Assembly (NCBI GenBank): GCA_023301785.1
Contig: JALZUF010000239.1
Coordinates: 1 to 45,226 of the forward strand
Source of the DNA: Alphaproteobacteria bacterium
GTDB lineage: Bacteria; Pseudomonadota; Alphaproteobacteria; Micavibrionales; Micavibrionaceae
Direction: 5' to 3'
DNA length: 45,226 nucleotides
Under the pieces are notes generated by a model. The model was not told the DNA's origin and ran no database searches. It saw only the letters and a list, made by a program, of their open reading frames with translations. The position numbers were made by a program, and so were the translations under genes. Within the stretch, counting starts at the first letter, position 1. Each line of letters opens with the position of its first letter. Shown here piece by piece: positions 1 to 45,226 of this stretch.

Positions 1-99
1 TTCCTCTACTTCTTCCTCCTCATCGTCTTCATCAAGATCAATGTCTTCTACATCAACTTCTTCATCTTCATCGTCCTCTTCTTCGATCTCTTCTTCTTC
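1..99. repeat. Left copy of an exact 99-bp direct repeat of the window ends (1-99 = 45128-45226); probably a circular-assembly overlap
   Basis: Compared base by base; identical over all 99 nt. An ORF reads in frame through the junction. Confidence 0.95.
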
Positions 100-840
100 A
101 CCCATACCTGCGAGTAAAGCTTCCATACCAGAACCTTCAAAGTTCGTAGCATCCATGATTAGTTCCTGAATAAAGTTGTTAGACTGTTTAGAAACTACTT
201 TCTCTCCGTCTACTTCCTCAGTAACTTCTCGTTCACCTTCAATGAATAGTGAATCCCACATATCCATAGTAGGAGCATCGAACTGAAAGAATTGGTACTC
301 ACGGGCTGTAGGTTTAATCTTAGAAGTCATATCAACTAGTTCAACTTCACCGTCATCATCGGTTTCTTCTTTGAAAGGTCCACCAATAGCTTTAAGGTTA
401 GCGTAAGTGCGATCCTTAACTTTGTTATGCTCAATAGTAACCTTGAACACATCAGACAGCATTTCACCCATGTTCTTTAGATCACGACCATAAGCCATGT
501 CTTTAAACAATTTGTTAAAACGTGATTTAGGACTGTTACTAATTAGAAGGTTAGTAATACGTAGTAAGCGATAACTAGTTTCCTCTTTACCATCTTTCTC
601 GAACGTATCTTTGTTCTTCTTACCGTATACTTCAAACGTAAGGTTACATTTAGGAGCAGGGTCTTTAGGCTTACCTTCATACTCACCCGGCTGATCGCCC
701 AGTTCTACATAACCAATTAGTCTAGCGAACGCTACGCCCTTCTCAGGAATACGCGCACCAAAACCTTTTTTGGTTACTGAATGGTCAGCTACTTCACCTG
801 CATTTTTTGCTTGTGCTAATAGTTTTTTATTTAATGACAT
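1..840 (-). CDS. N-terminal 280 codons of a 337-aa putative ssDNA-binding protein (gp2.5-like). It continues at 45127 after removal of the 99-bp overlap.
   Basis: ATG at 840 overlaps the upstream stop (TAATG). I translated codon by codon to position 1 with no stop (MSLNKKLLAQAKNAGEV...GMGEEEEIEEEDDEDEEVDVEDIDLDEDDEEEEVEE). It lies between the DNA polymerase and the exonuclease and has an acidic C-terminal tail. The SSB call is an inference. Confidence 0.45.
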   Translation of the reverse strand, partial: MSLNKKLLAQAKNAGEVADHSVTKKGFGARIPEKGVAFARLIGYVELGDQPGEYEGKPKDPAPKCNLTFEVYGKKNKDTFEKDGKEETSYRLLRITNLLISNSPKSRFNKLFKDMAYGRDLKNMGEMLSDVFKVTIEHNKVKDRTYANLKAIGGPFKEETDDDGEVELVDMTSKIKPTAREYQFFQFDAPTMDMWDSLFIEGEREVTEEVDGEKVVSKQSNNFIQELIMDATNFEGSGMEALLAGMGEEEEIEEEDDEDEEVDVEDIDLDEDDEEEEVEE

Positions 841-1127
841 TACTTCAATTTCTCCACTTTAACTTGTTTCTTGAATGCTTTTTCAGCAGCAGATTGCTCT
901 ACTACTGCTACGTTTGCTTCTAGTGCAATTACTTGTCTAGCTGCTGCTACAACGCTGTCTTTAGCTTTTTGGACTTCTTTGTCTCGTGCATTTAAGATAC
1001 GTGTAATTTGTTTGTCCCCTAAGTCGCGGACAGTTTGGCTAACTGATAGATACACCATAGCCGTTAGTGTGTTTAATGACCCGAACAATCTACGGATTAA
1101 GTTCAGGAATAAGATATACGCATACAT
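840..1127 (-). CDS. Hypothetical protein with a hydrophobic N-terminus and a coiled-coil-like C-terminus
   Basis: 95-aa ORF. AAGGAGA sits 5 nt upstream of the ATG. The stop overlaps the next ATG (TAATG). Confidence 0.7.
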   Translation of the reverse strand: MYAYILFLNLIRRLFGSLNTLTAMVYLSVSQTVRDLGDKQITRILNARDKEVQKAKDSVVAAARQVIALEANVAVVEQSAAEKAFKKQVKVEKLK

Positions 1128-1138
1128 TATGTTCTCCT

Positions 1139-3400
1139 TTATGATACGTGTTTTAAGTCTAACATGTTCGCCCCAGCTTCTACGTCCACTGGAAACGGAA
1201 CACTAATTTCTACTCCAAATTGTGCAAACCATTCTGGTACGGACTCCATGATACGTTTAATGTCCTTACAAACATCGTCTTTAACGTCAGGATGAGCGTC
1301 TGCCCAGATACAGTCATGCACGGTGTTACACAGTACTGCTTTACCACCATAGTTGTCATTGGAAACGAAGTGTCTCCAAAGTTTACCACAGATACCTTGA
1401 ACTATCTCTCCACCTGTACCTTGAACTGGGTAGTTCTTGATCTCAGTAGGGGAAAAGTTCTCAGTGACTCCGCGTTTAGCTAACCACTCAGGCGCATCGT
1501 ATGTCCTAAAGGAATACATACAACCTGTTGGTGCTTGCCAGTACCCGCGTTTAAAGGTTCTAAAACCCATTGTCGGATCGACAAATTTCTTACTACGCTC
1601 TATAGCTGACTGCTCTACAGATTCATTAAAGATTGTTACGCCCGGATATGTTTCTTCCTCGGCAATAATAAGGGCTTTAACGTCATCTACGTGCATACCA
1701 GTAGAAAGCGCAATTAACGAAGCACCTGCACCGTACGCACGCTGAAAAGAGAAGATTTTAGCTTGCGTTCTAATCTTCTTCCATTTTTTGTGATCTGGGT
1801 GGTCTTCGTTTTTAATTATTTTGACTAGTTCATTGTAAGTAATGTTGTACTTTTTTTGTAAAGCTACTCGCTTACAGTGAAAGTCTATCTTAGCGTTTAA
1901 ATCGGCACACAGGTTCTTATCATTAGTAAGTACACCCTGAACAACTACTTCCAACTGGCTGTAGTCAGCTTCTATAGTATATCCATCATTGAAGCGCGAT
2001 ATAAAAAGTCGTTTAAGATTGCTTTTGTCTGCGCGGGGGATATTCTGTAGATTAGGGTCGCTTGAAGATAAGCGTGCTGTAACTGTTGCCACATTATTAA
2101 GTGAGTGGTGTATTCTGTCTTCACCGGGCACGACACAAGTGAGCATACCCTTCTTTTCGCCAGTCTTTGCATCGACCTTGACGAAATAAGTTCCGATCTC
2201 TTTAGAGAGTGCTTCGTACTCAGATAAAGCCTCAAGAAAAGGAATTCCCGTCCCAGCCAAAGCTTCCACAATTTCAGCTTTTGTCGAGTAGAGAGAGTTC
2301 CCAGCCCCGTCCTTTGTTTTTGTAGCCCAGTCTGCTTGTGGCAGAATATATCCGGGCAGCTCAAAGAAGAAATCTTGAAATTTGACTTTAAGTTCACCTT
2401 GAACCTCCACTTGTTTAGTTTTAGCTAATCCTGCCTTCTTACCACTCTTAAATGTCAGCATCCCTTTAGGGGCTGCACAGTCGTCATGGTCGTCTGGTGC
2501 TGGTACATCTGATACTTCACCATCTTCTTTAATGTAGAACTTCTGAGTAGCTTTTAACCGAGCTAGTTTACCTGTCTTAACATCAATGAATGTATCCTGT
2601 CGTTTGTACTTGATACAACCGCCAAATATGATACAGGATTTGTGTGTAGGCGAACCCCAGTTGAAGTCTAACCCTTCGGGCAGTTCAGGTAAGGACTCTT
2701 CTAGGAAAGCCTCTACTACTCTGTACTTAGCCCGTAGTTCTTTAAACTGTTTCTTGGCTTCATCTTTGTCAATTTGTAGACCGTTCCACTCCATCTCAAC
2801 GAGAGCACATAAACCATCCATACGGGACTTTATTGCCTTCATCATACCTAGCTTCTTAGCGCGTTTGATTTGACCTAAGAATGCTTTCTCTGTATTCCCA
2901 ATGTCTCCACCATTACGCTCTTCCTCTTCCGTACCTACTAGGTAGTCAATTAGGAGGTCTTTGTTAATATCGCTAGTCTGTACACCAGCTTCCCATAGAA
3001 TTTTGACTTCATCAATCTTCTTAGTTCCACCATACTTTTCTGCGATCTGGTCTAATGAACAGTAATGATACTTAGGGTCTTGACCAGACAGCAGGTACTC
3101 TGCGTACTGACAGTCCCAAATAATACCACCACGTTTAAAGAATGCTATAAGGTCAGGGTTGTCCCACTGCCATAGCAAATCAAATTTTAGATTAAAACCT
3201 ACAAGACAAGTTATGTCGTCTTCAATAGTTATGTAGTGCTTGCCCTGCTTCTCCCAGTACTCCCAGCTACATTTCAAATCTCCTTGGTTCTTCCAACCCG
3301 CAGCAACAATATAGTTGTCGGGATGCCAAGGGGAGGCTTTACGTTTCTTATAAATATGGGTTTGGGTTTCTAAGTCGTATACTTTGTATTTAAACTTCAT
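1139..3400 (-). CDS. Family A DNA polymerase with 3'-5' exonuclease domain (T7 gp5-like)
   Basis: Exo I motif YDLET, motif A DYSQLEVVV, motif B RTQAKIFSFQRAYGAG, motif C NTVHDC. 753 aa. Confidence 0.95.
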   Translation of the reverse strand: MKFKYKVYDLETQTHIYKKRKASPWHPDNYIVAAGWKNQGDLKCSWEYWEKQGKHYITIEDDITCLVGFNLKFDLLWQWDNPDLIAFFKRGGIIWDCQYAEYLLSGQDPKYHYCSLDQIAEKYGGTKKIDEVKILWEAGVQTSDINKDLLIDYLVGTEEEERNGGDIGNTEKAFLGQIKRAKKLGMMKAIKSRMDGLCALVEMEWNGLQIDKDEAKKQFKELRAKYRVVEAFLEESLPELPEGLDFNWGSPTHKSCIIFGGCIKYKRQDTFIDVKTGKLARLKATQKFYIKEDGEVSDVPAPDDHDDCAAPKGMLTFKSGKKAGLAKTKQVEVQGELKVKFQDFFFELPGYILPQADWATKTKDGAGNSLYSTKAEIVEALAGTGIPFLEALSEYEALSKEIGTYFVKVDAKTGEKKGMLTCVVPGEDRIHHSLNNVATVTARLSSSDPNLQNIPRADKSNLKRLFISRFNDGYTIEADYSQLEVVVQGVLTNDKNLCADLNAKIDFHCKRVALQKKYNITYNELVKIIKNEDHPDHKKWKKIRTQAKIFSFQRAYGAGASLIALSTGMHVDDVKALIIAEEETYPGVTIFNESVEQSAIERSKKFVDPTMGFRTFKRGYWQAPTGCMYSFRTYDAPEWLAKRGVTENFSPTEIKNYPVQGTGGEIVQGICGKLWRHFVSNDNYGGKAVLCNTVHDCIWADAHPDVKDDVCKDIKRIMESVPEWFAQFGVEISVPFPVDVEAGANMLDLKHVS

Positions 3401-3479
3401 CTACCCTCCTATGTGATAGTAAAGGACTACACAGACTATAATCAAATAGCCTATATACTCAGGTTTAAAAGGCGGTGTA

Positions 3480-3728
3480 TCAAACGTCATAATAGTCTAA
3501 TATCTCTTGGAGTGGACCTTCAAGGTGTCTCAACCAACCAAACGCGTGTTCTCTAGCAGTTTCATCGTCATATTGGCAATCATCCCAATTAGACTGTACC
3601 ATACTCATAAAAGTATGGCACACATCCGCAGGTGGTCTGAACTCGTCATACAGTGTAGCTTCTAGCTTACTGCTAAAGGTCAACCCGTCTACTTTGTATG
3701 TCTCAGTCGTTACTGTTTTAATGCTCAT
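3480..3728 (-). CDS. Hypothetical protein
   Basis: 82-aa ORF overlapping the ligase stop. No motif recognised. Confidence 0.65.
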   Translation of the reverse strand: MSIKTVTTETYKVDGLTFSSKLEATLYDEFRPPADVCHTFMSMVQSNWDDCQYDDETAREHAFGWLRHLEGPLQEILDYYDV

Positions 3729-4683
3729 AACTCGGGGTGTCCTTATCTGGTCGCCATCTAAAGAATCTAGCTTCCCTTAATGCAGAATAACTAGGGTCGA
3801 TCATAAAGTGAATCTCTGCGATTAACACATGGTCTTGTAAAGCTGTAGGTGCTGACTGGTGCAACTCCCATAACTCTCGTCTCTCCTCATGTGTTAAACT
3901 ACCAGAGCCAGCTCCAATAATCTGCCCATTATATTCTAGGTTTAGTCTACCTACTGCACGTAGTCCTTCGTCTTTTTGGAATGTCTCCCCAAGGAATGTA
4001 GACTCTTTATTTGCTGTAGCTTCTTCAAAGCCTACAACCCTTAAATCATAACTACCCAGTGGTTTATACTTCATCATACCCCACGAGCGTTTACCTACGC
4101 CATAACGACTGTGCTTACCTTCCAAGTTACGAATAACATAACCCTCGAACATGCTGGATTGCTCCATAAGTTTAGGCAAGGATTTAAAGTGCTGTTGTAG
4201 CTCCTCTAAGCTCCGTACAGTGCCTATTTTGGGTACGCACTGTACAATGTACCAATTTAGCGTTGAAGCCTTCATACGGGCTTCTGTGCGCTTAGAATCC
4301 ATAGCCTTAATCAAATGTTCTTTACGTTGATTGTAAGGCACGTTTTCACGCCCCACTGTATAGCAATCGTACGCGTATAACATAATACGCTCATCTGGCT
4401 CTTGCTTACGGATAATACCACTAGCCTCTTTGAATGTAGGTACTCCCATAACACAAAGCTCACCAATAATATGGGTGTTTACTTCTGAGTCTGGGAAGTG
4501 TTTGTTCATCCAAGCTACGATATGACCTGTGCTTACTATAGGTTTACCCTGACGGGATTGGCATAACCACCCGTTAGGTGTTTTATAAAAGTCTGCGGCA
4601 ACGCCATCTACCTTAATGGTAACTTCTGCTGGAAACTCCAGCTTGGTTGCATCGTATGACTTCGATAGCATTATTTCACTCAT
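3718..4683 (-). CDS. ATP-dependent DNA ligase
   Basis: Adenylation motif I KVDG (EVTIKVDGVAADF), EGYVIR (motif IV-like), MMKYKP (motif V-like). 321 aa. Confidence 0.9.
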   Translation of the reverse strand: MSEIMLSKSYDATKLEFPAEVTIKVDGVAADFYKTPNGWLCQSRQGKPIVSTGHIVAWMNKHFPDSEVNTHIIGELCVMGVPTFKEASGIIRKQEPDERIMLYAYDCYTVGRENVPYNQRKEHLIKAMDSKRTEARMKASTLNWYIVQCVPKIGTVRSLEELQQHFKSLPKLMEQSSMFEGYVIRNLEGKHSRYGVGKRSWGMMKYKPLGSYDLRVVGFEEATANKESTFLGETFQKDEGLRAVGRLNLEYNGQIIGAGSGSLTHEERRELWELHQSAPTALQDHVLIAEIHFMIDPSYSALREARFFRWRPDKDTPSYEH

Positions 4684-4904
4684 TTACTGAACCACCCATA
4701 TTTGTTGTATAACCTCCTAATAACGTAGGAACGTATCAGGGATATAACTGTGAAGACAAGGCTAATCATTAACCCGTCTGAAATTGACACCATGTAACCG
4801 AATAACGGTAGTACTATAATGTTAGATATAAAGCCTATTATAATACCAATAGCTATGTTTGTCAAGCTCTCGGCAAGACTTCCTAATTTACTCTGCGTCA
4901 TCAT
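4680..4904 (-). CDS. Small integral membrane protein (2 predicted TM segments)
   Basis: I prefer the internal ATGATG start (MMTQSKLGSLAESLTNIAIGIIIGF...) over the track start at 4949. Hydrophobic stretches are followed by a basic tail (RSYVIRRLYNKYGW). Confidence 0.7.
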   Translation of the reverse strand: MMTQSKLGSLAESLTNIAIGIIIGFISNIIVLPLFGYMVSISDGLMISLVFTVISLIRSYVIRRLYNKYGWFSK

Positions 4905-5124
4905 TGCGCCTTTCTTCATCCATTTCAAATTGACACTCTCTAAGAGCACCTGATATACCCTGATAGTTCAGGTCGTACTCTGCTGCTCTTTCTTCGATAA
5001 CCTGCATTAGCTCCTTATGTAGAGCTACATGTGGGTCATCTGCGTCCTCACAAATCCTAATCGGACTTGGGCGGGATAGCTGTATGTGCTTCGACTGCAT
5101 CGGGGAATTTTTCGAAGATTTCAT
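4888..5124 (-). CDS. Hypothetical small protein (start uncertain)
   Basis: 78-aa ORF overlapping the upstream gene by 68 nt. An internal ATG at 5007 preceded by AAGGAG would give a 39-aa product. Confidence 0.4.
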   Translation of the reverse strand: MKSSKNSPMQSKHIQLSRPSPIRICEDADDPHVALHKELMQVIEERAAEYDLNYQGISGALRECQFEMDEERRNDDAE

Positions 5125-5668
5125 CTACTCTCTCCTGTAAATCTGCTCTGAGTTTATCCATCTCTGCTTTAGGTGGACGATCATCTACCATCATGTCTTG
5201 AATCATAGCATCTCGTAAGACGAATAGCGAAGCAATCGCCTTAGTAATATGAGATAGTTTTGTATCGGGGTCTAGGTCTTCACCTTCCCACCACTGCATG
5301 ATATGTCCAATAGAAGCGTCTACGTACACACTAGCTCTTACACCAGCTACACGGTAGTTATGTCTACCGTACTTACGCGCACCCTCTAGCATAGCTACAC
5401 CGACTTCTGCCAGTACAGTCCAAGAGACAGTGCTGAATATGCGCCACTTCTTAGTACCCACTGCATCTTTAGGGTTTGTGTCTTTTCCAACTGGACTAAC
5501 TAGTTGGAATCTACTTGCTGTGTGACTGTAGTCTGAGTTTTGTTCCTCAAACTTTAGATACCCACCATCTAACTTAACTGTAAGTACAGGGTACTTAGAG
5601 GGTGGAAAATTATGACACGCCCACTCTGAATCTTCTATCTGTACTACTTTGTCTCCATCCTGAAACAT
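5057..5668 (-). CDS. Putative nucleotide diphosphohydrolase-like protein (all-alpha MazG/MazZ-like C-terminal domain) with a small N-terminal beta domain
   Basis: Start set at the ATG in the TAATG overlap with the upstream stop (GGAGAG SD). The motif NPKDAVGTKK...GARKYGRHNYR...HIMQWWEGEDLD matches my recollection of the phage dATP/dGTP diphosphohydrolase N-terminal family. Not verified by search. Confidence 0.5.
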   Translation of the reverse strand: MFQDGDKVVQIEDSEWACHNFPPSKYPVLTVKLDGGYLKFEEQNSDYSHTASRFQLVSPVGKDTNPKDAVGTKKWRIFSTVSWTVLAEVGVAMLEGARKYGRHNYRVAGVRASVYVDASIGHIMQWWEGEDLDPDTKLSHITKAIASLFVLRDAMIQDMMVDDRPPKAEMDKLRADLQERVDEIFEKFPDAVEAHTAIPPKSD

Positions 5669-7323
5669 TATGCTCTCCACTTTCCATTTTTCATTGTAAT
5701 AATTGTTCTCTTACCATTAGGGTATGTAACGATATGGCTGTGACTCCAAGAACTAGGTCCTCGGTTGTAATCCATGTCCATCTTACAAGAAATCCCTGCT
5801 ACATAAATACCATCAATAATTGCCGCACTGTGTGTGTGACCTACGTTACATTTACGACCAAGGTTACGTAAGGAGTTAGGGTTTCCTCTTGCTCCGTTAG
5901 GTCCTCGGTGTCCGTGCATACCACACTCAATACCGTTTTGACCACAGATAACATAACTGTCATCCTCATCCAAAAACTCAGTATACTCTAGGTCGAAATG
6001 CTTACGAACCGCGTGTTCAAATATGTGAAATCTGGGGTTTCCCTTACGTATTTCCTCAAACAATTTTCCATTAAATTTATGAAAGTACTCTGCGTTCTCT
6101 GGGTCAGTTCTAATATCCGCCTCTGCTAACCAACGTCTAAATGCTTGGTCGTGGTTGCTTTCTACAACAACAGTCTTACACCAAGTTCGTTCTAGTTCAA
6201 TAAGGGCTAGTGCTGAATCCTTCATACCATCTTCTACACTACCTGTCTCTGTGTGGTAACGCTCTGCTAGGAAATGAGGGTTCTTTAGATTATGGTGGTT
6301 ACGTGCTTTAAAATCTGTCAAATCGTGAATGAACTGGTGCTGTGGTTCTAGTACGTCTAGCATACTGTCATCTGCTTCCCATGCGTTGTGCGCTACATCT
6401 GCATCAAGCATCTCTGCATGAATGTCTCCCCAGTTAATAGCTTCAACACGTTGTCCTTCAACAACTTGACCACCTGTATAGTAGGTGTTAAGGTCATAAA
6501 AGTCTCCGTTAGTATCCGCAACTAATTGTCTTGCAAAGTCTGTACCTTCATCGTCAATCTCTACTAGTAAAGCACCAAATACGTGGTGAAACTCTGCTTT
6601 CTGACCTGCTTTACGTTGGATATAGTTACGTTGCGTGCACGCCCCTGTAGTGTATAGCATCTTGCCCGGCTGTCCTTTCAGGACGGGTACAGATTTAAGC
6701 TGCACCTTTGCATGAGGTATAATGCTACTAGCTGTGCGGGTATAACTGTCTAAGCTTCCCATAGGGTTAGCTGCTGTAGGGAGAATATCCAACTCACCAC
6801 ACCACACCATACCATTAAGGCTCTCTTCTAAAGTCATACTTTCGTCTACTACATACGGAGCGATACGATCATCGAACCATAGGTCATCTTTATCTTTTGT
6901 ACTGTTCTGAAAGCCTGATTTATTATAGCGGAATTTACCCACTACTAACTGTGCATCATTATGCTGACAGTAACTTAACAAGTTCTCCCAAAAGGCTTCA
7001 TGCACAAACGTATTATTTTGCGCGGAGGTAAATACGAACTTGCGCCCTCCAAGACTACCCCGTCTTTTATCTGGCGCATCAATAGTACCTCCAGCGACAG
7101 GTCTAGGGTCTTCATCAACTTCTTCACTTGTTTCATCGTCCGTTTGGGCGTTTGCGTAGTCAAGATTACCCTTGACCCACTTAGCGCGGCGGCGATAGAA
7201 AGTCGCAATGCTGAGTCGCTCTTCCCCGTTCGCTGCCAGTAATTCATTGAACTCATAAAAGTCTCCTTGGGCTGTTTCGAACAGCTCTATAAATAGCTCT
7301 TTGCTAGGTCCTACTAAATCCAT
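5668..7323 (-). CDS. Calcineurin-like metallophosphoesterase domain protein (551 aa) with an acidic linker and a large N-terminal region of unknown function
   Basis: Ordered metallophosphatase motifs: WGDIHAE, ESNHDQ, GMHGHRG, VGHTHSAA. Confidence 0.7.
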   Translation of the reverse strand: MDLVGPSKELFIELFETAQGDFYEFNELLAANGEERLSIATFYRRRAKWVKGNLDYANAQTDDETSEEVDEDPRPVAGGTIDAPDKRRGSLGGRKFVFTSAQNNTFVHEAFWENLLSYCQHNDAQLVVGKFRYNKSGFQNSTKDKDDLWFDDRIAPYVVDESMTLEESLNGMVWCGELDILPTAANPMGSLDSYTRTASSIIPHAKVQLKSVPVLKGQPGKMLYTTGACTQRNYIQRKAGQKAEFHHVFGALLVEIDDEGTDFARQLVADTNGDFYDLNTYYTGGQVVEGQRVEAINWGDIHAEMLDADVAHNAWEADDSMLDVLEPQHQFIHDLTDFKARNHHNLKNPHFLAERYHTETGSVEDGMKDSALALIELERTWCKTVVVESNHDQAFRRWLAEADIRTDPENAEYFHKFNGKLFEEIRKGNPRFHIFEHAVRKHFDLEYTEFLDEDDSYVICGQNGIECGMHGHRGPNGARGNPNSLRNLGRKCNVGHTHSAAIIDGIYVAGISCKMDMDYNRGPSSWSHSHIVTYPNGKRTIITMKNGKWRA

Positions 7324-7604
7324 TATAATACATCTCTCATTGTTAATCCATGCTCTGCCATGTCTCCATGATAGTGCTCATATTCTACTTCATAGTCATA
7401 TTGGGTTACTACCTCATCTTCCTCATCTAATCCATAGATGATAGCCGTGTCTTCCCATACTTCACCGTTCTGTGGGGAGCAATCGTCTGTTACCCCATCT
7501 TCCCACGCTAAGTCTGCTGCGTGCTCTGCTTCGGCTGCTGTTTCATATTCGTTGTTAGACATATTACCTAACAAATCAAATTCATAGTATGCTACTTTAC
7601 TCAT
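7323..7604 (-). CDS. Highly acidic small protein (93 aa)
   Basis: ORF coupled to its neighbours by overlapping stops and starts. About one third of residues are D or E (EEDEVVTQYDYEVEYEHYHGD). Confidence 0.75.
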   Translation of the reverse strand: MSKVAYYEFDLLGNMSNNEYETAAEAEHAADLAWEDGVTDDCSPQNGEVWEDTAIIYGLDEEDEVVTQYDYEVEYEHYHGDMAEHGLTMRDVL

Positions 7605-8881
7605 TCTGCTTCTACCTCTTCTCCGTCCACATAACCCATATCAATATAACGGGCGCGGTCACGGTCAAATGTGACTTCCTCTTGAAGTCGTTGTGATTTA
7701 ACTCTACGTAATTTGTTCTTAGGTAAGGACAACCAACGCTTACTTGCTAACAGGGGTTCACGCTCCATAGAGCCAATCATTAACTGAAACTCACATGCAC
7801 CTTGTTTACCTGTTTTACTGTCTTTAAGATTAGACAATCCGGGGAATTGCATATTAGACCCTTCCTCAGAAATCTGTGACGTGGCTAAAGCAATAGCATC
7901 GTACTTGACCGCCTTTTCTCTAGCCCACTGGTACAGACGTTCTAGTCTCAAGTCCATACGTTGTGCATCTCCGAAGCCTGATATATTATCTATCATATCG
8001 TAAACTATTAAGCCCGGTGTAGTATGCTGAATGATACCCTCTACCTGTCCTATGTTAGCTCCGTGAATGTCCATTACCCGTATACGACCTTCACCACCCA
8101 CAGCTTCAAAGTACGCGTCATACAGTGTACCCTCTTCTTTCATGGCTATAAGCTCAGTCATAGTTATGTTAAGGGCAGCTTGCATCAAGCGTGGTCTAAT
8201 TGCATAACCGGGTCCTTCATTATTTAACCATAGTATAGGTCTACCTTCGGGCAGTTGTTTAGCCATATACGTGAGTTCTGAACATAAAAAGCTAGTCTTA
8301 CCTTGGTCTGGTCTAGCAGCAATGATACCAAAATCACCACCTCTTAAACCGCGCATAGCAGAGCTGAGTGAATCTAATCTCCACTGAACTCCGCTGTCAT
8401 TACCCATGTCGTCAATCAACTCGTCAATGTTCTCTGATACCTCTGGTAGAGCAGATATACCCACATCTGTTTTGTAGGAATCTAGCACAGTAGACAACTT
8501 ACCTATAAGGTCAGTCTCTTCACCGTCAGCATAGCGTTCTGTAATCATACGTGTTTCGTGCATTAGGTTATTTTCTAGTACACTTTCTAATATAGCTGCT
8601 CTGTCTTCCTGATTAGGGTAGTTCTTACCCATAGTCTTAATAACATTTTTGTAAGTTTTCTGCTCTTCTTTGTCCATGTCGGGAACTACGTTACGAAGAA
8701 AGAATGGTATAAATAGGTTGAAATCTATTTGACCGTGGTTAGGGTGTTTATCGTAGTATCTGCCTACACCCTTAAAAAGAACTTTTGTTTTCTTGTCTAA
8801 GGTATCTACATTTACTGCACCCTCAATCCGATTGTAATCGGTACGTGTCCTGCACGTTCGTAATAATTGAATGTCAAGCAT
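7601..8881 (-). CDS. Replicative DNA helicase (DnaB / T7 gp4 helicase-domain-like)
   Basis: Walker A GIIAARPDQGKTSF and Walker B-like LIVYDMIDNI. 426 aa, immediately downstream of the primase. Confidence 0.9.
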   Translation of the reverse strand: MLDIQLLRTCRTRTDYNRIEGAVNVDTLDKKTKVLFKGVGRYYDKHPNHGQIDFNLFIPFFLRNVVPDMDKEEQKTYKNVIKTMGKNYPNQEDRAAILESVLENNLMHETRMITERYADGEETDLIGKLSTVLDSYKTDVGISALPEVSENIDELIDDMGNDSGVQWRLDSLSSAMRGLRGGDFGIIAARPDQGKTSFLCSELTYMAKQLPEGRPILWLNNEGPGYAIRPRLMQAALNITMTELIAMKEEGTLYDAYFEAVGGEGRIRVMDIHGANIGQVEGIIQHTTPGLIVYDMIDNISGFGDAQRMDLRLERLYQWAREKAVKYDAIALATSQISEEGSNMQFPGLSNLKDSKTGKQGACEFQLMIGSMEREPLLASKRWLSLPKNKLRRVKSQRLQEEVTFDRDRARYIDMGYVDGEEVEAE

Positions 8882-9053
8882 TGTATTCCTTTTCTGCGTT
8901 TATAGTCATGCTGAATTTCTGGTTGTTATCTATAGCATCTGCTACGTACTGCATACCGTACTGGACAGTGGTGTTCCACACTACCTGCCAGTCAGCACCA
9001 TACACACTCGCTTCTTCTAAACCATCAATAATGACTGCGCCTTTATAACTCAT
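8874..9053 (-). CDS. Hypothetical protein (59 aa; below the ORF-track cutoff)
   Basis: Hand-translated: MSYKGAVIIDGLEEASVYGADWQVVWNTTVQYGMQYVADAIDNNQKFSMTINAEKEYNA. The stop overlaps the helicase ATG and the start overlaps the upstream ORF. Confidence 0.65.
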   Translation of the reverse strand: MSYKGAVIIDGLEEASVYGADWQVVWNTTVQYGMQYVADAIDNNQKFSMTINAEKEYNA

Positions 9054-9216
9054 TTAGATCACCTCCACAAAAGCAAGACACAGCAATAGGAGCTTCTCCC
9101 TTGCAACCATCCCACCAATCGTCAGCGGCTTGTTGTATCTCTGGTGTTAATTTACGTCCGCATTCATCCTTACAATCAGGAGAAACACAGAATGTTGTAT
9201 CTCTATAGCATATCAT
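9043..9216 (-). CDS. Cys-rich small protein (57 aa, 8 Cys), possible zinc-binding (below the ORF-track cutoff)
   Basis: Hand-translated: MICYRDTTFCVSPDCKDECGRKLTPEIQQAADDWWDGCKGEAPIAVSCFCGGDLNEL. GAGAGG sits 6 nt upstream of the ATG. Confidence 0.65.
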   Translation of the reverse strand: MICYRDTTFCVSPDCKDECGRKLTPEIQQAADDWWDGCKGEAPIAVSCFCGGDLNEL

Positions 9217-9291
9217 CGTTTACCTCTCATACTATTCCAAAACGCTTGCGTGGAAGTCTTAAAAGCTGTCTTATGTGAAGCTCCGTAAGCT

Positions 9292-10113
9292 CTACTCAAG
9301 TAGTTCACTTGGCACATCGTTGAGAAGGATTGTAGAAATCTCTTCATTATTATATTCCTTTGGGTCTAATTTTGTACGTATGACACGAACTACACCACCC
9401 TGCATCATCAAGGCTTTACATGCTTTTCTCGCACCGCGCACACCAGCTTCATCACCATCATACCAGACAGCAAAGTTGCTATAATTTTCTAATAACTGAG
9501 TAGCCATGCGGTCACTCAGACTTGTACCTAATGTACTAACACAGTCGTTTAATCTACCTACGCGGACAGTACTAAGAATATCCTCTGTAATAACAAGCTC
9601 GTCAGTAATTCTATCCAGTTGTACCTCTGGGTCGTGCCAGAACATACAGTTTGAACTACCCTTCTTGTTAAGATACTTAGGTTTCATAGCGTCCCACACG
9701 GAACGACTCTGTACTGCTGTAAGCTCACCGTCTTCATAGACAGGTAAAACAACTCTATTCATACACTCCGACCAACCAAACCCATAGTGTTCTATGAGTG
9801 CCGACCCCACTCCACCTTTAAGCAACCAAACCCTACCGTAGTCTGGTATGTCTGTGTCAAAGTCATAAGGTAATTCAAGCTCACCTTGGGTAGCCATATA
9901 TTCATTTAATTCTTTCCTGTGTTTAATCATATCCTTTAAGGAACGAGTACCATGAGACACGAACTTACGTGACCCATCCCCACACCTAAAACAATATGTA
10001 CTATAGCCCTTTTCAGTATGGCTGATAACTTGCGAAACGTCCTTCCGACAACAGTTTATTCGTTTTGTTCTCCCGCAAGGCAATGTCCTCGCTATCTTCT
10101 CCCATTCCTGCAT
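9292..10113 (-). CDS. DNA primase (zinc finger + TOPRIM)
   Basis: N-terminal Cys cluster CGRTKRINCC...YCFRCG. TOPRIM Glu (VITEDILS) and DxD (VWYDGDEAG). Confidence 0.9.
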   Translation of the reverse strand: MQEWEKIARTLPCGRTKRINCCRKDVSQVISHTEKGYSTYCFRCGDGSRKFVSHGTRSLKDMIKHRKELNEYMATQGELELPYDFDTDIPDYGRVWLLKGGVGSALIEHYGFGWSECMNRVVLPVYEDGELTAVQSRSVWDAMKPKYLNKKGSSNCMFWHDPEVQLDRITDELVITEDILSTVRVGRLNDCVSTLGTSLSDRMATQLLENYSNFAVWYDGDEAGVRGARKACKALMMQGGVVRVIRTKLDPKEYNNEEISTILLNDVPSELLE

Positions 10114-10246
10114 GATTAAGCTCCATAAATCTGTCCGTTGCTGTTAAGGGGTCTAAGCTCCCCATGTCACTATGCTCTGCGAAGAGAGCATGTTCTTGTT
10201 CTTGTAGTTGCTCAAGTGATAGTAGGTTCATTTGCTCTTGTGCCAA
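10013..10246 (-). CDS. Hypothetical acidic protein whose 3' end overlaps the primase by 101 nt
   Basis: 77-aa ORF. An internal ATG at 10231 is also possible. Confidence 0.5.
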   Translation of the reverse strand: MAQEQMNLLSLEQLQEQEHALFAEHSDMGSLDPLTATDRFMELNHAGMGEDSEDIALRENKTNKLLSEGRFASYQPY

Positions 10247-10397
10247 GCTCTAATAACGTACCAGTGTCAAGAGCTATGCCTTCCTTGTAAATTGTGAATA
10301 TGGTAGCACCATCCCCACGAACGCCAGTCTCTTTCCAAAACTGCTCGTCCGTGTTGAGGTTATAATGCTCTATGATACGTCTATGGATTGCTGCCAT
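10212..10397 (-). CDS. Hypothetical protein
   Basis: 61-aa ORF in the operon context. Confidence 0.6.
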   Translation of the reverse strand: MAAIHRRIIEHYNLNTDEQFWKETGVRGDGATIFTIYKEGIALDTGTLLELGTRANEPTIT

Positions 10398-10761
10398 TTT
10401 CTAGCTCTTCTAAACGCTTGACTTCAATAATCTGTCGGCATTGGCGGTTAGTAAGACCGTTGTATACATCCTTACGTTGCACACCTCCAGCCATGATAGG
10501 CATAATCATAGGTTGTGCCTCGTCTGTTGTCATGTCGCCAGCTCCAACACGTAATCCTAAATGGCGTACCATTGCGTTACGTCTTGATTGCTTCATAGGT
10601 GTACCGTCTTGCTTACCTCGTCTAATGTTAGAGGTAGGCATAATGTATCCATGATACTTATCTAGCTCTAGGCTGTCTAAGTCGATACCTTTACGTCCTT
10701 TACGTCTAGCTAGTATTAGTGCTCTACGGTTAGGGTCTTTTTGATTAAGTTTAAAGCTCAT
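10381..10761 (-). CDS. Basic hypothetical protein, possible DNA-binding
   Basis: 126 aa, R/K-rich N-terminus. TAATG overlap with the upstream gene. The C-terminal GLTNRQCRQIIEVKRLEE is faintly HTH-like. Confidence 0.7.
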   Translation of the reverse strand: MSFKLNQKDPNRRALILARRKGRKGIDLDSLELDKYHGYIMPTSNIRRGKQDGTPMKQSRRNAMVRHLGLRVGAGDMTTDEAQPMIMPIMAGGVQRKDVYNGLTNRQCRQIIEVKRLEELENGSNP

Positions 10762-11138
10762 TATCTTACGCCTCCTCGCGCTAGGTTTGTATAGAATTTA
10801 AGTTTGATATACGGGCAGTTCTTTGTGAACGTGTCATCGGGTAGAACGTGCCACCATCTATGTTTAGGGAATACACTATGTAAGTTAAATCCCCGTGATT
10901 TGGCTGCGGCTTTGAACGCGTTTCTCTGGCAAGCACTGCGCTTGAAACGTCTTGAAAGTCGAAACCAGTTGTTAAGTGTAAGCTTCTTCTGTAAATAGAA
11001 GTAGTCTTTTAGCCTAGCTCTTATGTCCAGCGCACCTATAAATGCTAGAGGCGCGGCAAACAATGTAACCTTAGTCAGTAGGAGCATAGCTAATGTGAAT
11101 AATAACGGTAAGAATACCACAAGAGCTATGTATTTCAT
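10761..11138 (-). CDS. Membrane protein (N-terminal TM segments, basic C-terminus)
   Basis: 125 aa, MKYIALVVFLPLLFTLAMLLLTKVTLFAAPLAFIGAL. ATGA overlap with the upstream gene. Confidence 0.7.
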   Translation of the reverse strand: MKYIALVVFLPLLFTLAMLLLTKVTLFAAPLAFIGALDIRARLKDYFYLQKKLTLNNWFRLSRRFKRSACQRNAFKAAAKSRGFNLHSVFPKHRWWHVLPDDTFTKNCPYIKLKFYTNLARGGVR

Positions 11139-11371
11139 ACTGCGTCTGCCAAAGCCTGTTGCATCTGGGTCAGCTCTTTAGGCTTGGCACTCTTGTACCG
11201 TGTAATAAGCCCTTGGTTGTCTTCAATGCTCTGTTTCTTAACATTCAAGTTGTCATTCAACTTAACTAGAATACCAGCTTTGTACTTTTCAGTGCGACTA
11301 GCGTTACCTTTTACTGTGCGCTGTAGTGCGCCTTTAATTTCTTTCTTAACATCAATCTTTGGTTTTGTCAT
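11135..11371 (-). CDS. Basic hypothetical protein
   Basis: 78 aa. GGAGG SD upstream of the ATG. Confidence 0.7.
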   Translation of the reverse strand: MTKPKIDVKKEIKGALQRTVKGNASRTEKYKAGILVKLNDNLNVKKQSIEDNQGLITRYKSAKPKELTQMQQALADAV

Positions 11372-11733
11372 GTAATCCTCCTTTTTTGGATATAGTTATA
11401 TAGTTGACTAGGCGTTTGAATCCACCTATTTCTTATACCTACTACACGCTTTACGAATTCAACGCAAGTAAATAATCCCATTGGTACGTCTTCATTGGTC
11501 TTAAAGGTAGGTATAGACACCTCCTGTATGCCCGTATAAAGCCCGTACAGACGTTTTTCTACGTCATCCGTACTTTCACAACCTTGAATGAATACATCGA
11601 CCCCAGCACCCCTAGAATTGAGCACAATGTAGTTATGTTCGGTCATCAAGACTATAGATACATGGTGGAACTGAGCTTTAAGTAGAACTCGCCACCAGCG
11701 GTCAGTCTCTTCGTATACTAAGAATGCTTTCAT
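11368..11733 (-). CDS. Hypothetical protein (121 aa)
   Basis: Start moved to the ATG at 11733 (GGAGG 5 nt upstream, TAATG overlap with the 51-aa ORF). The track's longer version starts at a GTG. Confidence 0.7.
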   Translation of the reverse strand: MKAFLVYEETDRWWRVLLKAQFHHVSIVLMTEHNYIVLNSRGAGVDVFIQGCESTDDVEKRLYGLYTGIQEVSIPTFKTNEDVPMGLFTCVEFVKRVVGIRNRWIQTPSQLYNYIQKRRIT

Positions 11734-11888
11734 TACACCTCCATAAAGGACACGCACATAAAGCGGTCATCTGGTCTATTGTGTTTCAGTATCTCTAATG
11801 TGTCTTTACACACGTCCATAGAGTCATAACCGTACAAACTAAGTAAGGGTATGAATTGGTCTGTTATTAGATAAACTATTGTTTCCAT
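11733..11888 (-). CDS. Hypothetical protein (51 aa; below the ORF-track cutoff)
   Basis: Hand-translated: METIVYLITDQFIPLLSLYGYDSMDVCKDTLEILKHNRPDDRFMCVSFMEV. AAGGAGGA SD upstream. This is the first ORF after the tRNA-like element. Confidence 0.65.
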   Translation of the reverse strand: METIVYLITDQFIPLLSLYGYDSMDVCKDTLEILKHNRPDDRFMCVSFMEV

Positions 11889-11905
11889 GTAATCCTCCTT
11901 TGTTG

Positions 11906-12000
11906 TGGAGAGGAGTGGTAGGGTTTGAACCTACATCCGACTGTATAGGGCTAACTACCCATTGACAGTTGAACTACCAGTGTTAGCGTCTACACTCCTC
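11906..12000 (-). ncRNA. Aberrant 95-nt tRNA-like element; anticodon and identity unresolved
   Basis: Minus-strand sequence: GAGGAGTGTAGACGCTAACACTGGTAGTTCAACTGTCAATGGGTAGTTAGCCCTATACAGTCGGATGTAGGTTCAAACCCTACCACTCCTCTCCA. It has a perfect 8-bp acceptor-type stem (GAGGAGTG/CACTCCTC), a canonical T arm (GTAGG-TTCAAAC-CCTAC) and an encoded T-CCA end. The interior carries two D-arm-like motifs but no canonical anticodon arm. Confidence 0.5.
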
Positions 12001-12035
12001 ATAAAAGAACACAGGAGGAGGATATTCCTGTGTTC
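12001..12035 (-). terminator. Rho-independent terminator candidate (possible early-region terminator)
   Basis: Perfect 9-bp stem GAACACAGG/CCTGTGTTC (12007-12015 / 12027-12035) with an 11-nt loop, followed on the minus strand by TTTTAT. It abuts the 5' end of the tRNA-like element. Confidence 0.6.
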
Positions 12036-12050
12036 ATTTATAGGGAGTCA

Positions 12051-12088
12051 AGAGCAGGGAGTGTCTGTGACGTTATCCTCCCTGCTCT
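12051..12088 (-). promoter_or_regulatory. Perfect 11-bp inverted repeat (AGAGCAGGGAG / CTCCCTGCTCT) with a 16-nt loop
   Basis: Read directly from the sequence. No U-tract follows on the minus strand, so it is not a classical intrinsic terminator. Confidence 0.6.
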
Positions 12089-12169
12089 ATGTACCACCAC
12101 CTGCGTACCGTCACGCGCTCAAGTGGTATAAAGATAATGCTCTATCCATAACTGACTTTGAACGGGTAG

Positions 12170-12361
12170 TCAATCAAACCACATGTCTTGCACGATACGC
12201 AACAGGGTTGCAACTGTTTCTACTGACAGTGCTTGATTGTTGCCTGACTCCTGACCGTGCGGCATTGAAGTCAAAACTGGTGTTGTGCCTATGTCTAAAC
12301 AGCACTCTAATTCGTTCTCTATGTGTTGCATACGCTGAGAAGTTACTAGTCTCCTTAGCAA
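12170..12361 (-). CDS. Doubtful small ORF (acidic, 52-63 aa)
   Basis: The track ORF starts at a TTG. The internal ATG at 12331 lies 18 nt from the nearest SD. A competing Arg-rich ORF (12174-12452) overlaps it in another frame. Neither has the good SD spacing seen for almost every other gene here. Confidence 0.3.
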   Translation of the reverse strand: MLRRLVTSQRMQHIENELECCLDIGTTPVLTSMPHGQESGNNQALSVETVATLLRIVQDMWFD

Positions 12362-12396
12362 ACCACGCGGATTTAAGCTCCCGCTTGAGCATATCC

Positions 12397-12690
12397 TTAA
12401 CTGTTACCATGCTCTTTACGTACCTTAATATACTCGTCTTCGAATACAGCATACACTAGCATATCCGCGTCTTCTGGGTTGTTTGTTAGCTTTTCAAAGT
12501 AATCTTGCACATCTTCAAAGGCTGGGCTTATCTCGCCTGTCTGCTCACGATAGAACGCGGTCATACACTCAAGTATTAAAGGTTGTAACGCCTGTTGTTC
12601 AAAGTACTGGTGAATAGCCTCGCATAGCTCAGTGTCTCCAGCGTCTTCTGCATAGCCTAAGCTGTGCTCTAGTATTTCATCTAATTCCAT
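12397..12690 (-). CDS. Acidic early protein (97 aa)
   Basis: ORF with TAATG coupling to the upstream gene. D/E-rich (MELDEILEHSLGYAEDAGDTELCEAI...). Confidence 0.75.
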   Translation of the reverse strand: MELDEILEHSLGYAEDAGDTELCEAIHQYFEQQALQPLILECMTAFYREQTGEISPAFEDVQDYFEKLTNNPEDADMLVYAVFEDEYIKVRKEHGNS

Positions 12691-12905
12691 TAAGATTCTC
12701 CCTGTAGTGCTACGAACTCATCATAGCTGATTTCCTGTACATCTTCAACAACTGTTTCAATAGAGTCGCGGCGTACATGAGTGTTTAGGTCTAGTAAGTC
12801 GTAAACCTCTTCTTCTTCATAACATGAGACTGCGTATGTATCAGCTACAACAACACTCTCGACTACTTTGTAGTATTTAACCATTACTCTACCCTCTATA
12901 GTCAT
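12690..12905 (-). CDS. Acidic early protein (71 aa)
   Basis: ORF coupled to its neighbours. D/E-rich. Confidence 0.7.
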   Translation of the reverse strand: MTIEGRVMVKYYKVVESVVVADTYAVSCYEEEEVYDLLDLNTHVRRDSIETVVEDVQEISYDEFVALQGES

Positions 12906-13098
12906 TCAATAGGTCTTTGATACCATCAATAGTATCCTCTACCTTGGTTGTCCATGTTAATCCATGCTCATCATCATAGCTCAGATGATACATAAACACC
13001 TGCTCACCATTTACCATATATGAGCGTTGCATGTCGTATAGCGTCCAATAGTCGTCACCTACTGCGTATATACCTAATTCTAGTTGATTCTCTTCCAT
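12889..13098 (-). CDS. Acidic early protein (69 aa)
   Basis: ORF in the operon context. Confidence 0.7.
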   Translation of the reverse strand: MEENQLELGIYAVGDDYWTLYDMQRSYMVNGEQVFMYHLSYDDEHGLTWTTKVEDTIDGIKDLLNDYRG

Positions 13099-13100
13099 AA

Positions 13101-13304
13101 CTATTCCTCCTTATGTTCGTGTACACTCTGTATCATAGTACACTTGGTTACTTTGTGCTCTGTGTAGAATGTCTCTGTATCCATAAAGCCTACCACACCG
13201 TCCTCGGTTGTCAAGCATTTAGCAGTCCATAGTCCTACTTTAACATAATCACAACCTGCCTCGTCATAGAACAAGTCGCCTATATTCAATTCATCAAATG
13301 TCAT
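13101..13304 (-). CDS. Hypothetical early protein (67 aa)
   Basis: Start moved to the ATG at 13304 (AGGAGG SD, directly after the upstream TAA): MTFDELNIGDLFYDEAGCDYVKV... Confidence 0.7.
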   Translation of the reverse strand: MTFDELNIGDLFYDEAGCDYVKVGLWTAKCLTTEDGVVGFMDTETFYTEHKVTKCTMIQSVHEHKEE

Positions 13305-13305
13305 G

Positions 13306-13497
13306 TTATACCTCCTGAACCCAAGCATCACGTAAATGTGTAGCTTTGTAGTCCCTTGCGTGTTGTTCAGCTATTCGCTTTGTTTTCCATTCACTGCGTC
13401 CCTTATGCTCTAACATACCATATTTGGGTACGTCTCTCCCATCATGTGACTTGTAAGTCTCTCCAGTGTCGACCACTACCTCGTATAAAGTACTCAT
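13306..13497 (-). CDS. Hypothetical early protein (63 aa, basic)
   Basis: ORF in the operon context. Confidence 0.7.
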   Translation of the reverse strand: MSTLYEVVVDTGETYKSHDGRDVPKYGMLEHKGRSEWKTKRIAEQHARDYKATHLRDAWVQEV

Positions 13498-13652
13498 TAC
13501 ACGCCCTCCTCTATGTATACAGTCCGTTCTAGTTCTGTGTCGTAATAAGTTCTGTCCATGTTGTCAAGTGTTTTGTTCACACCGTACACCAGTGACATAC
13601 CTACTAACATTGCCATTGTTAATAATACCAGTCCTACTACTACCTTATCCAT
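13497..13652 (-). CDS. Small single-pass membrane protein (51 aa)
   Basis: Start set at the ATG at 13652 (MDKVVVGLVLLTMAMLVGMSLVYGV...), overlapping the upstream stop. The track version starts further upstream, inside the preceding gene. Confidence 0.6.
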   Translation of the reverse strand: MDKVVVGLVLLTMAMLVGMSLVYGVNKTLDNMDRTYYDTELERTVYIEEGV

Positions 13653-14127
13653 GATACACCAACCCGTCTTCTGTAAACTCATACTCATTAGCGTTAATAT
13701 GGTCTATAGCGTATTCATCTCCACACTGATAGTCAATATCCTCGTTAAAGTCCTTCACCCACTCGTCAAGACATAATTGTAGTGTCTCAATACGGTCAGC
13801 AGGTTGTTCTAACTTGCGTAGGTGGTATAACAGTGTTTCATCACCACAGTATCCAGTGAAAGGGCAGTCTTCACCCTCATATTTGTTAATGGTCGCGTCT
13901 TGCCCATAGTCAAGATATTCAATGTTCGTGTTAATAGTAACGCCATGCGTCCCGTATTCCCAATGGCATAGCTCAATACCGAATTCATCACAGAATCGTT
14001 TTAAGCTCTCTATCCATTCATCACCCCAATGTATTTCTTGTCCATCTCTATACCAGTCAAGAGCGCATTCTTTACCCTGCTCGTCCAGTTCGTCAAATGT
14101 CAATATGTTAATTGTCTCAGTACGCAT
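13645..14127 (-). CDS. Acidic early protein (160 aa), function unknown
   Basis: AGGAGG SD. The motifs CPFTGYCGDE and NEYEFTEDG look like a conserved mobile-element family that I cannot name with confidence. Confidence 0.8.
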   Translation of the reverse strand: MRTETINILTFDELDEQGKECALDWYRDGQEIHWGDEWIESLKRFCDEFGIELCHWEYGTHGVTINTNIEYLDYGQDATINKYEGEDCPFTGYCGDETLLYHLRKLEQPADRIETLQLCLDEWVKDFNEDIDYQCGDEYAIDHINANEYEFTEDGLVYHG

Positions 14128-14149
14128 AGTCTTATCCTCCTGCTATGTA

Positions 14150-14416
14150 TTAGTTTAAGTCTTCTACTGTAATTGTACCATCTTTGATACCTGCTACCCA
14201 CTCAGCCTTATTCATATTCGTGAATTGGCGCAAGTACTTTGAAGTGGTCACACTGTAGTCCATAGCACCTGTATCAAATACTAGTCCCTTTGGTGTGTAC
14301 TTCGCAATGGTAGTGCGGTATGATTGAAATATAGTCTCGTCACCTGTTTCGATGATGAATTGGTTAGCTACCTCGTTACCTGAACGATTGCTAGTCATGT
14401 TTCTTACTGTAGTCAT
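14150..14416 (-). CDS. Hypothetical early protein (88 aa)
   Basis: GAGAGGA SD. The sequence NQFIIETGDETIFQSYRTTIAKY...DYSVTTSKYLRQF resembles a widespread phage/plasmid family of unknown function. Confidence 0.8.
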   Translation of the reverse strand: MTTVRNMTSNRSGNEVANQFIIETGDETIFQSYRTTIAKYTPKGLVFDTGAMDYSVTTSKYLRQFTNMNKAEWVAGIKDGTITVEDLN

Positions 14417-14439
14417 AATATAATCCTCTCTTATATTGT

Positions 14440-14721
14440 TTAGTTAGTATAGACCACCCATGTACGAGTTGTCAAGTTAAATCTTTCATAGCCCATTGTC
14501 TTACGTACTATTGTTACGACTGCGCTAAATACAAGCCCTGCTACGATAGCCACGCTCATGCCTGTTAATGTACCAGCCATCAATATACAAAACATGGCTG
14601 TTGCTGTCAAGTCTGCTAATACTGGATAGCCTACTATTCGTTTAAGGTTAATTCTACAGCACACCACTATAAATGCAGTTGCTACTAGAAAGCCCATAAA
14701 TAAAATACCTATAACACTCAT
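14440..14721 (-). CDS. First early gene: small membrane protein (93 aa, about 3 TM)
   Basis: AAGGAGGA SD. Strongly hydrophobic sequence. Confidence 0.8.
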   Translation of the reverse strand: MSVIGILFMGFLVATAFIVVCCRINLKRIVGYPVLADLTATAMFCILMAGTLTGMSVAIVAGLVFSAVVTIVRKTMGYERFNLTTRTWVVYTN

Positions 14722-14744
14722 AATTTCCTCCTTGGTTATACTAC

Positions 14745-14904
14745 TTATATGATTATACGTGGACTGTAGCGGCTTGCTCTTATCCTGTTGCTACCAGTTA
14801 AACGTCTTTCGATACTGCGAGATAGCTTGTCTCATATATCCGTCCGGCTATTAACTTTACCTACATGGCGGTTCATTCCCTTCGAACCACGTATAATCAT
14901 ATAA
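14745..14904 (-). promoter_or_regulatory. Structured early-leader element: perfect 18-bp long-range inverted repeat enclosing 124 nt
   Basis: 14745-14762 (ttatatgattatacgtgg) is the exact reverse complement of 14887-14904. It lies downstream of the three early promoters and 23 nt upstream of the first early ATG. Confidence 0.6.
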
Positions 14905-14929
14905 ATGGTATACATACCAAATGATTATA
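14892..14929. repeat. Nested palindrome: TATAATCAT / ATGATTATA (9 bp) flanking TGGTAT-AC-ATACCA
   Basis: Read directly. It shares one arm (14892-14900) with the 18-bp long-range repeat, so the two pairings are mutually exclusive. Confidence 0.7.
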
Positions 14930-15006
14930 ATTAAATGGATTGTCTAATTGCCTAGCGACCGCCCCATTCCCTTGCATATACCCCAAGTCAGGTTAATTCT
15001 TATATT

Positions 15007-15035
15007 AGTATATCTAAGCTTTATTTGTTTGTCAA
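15007..15035 (-). promoter_or_regulatory. Sigma70-type early promoter P3 (TTGACA-N17-TATACT)
   Basis: Minus strand: -35 at 15035-15030, -10 at 15012-15007, 17-nt spacer counted base by base. Confidence 0.7.
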
Positions 15036-15140
15036 TACTTAGTTTAAACTTATTTGATTAAAGAGTCTGACTAGTCTTATCAGTGACACTCATTCGGTGT
15101 TTGTTTGACTGTAATGTCTATTCGTTTAATCAGTGTTTAA

Positions 15141-15169
15141 AGTATCTCATATTAAATAAAGAATGTCAA
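15141..15169 (-). promoter_or_regulatory. Sigma70-type early promoter P2 (TTGACA-N17-GATACT)
   Basis: Minus strand: -35 at 15169-15164, -10 at 15146-15141. GATACT is the same -10 hexamer as T7 A1. The upstream sequence is AT-rich. Confidence 0.7.
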
Positions 15170-15231
15170 CACTTAAATTAAAAAGATTAGGTTGGTTATT
15201 ATTTACCGTGTGTTCCTTATCTTGTAATTAC

Positions 15232-15260
15232 ATTATGCCATGATGAATAACTAAAGTCAA
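15232..15260 (-). promoter_or_regulatory. Sigma70-type early promoter P1 (TTGACT-N17-CATAAT with TGn extended -10)
   Basis: Minus strand: -35 at 15260-15255, -10 at 15237-15232, preceded by TGG. It shares the AATTTAnnTGTTGAC upstream context with P2. Confidence 0.7.
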
Positions 15261-15348
15261 CAACTAAATTAAATAAAATAGATAGATATTAAAAACCGCC
15301 CGTGTGCCACCCTTTTTTACTAGTGTTTTAAAGGCTTAGATACAGAAT

Positions 15349-15597
15349 AGCGTATATGTGTACCGTATAGATATAATACAGTATATACCCAGTATAGATA
15401 TAAGGAGTAATGAACAGTATATAATACAGTATAGATGATGAGTATATAAGACAGAATGATAAAGATAGATACCCCGCTAGGTGTACAGTGAATACACAGT
15501 ATATATACTATGAATAAGAACAGACCATACACCCCCTTAATACCTCGTATCAAATGAGTAGTATAATTGTATAGGAATCACGGCACACGCGTATAAA
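15349..15597. repeat. Degenerate array of about 12 GTATA(G/T)A-core repeats (iteron-like) in non-coding DNA
   Basis: Core copies are near 15351, 15365, 15381, 15392, 15417, 15429, 15442, 15499, 15546, 15561, 15569 and 15591. The exact 12-mer GTATAGATATAA occurs twice (15365, 15392). The exact 14-mer TATAATACAGTATA occurs twice (15372, 15420). Confidence 0.85.
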
Positions 15598-15704
15598 TAA
15601 ATAAGACAGGGCAAAGGGGGAAAGAAAAGTGGGGTTTTGGTTAATTACCCTCTTACAAATCTACATCATTTTTACAGAATCACTCCATCTATATTTTTTT
15701 TAAT

Positions 15705-15778
15705 TGGCACAGGCACTAGGAATCGAACCCAGATTAACGGGTTTGGAATCCGCTACTCTACCATTGAGTTATACCTGT
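15705..15778 (-). tRNA. tRNA-Trp (anticodon CCA), CCA end encoded
   Basis: Hand-folded cloverleaf: acceptor ACAGGTA/TGCCTGT, D arm ACTC-AATGGTA-GAGT, anticodon loop TTCCAAA, T arm CTGGG-TTCGATT-CCTAG, then GCCA. One A-C mismatch at the base of the anticodon stem. 74 nt. Confidence 0.85.
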
Positions 15779-15823
15779 ATAATTAGAACGGCTCTATTTG
15801 CCCCATAGAAGCACGTAGAACGC

Positions 15824-15862
15824 AATAAACCCCACTCAGGCACACATAGTACCTAAGCGGGG
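15824..15862 (-). terminator. Rho-independent terminator after the collagen-like fibre gene
   Basis: 11-bp stem CCCCGCTTAGG/CCTGAGTGGGG. It includes two G-U pairs that exist only in minus-strand RNA. TTTATT follows. Confidence 0.7.
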
Positions 15863-15882
15863 CTAAAACGTCTGTACGAGCC

Positions 15883-16548
15883 TTATACTCGCTCTATGTG
15901 CATATACCCAGCTAGGCAGTACACATAGTAATTGGTTGTGATAGCAGTTGGTGCTTCTACACCGAAACCTATCACGTTGCCAGCAGGAACTACAGGAGAA
16001 CTTGAAAGGTCTACATCTGTATTCTGCATGACGGTACTTAAATAGTTACGCGGTGCTATAGCAGTTGCACCTGTTCCGGTACACTCCCTAAGAACGTCCT
16101 CGTGCGTAACAGTATTAGACCCTGCGGTCTTGGTTAGGCTAGTAATACGCCATCCCCATGCTAGGGCGGCAGCGTTACTGTTGTAATGCCATGCGAATAA
16201 ACGCTTAACGCGCACATCAAAGGGGAAACATAGTCCACCCGCTGCGCGGTTTACGTTAGCACCCACATTACCCAGATCGGCAGTCATAGTTTGATCTATA
16301 ATACCATCTGCTTGCCACCCATTAAACTCGTTAGGGTCTAGTAAGTAACGTGATCCAAGAGAGTGAACCCACTCGTTAGGTCCTACTGCACCCGGCACAC
16401 CTTGTATACCCGGTTGCCCAACATCTCCCGGCTGTCCTTCCGAGCCGCGCATAGCAGCCCAGAAGTCAGTCATCTCGCCAGTGTTTCCATCTGCCAACCA
16501 TAATTCGTACGCGGATTTACCGCTGGTATTTCCAAATTCTATTACCAT
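15883..16548 (-). CDS. Collagen-like tail fibre protein
   Basis: N-terminal SAYELWLADGNTGEMTDFWAAMRG fibre motif, then 8 Gly-X-Y triplets (GSEGQPGDVGQPGIQGVPGAVGPN), then a C-terminal domain of about 150 aa. Confidence 0.75.
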   Translation of the reverse strand: MVIEFGNTSGKSAYELWLADGNTGEMTDFWAAMRGSEGQPGDVGQPGIQGVPGAVGPNEWVHSLGSRYLLDPNEFNGWQADGIIDQTMTADLGNVGANVNRAAGGLCFPFDVRVKRLFAWHYNSNAAALAWGWRITSLTKTAGSNTVTHEDVLRECTGTGATAIAPRNYLSTVMQNTDVDLSSSPVVPAGNVIGFGVEAPTAITTNYYVYCLAGYMHIERV

Positions 16549-16557
16549 GTAGTCTCC

Positions 16558-18471
16558 TTATGTGTCAGTTACTACGATCTGTGCACGATGCAGGGTTACT
16601 GAACCGTTTACCGAACCCAGCGTAGTATTGGCTTGTGGTATTAACCGCCCTCGAATATACGTTGAAGATGGTACTAGCATCTTAGGAGTACGTAGGACTA
16701 GGTTTCTACCTTTTTCTAAACACCACGCACGGTAAGCATTTACCGGAATGTGCGTAGTCTCATTGTGCCTATCAAAACCGTTAGATAAGAACCCAAGGTT
16801 AGTGCGTAACTGTATAATCAAACCGCGTAGGTTTGCGTTGTTAGTCCGTACTAAGTCTTCTGGGAACGAAATCTCAGCTTCATAATAAGCATATTTATTA
16901 GCGTAGTTAGTATTGGTCTGCTGTAGGCTTTCAGGACCTACCTCAGTACCAGTGCCTTGCGCCTCGTCTATAACAAGAGTCTCATTTACTATAACAGTAG
17001 ATAAAACATTGTCAGCAGAAGAGCGGAAGTTGCGTGCACCCACTAAACCTACTAGAGCTTCATAAAGTGCAGCACCCATGTAGAATGCGCCAAGCATGTT
17101 AGGATGCAAACCATCGTACGTAACGTCTGCGATATTATCTATCCAATCTTGCCTAAAGTCTGCAAATACGACATTAGGGTAATTACGTAGGAAGTTATCT
17201 ACCTCCACTTCTTTGACTCTCTCGTCTATAATCTCTTGTGCTGTAAAGCCACGACTTATGTAGTCAGAATCCGGTCTTGGAGTACAGGATAAAGCTATAA
17301 TCTTTTTACCTTCCGCTTGGATAGCTTTGAACATTGCAGTAATGTTATCAATGCTCCATGCAGAGGTGCGTTTAGCAGATCGGTCATTGGCACAACCTAA
17401 GAAGAATACAAAATCTCCATCAGAACTAGTAACATCAGTAATACGCGCAAGCATCTCTGCTGTGTCGTCACTACTGACCCCAAAGTTATTAGCGTCACTG
17501 AATTCGAATCGGTGTCCTAGCATAGCCTGTAAAGCAGTGAAGTAACCTAGAGACTCAAATACATTAACAGCAGAGTTTTGATTGGTCATACTGTCTCCCA
17601 AAAGATCAGCTATCAGCTTCTCTCGTGTAAGACCGGGTAAATGACCGTGTATCATTAACTGTTTATGTACCCTCTTTGCGATCTCATTATGACCTTTAGC
17701 ATTCCAGTGTACTTCATCGGGTGTTACACCATCGAATTGCACTGAGTGTATGTGGTCTGCATAATTTAGATCGTCTGTTCGGATATAATGCACGTTAGGC
17801 ATACTTATATTCTTTGTAGCTTCTCGTATATTAAACCAACGCGGGTAGTTGCTTGCAAATAAAGTAGGCGGTGTAGGACCTAACCCGATAACAAACACAG
17901 GTAAGTTAGGCTGGTTACGCGCAGTACGGAACTCCGTGATCCATGTCTCTAAAATACCCAGTATAGTGTCACCGTTTGCATTAGCAAAGGTTGTATCCTT
18001 ACCTAATAGGTGTAGAGTTACAAAACTTAGCTTTGCAGCAGTCTTCAACTCAGCAGCATCCAGTAAAGAATGTATCTGAGTTTTAGTTTCCTCGCTTGTC
18101 CACCCAGAGTTTATGTTATTTAGAGCTGTAGCGGACTGCCCAGCAGTAACTACACATACTCTATTGCTAACACTCTCTCTGAGTAGCTCTGGTAGGATAT
18201 TATTCTTGTTATATCGCCCAGCTTCGTTCAGTCTACCATAAGTATTGACCGATTGCTGGTTTAATGGGGTACTAATATCTTGAATAGTGTCGTTATGCTT
18301 GTATACACGACTAAATTGGTCGTTTACAAGTTCAAACTCCTCACCAGCGGTATTTAGGGCAGTACCACCACCCACAGGACCGTTAGAACCACCAATATCC
18401 GCATATAGCGTGTATCCAGTAGTTATCTTTGGAGTTTCATCCCTATATGGATGATCGTAAGGTAACGGCAT
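16558..18471 (-). CDS. Double SGNH/GDSL-type esterase (putative polysaccharide O-acetylesterase, tailspike-like)
   Basis: Domain 1: TAGQS (SASA-like block I) and DEVHWNAKGH (block V). Domain 2: FFLGCANDRS (block III) and YDGLHPNMLGA (block V). 637 aa. Confidence 0.7.
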   Translation of the reverse strand: MPLPYDHPYRDETPKITTGYTLYADIGGSNGPVGGGTALNTAGEEFELVNDQFSRVYKHNDTIQDISTPLNQQSVNTYGRLNEAGRYNKNNILPELLRESVSNRVCVVTAGQSATALNNINSGWTSEETKTQIHSLLDAAELKTAAKLSFVTLHLLGKDTTFANANGDTILGILETWITEFRTARNQPNLPVFVIGLGPTPPTLFASNYPRWFNIREATKNISMPNVHYIRTDDLNYADHIHSVQFDGVTPDEVHWNAKGHNEIAKRVHKQLMIHGHLPGLTREKLIADLLGDSMTNQNSAVNVFESLGYFTALQAMLGHRFEFSDANNFGVSSDDTAEMLARITDVTSSDGDFVFFLGCANDRSAKRTSAWSIDNITAMFKAIQAEGKKIIALSCTPRPDSDYISRGFTAQEIIDERVKEVEVDNFLRNYPNVVFADFRQDWIDNIADVTYDGLHPNMLGAFYMGAALYEALVGLVGARNFRSSADNVLSTVIVNETLVIDEAQGTGTEVGPESLQQTNTNYANKYAYYEAEISFPEDLVRTNNANLRGLIIQLRTNLGFLSNGFDRHNETTHIPVNAYRAWCLEKGRNLVLRTPKMLVPSSTYIRGRLIPQANTTLGSVNGSVTLHRAQIVVTDT

Positions 18472-18472
18472 A

Positions 18473-19240
18473 TTATATCCCCCATTTCGTCATTAAGTAT
18501 CCTTCTAGTCGTAGTCTGTCAGCGTCACTCAAGCGGGTGGTCACAATAACCTCCGCCATGTACCCGTGATACTTGTTACTACCACCACCACGACACATAA
18601 GCATAAATCGGTTAAATGCAGCAGAAGGACCAGCCATAGGTTCTAGGCTGTCTATAACCGCACCGTCTTTACGCATAAACGCGTTGGTAGCATCTAGTGA
18701 ATAACCTAATAAGTAAGGTGTACCAGACGGGAACTCCTCTGCTCCATTAGTGAACCAGTAGTTAGTACCACTTCTAGGACCTAACGGTCCACCGTTACGC
18801 CAACTACCAGAAATAATATCACCACCAAAGGTAGCCCGTAGACCAACCTGTGCTTCTGTATTCTGACCAGCGATAGTTTGGTAGACAACATGAATTTCAA
18901 AGTTCTCAGAATCTAATCCGGGTATAGAACCTGTTTGATTCCCCACTGGGTCTAATACAGACTCAGCCGCATTACCTAGACCCGTAATAACATTCAGACC
19001 GTTCAAGGTTTGAGAACCCGTAATAGGTTGACTAGCTGCTATCGTACTAAGAAGGTGATGACCGTTACCAGACTTATCTGACCATTGTGATACACGTCCT
19101 GTGGCGACAGCTTCTAAAATAGTAGCAGCATCCGCAGCGTCATACCATGCAGTAAGGGGTAAATTTAAGGGAGTCCATAAAGTCTCTGACGCTGTAGTCA
19201 GCAGACCGTTATTTAGGAATTTAGGGAAGTAGAGGTCCAT
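18473..19240 (-). CDS. LamG / concanavalin-A-like lectin domain protein
   Basis: WYDAADAATI...VSQWSDKSGNGHHL near the N-terminus and GYMAEVIVTTRLSDADRLRLEGYLMTKWGI at the C-terminus. These are the typical flanks of bacterial and phage LamG jelly-roll proteins. Confidence 0.7.
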   Translation of the reverse strand: MDLYFPKFLNNGLLTTASETLWTPLNLPLTAWYDAADAATILEAVATGRVSQWSDKSGNGHHLLSTIAASQPITGSQTLNGLNVITGLGNAAESVLDPVGNQTGSIPGLDSENFEIHVVYQTIAGQNTEAQVGLRATFGGDIISGSWRNGGPLGPRSGTNYWFTNGAEEFPSGTPYLLGYSLDATNAFMRKDGAVIDSLEPMAGPSAAFNRFMLMCRGGGSNKYHGYMAEVIVTTRLSDADRLRLEGYLMTKWGI

Positions 19241-19241
19241 A

Positions 19242-19505
19242 TTAACCCTCCATTACTGTGACTACAGAAGTTCCTGAATCTGTTACAGCGTTTAATTCGT
19301 TTACTGGTGCGATATTACCGAAGTGCATACCTTTACCACTCTCTAGGAGAACGTACGCGGCAGCATCATCAAAATAGAACTTAATATCCTCACCACCTTG
19401 GTTGAACAGAATCATAGACTCGCGTTCCTCGTTGTAAGCAGCAAGCTCAGTTTCGGAAGTACCTACTGTAACCGTTACACTTGTAAAATTACTTGAATTT
19501 GGCAT
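19242..19505 (-). CDS. Hypothetical beta-rich protein (87 aa)
   Basis: First ORF after the terminator at 19531-19561. AAAGGAAAA SD. Confidence 0.7.
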   Translation of the reverse strand: MPNSSNFTSVTVTVGTSETELAAYNEERESMILFNQGGEDIKFYFDDAAAYVLLESGKGMHFGNIAPVNELNAVTDSGTSVVTVMEG

Positions 19506-19530
19506 TTTAGTTTTCCTTTGTTAGAATTAG

Positions 19531-19561
19531 AAAAAGGATGACCAGATTGCTCCGATCATCC
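19531..19561 (-). terminator. Rho-independent terminator after the 79-aa gene
   Basis: 8-bp stem GGATGATC/GGTCATCC (one G-U pair valid only in minus-strand RNA), 10-nt loop, then TTTTT. Confidence 0.7.
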
Positions 19562-19571
19562 CTTGTATTAT

Positions 19572-19811
19572 TTAGGCAGGTGTTACTGTAGACTCACGTC
19601 CAAAGATAACCCATGTACCAGCATCAGTGCGTAGTGCAAGGTTAAGATCACCAGAACCATTGTCCTGAATGTACATACGACCAGCTACAGCAGATACGCC
19701 AGCTTGTCCGTTTGCAGAAGTAGGTAGGTTCTTGTTGATTGGGTGTGTAGCATCTGCCATGTCAGCAGCAGCGATTACAGTCAATGCACCTAGTTTAGTT
19801 GTGTCAGCCAT
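19572..19811 (-). CDS. Hypothetical protein (79 aa, Ala/Gly/Thr-rich)
   Basis: ORF with an AAGGAA SD, between the holin and a terminator. Confidence 0.7.
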   Translation of the reverse strand: MADTTKLGALTVIAAADMADATHPINKNLPTSANGQAGVSAVAGRMYIQDNGSGDLNLALRTDAGTWVIFGRESTVTPA

Positions 19812-19823
19812 TTTAAATATTCC

Positions 19824-20276
19824 TTATTCGTTATATGTTGGTTTAGTTTTTGGTTTGGGTACGCCTATTGTTTTAGTGTCCGTACCTTGAAATTTATCGA
19901 AGCTTCTCATACCACCGATACCTAGCATAGCTAGTACCAATGTCATCAGCTCACTTGTATCCAGTGTCGGTATTAGTCCGTCATATCCTGAGATAGCAGC
20001 TACCCATGTCACGATAGGGTGGAGCAAGAATGTCCAACCTAGCGATACGCCACCTACCCACCCAATAAAGGGTCGCCAGCCAGCCACAAAGATATTTGCG
20101 TGTGTCGCTTCGATTTTGTTTAGTTCTACTTGAGACATGCGCTCTTCCGCTTCAATACGGACAAGTTCTAATGTCAATTTCTGTTTAGCCTCAGCTCTTG
20201 CTTGAGGGTCAGGAATCATACCTAGAATCTTATCTAAGAAGGGTAGGAACGCAGTCACTAGAGCAGGTAATGCCAT
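19824..20276 (-). CDS. Holin (3-TM, GTA-type holin family-like)
   Basis: DKILGMIPDPQARAEAKQKL...EATHANIFVAGWRPFIGWVGGVSLGWTFLL matches my recollection of the 'holin of 3 TMs' family. It is adjacent to the endolysin. Confidence 0.7.
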   Translation of the reverse strand: MALPALVTAFLPFLDKILGMIPDPQARAEAKQKLTLELVRIEAEERMSQVELNKIEATHANIFVAGWRPFIGWVGGVSLGWTFLLHPIVTWVAAISGYDGLIPTLDTSELMTLVLAMLGIGGMRSFDKFQGTDTKTIGVPKPKTKPTYNE

Positions 20277-20285
20277 AGTAGCCTC

Positions 20286-20768
20286 CTATTTATAGGTGAG
20301 CATAGTAACAGAAAGAAGTCGGTTCATCCAACCCTCTCCAAATACTCTCCAGTTGCGATTACGTAGGTAACGTAAAAAGCGATTCATAGCGAACCTATGT
20401 ACAGCTCGTTCAGGGTCAACGCTTGCAGCAGCAGCTAAGGTCTTTGGACCAATAGCCCCGTCAGCGCGAACCGATAGTGAAGTCTGTAGTGCTTTCGTTG
20501 CGTAACCTACGCCTTGATTGACAGCACAATCAAATGCCATCAGACGTAGTTCACTTGGTAGATCGTCACAGTGCAGTGCATCCCAATAATCTTTCTTGTA
20601 GATTTTTGCAGCGTCTTGCTTCTGTATATGACGAATTCCGTCAGCACCCAAATGGGGATAAGCACGTAGGCTTATTCCATAGTTAGTGATTCCACCGGGG
20701 TCTTTGGGATGATCTACCAAGCCGCCCTCAAATTTAAAAATATGTGTTACAGCTTGGTGAAAATCCAT
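20286..20768 (-). CDS. Endolysin (GH108 lysozyme domain + PG_binding_3-like domain)
   Basis: FKFEGGLVDHPKDPGGITNYGIS (GH108 signature) and a C-terminal FGEGWMNRL. Confidence 0.85.
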   Translation of the reverse strand: MDFHQAVTHIFKFEGGLVDHPKDPGGITNYGISLRAYPHLGADGIRHIQKQDAAKIYKKDYWDALHCDDLPSELRLMAFDCAVNQGVGYATKALQTSLSVRADGAIGPKTLAAAASVDPERAVHRFAMNRFLRYLRNRNWRVFGEGWMNRLLSVTMLTYK

Positions 20769-21241
20769 TATTTAGTGACCTTTCTAGTAGTACGCTTTTT
20801 CTTACCTGTTTTCTTGTTCTTAGTAGTAACTACTTTATCGACAAGCTCAACAGCCTCTCCTGCGTCCATAGAAGCCTCTAGGATGCGGTCTGAGCGTTTA
20901 CGCAGTACTCTAGTACCATTTTCTACGTTCTGCTCTGCTCGTGCTCCTACGTGCGCTCTAAGCACCTCGTAAGTTCCATCAAGTAAAGCTAAGTTGTCTT
21001 CATCAGAACCAATACGTGAAGCAATCTTCAACATAGCGGCACGAAGCTCGACAGTTAGACCCACTTTGTCAGTAGGCATTACTAATGCACCTGAGTTACC
21101 AACACCTGTGCTTTCAGTAGAAAGGCGTTTAGGTTTTACTAGGTTCATCTTGTTTGGTACACGTTTAGCTACTCGCTTGCTCGTACCATCAGCATTACGT
21201 CTTTTGAGGACGTTCTTTTCTGTTGCTTTTTCTTTAGCCAT
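20768..21241 (-). CDS. Very basic hypothetical protein (157 aa), K/R-rich at both ends
   Basis: AGGAGA SD. MAKEKATEKNVLKRRNADGTSKRVAKRVPNK...KNKKTGKKKRTTRKVTK. Confidence 0.75.
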   Translation of the reverse strand: MAKEKATEKNVLKRRNADGTSKRVAKRVPNKMNLVKPKRLSTESTGVGNSGALVMPTDKVGLTVELRAAMLKIASRIGSDEDNLALLDGTYEVLRAHVGARAEQNVENGTRVLRKRSDRILEASMDAGEAVELVDKVVTTKNKKTGKKKRTTRKVTK

Positions 21242-21244
21242 TAT

Positions 21245-23029
21245 TTATCTCCTAAATTTATCGAAAATTGAATTATGCGCTGGACCACCGTGAATGTGCT
21301 TCAACCTATTACTTCCGTCTCCCAAGGGATCGGATACTAGTTGTCTCCAAGCTTCTTCACGCGCTCTAGCTACTTCTCTATCCTTATCGACTGCTAACAT
21401 TTCAGTCCAATGTCTACAAGACCCAGCGACAGCATCTAGTCTGTCATCGTGTCCTAGTGAACCTTTGTCCCGTGTTAAACGAGCCATCTGAAAGAACAGA
21501 CTGTATAAAGAACGGAGTTCAAGCCCGTACTTCCCACATCTCTTCCAATCCAATTCGATAAGGTCTTTATCTACAATCAAACGCTGTCCACCTATTAAGG
21601 GTTCTAACGCTTCAATTATACGTAGTTCTTTTTGACCAGTTTCGTATACACCTTCAATAGCACAGGCATGTTTCTCCAGTATTAAGGGAGTAATAACCTG
21701 TCTAAATGTACCAGCTCCAAAGTTGTCCTCAAAGTCAATCTGGTCAGGTCGCCATATCTCAGCTAGGTTAGCAATATACTTTTGGTTTGCTTCATGCAAG
21801 CCTCCGGGTATACCACCTACATCTACTAGATATACGTAACCTGATCTAAACTTTGTAACTGCCCAAGCCAGCTCATCACCATTCTTACCGCCACCAGACG
21901 GGTCAATATACATGTGAGTACCTTGGAAGTCAGCCCATTCATCTCCGTGTCCATGAATTTCATAGAAATCTATATCAATCGGAAAGTCTTGAGCAGTATG
22001 AATTCGGTATTCTGGGCTAGGCAACCAATCTACAAATAAAGGTATACGCTGTTTAGGTATAACCATAAATACTAGTTTACCCGGTTTAAGTGGGTATCTA
22101 TCCGCATCCATTAGACGCGTATCTAGCATGTGTTGTAGTTGGAAATATGCCGAACCTTGGTCAATTTCTTTTTTAGTTAATGTTTCTTCATCAAGTAGCA
22201 CCGGATCAACGGGCTTACCTCTTTCACCAGTCGGTCCACCACCAGTACGTAAGTCAGGATTATTTGTCATACGTGTTAGGATAAGTGGAGCTAGTGCATT
22301 ACCGTAGTTCTCTTGTTCAGTTTCAGTAGGGTATCTCCCTGTCCAAACTCGAACGGTGTAACCACGACTAGGTAAGCTGTTATAAACGGAGTCAATACTC
22401 TGTGGTGTTCCTAGATAAACAATCTTACCTTTGGAACATATAGAAGTAAAGTCTCGCGTAAGCTGTCTCAATTTCTCTCTTTGGACCTCCGACTCAGAGT
22501 TCTTAGATGATTCAATATCATCCGCGATCAATAAGTCAGCACGTCTACCTTGAATGTTTGAGGTAACACCTAAACAAGCAACAGAGGGTGATTTTTCAGG
22601 ACCTTTAAGACTGTAGTGAACGTCAAACGCTTCTACAGACTGTCTATCCCCGTTGGAGGGGTCTGGTCTTAAACACTCTAATTGTGACATACCCATAATG
22701 ATCTGAATGATCCAGTTAGCGATCTCTTTAGCAAGAGGACCACCAGCGGATACAATCAGTGTTCGGGTAGTAGGGTCATGGATCATACGCCACACAGCAT
22801 ATATAGCTGTAATAGTCGTCTTAGCCTGACCCCGTTGTGCTTGGATCATACTGTACTGTGGACCAGTGGATAGGAAATTACCTATGTCCAACTGAATGTC
22901 TGTACAATTAAATCCTAAGAAGTCCGTGATTACGTCTTCCAATAATACGTTGAAGTCAGCGTAGTGCTCTCGAAGTAGTTTTAATTTGTCCCAGCGTAAC
23001 TGGGCATCTTGTAAACTCTCTCTAGCCAT
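21245..23029 (-). CDS. Terminase large subunit (T7 gp19-like)
   Basis: Walker A-like QRGQAKTT and Walker B-like ADLLIADDIES. 594 aa. Confidence 0.9.
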   Translation of the reverse strand: MARESLQDAQLRWDKLKLLREHYADFNVLLEDVITDFLGFNCTDIQLDIGNFLSTGPQYSMIQAQRGQAKTTITAIYAVWRMIHDPTTRTLIVSAGGPLAKEIANWIIQIIMGMSQLECLRPDPSNGDRQSVEAFDVHYSLKGPEKSPSVACLGVTSNIQGRRADLLIADDIESSKNSESEVQREKLRQLTRDFTSICSKGKIVYLGTPQSIDSVYNSLPSRGYTVRVWTGRYPTETEQENYGNALAPLILTRMTNNPDLRTGGGPTGERGKPVDPVLLDEETLTKKEIDQGSAYFQLQHMLDTRLMDADRYPLKPGKLVFMVIPKQRIPLFVDWLPSPEYRIHTAQDFPIDIDFYEIHGHGDEWADFQGTHMYIDPSGGGKNGDELAWAVTKFRSGYVYLVDVGGIPGGLHEANQKYIANLAEIWRPDQIDFEDNFGAGTFRQVITPLILEKHACAIEGVYETGQKELRIIEALEPLIGGQRLIVDKDLIELDWKRCGKYGLELRSLYSLFFQMARLTRDKGSLGHDDRLDAVAGSCRHWTEMLAVDKDREVARAREEAWRQLVSDPLGDGSNRLKHIHGGPAHNSIFDKFRR

Positions 23030-23038
23030 GCTATCTCC

Positions 23039-23350
23039 TTATTGTATTGAAATGTCGTTAATCTTAGACTTCTTCCGGTTGTCTTTGAGTTGTTTCTCCA
23101 ACTCACCAAGCTCTGTACTATCTTCTCCATCAACAGAGATATGATTGTCTTTTAAGAACTTGGTTGCTACGGTTAGTAATGAAGGGTGCACGTCACTACA
23201 GTTTTCTAGGAAGGTCTTGACCCCCGCAGGTAAATCTGGGTGTTTCGCCAGAAGTACTACTGCAAGGTCTGCCTGTCCTATAGAGGTAATGAGTGCATCC
23301 GCTACGTGCCCGTGTAGGGCAGATAGTTTCTGTTCGGACGCTTTACTCAT
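23039..23350 (-). CDS. Putative terminase small subunit (T7 gp18-like)
   Basis: Start set at the ATG at 23350 (GGGAG SD, just after the upstream TAA). 103 aa, immediately upstream of the large terminase. Confidence 0.55.
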   Translation of the reverse strand: MSKASEQKLSALHGHVADALITSIGQADLAVVLLAKHPDLPAGVKTFLENCSDVHPSLLTVATKFLKDNHISVDGEDSTELGELEKQLKDNRKKSKINDISIQ

Positions 23351-23351
23351 A

Positions 23352-23552
23352 TTATGCTCCCATCTTGAAGACAGCACCTATGAATGAAAATACGGCAACA
23401 ACTCCTGCGCCCCATCCCATAAGATGATTCTGTCTCTTCTCTACTGTCGATAAACGAGTTGAGTGGTCTTTCTGGTGGTGTAGGATTTGATCCTGTTTAC
23501 CTTCCATGCGACCTAGCTTCTCGAATATGACACTGATATGTTTATCTTCCAT
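23352..23552 (-). CDS. Small protein with a C-terminal TM anchor (66 aa)
   Basis: The hydrophilic N-terminal part is followed by MGWGAGVVAVFSFIGAVF. Confidence 0.65.
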   Translation of the reverse strand: MEDKHISVIFEKLGRMEGKQDQILHHQKDHSTRLSTVEKRQNHLMGWGAGVVAVFSFIGAVFKMGA

Positions 23553-23561
23553 GTGTACTCC

Positions 23562-25229
23562 TTAAAATACAATAGTCTGAGGGTAACTAACGTGTGTACC
23601 CGTGAACTGACCCGCTTGGTAAGAATTGTTAGCACCAGTTTGGTAGTACAACCCTTCGCTAGTCAAAATTCCTAGACCTCCCGCGCTACTGTACCCGACT
23701 GGGCAAATATCAATAGGAGTATGTTTCTGTATTCTTAATTCGGTGAAACTAAGACGGTCTGTTACGTCCCCAACACCTAAGTTACGATTTCCGTTATATC
23801 CTGCTACTTCAATACCACCATCGTTGAATAACACAGCCATAAACTGGTATGAGTATTCGCCGGATAGGAGTACTTTAGAAATACCACTTACGTTTGTGAA
23901 TGAAGGAACATACGGACTAGTCTTGTTGGTAGTAGTACCGTCACCTAAAGCTCCACGACCATTGTAACCCCATAAACGGAGTGTACCATCTAGTTTCTTA
24001 ACACCAGAACTAGCTTGACCTGAACCAGATACAAATACGTCTGCATTGTCGTCACCTAAAGCGGTGATCTCTGTAGGACCTGATTTGTTAGTGGTTGTAC
24101 CATCACCTAATTGACCATAACCGTTATAGCCCCATGAGAATACTGTACCGTCTGTCAATAGAGCAACAACGTGTCCTAAGTAAGAACTACCAGAAGCAGT
24201 AACATCACCGTGTGTAGTCGCGATCTTGTCGCAGCTCTCAGGTAAATTAACTAATGTTGGCGTTGAACGTGCAGTAGTATCACCTACTCCTAATTCACCA
24301 CTTGCGTTGTAACCCCAAGCGTATAAGTCGCCTGTGTCATCAATAGCGTAGGATACAGCGTTGTTAGCACCAGCCGCGTAAACTTTAACCCAATTAGTAC
24401 CAGTGATCTGGGTAGGTACGGTCTTGTCAACAGTTGTACCATCACCAAGTTGTCCTGAATTGTTACGACCCATAGCAAAGACTTTACCAGAGGAAGTAAG
24501 GATTAGTGCGTGTTTATGCCCGTAATAATTAGGACCTGTAACAACGTCAATAACAATCTCACCAGATAAGCCCGGTACGATAGTTGGTTCGTACACAATA
24601 GAAGTACTACCTACGCCTAGTTGACCGTAGTTGTTGATACCCCATACGTACAGGCTACCATCATCCATAATACAATAGTTATCGAACTGGTTTTGAATCC
24701 AACGCGCTACAGTAGGTGCATCTCTTTCGAATGCAGGGATTAACGGGTGTGAGGTGTCTACAAGGTAGTCACCTGCACCTAATCGTCCACTAGCTGAGTC
24801 TCCCCATGTACGCAGTGTATCGTCTGCCATGATAACGCCCCCGCCCTGTGCTGCGCCACTTTCTTTATTGTCTGGTAATGCTTTAACAGCAGCACCGTAA
24901 CGTGAACTAGGTAACGCCCATTCAGGGTTAGCACCAGAGCCTCTAGTTGTCAGTGTGTGTCCGTTTTGTCCAGCAGGTAATCGAACTACCTCTGTACCGT
25001 TGTGATATAAAATATCACCTTGTGTTGTAAGTTGATCTGTACCAGTTGCAAATACATCCCATGTAGCGTTGCCGCCTACTACGGGTGCTGTACCAGTAGT
25101 GGCTGCATTACCAATGTGAATGTAAGCAGAGCCAGAAAATCCAACAACGTCATCTTTTTCGTACTCAGTCCCGGCATCATATTGCCCTTTCCAAGTAAGT
25201 TTAATTTTACCTAAATCTAAGGTTTGCAT
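23562..25229 (-). CDS. Tail fibre / receptor-binding protein with RCC1-like beta-propeller repeats
   Basis: The fibre-type N-terminus (LTWKGQYDAGTEYEKDDVVGFSGSAYI) is followed by repeated YGQLG[VD]G / SGQLGDGTT / SGELGVGDT / YGQLGDGTT / RGALGDGTT blades. Confidence 0.8.
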   Translation of the reverse strand: MQTLDLGKIKLTWKGQYDAGTEYEKDDVVGFSGSAYIHIGNAATTGTAPVVGGNATWDVFATGTDQLTTQGDILYHNGTEVVRLPAGQNGHTLTTRGSGANPEWALPSSRYGAAVKALPDNKESGAAQGGGVIMADDTLRTWGDSASGRLGAGDYLVDTSHPLIPAFERDAPTVARWIQNQFDNYCIMDDGSLYVWGINNYGQLGVGSTSIVYEPTIVPGLSGEIVIDVVTGPNYYGHKHALILTSSGKVFAMGRNNSGQLGDGTTVDKTVPTQITGTNWVKVYAAGANNAVSYAIDDTGDLYAWGYNASGELGVGDTTARSTPTLVNLPESCDKIATTHGDVTASGSSYLGHVVALLTDGTVFSWGYNGYGQLGDGTTTNKSGPTEITALGDDNADVFVSGSGQASSGVKKLDGTLRLWGYNGRGALGDGTTTNKTSPYVPSFTNVSGISKVLLSGEYSYQFMAVLFNDGGIEVAGYNGNRNLGVGDVTDRLSFTELRIQKHTPIDICPVGYSSAGGLGILTSEGLYYQTGANNSYQAGQFTGTHVSYPQTIVF

Positions 25230-25230
25230 A

Positions 25231-26088
25231 TTAGTCTCCTAAACGTGTTGCTATAAGATGCCCGTTAGCATCTATACTAAATGTTGGTCCGAATGTCTGA
25301 AACTCAACGTAGAAATAATTGTCTGCGTCATAAGCCCCGTCTCCAGTTGTGTGTAACAGTGAGCCATCCACTATGGACAGTGCTGTTAATGTTGCGACTG
25401 GTACATCCAGTTCATAACCTGATTCAGCATCATTTACCTGCAAGAATTTACCAGCACTACCTGAAACGATTCCGGGTAGATTTAATGCTGCCGCGTAACC
25501 TTCGGCTGCGTTACGAGCCAATAGAGTAGCAGCAGTATTAGCTGTCACGATTAGTGTATCAGCTCGTACGTCTTGTTTGTAACCTAATGCTAGTAGTGCA
25601 CTAGCAGCAGCGTCAGCCGCATGACCGGGTGCGTCACCAGTATAGTCTCTAAGTTGTGTTAGTGTAACAGCATCCTGATCGTCTACAGCATCCGCCATAT
25701 TAGTTAGTCTGTTGCCACCCATGTTAATGTCATCACCGATAACTCCGAATCTACCGTCTAGCACTTCGTGTGCCAGCATGACAGATTGCTTAAAGCTCTC
25801 GTCTAAATTAACATCATCAATAATATCTCCATCAAGATAACTGTTAATAAGTAAATCTCTTGGGGTTGTTCTCTCGAATGTAACCACATCGTCTGTCTCA
25901 AAGTCTCCTGCAACTTGTACAGTACCCGAAGTCAGCCAAGTAAGAGTTCGGTAGAGGGGAGCACCTGTCCCGTCTACCTCTTCATTTACTCTTGCAGTTA
26001 CATGGTCAGGAGAGAGATAACCCAGTGTGAAGTTTACCGCGAACGTATCACTACCTTCGTAGTTTAGAATCACTCTTGAAAAAGCCAT
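25231..26088 (-). CDS. Tail fibre adaptor protein (T7 gp17 N-terminal domain-like)
   Basis: MAFSRVILNYEGSDTFAVNFTLGYLSPDHVTARVN...FERTTPRDLL is typical of T7/phiKMV fibre N-termini. It follows the internal virion proteins. Confidence 0.8.
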   Translation of the reverse strand: MAFSRVILNYEGSDTFAVNFTLGYLSPDHVTARVNEEVDGTGAPLYRTLTWLTSGTVQVAGDFETDDVVTFERTTPRDLLINSYLDGDIIDDVNLDESFKQSVMLAHEVLDGRFGVIGDDINMGGNRLTNMADAVDDQDAVTLTQLRDYTGDAPGHAADAAASALLALGYKQDVRADTLIVTANTAATLLARNAAEGYAAALNLPGIVSGSAGKFLQVNDAESGYELDVPVATLTALSIVDGSLLHTTGDGAYDADNYFYVEFQTFGPTFSIDANGHLIATRLGD

Positions 26089-26099
26089 TCAATTCTCCT

Positions 26100-29000
26100 T
26101 TATTTTCCTAGTTGTTCAATAATTGGACTCACCCCATACATACGACCCACGACTGGAACAGCCTTGAGTGAGTTTATGGTTGAGTAATCTAATTTACCAT
26201 CGTGTAATAAATCTAATGGTGTACGAGCTATGCCCGATATGTCATTAAGTGCAGATAGACCTGCTGGTAAACCAATCAGTCCGTCCTGTGCGTATCTGTA
26301 ACGCGCCATTGGAGCTAATTGACCATCACCTAAATGATCCAACCCCGTAATATGGGCGATAGGATCAGTAAGCATTAGTACAGGAGACATGTGAGCCGAC
26401 CATCCTAATGCTCTTTGCATAAGTCTGTCTTGGTCCAATGTATCTAGTTTACCGTTTACTGTTGCGGAAGCCGTTACAGCCGCCATAGAAGTACCTAATG
26501 TGTACATAACCTGAGCCGCAGCTACTTGGTCAGCCAGTCGAGCACTCTTAATAGTCTTAGAGAACATAGCGTTCAATGCGAACGTCTTTAGTCCTGTCAT
26601 AAGACCACCAATCTGGGTGTTAGCCCAAGCGTGTGTCTCTCCTCTACGCGTAACCTGTACAGCGTGATCTACATTACGTGATATAGCCATACGCCATGTG
26701 TCTGCATCGTCAGGATGCCACTGGTTCATATTATTACTTATAACATGTCCGTCAGCATCTCTTTCAATGAGGTGTGCGTACTTACGAACTAAATCCTGTG
26801 TCTTATCGTCAATACCCATAGAAATCAATCTCTTGTTATCTACAGACTTGTTAATAATACCGTTAATGAAATAGTTATTAGACAATCCAATCATACCGCG
26901 TTGTTGTGCAGCTAGAACTTGGTAGAAGCCAGAAGCTAATCCCATTGCTCTTTGACCCTTATCTAATCCGTAATCTAACATATCCGCCATTGGCTTCAAA
27001 TCAAACTTGGACATTCCGGGTAATAGATTGTCAGTGTCTTGTAAGGCTACATCGTCAAGGTCAGCAGTACGAACATACAGCTCGTCAGGAGCACGATACT
27101 TACCTAAAGCAGATAATGAATCGACTAGCTCTCTGTCTGTTTCTTGACTAATAGCTTGCTTAATAGATTTACCATAGAATTTACGGAAAGCTTTCTGAGT
27201 ATCTGTACCCATTGCAATGCCCGTTTCAGCGGTCTGTGTGATAGCTAATTGTCCAAGGTAGGCTAACCTACTAAGTTTATTTAAACGCCCCACAGCCTGT
27301 CCTACGCCTCCATTAAACGCACCCTCTGAATACATAGAAGACATTTCATCAAATAGCTTCTCTGCTTTAGCAGGGTCTTGTCCGTTTTCTCTAGCGTAGT
27401 CTCTAGCAGCTTGTCTCCATTTAGGTAAGTCTCTTCTCTGCATAAGCCCACCTGTAGCAGCAACTCGTGCCGCCTCAGCAGATTGTCCGCGTGAAGCACT
27501 ATCTAACACTCCGTACACATCATTGTCAATTAAGTCAAGGATAGTCATGTCAGAACCCTCAATAGGAGTTGTGTAATCCATCTGTACACGTCTACGAGAA
27601 GATTTAACTGTGCCCTTCTCATCATTGGTATATAAGATACGATCTACTTCATCAGCAATACGTTCTTCCGGTACACCTCTATCTCTTAGCACGTTAGCTA
27701 AGTGGGTACTACCATCTTCACTTACTGTTGAAAGGCTACCCACAGGGGAACTAGAATCAGATTCTATAGCATTTCTCTTAATAGCGTTAGCCATATCAAA
27801 AGCCATCTGTTCATCCATATCAGGAGTTACTCGCATAATCGCAGTCTTGATTGCTTGAGTAAGTCTAGCCGTACCAGCATTAGTTCCTAGTTTACGTTCA
27901 GCTTTAAGCCATTTGTTGTTCGACCAGCGAACTCCGAAGTGACCCTTTTTATACTCAACATCTTCAAAACCTTCTGTACCATATCGTTGGTGGTTGTCTA
28001 GCATACGTTTATAAGCGCGTTCAATATCATCCGCAGCATCAATTACTTCTTGAGCCGCATCAGGAATATCCTTACCTACATTTCTGTGTGCCAGTAGACT
28101 CTGTACTTCTTTACCGAACTCCATCTCTGCTTCCGCGTGGAAGTTTCGACTAGCCCAGCCACGTACCTTATCTACTTTACCTTCTGGTGTTACTCCACCT
28201 TTGTACTTGTTATTATACCACGATCCGTAATGTCTTTGATAGAATGGCGCGTATTCACCGGAGACACTTTTCTCCATTAAATCTGCCATATTATCTGCGT
28301 TACGTGTATTAGCTATTTGACCCACAGGGGAGTTTAGTAGATTTACAGCCATCCATTGTAGAACAGCATTGTCAGACCTAATGTTCTTGTCGAAATCAGG
28401 TGACAGTCCAATCTTATCTAAACCCTTATATAGTCCCTCGCCAGCACCTTTAATAATAGTCTGTGCTACATTATCGTCTACATCTCTAAAGGAATCAAAG
28501 TTGCTGATACCTCTAGTGTACTCAGGATTATCCGCAAAGTCCTGCTCAATAAACTCGTGTATCTCACGAGACAGAGGTGAAATCTCAATCTCAGGAGCTA
28601 GTGTGTCTACCTGTCTAGCAGCACCTACAGAAGCCTCAGCGTCCATTACATAACGAACGCGCTCCTTTGGTGTCGATCCTGACGTTCCATTAAGGCGTTT
28701 GTCAAAGTATTCTCTGACCTCACCCACGGAGCGTTCAGTCCCGTCTGCATTATAAAATACAGCTCTGTTAGACTTAGCTTGTTTTGGATACAAAGCAACA
28801 GCGTTCTGTGTAGGGTCTGCGTCTACATTCCTAATGAACTTACCCGCAGTCGACCCTCCGAAGAAGTGACCTAGATAAAGGTCAGTACTGTCAGGCTTAC
28901 GTCCTATAGCTTTTTGAATGACCTTGCCATTTTCCTTAGCTAACTCGGCAGCCATATATGCAGCAGTCTCCGGGTTCTTACGTAGCTCTAAAAGCTCTTT

Positions 29001-30119
29001 ACGCGATTTACCTTTGACGTTTACACCGTATTTATTACCGTGCTTTGAAATAGTGTTGATCCATGTCTTTTCTATGAATTGATATAAACCAGTAGCAGAA
29101 CTCGTAGAGGCTTTAACACCTGTTCTAAAGTTACTCTCTACCCGCGCTTGATTAAATAAGTAATCACTGTCTATACCAGTTTTCTTAGCAGCAGCTTCGA
29201 TAGCTCTGTTTACGTGTGTTTCAGTAGACTTCTCTACCACCTTACGTAAAGCTGTATGAGCGTCTACAGTAGCAGCATCATCTACAAAGCGTTGTGCATT
29301 CTTAGTAGGTAATGCACCGCCTAACCCTGCACCCAGTCCAGTGGACAGTACAGTGGCAGCAAGAACGTCTTTAACATCTGTAGAAGGATCAACATAAGCA
29401 TTAGCACCTTCGATAGTCAGAGCTGAAATAGCACCAATTTTAGCACCATCTTTAATGTTGTCCATACGTGTAAGCTTGTTCAGCGTACCTACATGGCGGG
29501 TCTTAGTAATAACACCAGCAGGAATAATTGTGTCACCATCAATCAGTGAACCAGACAGCATACCAAAAGTCCCAGCAGGACCAGCAGTAGACAGTTCTTT
29601 CATTCTAGCTTGGTTGTCTTCAATGAACGCTATATCGAAATTCAATACATGTTCAGAGCCAGCAGACATTAAATCCTTAGCTTCCGGTGATTCCGGGTCT
29701 AAGTTAAGTCTATCTAACTCATCAAATATTCTTTGTTTTTGTTCTTGGTTCTTTCTCGGATTCCACTCAGGATCGTTGAACCTCTCAGAAGTTTTAGTCA
29801 TCTCAGTAGCAATAGCTGCTGTAATATCTAGGAAGCCCTCAGACTCTTCTACACCCTGAGCCACTGCATCTCCTCGAAGAGCAATGTCTTTACCAATATT
29901 TCTAACTCCCATACCAACATTGTCGGCAAACGCATTACCGAAGCGTTGAGTACTAGATTTCTCTTTCCTCGCAGCCTCGGTTGCTTTTGCGTTGGCAATA
30001 CCAGCTTCTTCGATCTCAACGGCATCGGGTCCGGCATCCAGTTCGGATACTTTTAGTCGGTTAGGGCGTAAAGCACCTGCCCGATTTCGGAGTCTTTCGA
30101 TCTCACTTGTATTGTCCAT
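26100..30119 (-). CDS. Internal virion (ejection) protein with a lytic transglycosylase domain (T7 gp16-like)
   Basis: 1339 aa. SLT motif VESNFRTG...ATGLYQFIEKTW. Synteny. Confidence 0.9.
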   Translation of the reverse strand: MDNTSEIERLRNRAGALRPNRLKVSELDAGPDAVEIEEAGIANAKATEAARKEKSSTQRFGNAFADNVGMGVRNIGKDIALRGDAVAQGVEESEGFLDITAAIATEMTKTSERFNDPEWNPRKNQEQKQRIFDELDRLNLDPESPEAKDLMSAGSEHVLNFDIAFIEDNQARMKELSTAGPAGTFGMLSGSLIDGDTIIPAGVITKTRHVGTLNKLTRMDNIKDGAKIGAISALTIEGANAYVDPSTDVKDVLAATVLSTGLGAGLGGALPTKNAQRFVDDAATVDAHTALRKVVEKSTETHVNRAIEAAAKKTGIDSDYLFNQARVESNFRTGVKASTSSATGLYQFIEKTWINTISKHGNKYGVNVKGKSRKELLELRKNPETAAYMAAELAKENGKVIQKAIGRKPDSTDLYLGHFFGGSTAGKFIRNVDADPTQNAVALYPKQAKSNRAVFYNADGTERSVGEVREYFDKRLNGTSGSTPKERVRYVMDAEASVGAARQVDTLAPEIEISPLSREIHEFIEQDFADNPEYTRGISNFDSFRDVDDNVAQTIIKGAGEGLYKGLDKIGLSPDFDKNIRSDNAVLQWMAVNLLNSPVGQIANTRNADNMADLMEKSVSGEYAPFYQRHYGSWYNNKYKGGVTPEGKVDKVRGWASRNFHAEAEMEFGKEVQSLLAHRNVGKDIPDAAQEVIDAADDIERAYKRMLDNHQRYGTEGFEDVEYKKGHFGVRWSNNKWLKAERKLGTNAGTARLTQAIKTAIMRVTPDMDEQMAFDMANAIKRNAIESDSSSPVGSLSTVSEDGSTHLANVLRDRGVPEERIADEVDRILYTNDEKGTVKSSRRRVQMDYTTPIEGSDMTILDLIDNDVYGVLDSASRGQSAEAARVAATGGLMQRRDLPKWRQAARDYARENGQDPAKAEKLFDEMSSMYSEGAFNGGVGQAVGRLNKLSRLAYLGQLAITQTAETGIAMGTDTQKAFRKFYGKSIKQAISQETDRELVDSLSALGKYRAPDELYVRTADLDDVALQDTDNLLPGMSKFDLKPMADMLDYGLDKGQRAMGLASGFYQVLAAQQRGMIGLSNNYFINGIINKSVDNKRLISMGIDDKTQDLVRKYAHLIERDADGHVISNNMNQWHPDDADTWRMAISRNVDHAVQVTRRGETHAWANTQIGGLMTGLKTFALNAMFSKTIKSARLADQVAAAQVMYTLGTSMAAVTASATVNGKLDTLDQDRLMQRALGWSAHMSPVLMLTDPIAHITGLDHLGDGQLAPMARYRYAQDGLIGLPAGLSALNDISGIARTPLDLLHDGKLDYSTINSLKAVPVVGRMYGVSPIIEQLGK

Positions 30120-30121
30120 GT

Positions 30122-32695
30122 TTATCTCCTTGGAGCTTGTTTGTTAAATTGCTGTTCTCTACGTTGAACCTTATACCAGTCACCAATGTCTTTAGCAGGA
30201 ATGGCGATAGGAACACCAACAGGTATTGTTCTGTCTGTGTCTTGGTACATAGTGACCATTAGTTGACCATTAGACAAAGGGTTAATACCAATCATCTTAA
30301 TGTCATTTGCTAGTCGTTGTTCTTTTTCAGAGAACGCCATGACAGCACCTTGTAGTTTACCAGCAGCAATGTTACCTAGTTCTTTCTTACCAGTTCTAGC
30401 GTACAACATACCCATCTTTTCAGGTTCGAATATAGCTCTCGTTAAAGGTCCATCGTCAGCAGCCAATTTCTTCCACCATTTGTCTGGTGCAGTACCTTTA
30501 GGAAACAGTAAGTCAGCATTGTCTCGCATGTACATCAGCATAGCTGAGTTACTAGTGAGCGCACCGTCCTCTTCTGTAAGTCCCATAGATTCAGAAATTG
30601 ATTTACCCGATTTAGGAGGGATCATTGTACCCATAACGTATTCCCATTGAGATAGGTCTTTCTTGACTTTCTCCATAACAGTCTTCTTATCCCAGTCAGG
30701 AAAGTTCTCTGCGTATGCTTTGGTTTTACGTTTAGCCCAAGCGTCCATCTCTGAACTATTCTTAGCGGCTTCTTTAACTTGGTAAGTTAGTACTTCATCG
30801 TATTTACCATCAGAAGGAGCACCTAACCATGCAGATACAATACTAGGCTCTATAGAGTCAAAGTATTTCTCTTTGGTTTTGTCCCAATCTTCTAAGGCTT
30901 CTCCGACATTAGTTTTAGGTTTACGTTTATCCTTTTTGTCACCATTAGTGTTCTCCCAAGCAACTTTCATTGCAGTAGAAGGGTCTAATTCACCACCAGC
31001 TATAAAGGATGCAGCTAGTAAATAGTCGTAGCTCTCGCCAGCATACTCTTTAATAACGCGTTCACTGATACCAGATTCACGCATGACATTGAAGTATTCA
31101 TAAGCCTCTTCGTGGTTAGGGGATAGTGTCCCATCATCTCTACTTGGAGGTGCTTGTCCAACGATACCAAAGTCTTTCTTAATTCCCTCGTCTCTCAAAG
31201 GTGAGTAACGTAAAAAATCAACATGTTGTCTAATGACTTCTGATCTCTTCTCTTCTTGGGAGTCGAACCGTGCGTCATTAACAACGCCTTGAATAATCAT
31301 TTGCTTCTTCATTGTCATAGCTCTGCTCTTCTCAGAGTCGCTATATGAATCTAAACCTGAGAAGTTAGTGTTCAATAAGTTAGCCGCACGGTTGTCCATC
31401 TCAGCAGCAGCTTCCTGCTTTTTGATTTGTTCTTCCATAGGCGCGACAATCTTAGTGTCTATATGCTTCTCGTACTCTTTGGTCATTCTGTCCATGTCAC
31501 CGTTAGCGTACTGTGACGGAACACCGTGTTTAGCGTTTAAAGCAGCTAGTGCTCTCTTTGCTTGTGGTGTACCTGTCATACGCGCTTGTGCCATAATCAT
31601 TGCTTTCTTCTGAACGTATTCAGGATCATTGATTACTTCACTAACAGCAGCATCTTCATTCTGAGCACTGAACTCAGCGTTTACATTTTTAATGAGCGTT
31701 CTAGCATAAGAATCAGAAGAGCGCACACTCTCAGTTAATTGCTTAACCTTAAAGTTTGCTTCATCTCTTGAAATCTTACCCATCTTTACCTGTAACTTAA
31801 TATCACTAGATTGTTGTTCCAATGACGCTAGGTTCTCAGTTTCGTTAATAGACAGTGCAGCCTTATAGCGGCTACGCATACTACCTATCTCCTCTTCCGA
31901 AGCTCCCATCTTTCTCATACCATCTAGCCCACCGAGCTGATCGTATAAAGAGAAGTTACCCTCGTCAAGTAACGACCCCGTAGCGGCTAATACAGCCCCG
32001 TCAGTAGCCCTGTCGGACAAGCCGGGTACTAACCCTGCACGATTGTCCAAAAGCTCCTGTAGAGCCTCAGAATCGCCATTTAGGGCTTCTGTACGAAATA
32101 GGTTCATTACAGAGTCCTGAGATTTACCAGCAGAGTATTCTGTACTCTGTAGTGTGTGCTGTTGTACCAGCTTAGTAAAACCTTCGTTAGCGAACCCGCC
32201 CATCAGTTTAACCATTTCAGGATTCTCAGTGTCTACAGTATCCATTAGTTCTTTAAACTCCGTATGGAGCTTCTCTTGGTACTCTTCACTGGACATTGCA
32301 TGATCTTGCATCTCAATGTTCTTCATGCTCTTTGCTAACCACTCATTGTAGCCAGTCTTTACTTCTAATGTTTTGTACCCATCTAAAGTACTACGGCTTA
32401 CACCCTCCTTACGAAGTTGTTCTTCCGTGTCTCCTTGAGCATAGCGCATCTGACCATCTAAAAGGTCTGAGGCTTTCTGCTTCTCCATGTGGGCTTCTAG
32501 TCCGCTTACACCTAACTTGGTAAGTTCGATCATAGCTTTAGTCTCAGCACCTACGGCTTCAACGCTACCACCTCTGGGAGCTTGAACTCCCACTTGACCT
32601 AGTTGTCTTGCAGGTACATTCTGTCTACCAGTTGGACCATTAGTAGGTACTACATTGCGGACTTCATTTCCGCGTACTCCATCTCCATCAGCCAT
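30122..32695 (-). CDS. Internal virion protein (T7 gp15-like)
   Basis: 857 aa. Called from size and position between the gp14-like and gp16-like genes. Confidence 0.75.
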   Translation of the reverse strand: MADGDGVRGNEVRNVVPTNGPTGRQNVPARQLGQVGVQAPRGGSVEAVGAETKAMIELTKLGVSGLEAHMEKQKASDLLDGQMRYAQGDTEEQLRKEGVSRSTLDGYKTLEVKTGYNEWLAKSMKNIEMQDHAMSSEEYQEKLHTEFKELMDTVDTENPEMVKLMGGFANEGFTKLVQQHTLQSTEYSAGKSQDSVMNLFRTEALNGDSEALQELLDNRAGLVPGLSDRATDGAVLAATGSLLDEGNFSLYDQLGGLDGMRKMGASEEEIGSMRSRYKAALSINETENLASLEQQSSDIKLQVKMGKISRDEANFKVKQLTESVRSSDSYARTLIKNVNAEFSAQNEDAAVSEVINDPEYVQKKAMIMAQARMTGTPQAKRALAALNAKHGVPSQYANGDMDRMTKEYEKHIDTKIVAPMEEQIKKQEAAAEMDNRAANLLNTNFSGLDSYSDSEKSRAMTMKKQMIIQGVVNDARFDSQEEKRSEVIRQHVDFLRYSPLRDEGIKKDFGIVGQAPPSRDDGTLSPNHEEAYEYFNVMRESGISERVIKEYAGESYDYLLAASFIAGGELDPSTAMKVAWENTNGDKKDKRKPKTNVGEALEDWDKTKEKYFDSIEPSIVSAWLGAPSDGKYDEVLTYQVKEAAKNSSEMDAWAKRKTKAYAENFPDWDKKTVMEKVKKDLSQWEYVMGTMIPPKSGKSISESMGLTEEDGALTSNSAMLMYMRDNADLLFPKGTAPDKWWKKLAADDGPLTRAIFEPEKMGMLYARTGKKELGNIAAGKLQGAVMAFSEKEQRLANDIKMIGINPLSNGQLMVTMYQDTDRTIPVGVPIAIPAKDIGDWYKVQRREQQFNKQAPRR

Positions 32696-33294
32696 TAGTA
32701 TCTCCCTGCGTATCCAGCACTACCAGCAGTTCTGCCTGTGCCTCCACCATAAATAGGTGCTTGTGAACTTTGTCTAACTGAATCTGCTTGTTGCCCAAAG
32801 TTAGTTTGAGCACCGAACATACCAGCAATTTTATCTACGTTTTTCATAGCAGCACCAAATAAGTATGTACTTAGTTTTGGTTTCTGTATGACTGACAAAT
32901 CTTGGTTCTGTACAGCAGACAACGTAGAACTTAATCTTTGTTGGTGTTCCTGTAAGAAGTAGTTTTGTAAATCGTCAGCTCTTTGTTTCTCTTGCATCCC
33001 AGCACTACGCTGCACGTCAAGGAAGGTAGCATTAACGCTTCTTCCTCTAACGCCAGCAGCACCAGCCGCCACTGCGGTAGAACCAGCTATACTTAGCTCG
33101 TCCCTCCGCATGAAGACTGCTTGTTTCGCAGACTGTTGTACTTGCAAGGTAGTATTCTGAGTTATCGCATTCTGATTTATCGCGTTGGCGATATTAGTCA
33201 TCTTGTTACGATAATCCTGCATAGCCTTTTGAGCTTTAGCTTTCGCTTTGTCTGCTCTGTATGACCCGAAAGCCATGAACATATCTAATAGCAT
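32695..33294 (-). CDS. Internal virion protein (T7 gp14-like)
   Basis: 199 aa. Called from synteny. Confidence 0.7.
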   Translation of the reverse strand: MLLDMFMAFGSYRADKAKAKAQKAMQDYRNKMTNIANAINQNAITQNTTLQVQQSAKQAVFMRRDELSIAGSTAVAAGAAGVRGRSVNATFLDVQRSAGMQEKQRADDLQNYFLQEHQQRLSSTLSAVQNQDLSVIQKPKLSTYLFGAAMKNVDKIAGMFGAQTNFGQQADSVRQSSQAPIYGGGTGRTAGSAGYAGRY

Positions 33295-33295
33295 A

Positions 33296-35989
33296 TTAGC
33301 CTCCCGTTATGCGTTTACCCCGCTTCCTGTACTGTCCTAACCATTCTAATTCTAGGAAAGACGCAGGTAAGTGCGAGTCTGTTGTAATTTCTAGTTCTGA
33401 GTTATCCGCTTTTTTCTTGAACGGAATCTTAAATGCTCCATCAGATACAGAAGGTTGACCTACCACATTGTTAGGGTCGCCAATAACTCTTCCGTTATAG
33501 CTGACCTCAGCACTATAGCCGTAGTCGTCTGTTATCAAAGCTTTAAAGAATCCAGTCTCCGTAAAGTGAGCAATGAACTGTTTAAGTATTAGTAATCCAC
33601 CTACCTTAACACCATCACGATCTCTCACGAAGGGCATACTAGGTTTATACCTTGAAGTGTACTTCCGTCCGAAGTGAACTGTACCACCTTCCATGTCTCT
33701 GTCTAGTGTAACCTGTCCTTCGAAGAATCCAGCAATCTTAGCCTTCATTCCGGGGTTAGGGCAACCAGCTCCTTGTACAGCTACGTAGTTTTCAATAGCG
33801 TCTACTTCGTAGTCAGGATACATAGTGTAGTTAGTACCCACAAAGTCTACCTTTTGGTCGAGATTAACCCTGTAGGTTAAACCGTCTTCAAAGTTAGAAT
33901 CTAGGTCAATGGTGTATAGTTCGTATTTGTTATTGTAGCCTGTAACAGCATACAATAAGTTGTCAACGAAGAACATGTGTAGTACCTCTAACGGGAACTT
34001 CCACTTACTCCAAGAAGACTGAACCTTCTCACCGTTTAACCATACGTACTCATAAACGTAAACTGTTTTGTTATCGTCATCTGTTCGTACAACTAATTTA
34101 CTAAAGTTGGTAGTACTGATTAACTGTTCAGGAGCACCTTTAATATACTGAGCAACGTGCTGGGTAATAGGACGAGCATCGTTAATGTCATCCTGTGTAA
34201 AGAACTCGTGTATACCTGTAAATTTACCGTACTCGTACGCGAAGAACACATTACGTCCAGCAGCAACAGGAGAGGCTCTTAAATCCGCTTCAAATTCTGT
34301 TGTCAAAACTAGAGAAGTATTTCTAGGTGTCAGAGAGTTACGTCCAAATACCACAAACTGTACATCATCAGAGAAAATAACTAAGTCTCTGTTATGAGGA
34401 GCTAGGCTCTTCAATACATAAGTACCAATAGCACTAGAAATATCAATAGGGTCATCGTCATTCAACGATATAGCAGATTGATTAAAGAAATCTAGGTGCT
34501 TGTTTGTACGAGACATAATAACATTCACGTCACTAAGCATAACCAAACGTCCTTGGAAAGCTCCCATGTCTGATATGGTGTGCCCTACAAAAGTAGGTAG
34601 CGGATTAGTTTCCTCGTCTCCTACTGCACGGTCAGCCCACTCACCCTCTCTAAAGGTAAATGTTCCGTCCTCTTCTCTTTTAAGTACGTGAGGTAGGGTA
34701 GAGCGATCTAACTCGTAAATTAAGTCAGGTGCTACAGTTTCAATCCATACACCAGAAGTACCAAATCCTTCACCTACTTCTAGCCCCTCTTCGTTCGATA
34801 AGAACTCCAAGTACCAGTTGTCAGCATCAGTTTGTTTAGATTCTGTTAAGCGTACTATGTAACCCTGCGGAGCAAAGCGCGGTATATTACCCACGTCTGT
34901 CTGCTGGTTATTTACTGCGAACATGTTAGTACCCCCGTCCCCGTCTTCTACCTCAATAGTATAAGCGTCATCTGGGTTACTGATCCGTCTAATGTATATA
35001 ACATCATCTTCTTTTTCAATAGTGAATGTACTTTTAAAATCATTGGCATCTATAAAATCTAAGTAATCACCTCTATGTAGATTGTAATCCGTTTGATAGG
35101 ATTCTGCTATAGAGGCATTGGCAGAGGCACGGTCATAAATATATTGTACTGCTGCTCTTAGTTCAGGATGATCCACCAGATTCAACTGGGCGATAATAGT
35201 ATTACAGTGTGTCATTACACTAGAGCGCGCACTAGACGCTGTAGACTTATTCGCATTACACGCAATGTTCTCTGCTACTGTACCCGTTGTACATGTATTG
35301 CTAAGATAGGAGTAATACGTCTGATATGTATTCAATGCACTGTCTAGGTTAGTCATTGCTGACGATAACGTAGAAGTTGACAAGTTGTTCAGATCGTTAT
35401 AAAGGTTTTCAGCTATGTAAGCTGTACCAATATTTGTTATGTGGCTAGCGGTAGAACCACTAGGAGTAGTATACGTAGCAGCCGCAGTGAATTCTACACC
35501 GTCATTCTCCCACGTAACATCAATCTTATAGGTACGCCCATATTGACCACCTAGCAAAAAGATTAACGATGCGTTGTCCACGTACTCTCTAGTAGTGTCC
35601 AGCATAGCAACTTCTTTAGTGGGGTCTACACAGTAGATTGAATCGTCAATCCCTGAGAACAACATCTTAGAGTTTGGTATATAGTCTGCACCGCTCTCTA
35701 CGTTTACTGTGTGCTCATTACCGTCTAGGCTGAACACCTTAATTTTGTTGTCTTGGTAAGCAATAATATACTCACCAAAAGAACCTGCATCGTAGTTATC
35801 AAAACGCCACGTACCTGTGCCTGTCAAGAGTCCCTTAATGAACTCCATCGGTCCACGTCTAGTTAAACCGTCTACTGGGTTACTAGAGAAGTTTTCTTGT
35901 ACAGTACACTGTCCCGGCAATCTTTCACGATCAGGTTGCTGACTCACCCCTTGGATGAGACTTGATATAGAACCGTCTACTTTTGACAT
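33296..35989 (-). CDS. Tail tubular protein B (T7 gp12-like)
   Basis: 897 aa. N-terminal ISSLIQGVSQQPDRERLPGQ...NPVDGLTRRGP is typical of gp12 homologues. Confidence 0.9.
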   Translation of the reverse strand: MSKVDGSISSLIQGVSQQPDRERLPGQCTVQENFSSNPVDGLTRRGPMEFIKGLLTGTGTWRFDNYDAGSFGEYIIAYQDNKIKVFSLDGNEHTVNVESGADYIPNSKMLFSGIDDSIYCVDPTKEVAMLDTTREYVDNASLIFLLGGQYGRTYKIDVTWENDGVEFTAAATYTTPSGSTASHITNIGTAYIAENLYNDLNNLSTSTLSSAMTNLDSALNTYQTYYSYLSNTCTTGTVAENIACNANKSTASSARSSVMTHCNTIIAQLNLVDHPELRAAVQYIYDRASANASIAESYQTDYNLHRGDYLDFIDANDFKSTFTIEKEDDVIYIRRISNPDDAYTIEVEDGDGGTNMFAVNNQQTDVGNIPRFAPQGYIVRLTESKQTDADNWYLEFLSNEEGLEVGEGFGTSGVWIETVAPDLIYELDRSTLPHVLKREEDGTFTFREGEWADRAVGDEETNPLPTFVGHTISDMGAFQGRLVMLSDVNVIMSRTNKHLDFFNQSAISLNDDDPIDISSAIGTYVLKSLAPHNRDLVIFSDDVQFVVFGRNSLTPRNTSLVLTTEFEADLRASPVAAGRNVFFAYEYGKFTGIHEFFTQDDINDARPITQHVAQYIKGAPEQLISTTNFSKLVVRTDDDNKTVYVYEYVWLNGEKVQSSWSKWKFPLEVLHMFFVDNLLYAVTGYNNKYELYTIDLDSNFEDGLTYRVNLDQKVDFVGTNYTMYPDYEVDAIENYVAVQGAGCPNPGMKAKIAGFFEGQVTLDRDMEGGTVHFGRKYTSRYKPSMPFVRDRDGVKVGGLLILKQFIAHFTETGFFKALITDDYGYSAEVSYNGRVIGDPNNVVGQPSVSDGAFKIPFKKKADNSELEITTDSHLPASFLELEWLGQYRKRGKRITGG

Positions 35990-36577
35990 TTAGCTTCCTC
36001 TCGGTATGTAAGAGCGTCTAGTTACTTCACGTAGTAGTCTGCTACCCATAGGGCTTGTGTTAATAGACACATCCTCATTAGCGAGATTCTCTCTCTGTAG
36101 GTACGCAAACGCTTCGGATTCGCGCTCTTTTAATTCTCTTACTTTATCCATGTCTCCGTCATCATCTGTGTAATGCTCTTTGACTGCTTTGGCTTCGATA
36201 TAAGCTGCTGCCATTTCAGGAAGTTCATCTATATCGAGCTGTAGTACTACCTGTACTTGAACAGCTTGCCCAATGTTATATGTATTGTTCGAACGATCAT
36301 ATAGTCGTTTACCTCTTTTTATATAAGAAGAGCGTGGATCAATAGGATCAACTGACAATGTGTTCTGAGGTACAATAACCTCGCCTGTCCCTACTTCTGG
36401 TGACAGTGTAAATGTCTCCTCGTTGAAATACCAACCACGAGACTGTATTCTCTTGTCAACGCGTTTAAGCACGTTGTTCGCTTGTATGGCTGACGGGTCA
36501 TTGCTGTCCGCAGAAGAAACTGGTGTCTCTCCGTTTACCGCTAACATAGCGTTTATAATTTCTAACCTAGTGGTCAT
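35990..36577 (-). CDS. Tail tubular protein A (T7 gp11-like)
   Basis: Start moved to the ATG at 36577 (AAGGAGA SD, downstream of the capsid terminator). MTTRLEIINAMLAVNGETPV...SRGWYFNEE. 195 aa. Confidence 0.9.
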   Translation of the reverse strand: MTTRLEIINAMLAVNGETPVSSADSNDPSAIQANNVLKRVDKRIQSRGWYFNEETFTLSPEVGTGEVIVPQNTLSVDPIDPRSSYIKRGKRLYDRSNNTYNIGQAVQVQVVLQLDIDELPEMAAAYIEAKAVKEHYTDDDGDMDKVRELKERESEAFAYLQRENLANEDVSINTSPMGSRLLREVTRRSYIPRGS

Positions 36578-36593
36578 TAAAATCTCCTTATAT

Positions 36594-36620
36594 AAAAAGA
36601 GGAGAGCCGAAGCTCCCCTC
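36594..36620 (-). terminator. Rho-independent terminator immediately after the major capsid gene (T-phi analogue)
   Basis: 9-bp stem GAGGGGAGC/GCTCTCCTC (one G-U pair valid only in minus-strand RNA), TTCG tetraloop, then TTTTT. Confidence 0.8.
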
Positions 36621-36630
36621 AATTATGTTA

Positions 36631-37587
36631 TTATGCTCTGTACTTGAACACTGCGCCACAAACGTCAGGACGATTGATAGCAACACCGAATGCCATGTAA
36701 GAGTCAATGAACCACTGTAGTTCTTTCTTATCATAGTAAATGTCAGATACAAGTGGGATAGTCTCACCAGCAAGTAATGAACGTGGGTGTAAGATAACTG
36801 CAACTGCATCTGATTCAGCATCAGAAACATTGTATGCGTTACCGTTAGTGTCATTAGACAAGAAGTGATCGCTGATAGCTTCTTTAGGGATACGTGGGCA
36901 AGACACAATACGTGTACCGTAAATGTGGTAAATCTTACCTTTAGCGAAATCGCCATTATCTGAGCTATAGTCACTTGAAATCAATTTGTCGTGCTTTTGT
37001 AAAGTACGGAACTGAGTAGGACGTACAAATACGACACACTCACCAATGCTGATTTCTTCTTCTTCCATCTCAACAAGAAGGCTAACAATAGCGTCTTCTA
37101 ATTTGTCTGGGTCATTCTCATCATTAGCTGCACCGAATTCTACGTTCTTACCAGCACCGATTGAATCAACGTCAGTAGGAGCAGCAGAAAGAGCACCTTT
37201 AATTGTCTGAATGATGAAGGCTTGGTCAAAGAATTTACCTTGCTCTTTACCTTGGTCTTCCGCAATCAATGAACGTACGTCAATGTCTGCTTGGAATTCA
37301 TTCAGCTTGTCTTGGTTGTTACGTGAAAGGATGATTGTGTCAACTGTGACAGAGGCACGACCATACTTAACTGTGTGTGCGTCAGGGCGTACACCAGCAG
37401 TAACTTTTTGTAATTGTGTTTTACCGATTTGACGGTTGATTAAAGTATCAGTGTTAATAACTGGCTTAACTTTAACAAACTGTTTCATTGTAGAGTTCTT
37501 AGCGAACTGGCTTTCCACCATACCGTTAAACTCTTCAATAAGCTCATCACTCGGTTGTGAGGATAGATGCGAACTATCTGTATTCAT
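36631..37587 (-). CDS. Major capsid protein
   Basis: 318 aa, between the scaffold and the tail tube genes, followed by a strong terminator. No motif-level proof. Confidence 0.85.
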   Translation of the reverse strand: MNTDSSHLSSQPSDELIEEFNGMVESQFAKNSTMKQFVKVKPVINTDTLINRQIGKTQLQKVTAGVRPDAHTVKYGRASVTVDTIILSRNNQDKLNEFQADIDVRSLIAEDQGKEQGKFFDQAFIIQTIKGALSAAPTDVDSIGAGKNVEFGAANDENDPDKLEDAIVSLLVEMEEEEISIGECVVFVRPTQFRTLQKHDKLISSDYSSDNGDFAKGKIYHIYGTRIVSCPRIPKEAISDHFLSNDTNGNAYNVSDAESDAVAVILHPRSLLAGETIPLVSDIYYDKKELQWFIDSYMAFGVAINRPDVCGAVFKYRA

Positions 37588-37600
37588 TATTTAGTCTCCA

Positions 37601-38434
37601 TTATATGTTTTGTTTAATTCCCTCTTGGCGCATAGCCCAGAGTTTCTTACGTTCTTGTTCATAAGTACCGTTGTTGTTAGCCTTCTCGACCATCTGACCG
37701 TACTGTAAACGAGAGATTGGTTTAATACCTGAGTCACTGTTTTTCTTGTCGCCTGTAAGCAGGTCGGCTTCCACAGTTGTATCAGGATCGTTGGTATATG
37801 CGCTGTATAAATCTTTTACGCCAGCGACAATAGCTTTAGTGCTACCAGTATCAACTAGTGCTCTAATCTCAGCCATCTCCTTAGCGAACTCAGGATCAGA
37901 TTTAGCCTTTTCCTCAGCCCACGCGGACATTGCCTCGTAGTTCTCTTGACCACCAGTAAGCTCATAAGCGGCTTTCTTGTGTGCGTCAAAGGCAGCATAA
38001 GTTTTAGTCATGTAGTTCTCAGCCATAAGCATAATTTGTGTTGCTTTGTCTTCGCCTACTTTTTCAACTAGTAACTCACGATTAACCTTAGTTAAGTCCA
38101 TACTCTCTACAGCGTCACCAAATATTTCGTTAGTAACTTCTACAGGGATTTCAGAATCAACTAGAGTTTTGACTACTTGGCGTAAAGCCGGGTCTTCGTA
38201 GTCATTGTAATTTAAGTTCAGCTCTTCCTTATCGTCACCTTCATCTTCCCCCTCATCAGGTTTATCTTCTGGTGTCTCATCAGGTTTATCGCCTTCCTCT
38301 TCTTTAGATGTCTCCTCGTCAGGCGTATCGCCTTCTGGGGTTTCAACCTTAGAATCCTCATCTACAGTTTCGTCTGTAGGAGGTGTCTGATCGTCAACCA
38401 CTTCTGGGTCAACATTGTCATTTTCATCAGCCAT
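37601..38434 (-). CDS. Scaffolding protein
   Basis: 277 aa, with an extremely acidic low-complexity N-terminus (DKPDE repeats). It lies between the portal and the capsid. Confidence 0.8.
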   Translation of the reverse strand: MADENDNVDPEVVDDQTPPTDETVDEDSKVETPEGDTPDEETSKEEEGDKPDETPEDKPDEGEDEGDDKEELNLNYNDYEDPALRQVVKTLVDSEIPVEVTNEIFGDAVESMDLTKVNRELLVEKVGEDKATQIMLMAENYMTKTYAAFDAHKKAAYELTGGQENYEAMSAWAEEKAKSDPEFAKEMAEIRALVDTGSTKAIVAGVKDLYSAYTNDPDTTVEADLLTGDKKNSDSGIKPISRLQYGQMVEKANNNGTYEQERKKLWAMRQEGIKQNI

Positions 38435-39975
38435 TAAACTTCCTTCGCTATTTCTTTACCAGCGTCTTGTGCCATCTGGTTTGTGGTTTCTTGTTGCATC
38501 ATTGCTTTCTCTTGTGCGGCAGCAGCTTCTTGTTCAGCTTTAACCTCATCATCAGTTTTAATAAATGCAGCATAATCTAAACCTCGGTTGTTTCCAACCC
38601 AAGTCATAACATTACCCATCTTCAATCTGGCTTGTGCGCCTTCCGGCATCTGAGTAATTAAACTCAAATCCTGTGCAAACATTCTAAAGTTGTCCAAGTC
38701 ACCCATTCGGGATAACGTGTCCATACCTGTAACAATAACAGGGAAGATCGAATCATCACTGATCTTAATATCTTTACGTGAAAGAAGTAAGTGTGCGACT
38801 GGCTCTTGCCATTCCTCAGTGAATCTACTGTACACCCCACCGTATGCCATTTCTAGTTCCTGTGCTTGATAGCGAATTTCCTCAGCAGTGACGCGCTCGG
38901 CATCTCTGGTTACTGCGGAATTTAGTAGGAACGCCTGTGCAATCTGGCGAATGTAATCTTCTAGTACTTGTCGAACTTGCTGGAAGTCAAGGTGTTTGTC
39001 TGAATTAACTGAAACAATATCATCCTTACGACCAGCGTGGAATGTACCGTTAGCAGATTTATTTAATTCAACAACATCTACGACAGAACCCGGATTAACC
39101 AAGAACTTAACCGTAGCGGCAGTAATAACTCCTTCGAGTAATGCTTGCGATAGAACATCTACGGCAGCAAAAGCTCCTCGGTAGTCTTCTACCATACCTC
39201 GACCATAATGATCGCCCCGTGCTAAGTTCCATGTAAGCGGTATCCAAGGTAAATCCTTTTTCGCGTACTGGTTCTCAGAAACTTCAAGGTCAACCATGTC
39301 GGCAGCCTGACTAATTTCAAACTTTCCAGTTTCAGGGTTTAGTTTAACCTGTGTATAAAGACTAACATCGGTGCTGTCTTCGTAATCCGTATCCTTTTTG
39401 CCACTAGCTTTAAGCTTCTCCTGAACTTCCTCAGTGAAGGTTTCAAACTCTTTAACATCTCTGGTTATGAATTCAATGACTGTACCACCTACATCACGCA
39501 TGATGCAATAGTCTCTAGTACTGTATACTTGTACCTTACCCTTTTTCGGGTAGTAAACTAAAGCGTTACCTGTTACAATAAGTAACTTGGCAGCCATAGT
39601 TGCTCCGGTACGATGACCTAATTTATCTAACTGTCTTACAGTACCCTTTTCGCCAGCTACAAGAGCTTTGTCAATGTCGACTTGTGGGACTTTTGCCTTA
39701 GCAAATTTCTCTTTAAGTTCGTCATCAAGCTCTAGCTTTAAGAAGGGTCTGTATGTGGGATAGAGAGTTTCAATGAGTTTGTTACTCAAATGATTAACTG
39801 CTCTAGCTCCTACAGAATCTAAGTCTGTATCAAGCTCTTCGTTATTCACGTTAGTCGGAGCGTATAAATACGGTAGTGTCCACCGAGCGTATTTTTCGTT
39901 CCGTTCGTGTAAACTACCTTTCCGACTTTCAAGAATTTCCCATCTATGTTTTAATGAGTCTTCCTTTTCAATCAT
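38434..39975 (-). CDS. Portal (head-tail connector) protein (T7 gp8-like)
   Basis: 513 aa. Synteny: the first large gene of the structural module, with ATGA coupling to the scaffold gene. Confidence 0.85.
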   Translation of the reverse strand: MIEKEDSLKHRWEILESRKGSLHERNEKYARWTLPYLYAPTNVNNEELDTDLDSVGARAVNHLSNKLIETLYPTYRPFLKLELDDELKEKFAKAKVPQVDIDKALVAGEKGTVRQLDKLGHRTGATMAAKLLIVTGNALVYYPKKGKVQVYSTRDYCIMRDVGGTVIEFITRDVKEFETFTEEVQEKLKASGKKDTDYEDSTDVSLYTQVKLNPETGKFEISQAADMVDLEVSENQYAKKDLPWIPLTWNLARGDHYGRGMVEDYRGAFAAVDVLSQALLEGVITAATVKFLVNPGSVVDVVELNKSANGTFHAGRKDDIVSVNSDKHLDFQQVRQVLEDYIRQIAQAFLLNSAVTRDAERVTAEEIRYQAQELEMAYGGVYSRFTEEWQEPVAHLLLSRKDIKISDDSIFPVIVTGMDTLSRMGDLDNFRMFAQDLSLITQMPEGAQARLKMGNVMTWVGNNRGLDYAAFIKTDDEVKAEQEAAAAQEKAMMQQETTNQMAQDAGKEIAKEV

Positions 39976-40217
39976 TAGATACTAAGTCCTCCCTTACCTA
40001 ATCCACCTAGCACGTCTTTAGTACCAGAACTGGAACTAGACGAAGTACCACCAGAGACACGTTTGTCTTTGACGGAATCAGCACCAACAACCACACTAGC
40101 ACCTGTATCGGTACGTGTACTTGGGGCTGGAGCTGCTGGGATTTCAGCTTCGGGAATTTCTGGTTGTTCAGGTCTACCAAACAAAGCGTCTGATACCTTT
40201 TCTACTACACCACCCAT
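39975..40217 (-). CDS. Small Gly/Ser/Pro-rich putative virion protein
   Basis: 80 aa, directly upstream of the portal and coupled to it. Confidence 0.65.
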   Translation of the reverse strand: MGGVVEKVSDALFGRPEQPEIPEAEIPAAPAPSTRTDTGASVVVGADSVKDKRVSGGTSSSSSSGTKDVLGGLGKGGLSI

Positions 40218-40219
40218 AA

Positions 40220-40462
40220 TTATTTCTCCTTGTTTCTAGTAAATGAGAACTTGTCCCATATACTGCTATTCAATTTACCTTCTGTTTCTCGCACAACTGA
40301 TTCTATCATATTAAGAACTTCTTGTTGTGCTGCTCTCCTCTGTATATATATCATAGGAGTATCCTCTTTAATGTCTAATGGATTAAGAGGGGGAAACATC
40401 TCCACTAAAGTATTATAGAACTCTAGGGATACTGGAGGTAATTTAATCCGTTGTATATTCAT
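40220..40462 (-). CDS. Hypothetical protein (first gene after the RNAP)
   Basis: 80 aa. AGGAGA SD. Confidence 0.7.
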   Translation of the reverse strand: MNIQRIKLPPVSLEFYNTLVEMFPPLNPLDIKEDTPMIYIQRRAAQQEVLNMIESVVRETEGKLNSSIWDKFSFTRNKEK

Positions 40463-40565
40463 TATAATCTCCTAGTATATTCTATAGGGTAACGAGATTT
40501 TAAGAACACAGGGGTTTATGCGGATTAAGTATTGAAAACATTGAAGAAAAAGGGTGGTACACGAG

Positions 40566-42977
40566 CTACCCGAAAAAGTACTCTGATTCAATGATCTTTT
40601 CTAAGTCGAGATCACCGTATTCAGGTACAACGGGAACAGCACCATCTTGTAGTACTAACGCACAGGATATATACAGGTCATGTAATGGTTCGTTATGCTT
40701 ATACATTTCTACAAACTCTTCGCGTATGATATTTCTTAACTTTGGTATGTCACAAGCATGTGTCCCGAAGTCATCGTGTACCATTGCGAAGTTGTTTATC
40801 CCCTGCTCTTTAGCTTTGTTAATAGTAAGCATCATGTGAGCAGAATCTAAACTGTGTACAAAATTAGGAGCTATCCCCTGCTTCTGCTTCTGTGGAGAAA
40901 CCACATTAGTAGAATTATTAAGGGATAAATGTACACCACCTAAGAGTAATGAGCGCACTCTCTGGCGCGTAGTTTTACAGTTGTTCTGGTAGACGGGAAA
41001 CCCGATAGGATTAACCCACCACACAGGCATGTTTTTCTCTGCCATCAGCACAGCTAGTTCTTGTAACCAATCCATAGCGTGCCGCGCAGCAACGACCACA
41101 TCCTCAATAGCAGCCCATAACTTGTAAGTCATATACGATACAACTTGGTTAGGGTCAGCAAAGAAGTCTGGGTCTAGTTCTTTTATAGCATCTCCAATAA
41201 AATCAAAGCAGGAGTACCTAGTGCTTCCGTAAGGTAGGGTCATAACGGGACGTTTAGCGATAGAACGTGGTATACCGTCATGCTTATCTGCAAACGCTAA
41301 CCATAGTGTTCTTTCATCACAGTGGTCGTCTTCTTTAATTAACTCTAATGCACGGTCAGCAACCTCTTGATATATGTCAGCAGGTTTGTCTCCGGGTAGC
41401 AGGTTAGTAGCTTCTCCGCCTACCTTATCTCGTAGTAAAGCAGAGAAATTCTGTATACCATTACACGATCCATCCATACCCACAGGTATACTAGTCATAT
41501 ACAATGGGTCTTCATTCGCCTGTACAAGCTCGTACATAGTCGAAAGGAACATGTATGGGTGGTCACTACCTCCCCAAAAATCAACGTGCTCTACGGGGCT
41601 TAAAACGGCTTGACGGGCATACTCCATCTGTGAGTCTGTCCACGCCACTCGTTCATCAAAGGAAACTTTATCTATACCATAGGAGTTAGCGGCATGTACC
41701 TTTAACCAGTACAGTCCTTCCTCGGTAATAGGTTTAGATTCTCCTAAGCGCAAGAGTGCACGGTTAAAATCTGCACCTTGTGGATTAAGCCCTGAGCTAC
41801 TGGCGTATACTCTACCTCTAAAGTCACATTGATACACAAAGTAAATGTTCTCGTAATCCTTGTAACCTCTAGCCATAGCAATAACACGCGCTATCTCATA
41901 CGAACGAGATGACCTACTAATTTCTTCTGTGTACAACTGAGCTACCTCAGCTTTCCACTTAATGAATTCTTCAAAAGTAGCTTCGTCCATTTCTTTAGGT
42001 TTAGTATCCACCTTAAACTTTGGAATGTCTATAGGTTCTTTCTTAGGCATACCTATACCAAGGTTCTTATCCCATACTTGCTGCATGGTTTTAAGTACGA
42101 ACTCATTTATTTTCCAAGGTGTTTGTTGCATAGAGTTTACGGCTGCGTACGCATTAGTCATATCGTGGTCTGATACAAACGCCTCTTCCGATTTAGTTAA
42201 ACCTTTAACAAACGGTGTTCTGTGTCGCATAGGCTCGGACCAGTACCCACCGTTCCGCATACCTGTCCAGTCGTCTGGCGGTATAATGCAGGGTTTAGTG
42301 TACGGGTGTAGTACAGAGGAGTATTCATTGAAACCTTCGATCCATTCTATAGCCTCAGTCGTAGCAACGACACGAAAGATACTCTTATTACGTGAGTACT
42401 TCTTGTCCATACGTATTATGTCGGTTGACTTTAGAACGCAGTCCACTAATAGAGAACCTACTCTAAGACGTTGTTCCTTAGACCAAGCATCCCATTCTAG
42501 CCCCTTCTTTTTAGAAGTTACCGCCAGCACATTACGTACGTGACGGTAGGACTTTGTGTTCTTACGTTGGAAGTCACTGACTAAGGTATTGTAGTACTGT
42601 GCGTTCATATCTTTGAAAGCACTAAACCTTATTTCATCCTCAATACGTAGACCAATCTCTAACGCTAAGGCGTTTAAGGGTTTACCTATATGTAACGAAT
42701 CCAGTATAGTCTTTAAAGCTACGTAGGCAGTGACGGTAGGGTCAACACCCTTAATCATCTTAGCGTACTTACCCAATCGTTTAGCTCTAGCGGAGTTACA
42801 GAACTCCTCTACATGCTCGGCTACAGGTACAACCAGATTCATAAGGAGTCTATTACCGTAGCCAGTGTCAGAGCCTCTGCCCTGATCCTCGGCAGACTTA
42901 GTATTCTTAAAGAAGCGATCAGCTCCTTGCAGAACTAAGTCGTCTTCCAGTCGTAGTTGATCCTTCAAATCAGGCAT
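40566..42977 (-). CDS. Single-subunit DNA-dependent RNA polymerase (T7-like)
   Basis: DGSCNGIQNFSA, PNFVHSLDSAHM and MVHDDFGTH correspond to the T7 RNAP catalytic motifs. 803 aa. Confidence 0.97.
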   Translation of the reverse strand: MPDLKDQLRLEDDLVLQGADRFFKNTKSAEDQGRGSDTGYGNRLLMNLVVPVAEHVEEFCNSARAKRLGKYAKMIKGVDPTVTAYVALKTILDSLHIGKPLNALALEIGLRIEDEIRFSAFKDMNAQYYNTLVSDFQRKNTKSYRHVRNVLAVTSKKKGLEWDAWSKEQRLRVGSLLVDCVLKSTDIIRMDKKYSRNKSIFRVVATTEAIEWIEGFNEYSSVLHPYTKPCIIPPDDWTGMRNGGYWSEPMRHRTPFVKGLTKSEEAFVSDHDMTNAYAAVNSMQQTPWKINEFVLKTMQQVWDKNLGIGMPKKEPIDIPKFKVDTKPKEMDEATFEEFIKWKAEVAQLYTEEISRSSRSYEIARVIAMARGYKDYENIYFVYQCDFRGRVYASSSGLNPQGADFNRALLRLGESKPITEEGLYWLKVHAANSYGIDKVSFDERVAWTDSQMEYARQAVLSPVEHVDFWGGSDHPYMFLSTMYELVQANEDPLYMTSIPVGMDGSCNGIQNFSALLRDKVGGEATNLLPGDKPADIYQEVADRALELIKEDDHCDERTLWLAFADKHDGIPRSIAKRPVMTLPYGSTRYSCFDFIGDAIKELDPDFFADPNQVVSYMTYKLWAAIEDVVVAARHAMDWLQELAVLMAEKNMPVWWVNPIGFPVYQNNCKTTRQRVRSLLLGGVHLSLNNSTNVVSPQKQKQGIAPNFVHSLDSAHMMLTINKAKEQGINNFAMVHDDFGTHACDIPKLRNIIREEFVEMYKHNEPLHDLYISCALVLQDGAVPVVPEYGDLDLEKIIESEYFFG

Positions 42978-43384
42978 TACTTTTTCCTTACGTTGGCTTG
43001 TGCTTTTTTCTTGATACGGGCTTTCCGTGCCTTAGCATTTCGTAGAATACGTTTTTCATCTTCGGTTCTGTGGCTCGGATGAAATATACTCCCGGCTGTA
43101 ACTTCTGAGTGGGCATCCCAATATGATAGAAGTGAAGCCAAGAAGTCTCGTGGAGTTCTACCACGTTTACCCCGGTTGGCGAGATTGAATATCTTTCCTT
43201 CGATTCCGTTACAATTTCTACAGAGAGCTGCTCGAACAATACCGGATTTATGGCAATGGTCCAAACATACATCCTTGGTAGGAATAGCTTCGAAAGAAAT
43301 GTGGCACAACGCGCACGCATTATTCTGCACCTCCATCAGCTTCTTCTTGTGAGCCAATATCTGGCTTGTCTTTAGTCTCTTCAT
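42977..43384 (-). CDS. Endonuclease VII-family (HNH-like) junction-resolving nuclease
   Basis: CALCH...CLDHCHKSGIVRAALCRNCNGIEGK matches the endonuclease VII zinc/HNH signature. Confidence 0.85.
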   Translation of the reverse strand: MKRLKTSQILAHKKKLMEVQNNACALCHISFEAIPTKDVCLDHCHKSGIVRAALCRNCNGIEGKIFNLANRGKRGRTPRDFLASLLSYWDAHSEVTAGSIFHPSHRTEDEKRILRNAKARKARIKKKAQANVRKK

Positions 43385-43664
43385 GTGATCTCCACGCTAG
43401 TTCATCTAGCTTCTGTGCCATACGCGCTTCGGTCATGGCGGGTTGAACAAAGCGTCTCTTCCACACACGTTCGAGTACCTGCTTACGTATAGTCTTACCT
43501 AACGCTTGCTTGTACCACTTACGCATGGCTTTAAACGCTACTCGTTTGTCCACTCGCCCTTCAAAGCCAATGGTCATGGAACTGTATTCAAGGTTGTCCT
43601 CCACACTCCACCAAGGAAGTAGTAGTTGTACAATCCAGCGTTCTTCTTCTACACGTCTAGGCAT
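43320..43664 (-). CDS. Hypothetical protein (114 aa)
   Basis: ORF overlapping the endonuclease VII start by 65 nt. Confidence 0.6.
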   Translation of the reverse strand: MPRRVEEERWIVQLLLPWWSVEDNLEYSSMTIGFEGRVDKRVAFKAMRKWYKQALGKTIRKQVLERVWKRRFVQPAMTEARMAQKLDELAWRSHEETKDKPDIGSQEEADGGAE

Positions 43665-43924
43665 AGTTGCTCCTCTTCTACTCGTTCAAGTTCATGTTTA
43701 ACAGTAGCACCTGTGAACCGCGCAATACCTGATAGAGCATTGTTGTAAGGTTCTAGTTCATCTACGAACGCAGCATAGAAAGCGGGTAATGCACGAGCAC
43801 CACAGGACTGTATAATACAACTCATCTCTGGTGACTTATCACATATACCATTAAGAGTTTCCATACCAATGTCGTGGGCAAGGTGAACTCTGTCTATCTG
43901 GTCATTATCTAGTAGGTTTTTCAT
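43649..43924 (-). CDS. Hypothetical protein (91 aa)
   Basis: ORF coupled to the exonuclease gene (ATGA-type overlap). Confidence 0.65.
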   Translation of the reverse strand: MKNLLDNDQIDRVHLAHDIGMETLNGICDKSPEMSCIIQSCGARALPAFYAAFVDELEPYNNALSGIARFTGATVKHELERVEEEQLCLDV

Positions 43925-44967
43925 TTTATTTCCTTAAAGAATTTAAGTACATCTTTACGGTCAGGAACTCTACGCATCCATAACAGTTGCGCCTCTGACA
44001 CGAGAACTTTGTGCCACTCGACACTCTCTCCCGTCTGCCAGTGTTTAAACCCTACTGTATCTCCGTAGTTCTTGTATACTGTTTTGATTAAATCGAAAGC
44101 TTGCTTGTCATTCTTTACGAGCTTCATTAACTCCGAAGCAATGACAGCACCACACGCACCGTCTTTACGAGCGTCTAATGTTTTCTGTGCCTTAGCTTTC
44201 TGGGCTTTAGTACCAGTTTTTAGTAACTGCATGGCAGCAGTTATAGGTTTAGTCGGCTTGACCTGATTCAATAAAGAGCCGGGGACTAAAGGAATACCTT
44301 TAATAGAATCTGCTGTATCTCCAGTCAACATCTGTGACCAAAAGAAAGCAGTACCCTTACCTACAATTTTAGGAGAGGACTTTGACCTGTCTAAGTTTAC
44401 GTAACCGTATCCTTCTACAAATTCAAGAGTACCTTCCTGCCAGTCCAAATGCCAGCCCGGACACATTTGTAAATCTTTGTCCATTGAGCACAAAACCGCT
44501 AAATCCGGTGAAGAATTTTTGACAGCTTTGTAATTAGCTTGGCACATACCATCATCTGCTTCTTGGTCTACATGGGAAATAGCTCCCCGTGAAGTCTCCA
44601 TCCAGCCTTTAATAGTATGCAAGTGTTTAGGTTTAGCTTTATCTTTACGATTATTCTGGTATTCCTGCTGTATAGCTATGTCGTACCTTTCTCCCTTATC
44701 TCCCTCTGAGGCAGTTAAGTGAAGTACTACCGATTCCGCACCAGCGTAGAGCCTAAGCTCTTCCACTGCTACGTCATGGTTGTGCATCATATCTTTTAAT
44801 GGTTTAGTGTCATCAGCAGATACTTGATACGCAAGAAAGTCACCATCTATATTGAGTACGCGACCCGGAATCACATCTGGGAAATCCGGGTCACTTACTT
44901 GCTCTTTAAAATTGGAAGAGTCAAAACCGAACTTCTCTTTGAGAAGGTCAGAATTAGTCTTCGTCAT
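43921..44967 (-). CDS. 5'-3' exonuclease (T7 gp6-like)
   Basis: VLNIDGDFLAYQ, AVLCSMDKDLQMCPGW and MLTGDTADSIKGIP align with my recollection of T7 gp6 (ILVMDGDWLVFQ, AVIISCDKDFKTIP, IKGDITDGYSGI). Start set at the ATG at 44967 (GAGGA 8 nt upstream) rather than the TTG at 44982. Confidence 0.85.
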   Translation of the reverse strand: MTKTNSDLLKEKFGFDSSNFKEQVSDPDFPDVIPGRVLNIDGDFLAYQVSADDTKPLKDMMHNHDVAVEELRLYAGAESVVLHLTASEGDKGERYDIAIQQEYQNNRKDKAKPKHLHTIKGWMETSRGAISHVDQEADDGMCQANYKAVKNSSPDLAVLCSMDKDLQMCPGWHLDWQEGTLEFVEGYGYVNLDRSKSSPKIVGKGTAFFWSQMLTGDTADSIKGIPLVPGSLLNQVKPTKPITAAMQLLKTGTKAQKAKAQKTLDARKDGACGAVIASELMKLVKNDKQAFDLIKTVYKNYGDTVGFKHWQTGESVEWHKVLVSEAQLLWMRRVPDRKDVLKFFKEIK

Positions 44968-45226
44968 CAAAGCAATCCTCAATCATTTCGTCTTCGTCAA
45001 TGTCCTCAACTACTTCCTTCTTAGCTTTTTTCTTAGAAGGGGATTTGGTCGCAGTCTTCGCAGAGGGTTCTGCCTTTTTCGATTTCTTTGCGGCAGTCTT
45101 GGCAGCGACCTTTTTCTTTTTTGGTGCTTCCTCTACTTCTTCCTCCTCATCGTCTTCATCAAGATCAATGTCTTCTACATCAACTTCTTCATCTTCATCG
45201 TCCTCTTCTTCGATCTCTTCTTCTTC
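44954..45226 (-). CDS. C-terminal part of the wrap-around SSB-like protein (unique part 44954-45127; 45128-45226 duplicates 1-99)
   Basis: The in-frame continuation is ...EEAPKKKKVAAKTAAKKSKKAEPSAKTATKSPSKKKAKKEVVEDIDEDEMIEDCFDDED, with the stop at 44954-44956. Confidence 0.45.
   Translation of the reverse strand, partial: EEEEIEEEDDEDEEVDVEDIDLDEDDEEEEVEEAPKKKKVAAKTAAKKSKKAEPSAKTATKSPSKKKAKKEVVEDIDEDEMIEDCFDDED
45128..45226. repeat. Right copy of the 99-bp terminal overlap
   Basis: Identical to 1-99. Confidence 0.95.

Follow-up and report, generated by a model that had tools for sequence, protein, structure and literature searches.

Genomic setting of the element

The DNA analyzed here (45,226 nt, hereafter the window) represents the entire genome, assembled as a circle of about 45.1 kb, of an Autographiviridae-like (T7-like) podophage, with bases 1–99 recurring at 45128–45226. 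All of its genes are located on the minus strand and include those for a T7-type RNA polymerase, portal and terminase, along with the replication genes coding for a primase (9292–10113), a DnaB-like helicase, a ligase and a family A DNA polymerase. The nearest cultured phages by RNA polymerase, namely, Vibrio 1.204.O, 526E57-1, the Rhizobium RHph phages and Agrobacterium Atu_ph02, share only about 40% identity with it. Near-consensus sigma-70 promoters at 15260–14446 mark the start of the early region, and a canonical tRNA-Trp at 15705–15778 was identified by both ARAGORN and Rfam. A tRNA-like element of 95 nt (11906–12000, minus strand), called by neither of these programs, lies at the point where a series of small early ORFs ends, with the primase gene about 1.8 kb downstream. 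No integrase was found among the 30 window proteins scanned, and no selA/selB-like Pfam match was found among the 20 window proteins scanned.

The element is closely bounded on both sides. As the original prediction had stated, a strong hairpin with a U-tract lies directly before it (12003–12035, minus strand). The hairpin consists of a 10-bp stem with a CCUCC-containing loop (12035–12007, about −15 kcal/mol) followed by UUUU (12006–12003), and ends 6 nt 5′ of G1 of the element. It is kept in five phages with compensatory changes in the stem and a constant CCUCC-containing loop, and is a terminator or processing hairpin that closes the early region. On the other side, the Shine-Dalgarno sequence AAGGAGG (11900–11894) of the next gene starts 6 nt past the CCA and is followed by the start codon ATG (11888–11886), the two together spanning 11886–11900 on the minus strand; this gene is a 51-aa ORF conserved in the related phage L003. 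No convincing sigma-70 promoter was found inside or just 5′ of the element. Since the hairpin and the Shine-Dalgarno sequence leave no room for a promoter, transcripts of the downstream gene must include the element.

Structure of the element and comparison with tRNA and related RNAs

Read from 12000 to 11906 on the minus strand (RNA position i corresponds to 12001 − i), the full element RNA is GAGGAGUG UA GACGCUAACACUGGUAGUUCAACUGUCAAUGGGUAGUUAGCCCUAUACAGUCGGAU GUAGG UUCAAAC CCUAC CACUCCUC U CCA. The acceptor 5′ strand GAGGAGUG (11993–12000), identical in the relative L002, pairs with the 3′ strand CACUCCUC (11910–11917), near-identical in L002 and in Rhizobium phage Paso. All eight pairs of this helix are Watson-Crick, with a pair probability of about 1.0; alternatively, it can be counted as 7 bp from A2. 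The T arm GUAGG-UUCAAAC-CCUAC (11918–11934) stacks directly on the acceptor helix, its loop fits UUCRANY, and it shows compensatory changes in relatives and a local Rfam match to tRNA model positions 44–63. The 3′ end is formed by a discriminator U and an encoded CCA (11906–11909), with UCCA also in L002 and CCA in Paso. Thus, the perfect 8-bp acceptor, canonical T arm and encoded N-CCA described in the original prediction were borne out, and their coordinates were right.

The interior is organized differently. The D-arm region (RNA 9–26; 11975–11992) starts with a U8/A9-like UA and continues as a non-canonical stretch that includes the first D-loop-like motif and in which GCUA-ACAC-UGGU forms a weak hairpin (P about 0.5). 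It is followed by a long central arm (RNA 27–66; 11935–11974; P about 0.9 in the folding ensemble), in which an anticodon-stem-like ACUGU/ACAGU helix closes a 20-nt loop that itself contains GGGU-AGUUA-GCCC; there is no 7-nt anticodon loop. The variable region is 0–5 nt in the favored folds, and the tRNA-like fold persists in a 176-nt folding context. The two D-arm-like motifs noted from the sequence beforehand are present, and the resemblance to the D arm of the phage's own tRNA-Trp was found in the 5′ half as TCAATGG(G)TAG. Of the competing helices that had been listed, both GCUAAC/GUUAGC and ACUGU/ACAGU exist, the former with P 0.06. The UGGUA-GUUCAAC-UGUCA hairpin, proposed to present a UCA anticodon, can be drawn on paper, but its P is 0.01–0.03, the central arm dominating the ensemble.

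The 5′ half also contains short internal repeats (GGUAGUU twice and GUAG four times), and UUCAA occurs twice within the element. A tandem 19-nt duplication was ruled out, only the GGUAGUU repeats being present. The 3′ half (CUAU-ACAGU-CGGAU plus the T arm) aligns gap-free with the tRNA-Arg(UCU) of L007 and of cyanobacteria, matching the 3′ part of the anticodon loop, the stem, the variable loop and the T arm. In a chance scan for a T arm with a TTCRANN loop and an adjacent 7-bp acceptor closing 40–99 nt, the element was the sole match in the window, and no match was obtained in 200 shuffles.

ARAGORN made no call on the element at the default setting, with introns allowed, or at the 80% threshold, and at 60–70% it returned only nonsense models that ignored the real acceptor. 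At the gathering threshold, Rfam reported only the tRNA-Trp in the whole window. At E ≤ 10, the element matched the tRNA model RF00005 by its T arm alone, with 12.8 bits (local) against a cut-off of 29, and gave no tRNA-Sec, tmRNA or Y RNA match. Real tRNAs of the same phages are canonical and score 52–73 bits in Rfam. The element was thus rightly regarded as aberrant beforehand, rather than as a type II tRNA misfolded by hand.

Compared with type II tRNAs (Ser/Leu/Tyr class, RF00005), the element is alike in the acceptor helix with discriminator and CCA, in U8-A9, and in the 5-bp T stem with G53–C61 and a 7-nt UUCRANY loop. It differs in its 8 acceptor pairs against 7, in a score that is a local 12.8 bits against the cut-off of 29, and in having neither a canonical D arm, nor a 5-bp/7-nt anticodon arm, nor a long variable arm. 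A canonical anticodon arm (5-bp stem, 7-nt loop, U33, purine 37) is absent, the best stem being the ACUGU/ACAGU helix around 20 nt. A canonical D arm (3–4 bp from position 10) is likewise absent, with only displaced D-like hairpins of 3–4 bp (P 0–0.5), and ARAGORN accepted a D arm only once 8 nt were deleted. When every internal segment of 1–35 nt was removed in turn and ARAGORN was rerun, 4 of the 1470 variants were called; these were all equivalent, the call being a weak "Leu(CAA)" of 87 nt in which the stem is mismatched and positions 32 and 37 are G and U, respectively. Hence, a tRNA carrying a single insertion was ruled out. An intron-containing tRNA was also ruled out, as ARAGORN -i was negative and no excision of 13 consecutive bases from the loop leaves U33.

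The resemblance to bacterial tRNA-Sec (8/5 fold, about 95 nt, UCA) suggested by the original prediction holds for the 13-bp stack split 8 + 5, the length of 95 nt and the placeable UCA triplet. It fails for the remaining features, as there is no 6-bp D stem with 4-nt loop after U9-A10, no long variable arm, only a negligible UCA loop and no Rfam match. The suppressor reading was unsupported, the genome consisting of long ORFs intact in the standard code. The tRNA-like domain of tmRNA and the mimics found in bacterial Y RNA (YrlA) (PMC4201824) likewise imitate the top half of a tRNA while lacking an anticodon arm. Both were nevertheless ruled out. In the case of tmRNA, ARAGORN -m was negative, position 3 is G-C instead of G3:U70, no Rfam match was obtained, and the element is too short for a tag ORF. 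In the case of Y RNA, no Rfam match was found, and the 5′ and 3′ ends form an acceptor instead of a Ro-binding stem. The element is neither a tRNA-Sec nor a suppressor, nor is it an ordinary type II tRNA that was misread by hand.

Occurrence and conservation among related phages

Relatives were found as full-length contigs through primase homologues, and protein identities separated two clades, {window, L002} and {L001, L003, L004}. L002 is the closest relative, its proteins being 66–81% identical to those of the window. In this phage, a 98-nt type II tRNA-like gene, called tRNA-Stop(UUA) by ARAGORN and scored as tRNA at 37.2 bits by Rfam, comes after the hairpin and the ...UUUUAUGAGGAGUGUAG that are shared with the window. 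Like the window copy, it begins with GAGGAGUG-UAG after the hairpin and ends with CACUCCU. It has a Ser-like D arm, a long variable arm and the T arm GCAGG-UUCGAAU-CCUGC, followed by CACUCCU-U-CCA. Two mismatches occur in its anticodon stem; in the minimum-energy fold, the stem is instead solid and closes a 13-nt loop. Its acceptor is lost when folded in context.

BLAST of the window element against cultured phages matched Rhizobium phage Paso (MT708546.1), whose primase is 39% identical to that of the window. The Paso element spans 106 nt (6246–6351), lies 2 kb upstream of the primase gene and is unannotated as RNA, being partly covered by an annotated 34-aa "hypothetical protein." Its 5′ part reads GUGGUGUG UA UCCAAUCGGGUAAAGGGA C CUGUA-GCUCCAAGAG-UACAG, and its 3′ part consists of a 30-nt variable arm and GUAGG-UUCGAAC-CCUAC CACACCUC CCA, followed by UAACAACAGGAG. 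The T arm and acceptor are near-identical to those of the window and the 3′ flank is similar. As in L002, the D arm is Ser-like and the variable arm is long; the "anticodon" loop is 10 nt. The Paso element was missed by ARAGORN and matched in Rfam at full length with a sub-threshold 24.9 bits.

A third relative, L435/L007, has a terminase 73% identical to that of the window. A 95-nt element in L435 is flanked by the leader motif and by a member of the downstream gene family that also flank the window copy. It forms 7 bp plus one C-C layer next to the T arm GUUGG-UUCGACU-CCAAC, has no encoded CCA, received an odd ARAGORN call of "tRNA-Arg(CCU)" and gave no Rfam match. A homologue of the window 121-aa protein and two canonical tRNAs, tRNA-Met (73.5 bits) and tRNA-Arg(UCU) (52 bits), are located 3′ of it. 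Among the known members of this small family of long (95–106 nt) tRNA-like genes, the window copy is the most degenerate, and those of L002 and Paso are type II-like. The genes are located in a few Autographiviridae-like phages, in the leader at the 5′ end of the first "middle" (replication-module) operon.

In the sister clade (L001, L003 and L004), which lacks the element, AAUGAGGAGG/AAUAAGGAG and the start codon come immediately after the hairpin. The motif GAGGAG, part of the acceptor 5′ strand in the window, is the Shine-Dalgarno motif in the phages without the element. The history of the slot could be either entry of a tRNA gene by Shine-Dalgarno microhomology or deletion between GAGGAG and the downstream AGGAGG. 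Nothing comparable was found at the slot in L006, L027, L028, L312–L314, L436, 80 IMG/VR relatives and four more cultured relatives. As the sister clade and about 100 other relatives do without it, the element is dispensable.

Further searches did not enlarge the family. The INPHARED phage collection gave no match around the locus with megablast and blastn, and IMG/VR gave none by the exact T-arm/acceptor pattern, the primase protein, the leader motif or the Paso-type pattern. The downstream 121-aa protein retrieved only L002 in a homologue search, and a terminase search yielded no further close relative. A 79-nt element in L302 was rejected as a family member, being a tmRNA-TLD-like RNA, and 19 JGI metagenome loci matching ATGAGGAGTGTAG..CCACTCCT were all copies of one unrelated protein-coding gene. 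A loose T-arm/acceptor pattern run on genomes and IMG/VR was unspecific and returned ordinary tRNAs (Trp, Leu, Arg and others) with CACTCCT; among the matches listed in the genome scan, there was no tRNA with an identical 3′ end. tRNA debris was observed elsewhere in relatives, at L312:1304-1464. The temperate relative RHph_Y48 carries an integrase with a tRNA 3′ fragment beside it, and primase homologues also occur in bacterial chromosomes.

All four elements keep the 13-layer acceptor/T stack, with 96% of cells paired, and the covariation that the original prediction had proposed to look for in related loci was found, 5 of the 13 pairs having changed on both sides. Pairing and compensation at this level were reached by 1 of 500 shuffles, and slid registers dropped to 40–60% pairing; the statistic is based on four sequences with columns picked by structure, one of them (Paso) having been found through its top half. 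The top halves of the window and L002 are identical at 31 of 35 positions and include one compensatory T-stem pair, and the window and Paso differ at two acceptor layers (one compensatory) and at one T-loop base. Alignment of the interiors of the window, L002 and L435 elements gave non-significant z-scores of 0.4–1.0 against shuffles (1.0 for the window and L002). The loop on the solid "anticodon" stem is oversized in the window (20 nt), L002 (13 nt) and Paso (10 nt). Variability of the locus among related phages had been named beforehand as a point against its novelty, and this applies in part: the sister clade and most relatives do not have the element, and the interiors of the carriers cannot be aligned, but the acceptor/T half is conserved.

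Readings of a tRNA-derived element

The presence of elements at the same slot in L002, Paso and L435, together with the alignment of the 3′ half to tRNA-Arg(UCU), argues from sequence that the window element is tRNA-derived, and this ancestry can be considered secure. That the window copy has lost its decoding capacity is well supported by the failure of ARAGORN and Rfam, the lack of rescue by deletion, the low probability of the UCA hairpin and the oversized loops. The reading that we tentatively prefer is that of a non-decoding tRNA-like element whose retained top half may still be recognized, most simply by RNase P. Only the upper part of the tRNA L-shape (8-layer acceptor, 5-bp T stem, consensus T loop and N-CCA) has been kept, the D, anticodon and variable parts being scrambled into a long arm without a 7-nt anticodon loop. 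We infer that the element is transcribed, folded and cleaved: within one transcript that also covers the downstream genes, it would be cut at the 5′ end by RNase P and behind the CCA by the enzymes that normally process tRNA 3′ ends, and its excision would yield a middle-operon mRNA with a defined, short 5′ leader.

The minimum substrate of bacterial RNase P is an acceptor/T-arm stack plus RCCA, and recognition of such a stack forms mRNA ends at the t-elements of plant mitochondria (PMC1920247, PMC4919913). An intact acceptor/T-arm stack inside a predicted mRNA precursor and adjoining a gene, as in t-elements, is present in the window. This tRNA-shaped module beside a coding region is also comparable to mascRNA-type signals and to tRNAs co-transcribed with mRNA, like those of the E. 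coli tufB operon. In t-elements and mascRNA, the acceptor/T half suffices for RNase P and the 3′ enzymes and sets mRNA ends (PMC1920247). These have been mapped experimentally, whereas the window element is phage-encoded, lies 6 nt before a Shine-Dalgarno sequence and is cleaved only by prediction.

Several observations count against the preferred reading. Only four carriers are known, and since Paso was found by a top-half search, the conservation is partly ascertainment. Also, the element is dispensable in the sister clade and about 100 other relatives, the L002 acceptor is lost in context, and L435 has no encoded CCA. The series of Rfam scores (37, 25, 13 for the T arm alone, and none for L002, Paso, window and L435, respectively) looks like the progressive decay of one tRNA gene, and the GGUAGUU, GUAG and UUCAA repeats suggest slippage scars. 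These last two points are equally the basis of a close rival, which is possible and almost as likely, namely, that the element is an inert pseudogene: a tRNA gene acquired at the slot would have lost its function, the window copy being the furthest decayed, scarred by small duplications or insertions and heading for deletion. Partial tRNA homology and orthology to the recognizable tRNA gene of L002, as in pseudo-tRNAs, were indeed found. The failure of every single deletion to restore a tRNA, the debris in L312, the patchy distribution with clean absence in the sister clade, and the sister-clade junction AAUGAGGAGG, which looks like a deletion between the acceptor GAGGAG and the Shine-Dalgarno AGGAGG, are in agreement with decay. 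As with tRNA pseudogenes and fragments of prokaryotes and mobile elements (PMC9897764), the element has partial homology to tRNA, goes uncalled by tRNA finders, is patchily distributed and is associated with a genome region where relatives have att-type tRNA fragments. However, it differs from these in its intact acceptor strands, T arm and CCA, conserved across diverged phages. The perfect acceptor, T arm, consensus T loop and CCA have survived 19–34% protein divergence from L002 with the interior randomized, and the same top half occurs in the far more distant Paso; moreover, 95 dead bases are rarely kept by compact T7-like genomes. Both the tRNA mimic and the recombination-scarred pseudogene of the original prediction thus survive, the data not separating them cleanly.

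Other roles are less probable. It is rather unlikely that the elements represent a conserved class of anticodon-less phage "top-half" tRNA mimics (8 + 5 stack, N-CCA and a free-running lower half) with a dedicated role at the early/middle boundary, be it RNase P-dependent maturation or control over the translation of the replication-module mRNA, or the titration of immune toxins or host factors directed at the acceptor ends of tRNAs. It is improbable that the element shields host or phage tRNAs during infection as a decoy, competing for host factors directed at the acceptor end or T arm of tRNA (anti-phage toxins that cleave or modify the 3′-CCA, or tRNA-processing enzymes). Such a decoy would fit the retention of the top half and N-CCA alone and the position at the early/middle boundary, from which early synthesis would be expected; tRNA-targeting defenses are countered by phage tRNAs (PMC10264068, PMC11555353), and immune systems are known to target tRNA tails (PMC12851939). 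However, there is no linked gene or defense context, catalytic toxins would hardly be depleted by a single-copy RNA, the L435 copy has no encoded CCA, and the countermeasures known from phages rely on functional tRNAs rather than on ones lacking an anticodon. Still less probable is a working non-canonical tRNA, i.e., a suppressor or an allo-tRNA/tRNA-Sec-like molecule that is aminoacylated (e.g., by SerRS) and takes part in translation. The 8/5 stack of bacterial tRNA-Sec, the Ser-like D arms and long variable arms of L002 and Paso, the ARAGORN anticodons UUA (L002) and CCU (L435) and the drawable UCA loop are in its favor, but the window copy lacks the long variable arm, the canonical D arm and a stable 7-nt loop, the L002 anticodon stem is mismatched or closes 13 nt, the ORFs are intact in the standard code, and Rfam found no tRNA-Sec. 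The least probable reading is that of an att remnant, i.e., an attP-type 3′ half of a host tRNA from a temperate ancestor, with the 5′ match supplied by a pre-existing GAGGAG Shine-Dalgarno sequence. The canonical part of the element is indeed a 3′ half, from anticodon loop to CCA, GAGGAG is the ancestral Shine-Dalgarno motif, and relatives are temperate (the RHph_Y48 integrase with its tRNA 3′ fragment, and the primase homologues in bacterial chromosomes). These points are opposed by the absence of an integrase among the window proteins scanned, by a 5′ match that runs past the Shine-Dalgarno motif to UG-UAG, typical of tRNA positions 7–10, by the full-length tRNA-like genes in L002 and Paso, and by the location of the element on the strand of the genes, which does not apply to the fragment in RHph_Y48.

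The family has few members and a patchy distribution, and the cultured carrier Paso makes the question of function testable. If the element is only a decaying tRNA, it documents the entry of a tRNA gene into a T7-like genome (by Shine-Dalgarno microhomology), its erosion and its deletion. If the top half is truly maintained, standard tRNA finders would be missing a class of phage tRNA-like genes, as with the Paso copy annotated as a 34-aa hypothetical protein. The element would then be a bacterial-virus counterpart of organellar t-elements and of mascRNA, in which the tRNA shape is kept for RNA-processing or tRNA-end-binding proteins and not for decoding.

Genome ends and two adjoining genes

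The window represents a complete genome of ~45.1 kb, circularly assembled or terminally redundant, because both of its ends are identical over 99 nt (1–99 and 45128–45226). All of its genes are located on the minus strand. A gene coding for a dATP/dGTP diphosphohydrolase-like protein (PF18909) and the adjoining gene occupy positions 5057–7323 (-); the latter encodes a conserved 551-aa protein of the replication module, for which no Pfam match was obtained.

Leader and hairpin upstream of the tRNA-like element

A conserved structured leader (window ~12036–12175, -) is present 5' of the anticodon-less tRNA-like element, and no matching Rfam family was found for it. The leader includes the motif TGGrTAnnGCAnTATCnnTnyAC, a covarying hairpin present in one copy in the window (12126–12148, -), and the hairpin GCAGGGAG...CUCCCUGC (~12054–12085, -). 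It is shared by the window and the related phages L001–L004, L006, L435, and L436, with or without a tRNA-like element. The loop of the early-region hairpin (12007–12035, -) invariably contains CCUCC(U), complementary to a GAGGAG(G) located shortly 3' of the hairpin, which is a Shine-Dalgarno motif in the sister clade and forms the 5' strand of the acceptor in the window. The two motifs may constitute a Shine-Dalgarno-sequestering switch.

Similar RNAs in viral contigs

Scanning of IMG/VR with the loose T-arm/acceptor pattern yielded loci L149–L228 (e.g., L172, L210, and L225; L214 and L223). The matches listed included about 50 class-I-shaped tRNA(UAA) genes of 73–76 nt and, in three contigs, an aberrant tRNA-like element (AGGAGUGUAUCCCC...). 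The scan also revealed a tRNA-Lys(UUU) with a ~45-nt insertion 3' of the D arm. ARAGORN gave no call for several of these tRNA or tRNA-like loci. The locus L302 (11436–11514) harbors a 79-nt mini tmRNA-like tRNA domain (GGGGGUGAUAGGUAUCGAC...) with G3–U70, an ACCA end, and a 16-nt loop in place of the tag region, directly followed on the 3' side by a Shine-Dalgarno motif. The 3' end sequence of this domain recurs in IMG/VR, in >120 contigs; most of these occurrences are 3' fragments of a tmRNA with a TATAAT box 5' of them.

tRNA genes, debris, and integration in related phages

In the L007 phage, the aberrant element is followed by one gene and then directly by canonical tRNA-Met(CAU) (L435:18841–18916) and tRNA-Arg(UCU) (L435:19005–end/L007:1–68) genes; as these adjoin the gene after the element, the locus is a small tRNA island. 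The intergenic region L312:1304–1464 of another related phage, comprising fused pieces (two T-arm-like and one D-arm-like), is tRNA debris. In Rhizobium phage Paso (MT708546.1), positions 6246–6351 (L437:2423–2528) comprise a tRNA-like gene of 106 nt that is type II-like and absent from the annotation. This gene has a 10-nt "anticodon" loop and scored 24.9 bits against Rfam tRNA, with no call by ARAGORN. The annotated 34-aa CDS overlapping it, CPT_Paso_013, is probably spurious. At 3219–4360, Rhizobium phage RHph_Y48 (MN988512.1, L440) harbors an integrase gene with a neighboring tRNA 3' fragment consisting of the T arm, acceptor, and CCA on the strand opposite to the integrase gene, and its record is annotated with attL. 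Therefore, some relatives of this phage group are temperate and integrate into tRNA genes.

Follow-up and report, generated by a model that had tools for sequence, protein, structure and literature searches.

A conserved long-range helix ahead of the first early gene in a T7-like phage and its relatives, a candidate RNase III processing stalk

A T7-like phage must express its first gene only seconds after its DNA has entered the cell, and from transcripts that begin at several promoters. The answer of T7 is an RNase III site, R0.3, at about 890, ahead of gene 0.3. RNase III requires roughly two helical turns of duplex, and mRNA leaders processed by this enzyme include those of lambda N and of adhE, pnp and rnc in E. 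coli. For T7 early RNA, processing by RNase III is documented and aids the optimal translation of several phage mRNAs (PMC4858673). [quoted passage not shown] Here we describe what resembles an rRNA-style stalk, located at the T7 place in the genomes of a poorly studied, Autographiviridae-type clade whose cultured relatives infect alphaproteobacteria. The analogy suggests that leader removal by processing of double-stranded RNA may be a general solution in the family, reached through different architectures. The function that we propose is already known and involves no new principle. Neither Rfam nor the literature searched describes the architecture, in which a near-perfect long-range stalk surrounds a hypervariable loop and is kept across a clade of mostly uncultured T7-like phages.

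In the window analyzed (the whole 45,226-nt stretch of DNA), every long open reading frame is on the minus strand. Among the products are a single-subunit RNA polymerase (40566-42977) with about 40% identity to those of Autographiviridae of Vibrio, Rhizobium and Agrobacterium, a T7-type large terminase (21245-23029), and primase and helicase domains. At the sequence level, the T7-type RNA polymerase identifies the window phage as T7-like and Autographiviridae-type. The genes for DNA metabolism precede that for the RNA polymerase, an order that is phiKMV-like and unlike that of T7. Bases 1-99 are an identical copy of 45128-45226, and thus the window represents a complete, circularly assembled phage genome of about 45.1 kb. 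Cultured phages are related at the protein level only, with RNA polymerase identities of 40% or less, and neither blastn nor megablast found a match in INPHARED using the leader and 25 kb of the window as queries.

The sole large non-coding stretch of the window (14722-15882) contains, in minus-strand order, a tRNA-Trp gene, three strong predicted sigma-70-type promoters, a leader of about 278 nt and the start codon of the first early gene (Table 1). The predicted -35 hexamers are at 15260, 15169 and 15035, and transcription from the last promoter, P3, probably starts near 14999. The arrangement resembles that around R0.3, which also belongs to an early transcript of the host polymerase, with three strong promoters in tandem upstream of it and the first early gene just downstream. 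T7 carries a boxA-like GCUCUUUAACAA at 814-825, upstream of R0.3, and the window has a comparable sequence, ACUCUUUAAUCAA, in which A replaces G and there is one extra base. L004 has the same sequence as the window, and L029 a similar one. Being upstream of P3, the element would be carried by the P1 and P2 transcripts only, and its function as a boxA is putative. The likeness to T7 is one of arrangement. A blastn-short comparison of T7 400-1000 with the window leader returned only chance 8-12-mers. No terminator-like site was found. A T7-type kinase (gp0.7), which would have provided an indirect link to RNase III, was not found among the early ORFs scanned. The arms of the helix described below, and their surroundings, gave no sign of a promoter for the phage polymerase, as no family of repeated 16-mers involves the leader. 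A further promoter candidate, the TATAAT at 14752-14757 within the 3' arm, was rejected by inspection, since its -35 matches at only 2/6 positions and the TATAAT is not kept in relatives; the promoter scan also listed no site there.

Table 1. Features of the early region of the window, and helices ahead of early-region genes in related phages (coordinates of relatives refer to their own sequences)
Sequence	Feature	Coordinates	Strand	Basis or remarks
Window	tRNA-Trp	15705-15778	minus	only Rfam family-threshold match in the window (15708-15778)
Window	predicted early promoter P1, TTGACT-17-CATAAT, TG-extended	15232..15260	minus	10/12 consensus; block conserved in L004 and L029
Window	predicted early promoter P2, TTGACA-17-GATACT, TG-extended	15141..15169	minus	10/12 consensus
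Window	boxA-like ACUCUUUAAUCAA	15054..15066	minus	read directly; between P2 and P3
Window	predicted early promoter P3, TTGACA-17-TATACT, last before leader	15007..15035	minus	11/12 consensus
Window	leader hairpin H1 (AAUGGGG...AAUCCAUU)	14933..14969	minus	fold; homologous to L169 478-512
Window	local hairpin, outer stem UAUAAUCAU/AUGAUUAUA, inner stem GGUAU/AUACC	14892..14929	minus	fold, -9.1 kcal/mol
Window	5' arm (UAUACCAUUUAUAUGAUUAUACGUGG)	14887..14912	minus	repeat search and fold
Window	enclosed loop, 124 nt, purine-rich (61%), weakly structured, not conserved	14763..14886	minus	fold, composition, alignment
Window	small loop hairpin, GUAGC/GCUAC stem, 19-nt loop with AACAGGAUAAGAG (14777-14789)	14766..14794	minus	shared with L029
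Window	3' arm (CCACGUAUAAUCAUAUAAGUAGUAUA)	14737..14762	minus	repeat search and fold
Window	Shine-Dalgarno AAGGAGG of first early gene	14727..14733	minus	3 nt past long helix
Window	first early gene g1, encoding a small hydrophobic protein of 93 aa, without Pfam family	14440..14721	minus	ATG 14721
L004	helix, 21 nt, 95%	17180-17200 / 17292-17312		91 nt enclosed; first ATG 17335
L029	helix, 23 nt, 91%	2832-2854 / 2955-2977		100 nt enclosed; first ATG 3001
L155	helix, 21 bp, one mismatch	1309-1329 / 1395-1415		65 nt enclosed; first ATG 1441
L169	helix, 21 nt, 90%	563-583 / 708-728		124 nt enclosed; first ATG 747
L170	helix, 26 nt, 92%	570-595 / 650-675		54 nt enclosed; first ATG 715
L014	helix, 26 nt, 88%	7856-7881 / 7954-7979		72 nt enclosed; first ATG 7988
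L024	helix, 27 nt, 85%	10695-10721 / 10783-10809		61 nt enclosed; first ATG 10818
Agrobacterium phage Atu_ph02 (cultured)	helix	813-843 / 906-936		ribosome-binding site in 3' arm; gene at 943
Rhizobium phage RHEph08 (cultured)	helix	2956-2978 / 3043-3065		ahead of early-region gene

Within the leader, the 18-nt segments 14745-14762 and 14887-14904 are perfect complements of each other and enclose 124 nt. This pairing had been reported in a first-pass annotation of the same DNA; the repeat in fact extends to 26 nt with 92% complementarity (14737-14762 / 14887-14912). As RNA, the 26-bp helix has Watson-Crick pairs at 24 positions, the other two being a G-U pair and a C.A mismatch, and the duplex of both arms has a predicted energy of -30.2 kcal/mol. 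It is downstream of all three promoters and bracketed by P3 and the ATG at 14721, in agreement with the position given previously. The spacing to the Shine-Dalgarno sequence had been put at 9 nt and needs correction: it is 11 nt from the end of the 18-nt arm and 3 nt from that of the extended helix. The earlier judgment that chance is a very unlikely origin was upheld. The 18-mer occurs at its two sites only, window-wide and with up to 3 mismatches allowed, where shuffled sequence gave an expectation of 0.05 matches and none of 100 shuffles contained two or more; the repeat also ranks first among all inverted repeats of the 45-kb window.

Rfam 15, queried with the leader and those of four relatives at permissive E-values as the first-pass annotation had advised, returned no family match to the element, and the whole window at gathering thresholds yielded tRNA-Trp alone. 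In IMG/VR, the arm 18-mer has one chance match in each of two unrelated viral contigs, with no inverted pair, and the leader motif TGGTTTAGGN{5,6}TCCTTTTAT recovers the contig of L004 itself plus matches within coding regions only. Scanning metagenomes with the P3 promoter pattern returned at least 120 loci, essentially all by chance.

Relatives were located via the terminase and via the first early protein g1, and the contigs were then retrieved. In seven distinct related contigs, at least one of them marine (L169, from TARA), the strongest inverted repeat of the leader is directly ahead of the first early gene (Table 1), including two (L155 and L170) in which that gene is not a homologue of g1. 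The helix is found in 8 of the 10 leaders examined; those without it are L154, with a leader of only about 35 nt, and L172, in which no clear helix is seen. The background frequency of inverted repeats of at least 20 nt and at least 85% is about 1 per 16 kb, measured over roughly 162 kb of related phage DNA. Helices of 21-23 bp also occur in L008 and L011, where they follow the end of a gene and lack recognizable promoters, and a perfect 29-bp repeat occurs in L156, which belongs to a different phage type; these three were excluded from the set.

The notion that the element is a small MITE-like insertion draws on the 18-26-bp terminal inverted repeats around about 124 bp. However, it is present in one copy in the genome, no direct repeat that could represent a target-site duplication flanks the arms, and the arm 18-mer occurs elsewhere only as the single matches in unrelated viral contigs. 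The relatives hold diverged versions at exactly the same position, which points to vertical inheritance. We reject a mobile origin, which the first-pass annotation had listed, as vanishingly unlikely.

Arm sequences are almost wholly different between relatives (e.g., L170 and L155). Conservation is partial in the outer 5' arm, where AUCCUUUUAU is common to three relatives, and the inner parts of the arms have unrelated sequences while complementarity is kept. In an ungapped alignment of the outer 20 bp from six leaders, standard pairs occupy 95.8% of the cells, compared with 33-47% when the register is slid, a value that is partly built in because the arms were chosen as the best repeat of each leader. 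Both sides have changed at 16 of the 20 pairs, and 500 shuffles never attained what was observed, whichever measure was used. What counts as independent signal is that the helix recurs at one position and that the sequences differ between phages. The predicted pair probability of the helix is about 1.0 in all eight full-length leaders (window and seven relatives). The arms are therefore both present and co-varying in the seven related contigs, a check that the first-pass annotation had called for, and we conclude that the helix is very likely a selected RNA structure.

Conservation of an inverted repeat would, by itself, fit DNA as well as RNA, and by hand count the helices contain about 4 G-U pairs against 2 C.A or A.C mismatches, too few to assign a strand. 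The repeat might accordingly act as DNA, whether by forming a cruciform, as an origin of replication, as a signal for packaging or by binding a protein. The variation of the arm sequences argues against a sequence-specific protein site, and cruciform extrusion is unfavorable with spacers of 54-124 bp. The element is also always in a transcribed leader beside a ribosome-binding site, which it sometimes contains. Such a DNA-level role, of which the cruciform, the origin and the protein site had been raised before, is very improbable.

The enclosed loops of the eight leaders are 54-124 nt long, a 2.3-fold range, and their purine content is 53-62%. Their folding relative to shuffled sequence gives z scores from -2.7 to +1.4 (+1.14 for the window), and a structured RNA in this region was rejected as a candidate, as it folds no better than shuffles. 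The description of the 124 nt as modestly paired and of no recognizable family holds in this respect. No Rfam family, tRNA or conserved ORF was found within the enclosed loops. Also rejected, by inspection, was a leader peptide: there is no conserved ORF, and the upstream ATGs are badly spaced from any ribosome-binding site. The window loop is about 50% identical to those of relatives. Between L004 and L029, identity is 90% in the promoter region, 86.5% in the upstream leader, 78-87% in the arms and 81.5% in the g1 coding sequence, but only 52%, about the random level, in the enclosed loop. Given that the loop folds like shuffled sequence and is 52% identical while its flanks are 82-90% identical, the helix is the selected part, and the conserved signal appears to be in the helix and not in what it encloses.

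We propose, by analogy and with a probability of roughly 0.55, that the helix is a conserved long-range double-stranded RNA stalk in the early leader made by the host RNA polymerase, and that it is cut by host RNase III. Of the four options offered by the first-pass annotation, this one fits best by position, duplex length and the unconserved insert. The helix is downstream of three promoters and 3 nt before the first ribosome-binding site, and R0.3 of T7 occupies the same interval, between A3 (750) and gene 0.3 (925). Consistent with this proposal are the recurrence at one spot in 8/10 leaders despite a background of about 1 per 16 kb, the complementarity kept through sequence change with pair probabilities near 1.0, the length of 21-27 bp, which provides roughly two helical turns, and an enclosed loop that is neither conserved nor structured.

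We infer a series of events that runs from transcription at the predicted promoters, through an order of folding and cleavage by RNase III, to an effect on translation or stability. Transcripts started at the three tandem promoters would have leaders of about 278, 410 or 500 nt. As the leader emerges, a local hairpin (14892-14929) would fold first. About 140 nt later, CCACG, with which synthesis of the 3' arm begins, would pair with the free CGUGG, and the 26-bp helix would oust the hairpin. RNase III would then cut both strands of the helix, removing the promoter-specific leader and freeing the loop of about 124 nt. The first early mRNA would keep one short, uniform 5' UTR, about 15-30 nt before the ribosome-binding site. 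In L014, L024 and Atu_ph02 the ribosome-binding site is inside the 3' arm, and cutting or melting of the helix would be required for translation.

Several observations weigh against the processing stalk. Like T7 sites in general, R0.3 folds locally into an irregular hairpin, here of about 70 nt, that is interrupted by internal loops, whereas the window has a near-perfect 26-bp helix with a 124-nt loop and does not resemble T7 in sequence. Of the features of a T7-type site, the position in the early leader and a duplex of at least 20 bp are present in the window, but a local hairpin whose internal loop or bulge directs the cutting of a single strand is absent. A simple hairpin would be enough for cutting, yet a loop of 54-124 nt persists in every relative. 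Two leaders (L154 and L172) are without the helix, and pairing is partly built in where arms are picked as the best repeat. Predicted exposure of the ribosome-binding site shifts only modestly upon cleavage in most leaders, and thus a translational benefit in the window is a conjecture. The expected product, a defined short 5' UTR on the first mRNA, would be like that of R0.3.

A second comparison is with the stalks of pre-16S and pre-23S rRNA. They share with the phage element a helix that is longer than 17 bp and joins distant arms on either side of an insert, and tandem promoters upstream, and in both cases the two strands would be cut and the enclosed part released. In rRNA operons boxA precedes the helix; in the phage it is the boxA-like sequence, of putative function, that does so. 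However, the rRNA stalks enclose 1.5-2.9 kb of conserved functional RNA, and the phage stalk 54-124 nt of unconserved sequence, and only in the phage does the ribosome-binding site of an mRNA follow directly. Processed mRNA leaders resemble the proposed element in having a 5' UTR duplex whose cleavage alters downstream translation or stability, and L014, L024 and Atu_ph02, which conceal the ribosome-binding site in the 3' arm, are akin to them. The examples from lambda N, adhE, pnp and rnc differ in being local hairpins, and in belonging to cellular or temperate-phage mRNAs; in the window the ribosome-binding site is beside the helix, not inside it.

A helix that is never cut could instead insulate the ribosome-binding site from the three different leaders, stabilize the mRNA, or, as structure in the nascent RNA, reduce backtracking or termination by the host RNA polymerase on the untranslated leader. 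Complementarity without sequence conservation suits any role that depends on structure only. Conserved hairpins abound throughout the leader, with the boxA-like element upstream, and in rRNA the leader-trailer helix is essential in a way that is independent of RNase III (PMC10250234). Nothing specific to antitermination by the helix itself was recognized. We judge this reading unlikely. In almost any bacterium, RNase III would be expected to cut an AU-rich duplex that is 21-27 bp long and nearly perfect, so an uncut helix would require protection.

The local hairpin arises from complementarity between 14892-14900 and 14921-14929, a perfect pairing around the palindrome TGGTAT-AC-ATACCA, and its description in the first-pass annotation was borne out by the sequence. 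Its 3' half falls within the 5' arm of the long helix, so that the two pairings draw on the same nucleotides and are mutually exclusive, as had been stated. The hairpin folds in transcripts that end before the 3' arm, and leaves the inner CGUGG of the 5' arm single-stranded beside it. With predicted energies of -30.2 and -9.1 kcal/mol, a gap of about 21 kcal/mol, the long helix outcompetes the hairpin at equilibrium in the model. The hairpin is probably a folding intermediate during transcription, and CGUGG could act as a toehold.

The upstream leader of the window is homologous to that of L169, and both H1 and the local hairpin are common to the two. H1 differs from L169 478-512 by changes on both stem strands. 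The homologue of the local hairpin (L169 515-549) conserves the outer stem UAUAAUC/GAUUAUA, and its inner stem is compensatory, with AGAGA/UCUCU in place of the GGUAU/AUACC of the window. In L169 a distinct 5' arm comes after the hairpin, without overlap. The window is without about 29 nt at this place, and its 5' arm is made up of CGUGG and the 3' strand of the hairpin. No equivalent competing hairpin is seen in L004, L029 or L155. By sequence comparison, the hairpin is best described as an ancestral leader hairpin whose overlap with the 5' arm is specific to the window lineage. Since hairpin and 5' arm are kept apart in L169, the mutual exclusivity is likewise specific to this lineage.

These observations bear on whether the two pairings are functional states of a bistable switch that sets translation or stability of the first gene. 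The shared nucleotides, the formation of the hairpin when the transcript ends before the 3' arm and a helix end only 3 nt from the ribosome-binding site would suit a switch. The compensatory inner stem of the L169 homologue also speaks for it, because such changes indicate that the hairpin pairing has been retained in the lineage though its 3' strand doubles as 5' arm. Against it, the long helix is predicted to be occupied at about 100% at equilibrium, and a 5-nt, GC-rich toehold favors quick displacement of the hairpin. Lacking are a ligand-binding feature, a terminator-like site and an Rfam riboswitch, and the overlap is not conserved, being absent from L169 and without an equivalent competitor in L004, L029 and L155. 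The locus therefore does not resemble a riboswitch or attenuator, with no terminator, no competing hairpin in these three relatives and no Rfam match. The conformational switch put forward in the first-pass annotation is weakened by the pair probability near 1.0, the energy gap and the lack of a conserved competitor, and we regard it as quite unlikely.

The helix is a covariation-supported RNA element and possibly a natural 5'-UTR insulator part. The question that it raises is why a variable loop of 54-124 nt is constantly retained. One answer would be that the stalk frees a small RNA of this length, which acts in trans (as decoy, sponge or antisense) on a host factor; this agrees with cutting by RNase III but shifts the function to the loop. 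There is a sizeable loop in all eight leaders, it would be among the earliest RNAs of the infection, and it diverges much faster than its flanks, in the manner of an arms race. On the other hand, the loops fold no better than shuffles, defy alignment even between close relatives and vary 2.3-fold in length, and neutral drift explains the same data. We hold a trans-acting product to be decidedly improbable. More speculative again, and a long shot, is a version in which the stalk excises the first RNA of infection as a fast-evolving, largely unstructured, trans-acting decoy or sponge for an RNA-binding protein or defense sensor, with hypervariability as the mark of an arms race and a timed co-transcriptional hand-over from hairpin to helix.

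Motif searches in the loops bear on the same question. Support for a motif shared across all eight is marginal (1/200 shuffles at k=9, 39/200 at k=8), which counts against a trans-acting RNA, and the candidate conserved motif ACAGGAUAA was rejected because its support is likewise marginal; a CsrA site or a Shine-Dalgarno mimic, considered as readings of it, were not retained. The window and L029 have the 13-mer AACAGGAUAAGAG in common, in L029 also within a 19-nt loop, closed there by an AUGGU/ACCAU stem, so that the 5-bp closing stem co-varies around an identical sequence, an observation in favor of the excised RNA.

Positions 1-99 of the contig are identical to 45128-45226, a match of 99 nt between its two ends, so the contig represents a complete genome, about 45,127 bp long, of a phage assembled as a circle; this comparison marks neither the true physical ends nor terminal repeats.

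The leaders of these phages are modular. L004, L029 and L155, three related phage contigs with a comparable helix before the first early gene, have homologous upstream leaders, some 210-260 nt long, that contain several hairpins (e.g., GCCUUAUUUCCUUACUGG and UGGUUUAGGAC). Most of this leader is missing from the window, whose upstream leader is instead held in common with another relative, L169. The boxA-like sequence of the window occurs identically in L004 and as a near match in L029; its counterpart in T7, GCUCUUUAACAA, lies upstream of R0.3, the RNase III site before gene 0.3. The leaders of L014 and L024, also related contigs with such a helix, contain CACUCUUAACC. Nus-factor antitermination may operate on early transcripts, as the boxA-like sequences hint.

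Features of the window and of other phages
Genome	Feature	Positions	Strand	Remarks
Window	boxA-like ACUCUUUAAUCAA	15054-15066	minus	between predicted early promoters P2 and P3
Window	g1	14440-14721	minus	first early protein, 93 aa, hydrophobic
Window	intergenic region	11758-12173	minus	416 nt, among early genes
Window	inverted repeat	36312-36331 / 36583-36602	minus	20 nt, 95%; arms 251 nt apart
T7	GCUCUUUAACAA	814-825
L004	upstream leader	16966-17179
L029	upstream leader	2621-2831
L155	upstream leader	1054-1308
L014	second long-range helix	13096-13116 / 13214-13234
L024	second long-range helix	15610-15632 / 15736-15758
L156	inverted repeat	1101-1129 / 1268-1296		perfect, 29 nt; 138 nt enclosed
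L174	intergenic helix	2956-3065		tRNA T-arm-like CACGGUUCGACUCCGGG in enclosed loop

The intergenic region among the early genes of the window may be a second processing site. It encodes a 28-bp hairpin (82%) at 11989-12053, followed downstream by a segment with the tRNA T-arm-like sequence GUAGGUUCAAACCCUAC; neither ARAGORN nor Rfam produced a call in this region. A T-arm-like sequence is also found in the cultured Rhizobium phage RHEph08 (L174), in the loop enclosed by an intergenic helix. In the window, a terminator-like hairpin (GGGGAGCUUCGGCUCUCC) lies 3' of the capsid gene, and the upstream arm of the 20-nt inverted repeat extends over its U-tract and over the ribosome-binding site (AAGGAGA) of the following gene (ATG 36576), within which the other arm is located. 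The repeat could mask this ribosome-binding site.

In L014 and L024, the second long-range helices are found roughly 5 kb inside the early region. They are 21-23 nt long, with 87-95% complementarity and ~100 nt enclosed. More than one such stalk may therefore be in use in these phages.

The first early protein of the window, g1, was assigned to no Pfam family. Its homologues fall into ~30 phage protein clusters, and their place among the early genes varies. A homologue is also encoded by L156, which is GC-rich and belongs to a different type of phage. Its perfect inverted repeat precedes the first forward gene by about 300 nt and encloses a segment containing a 27-nt hairpin.
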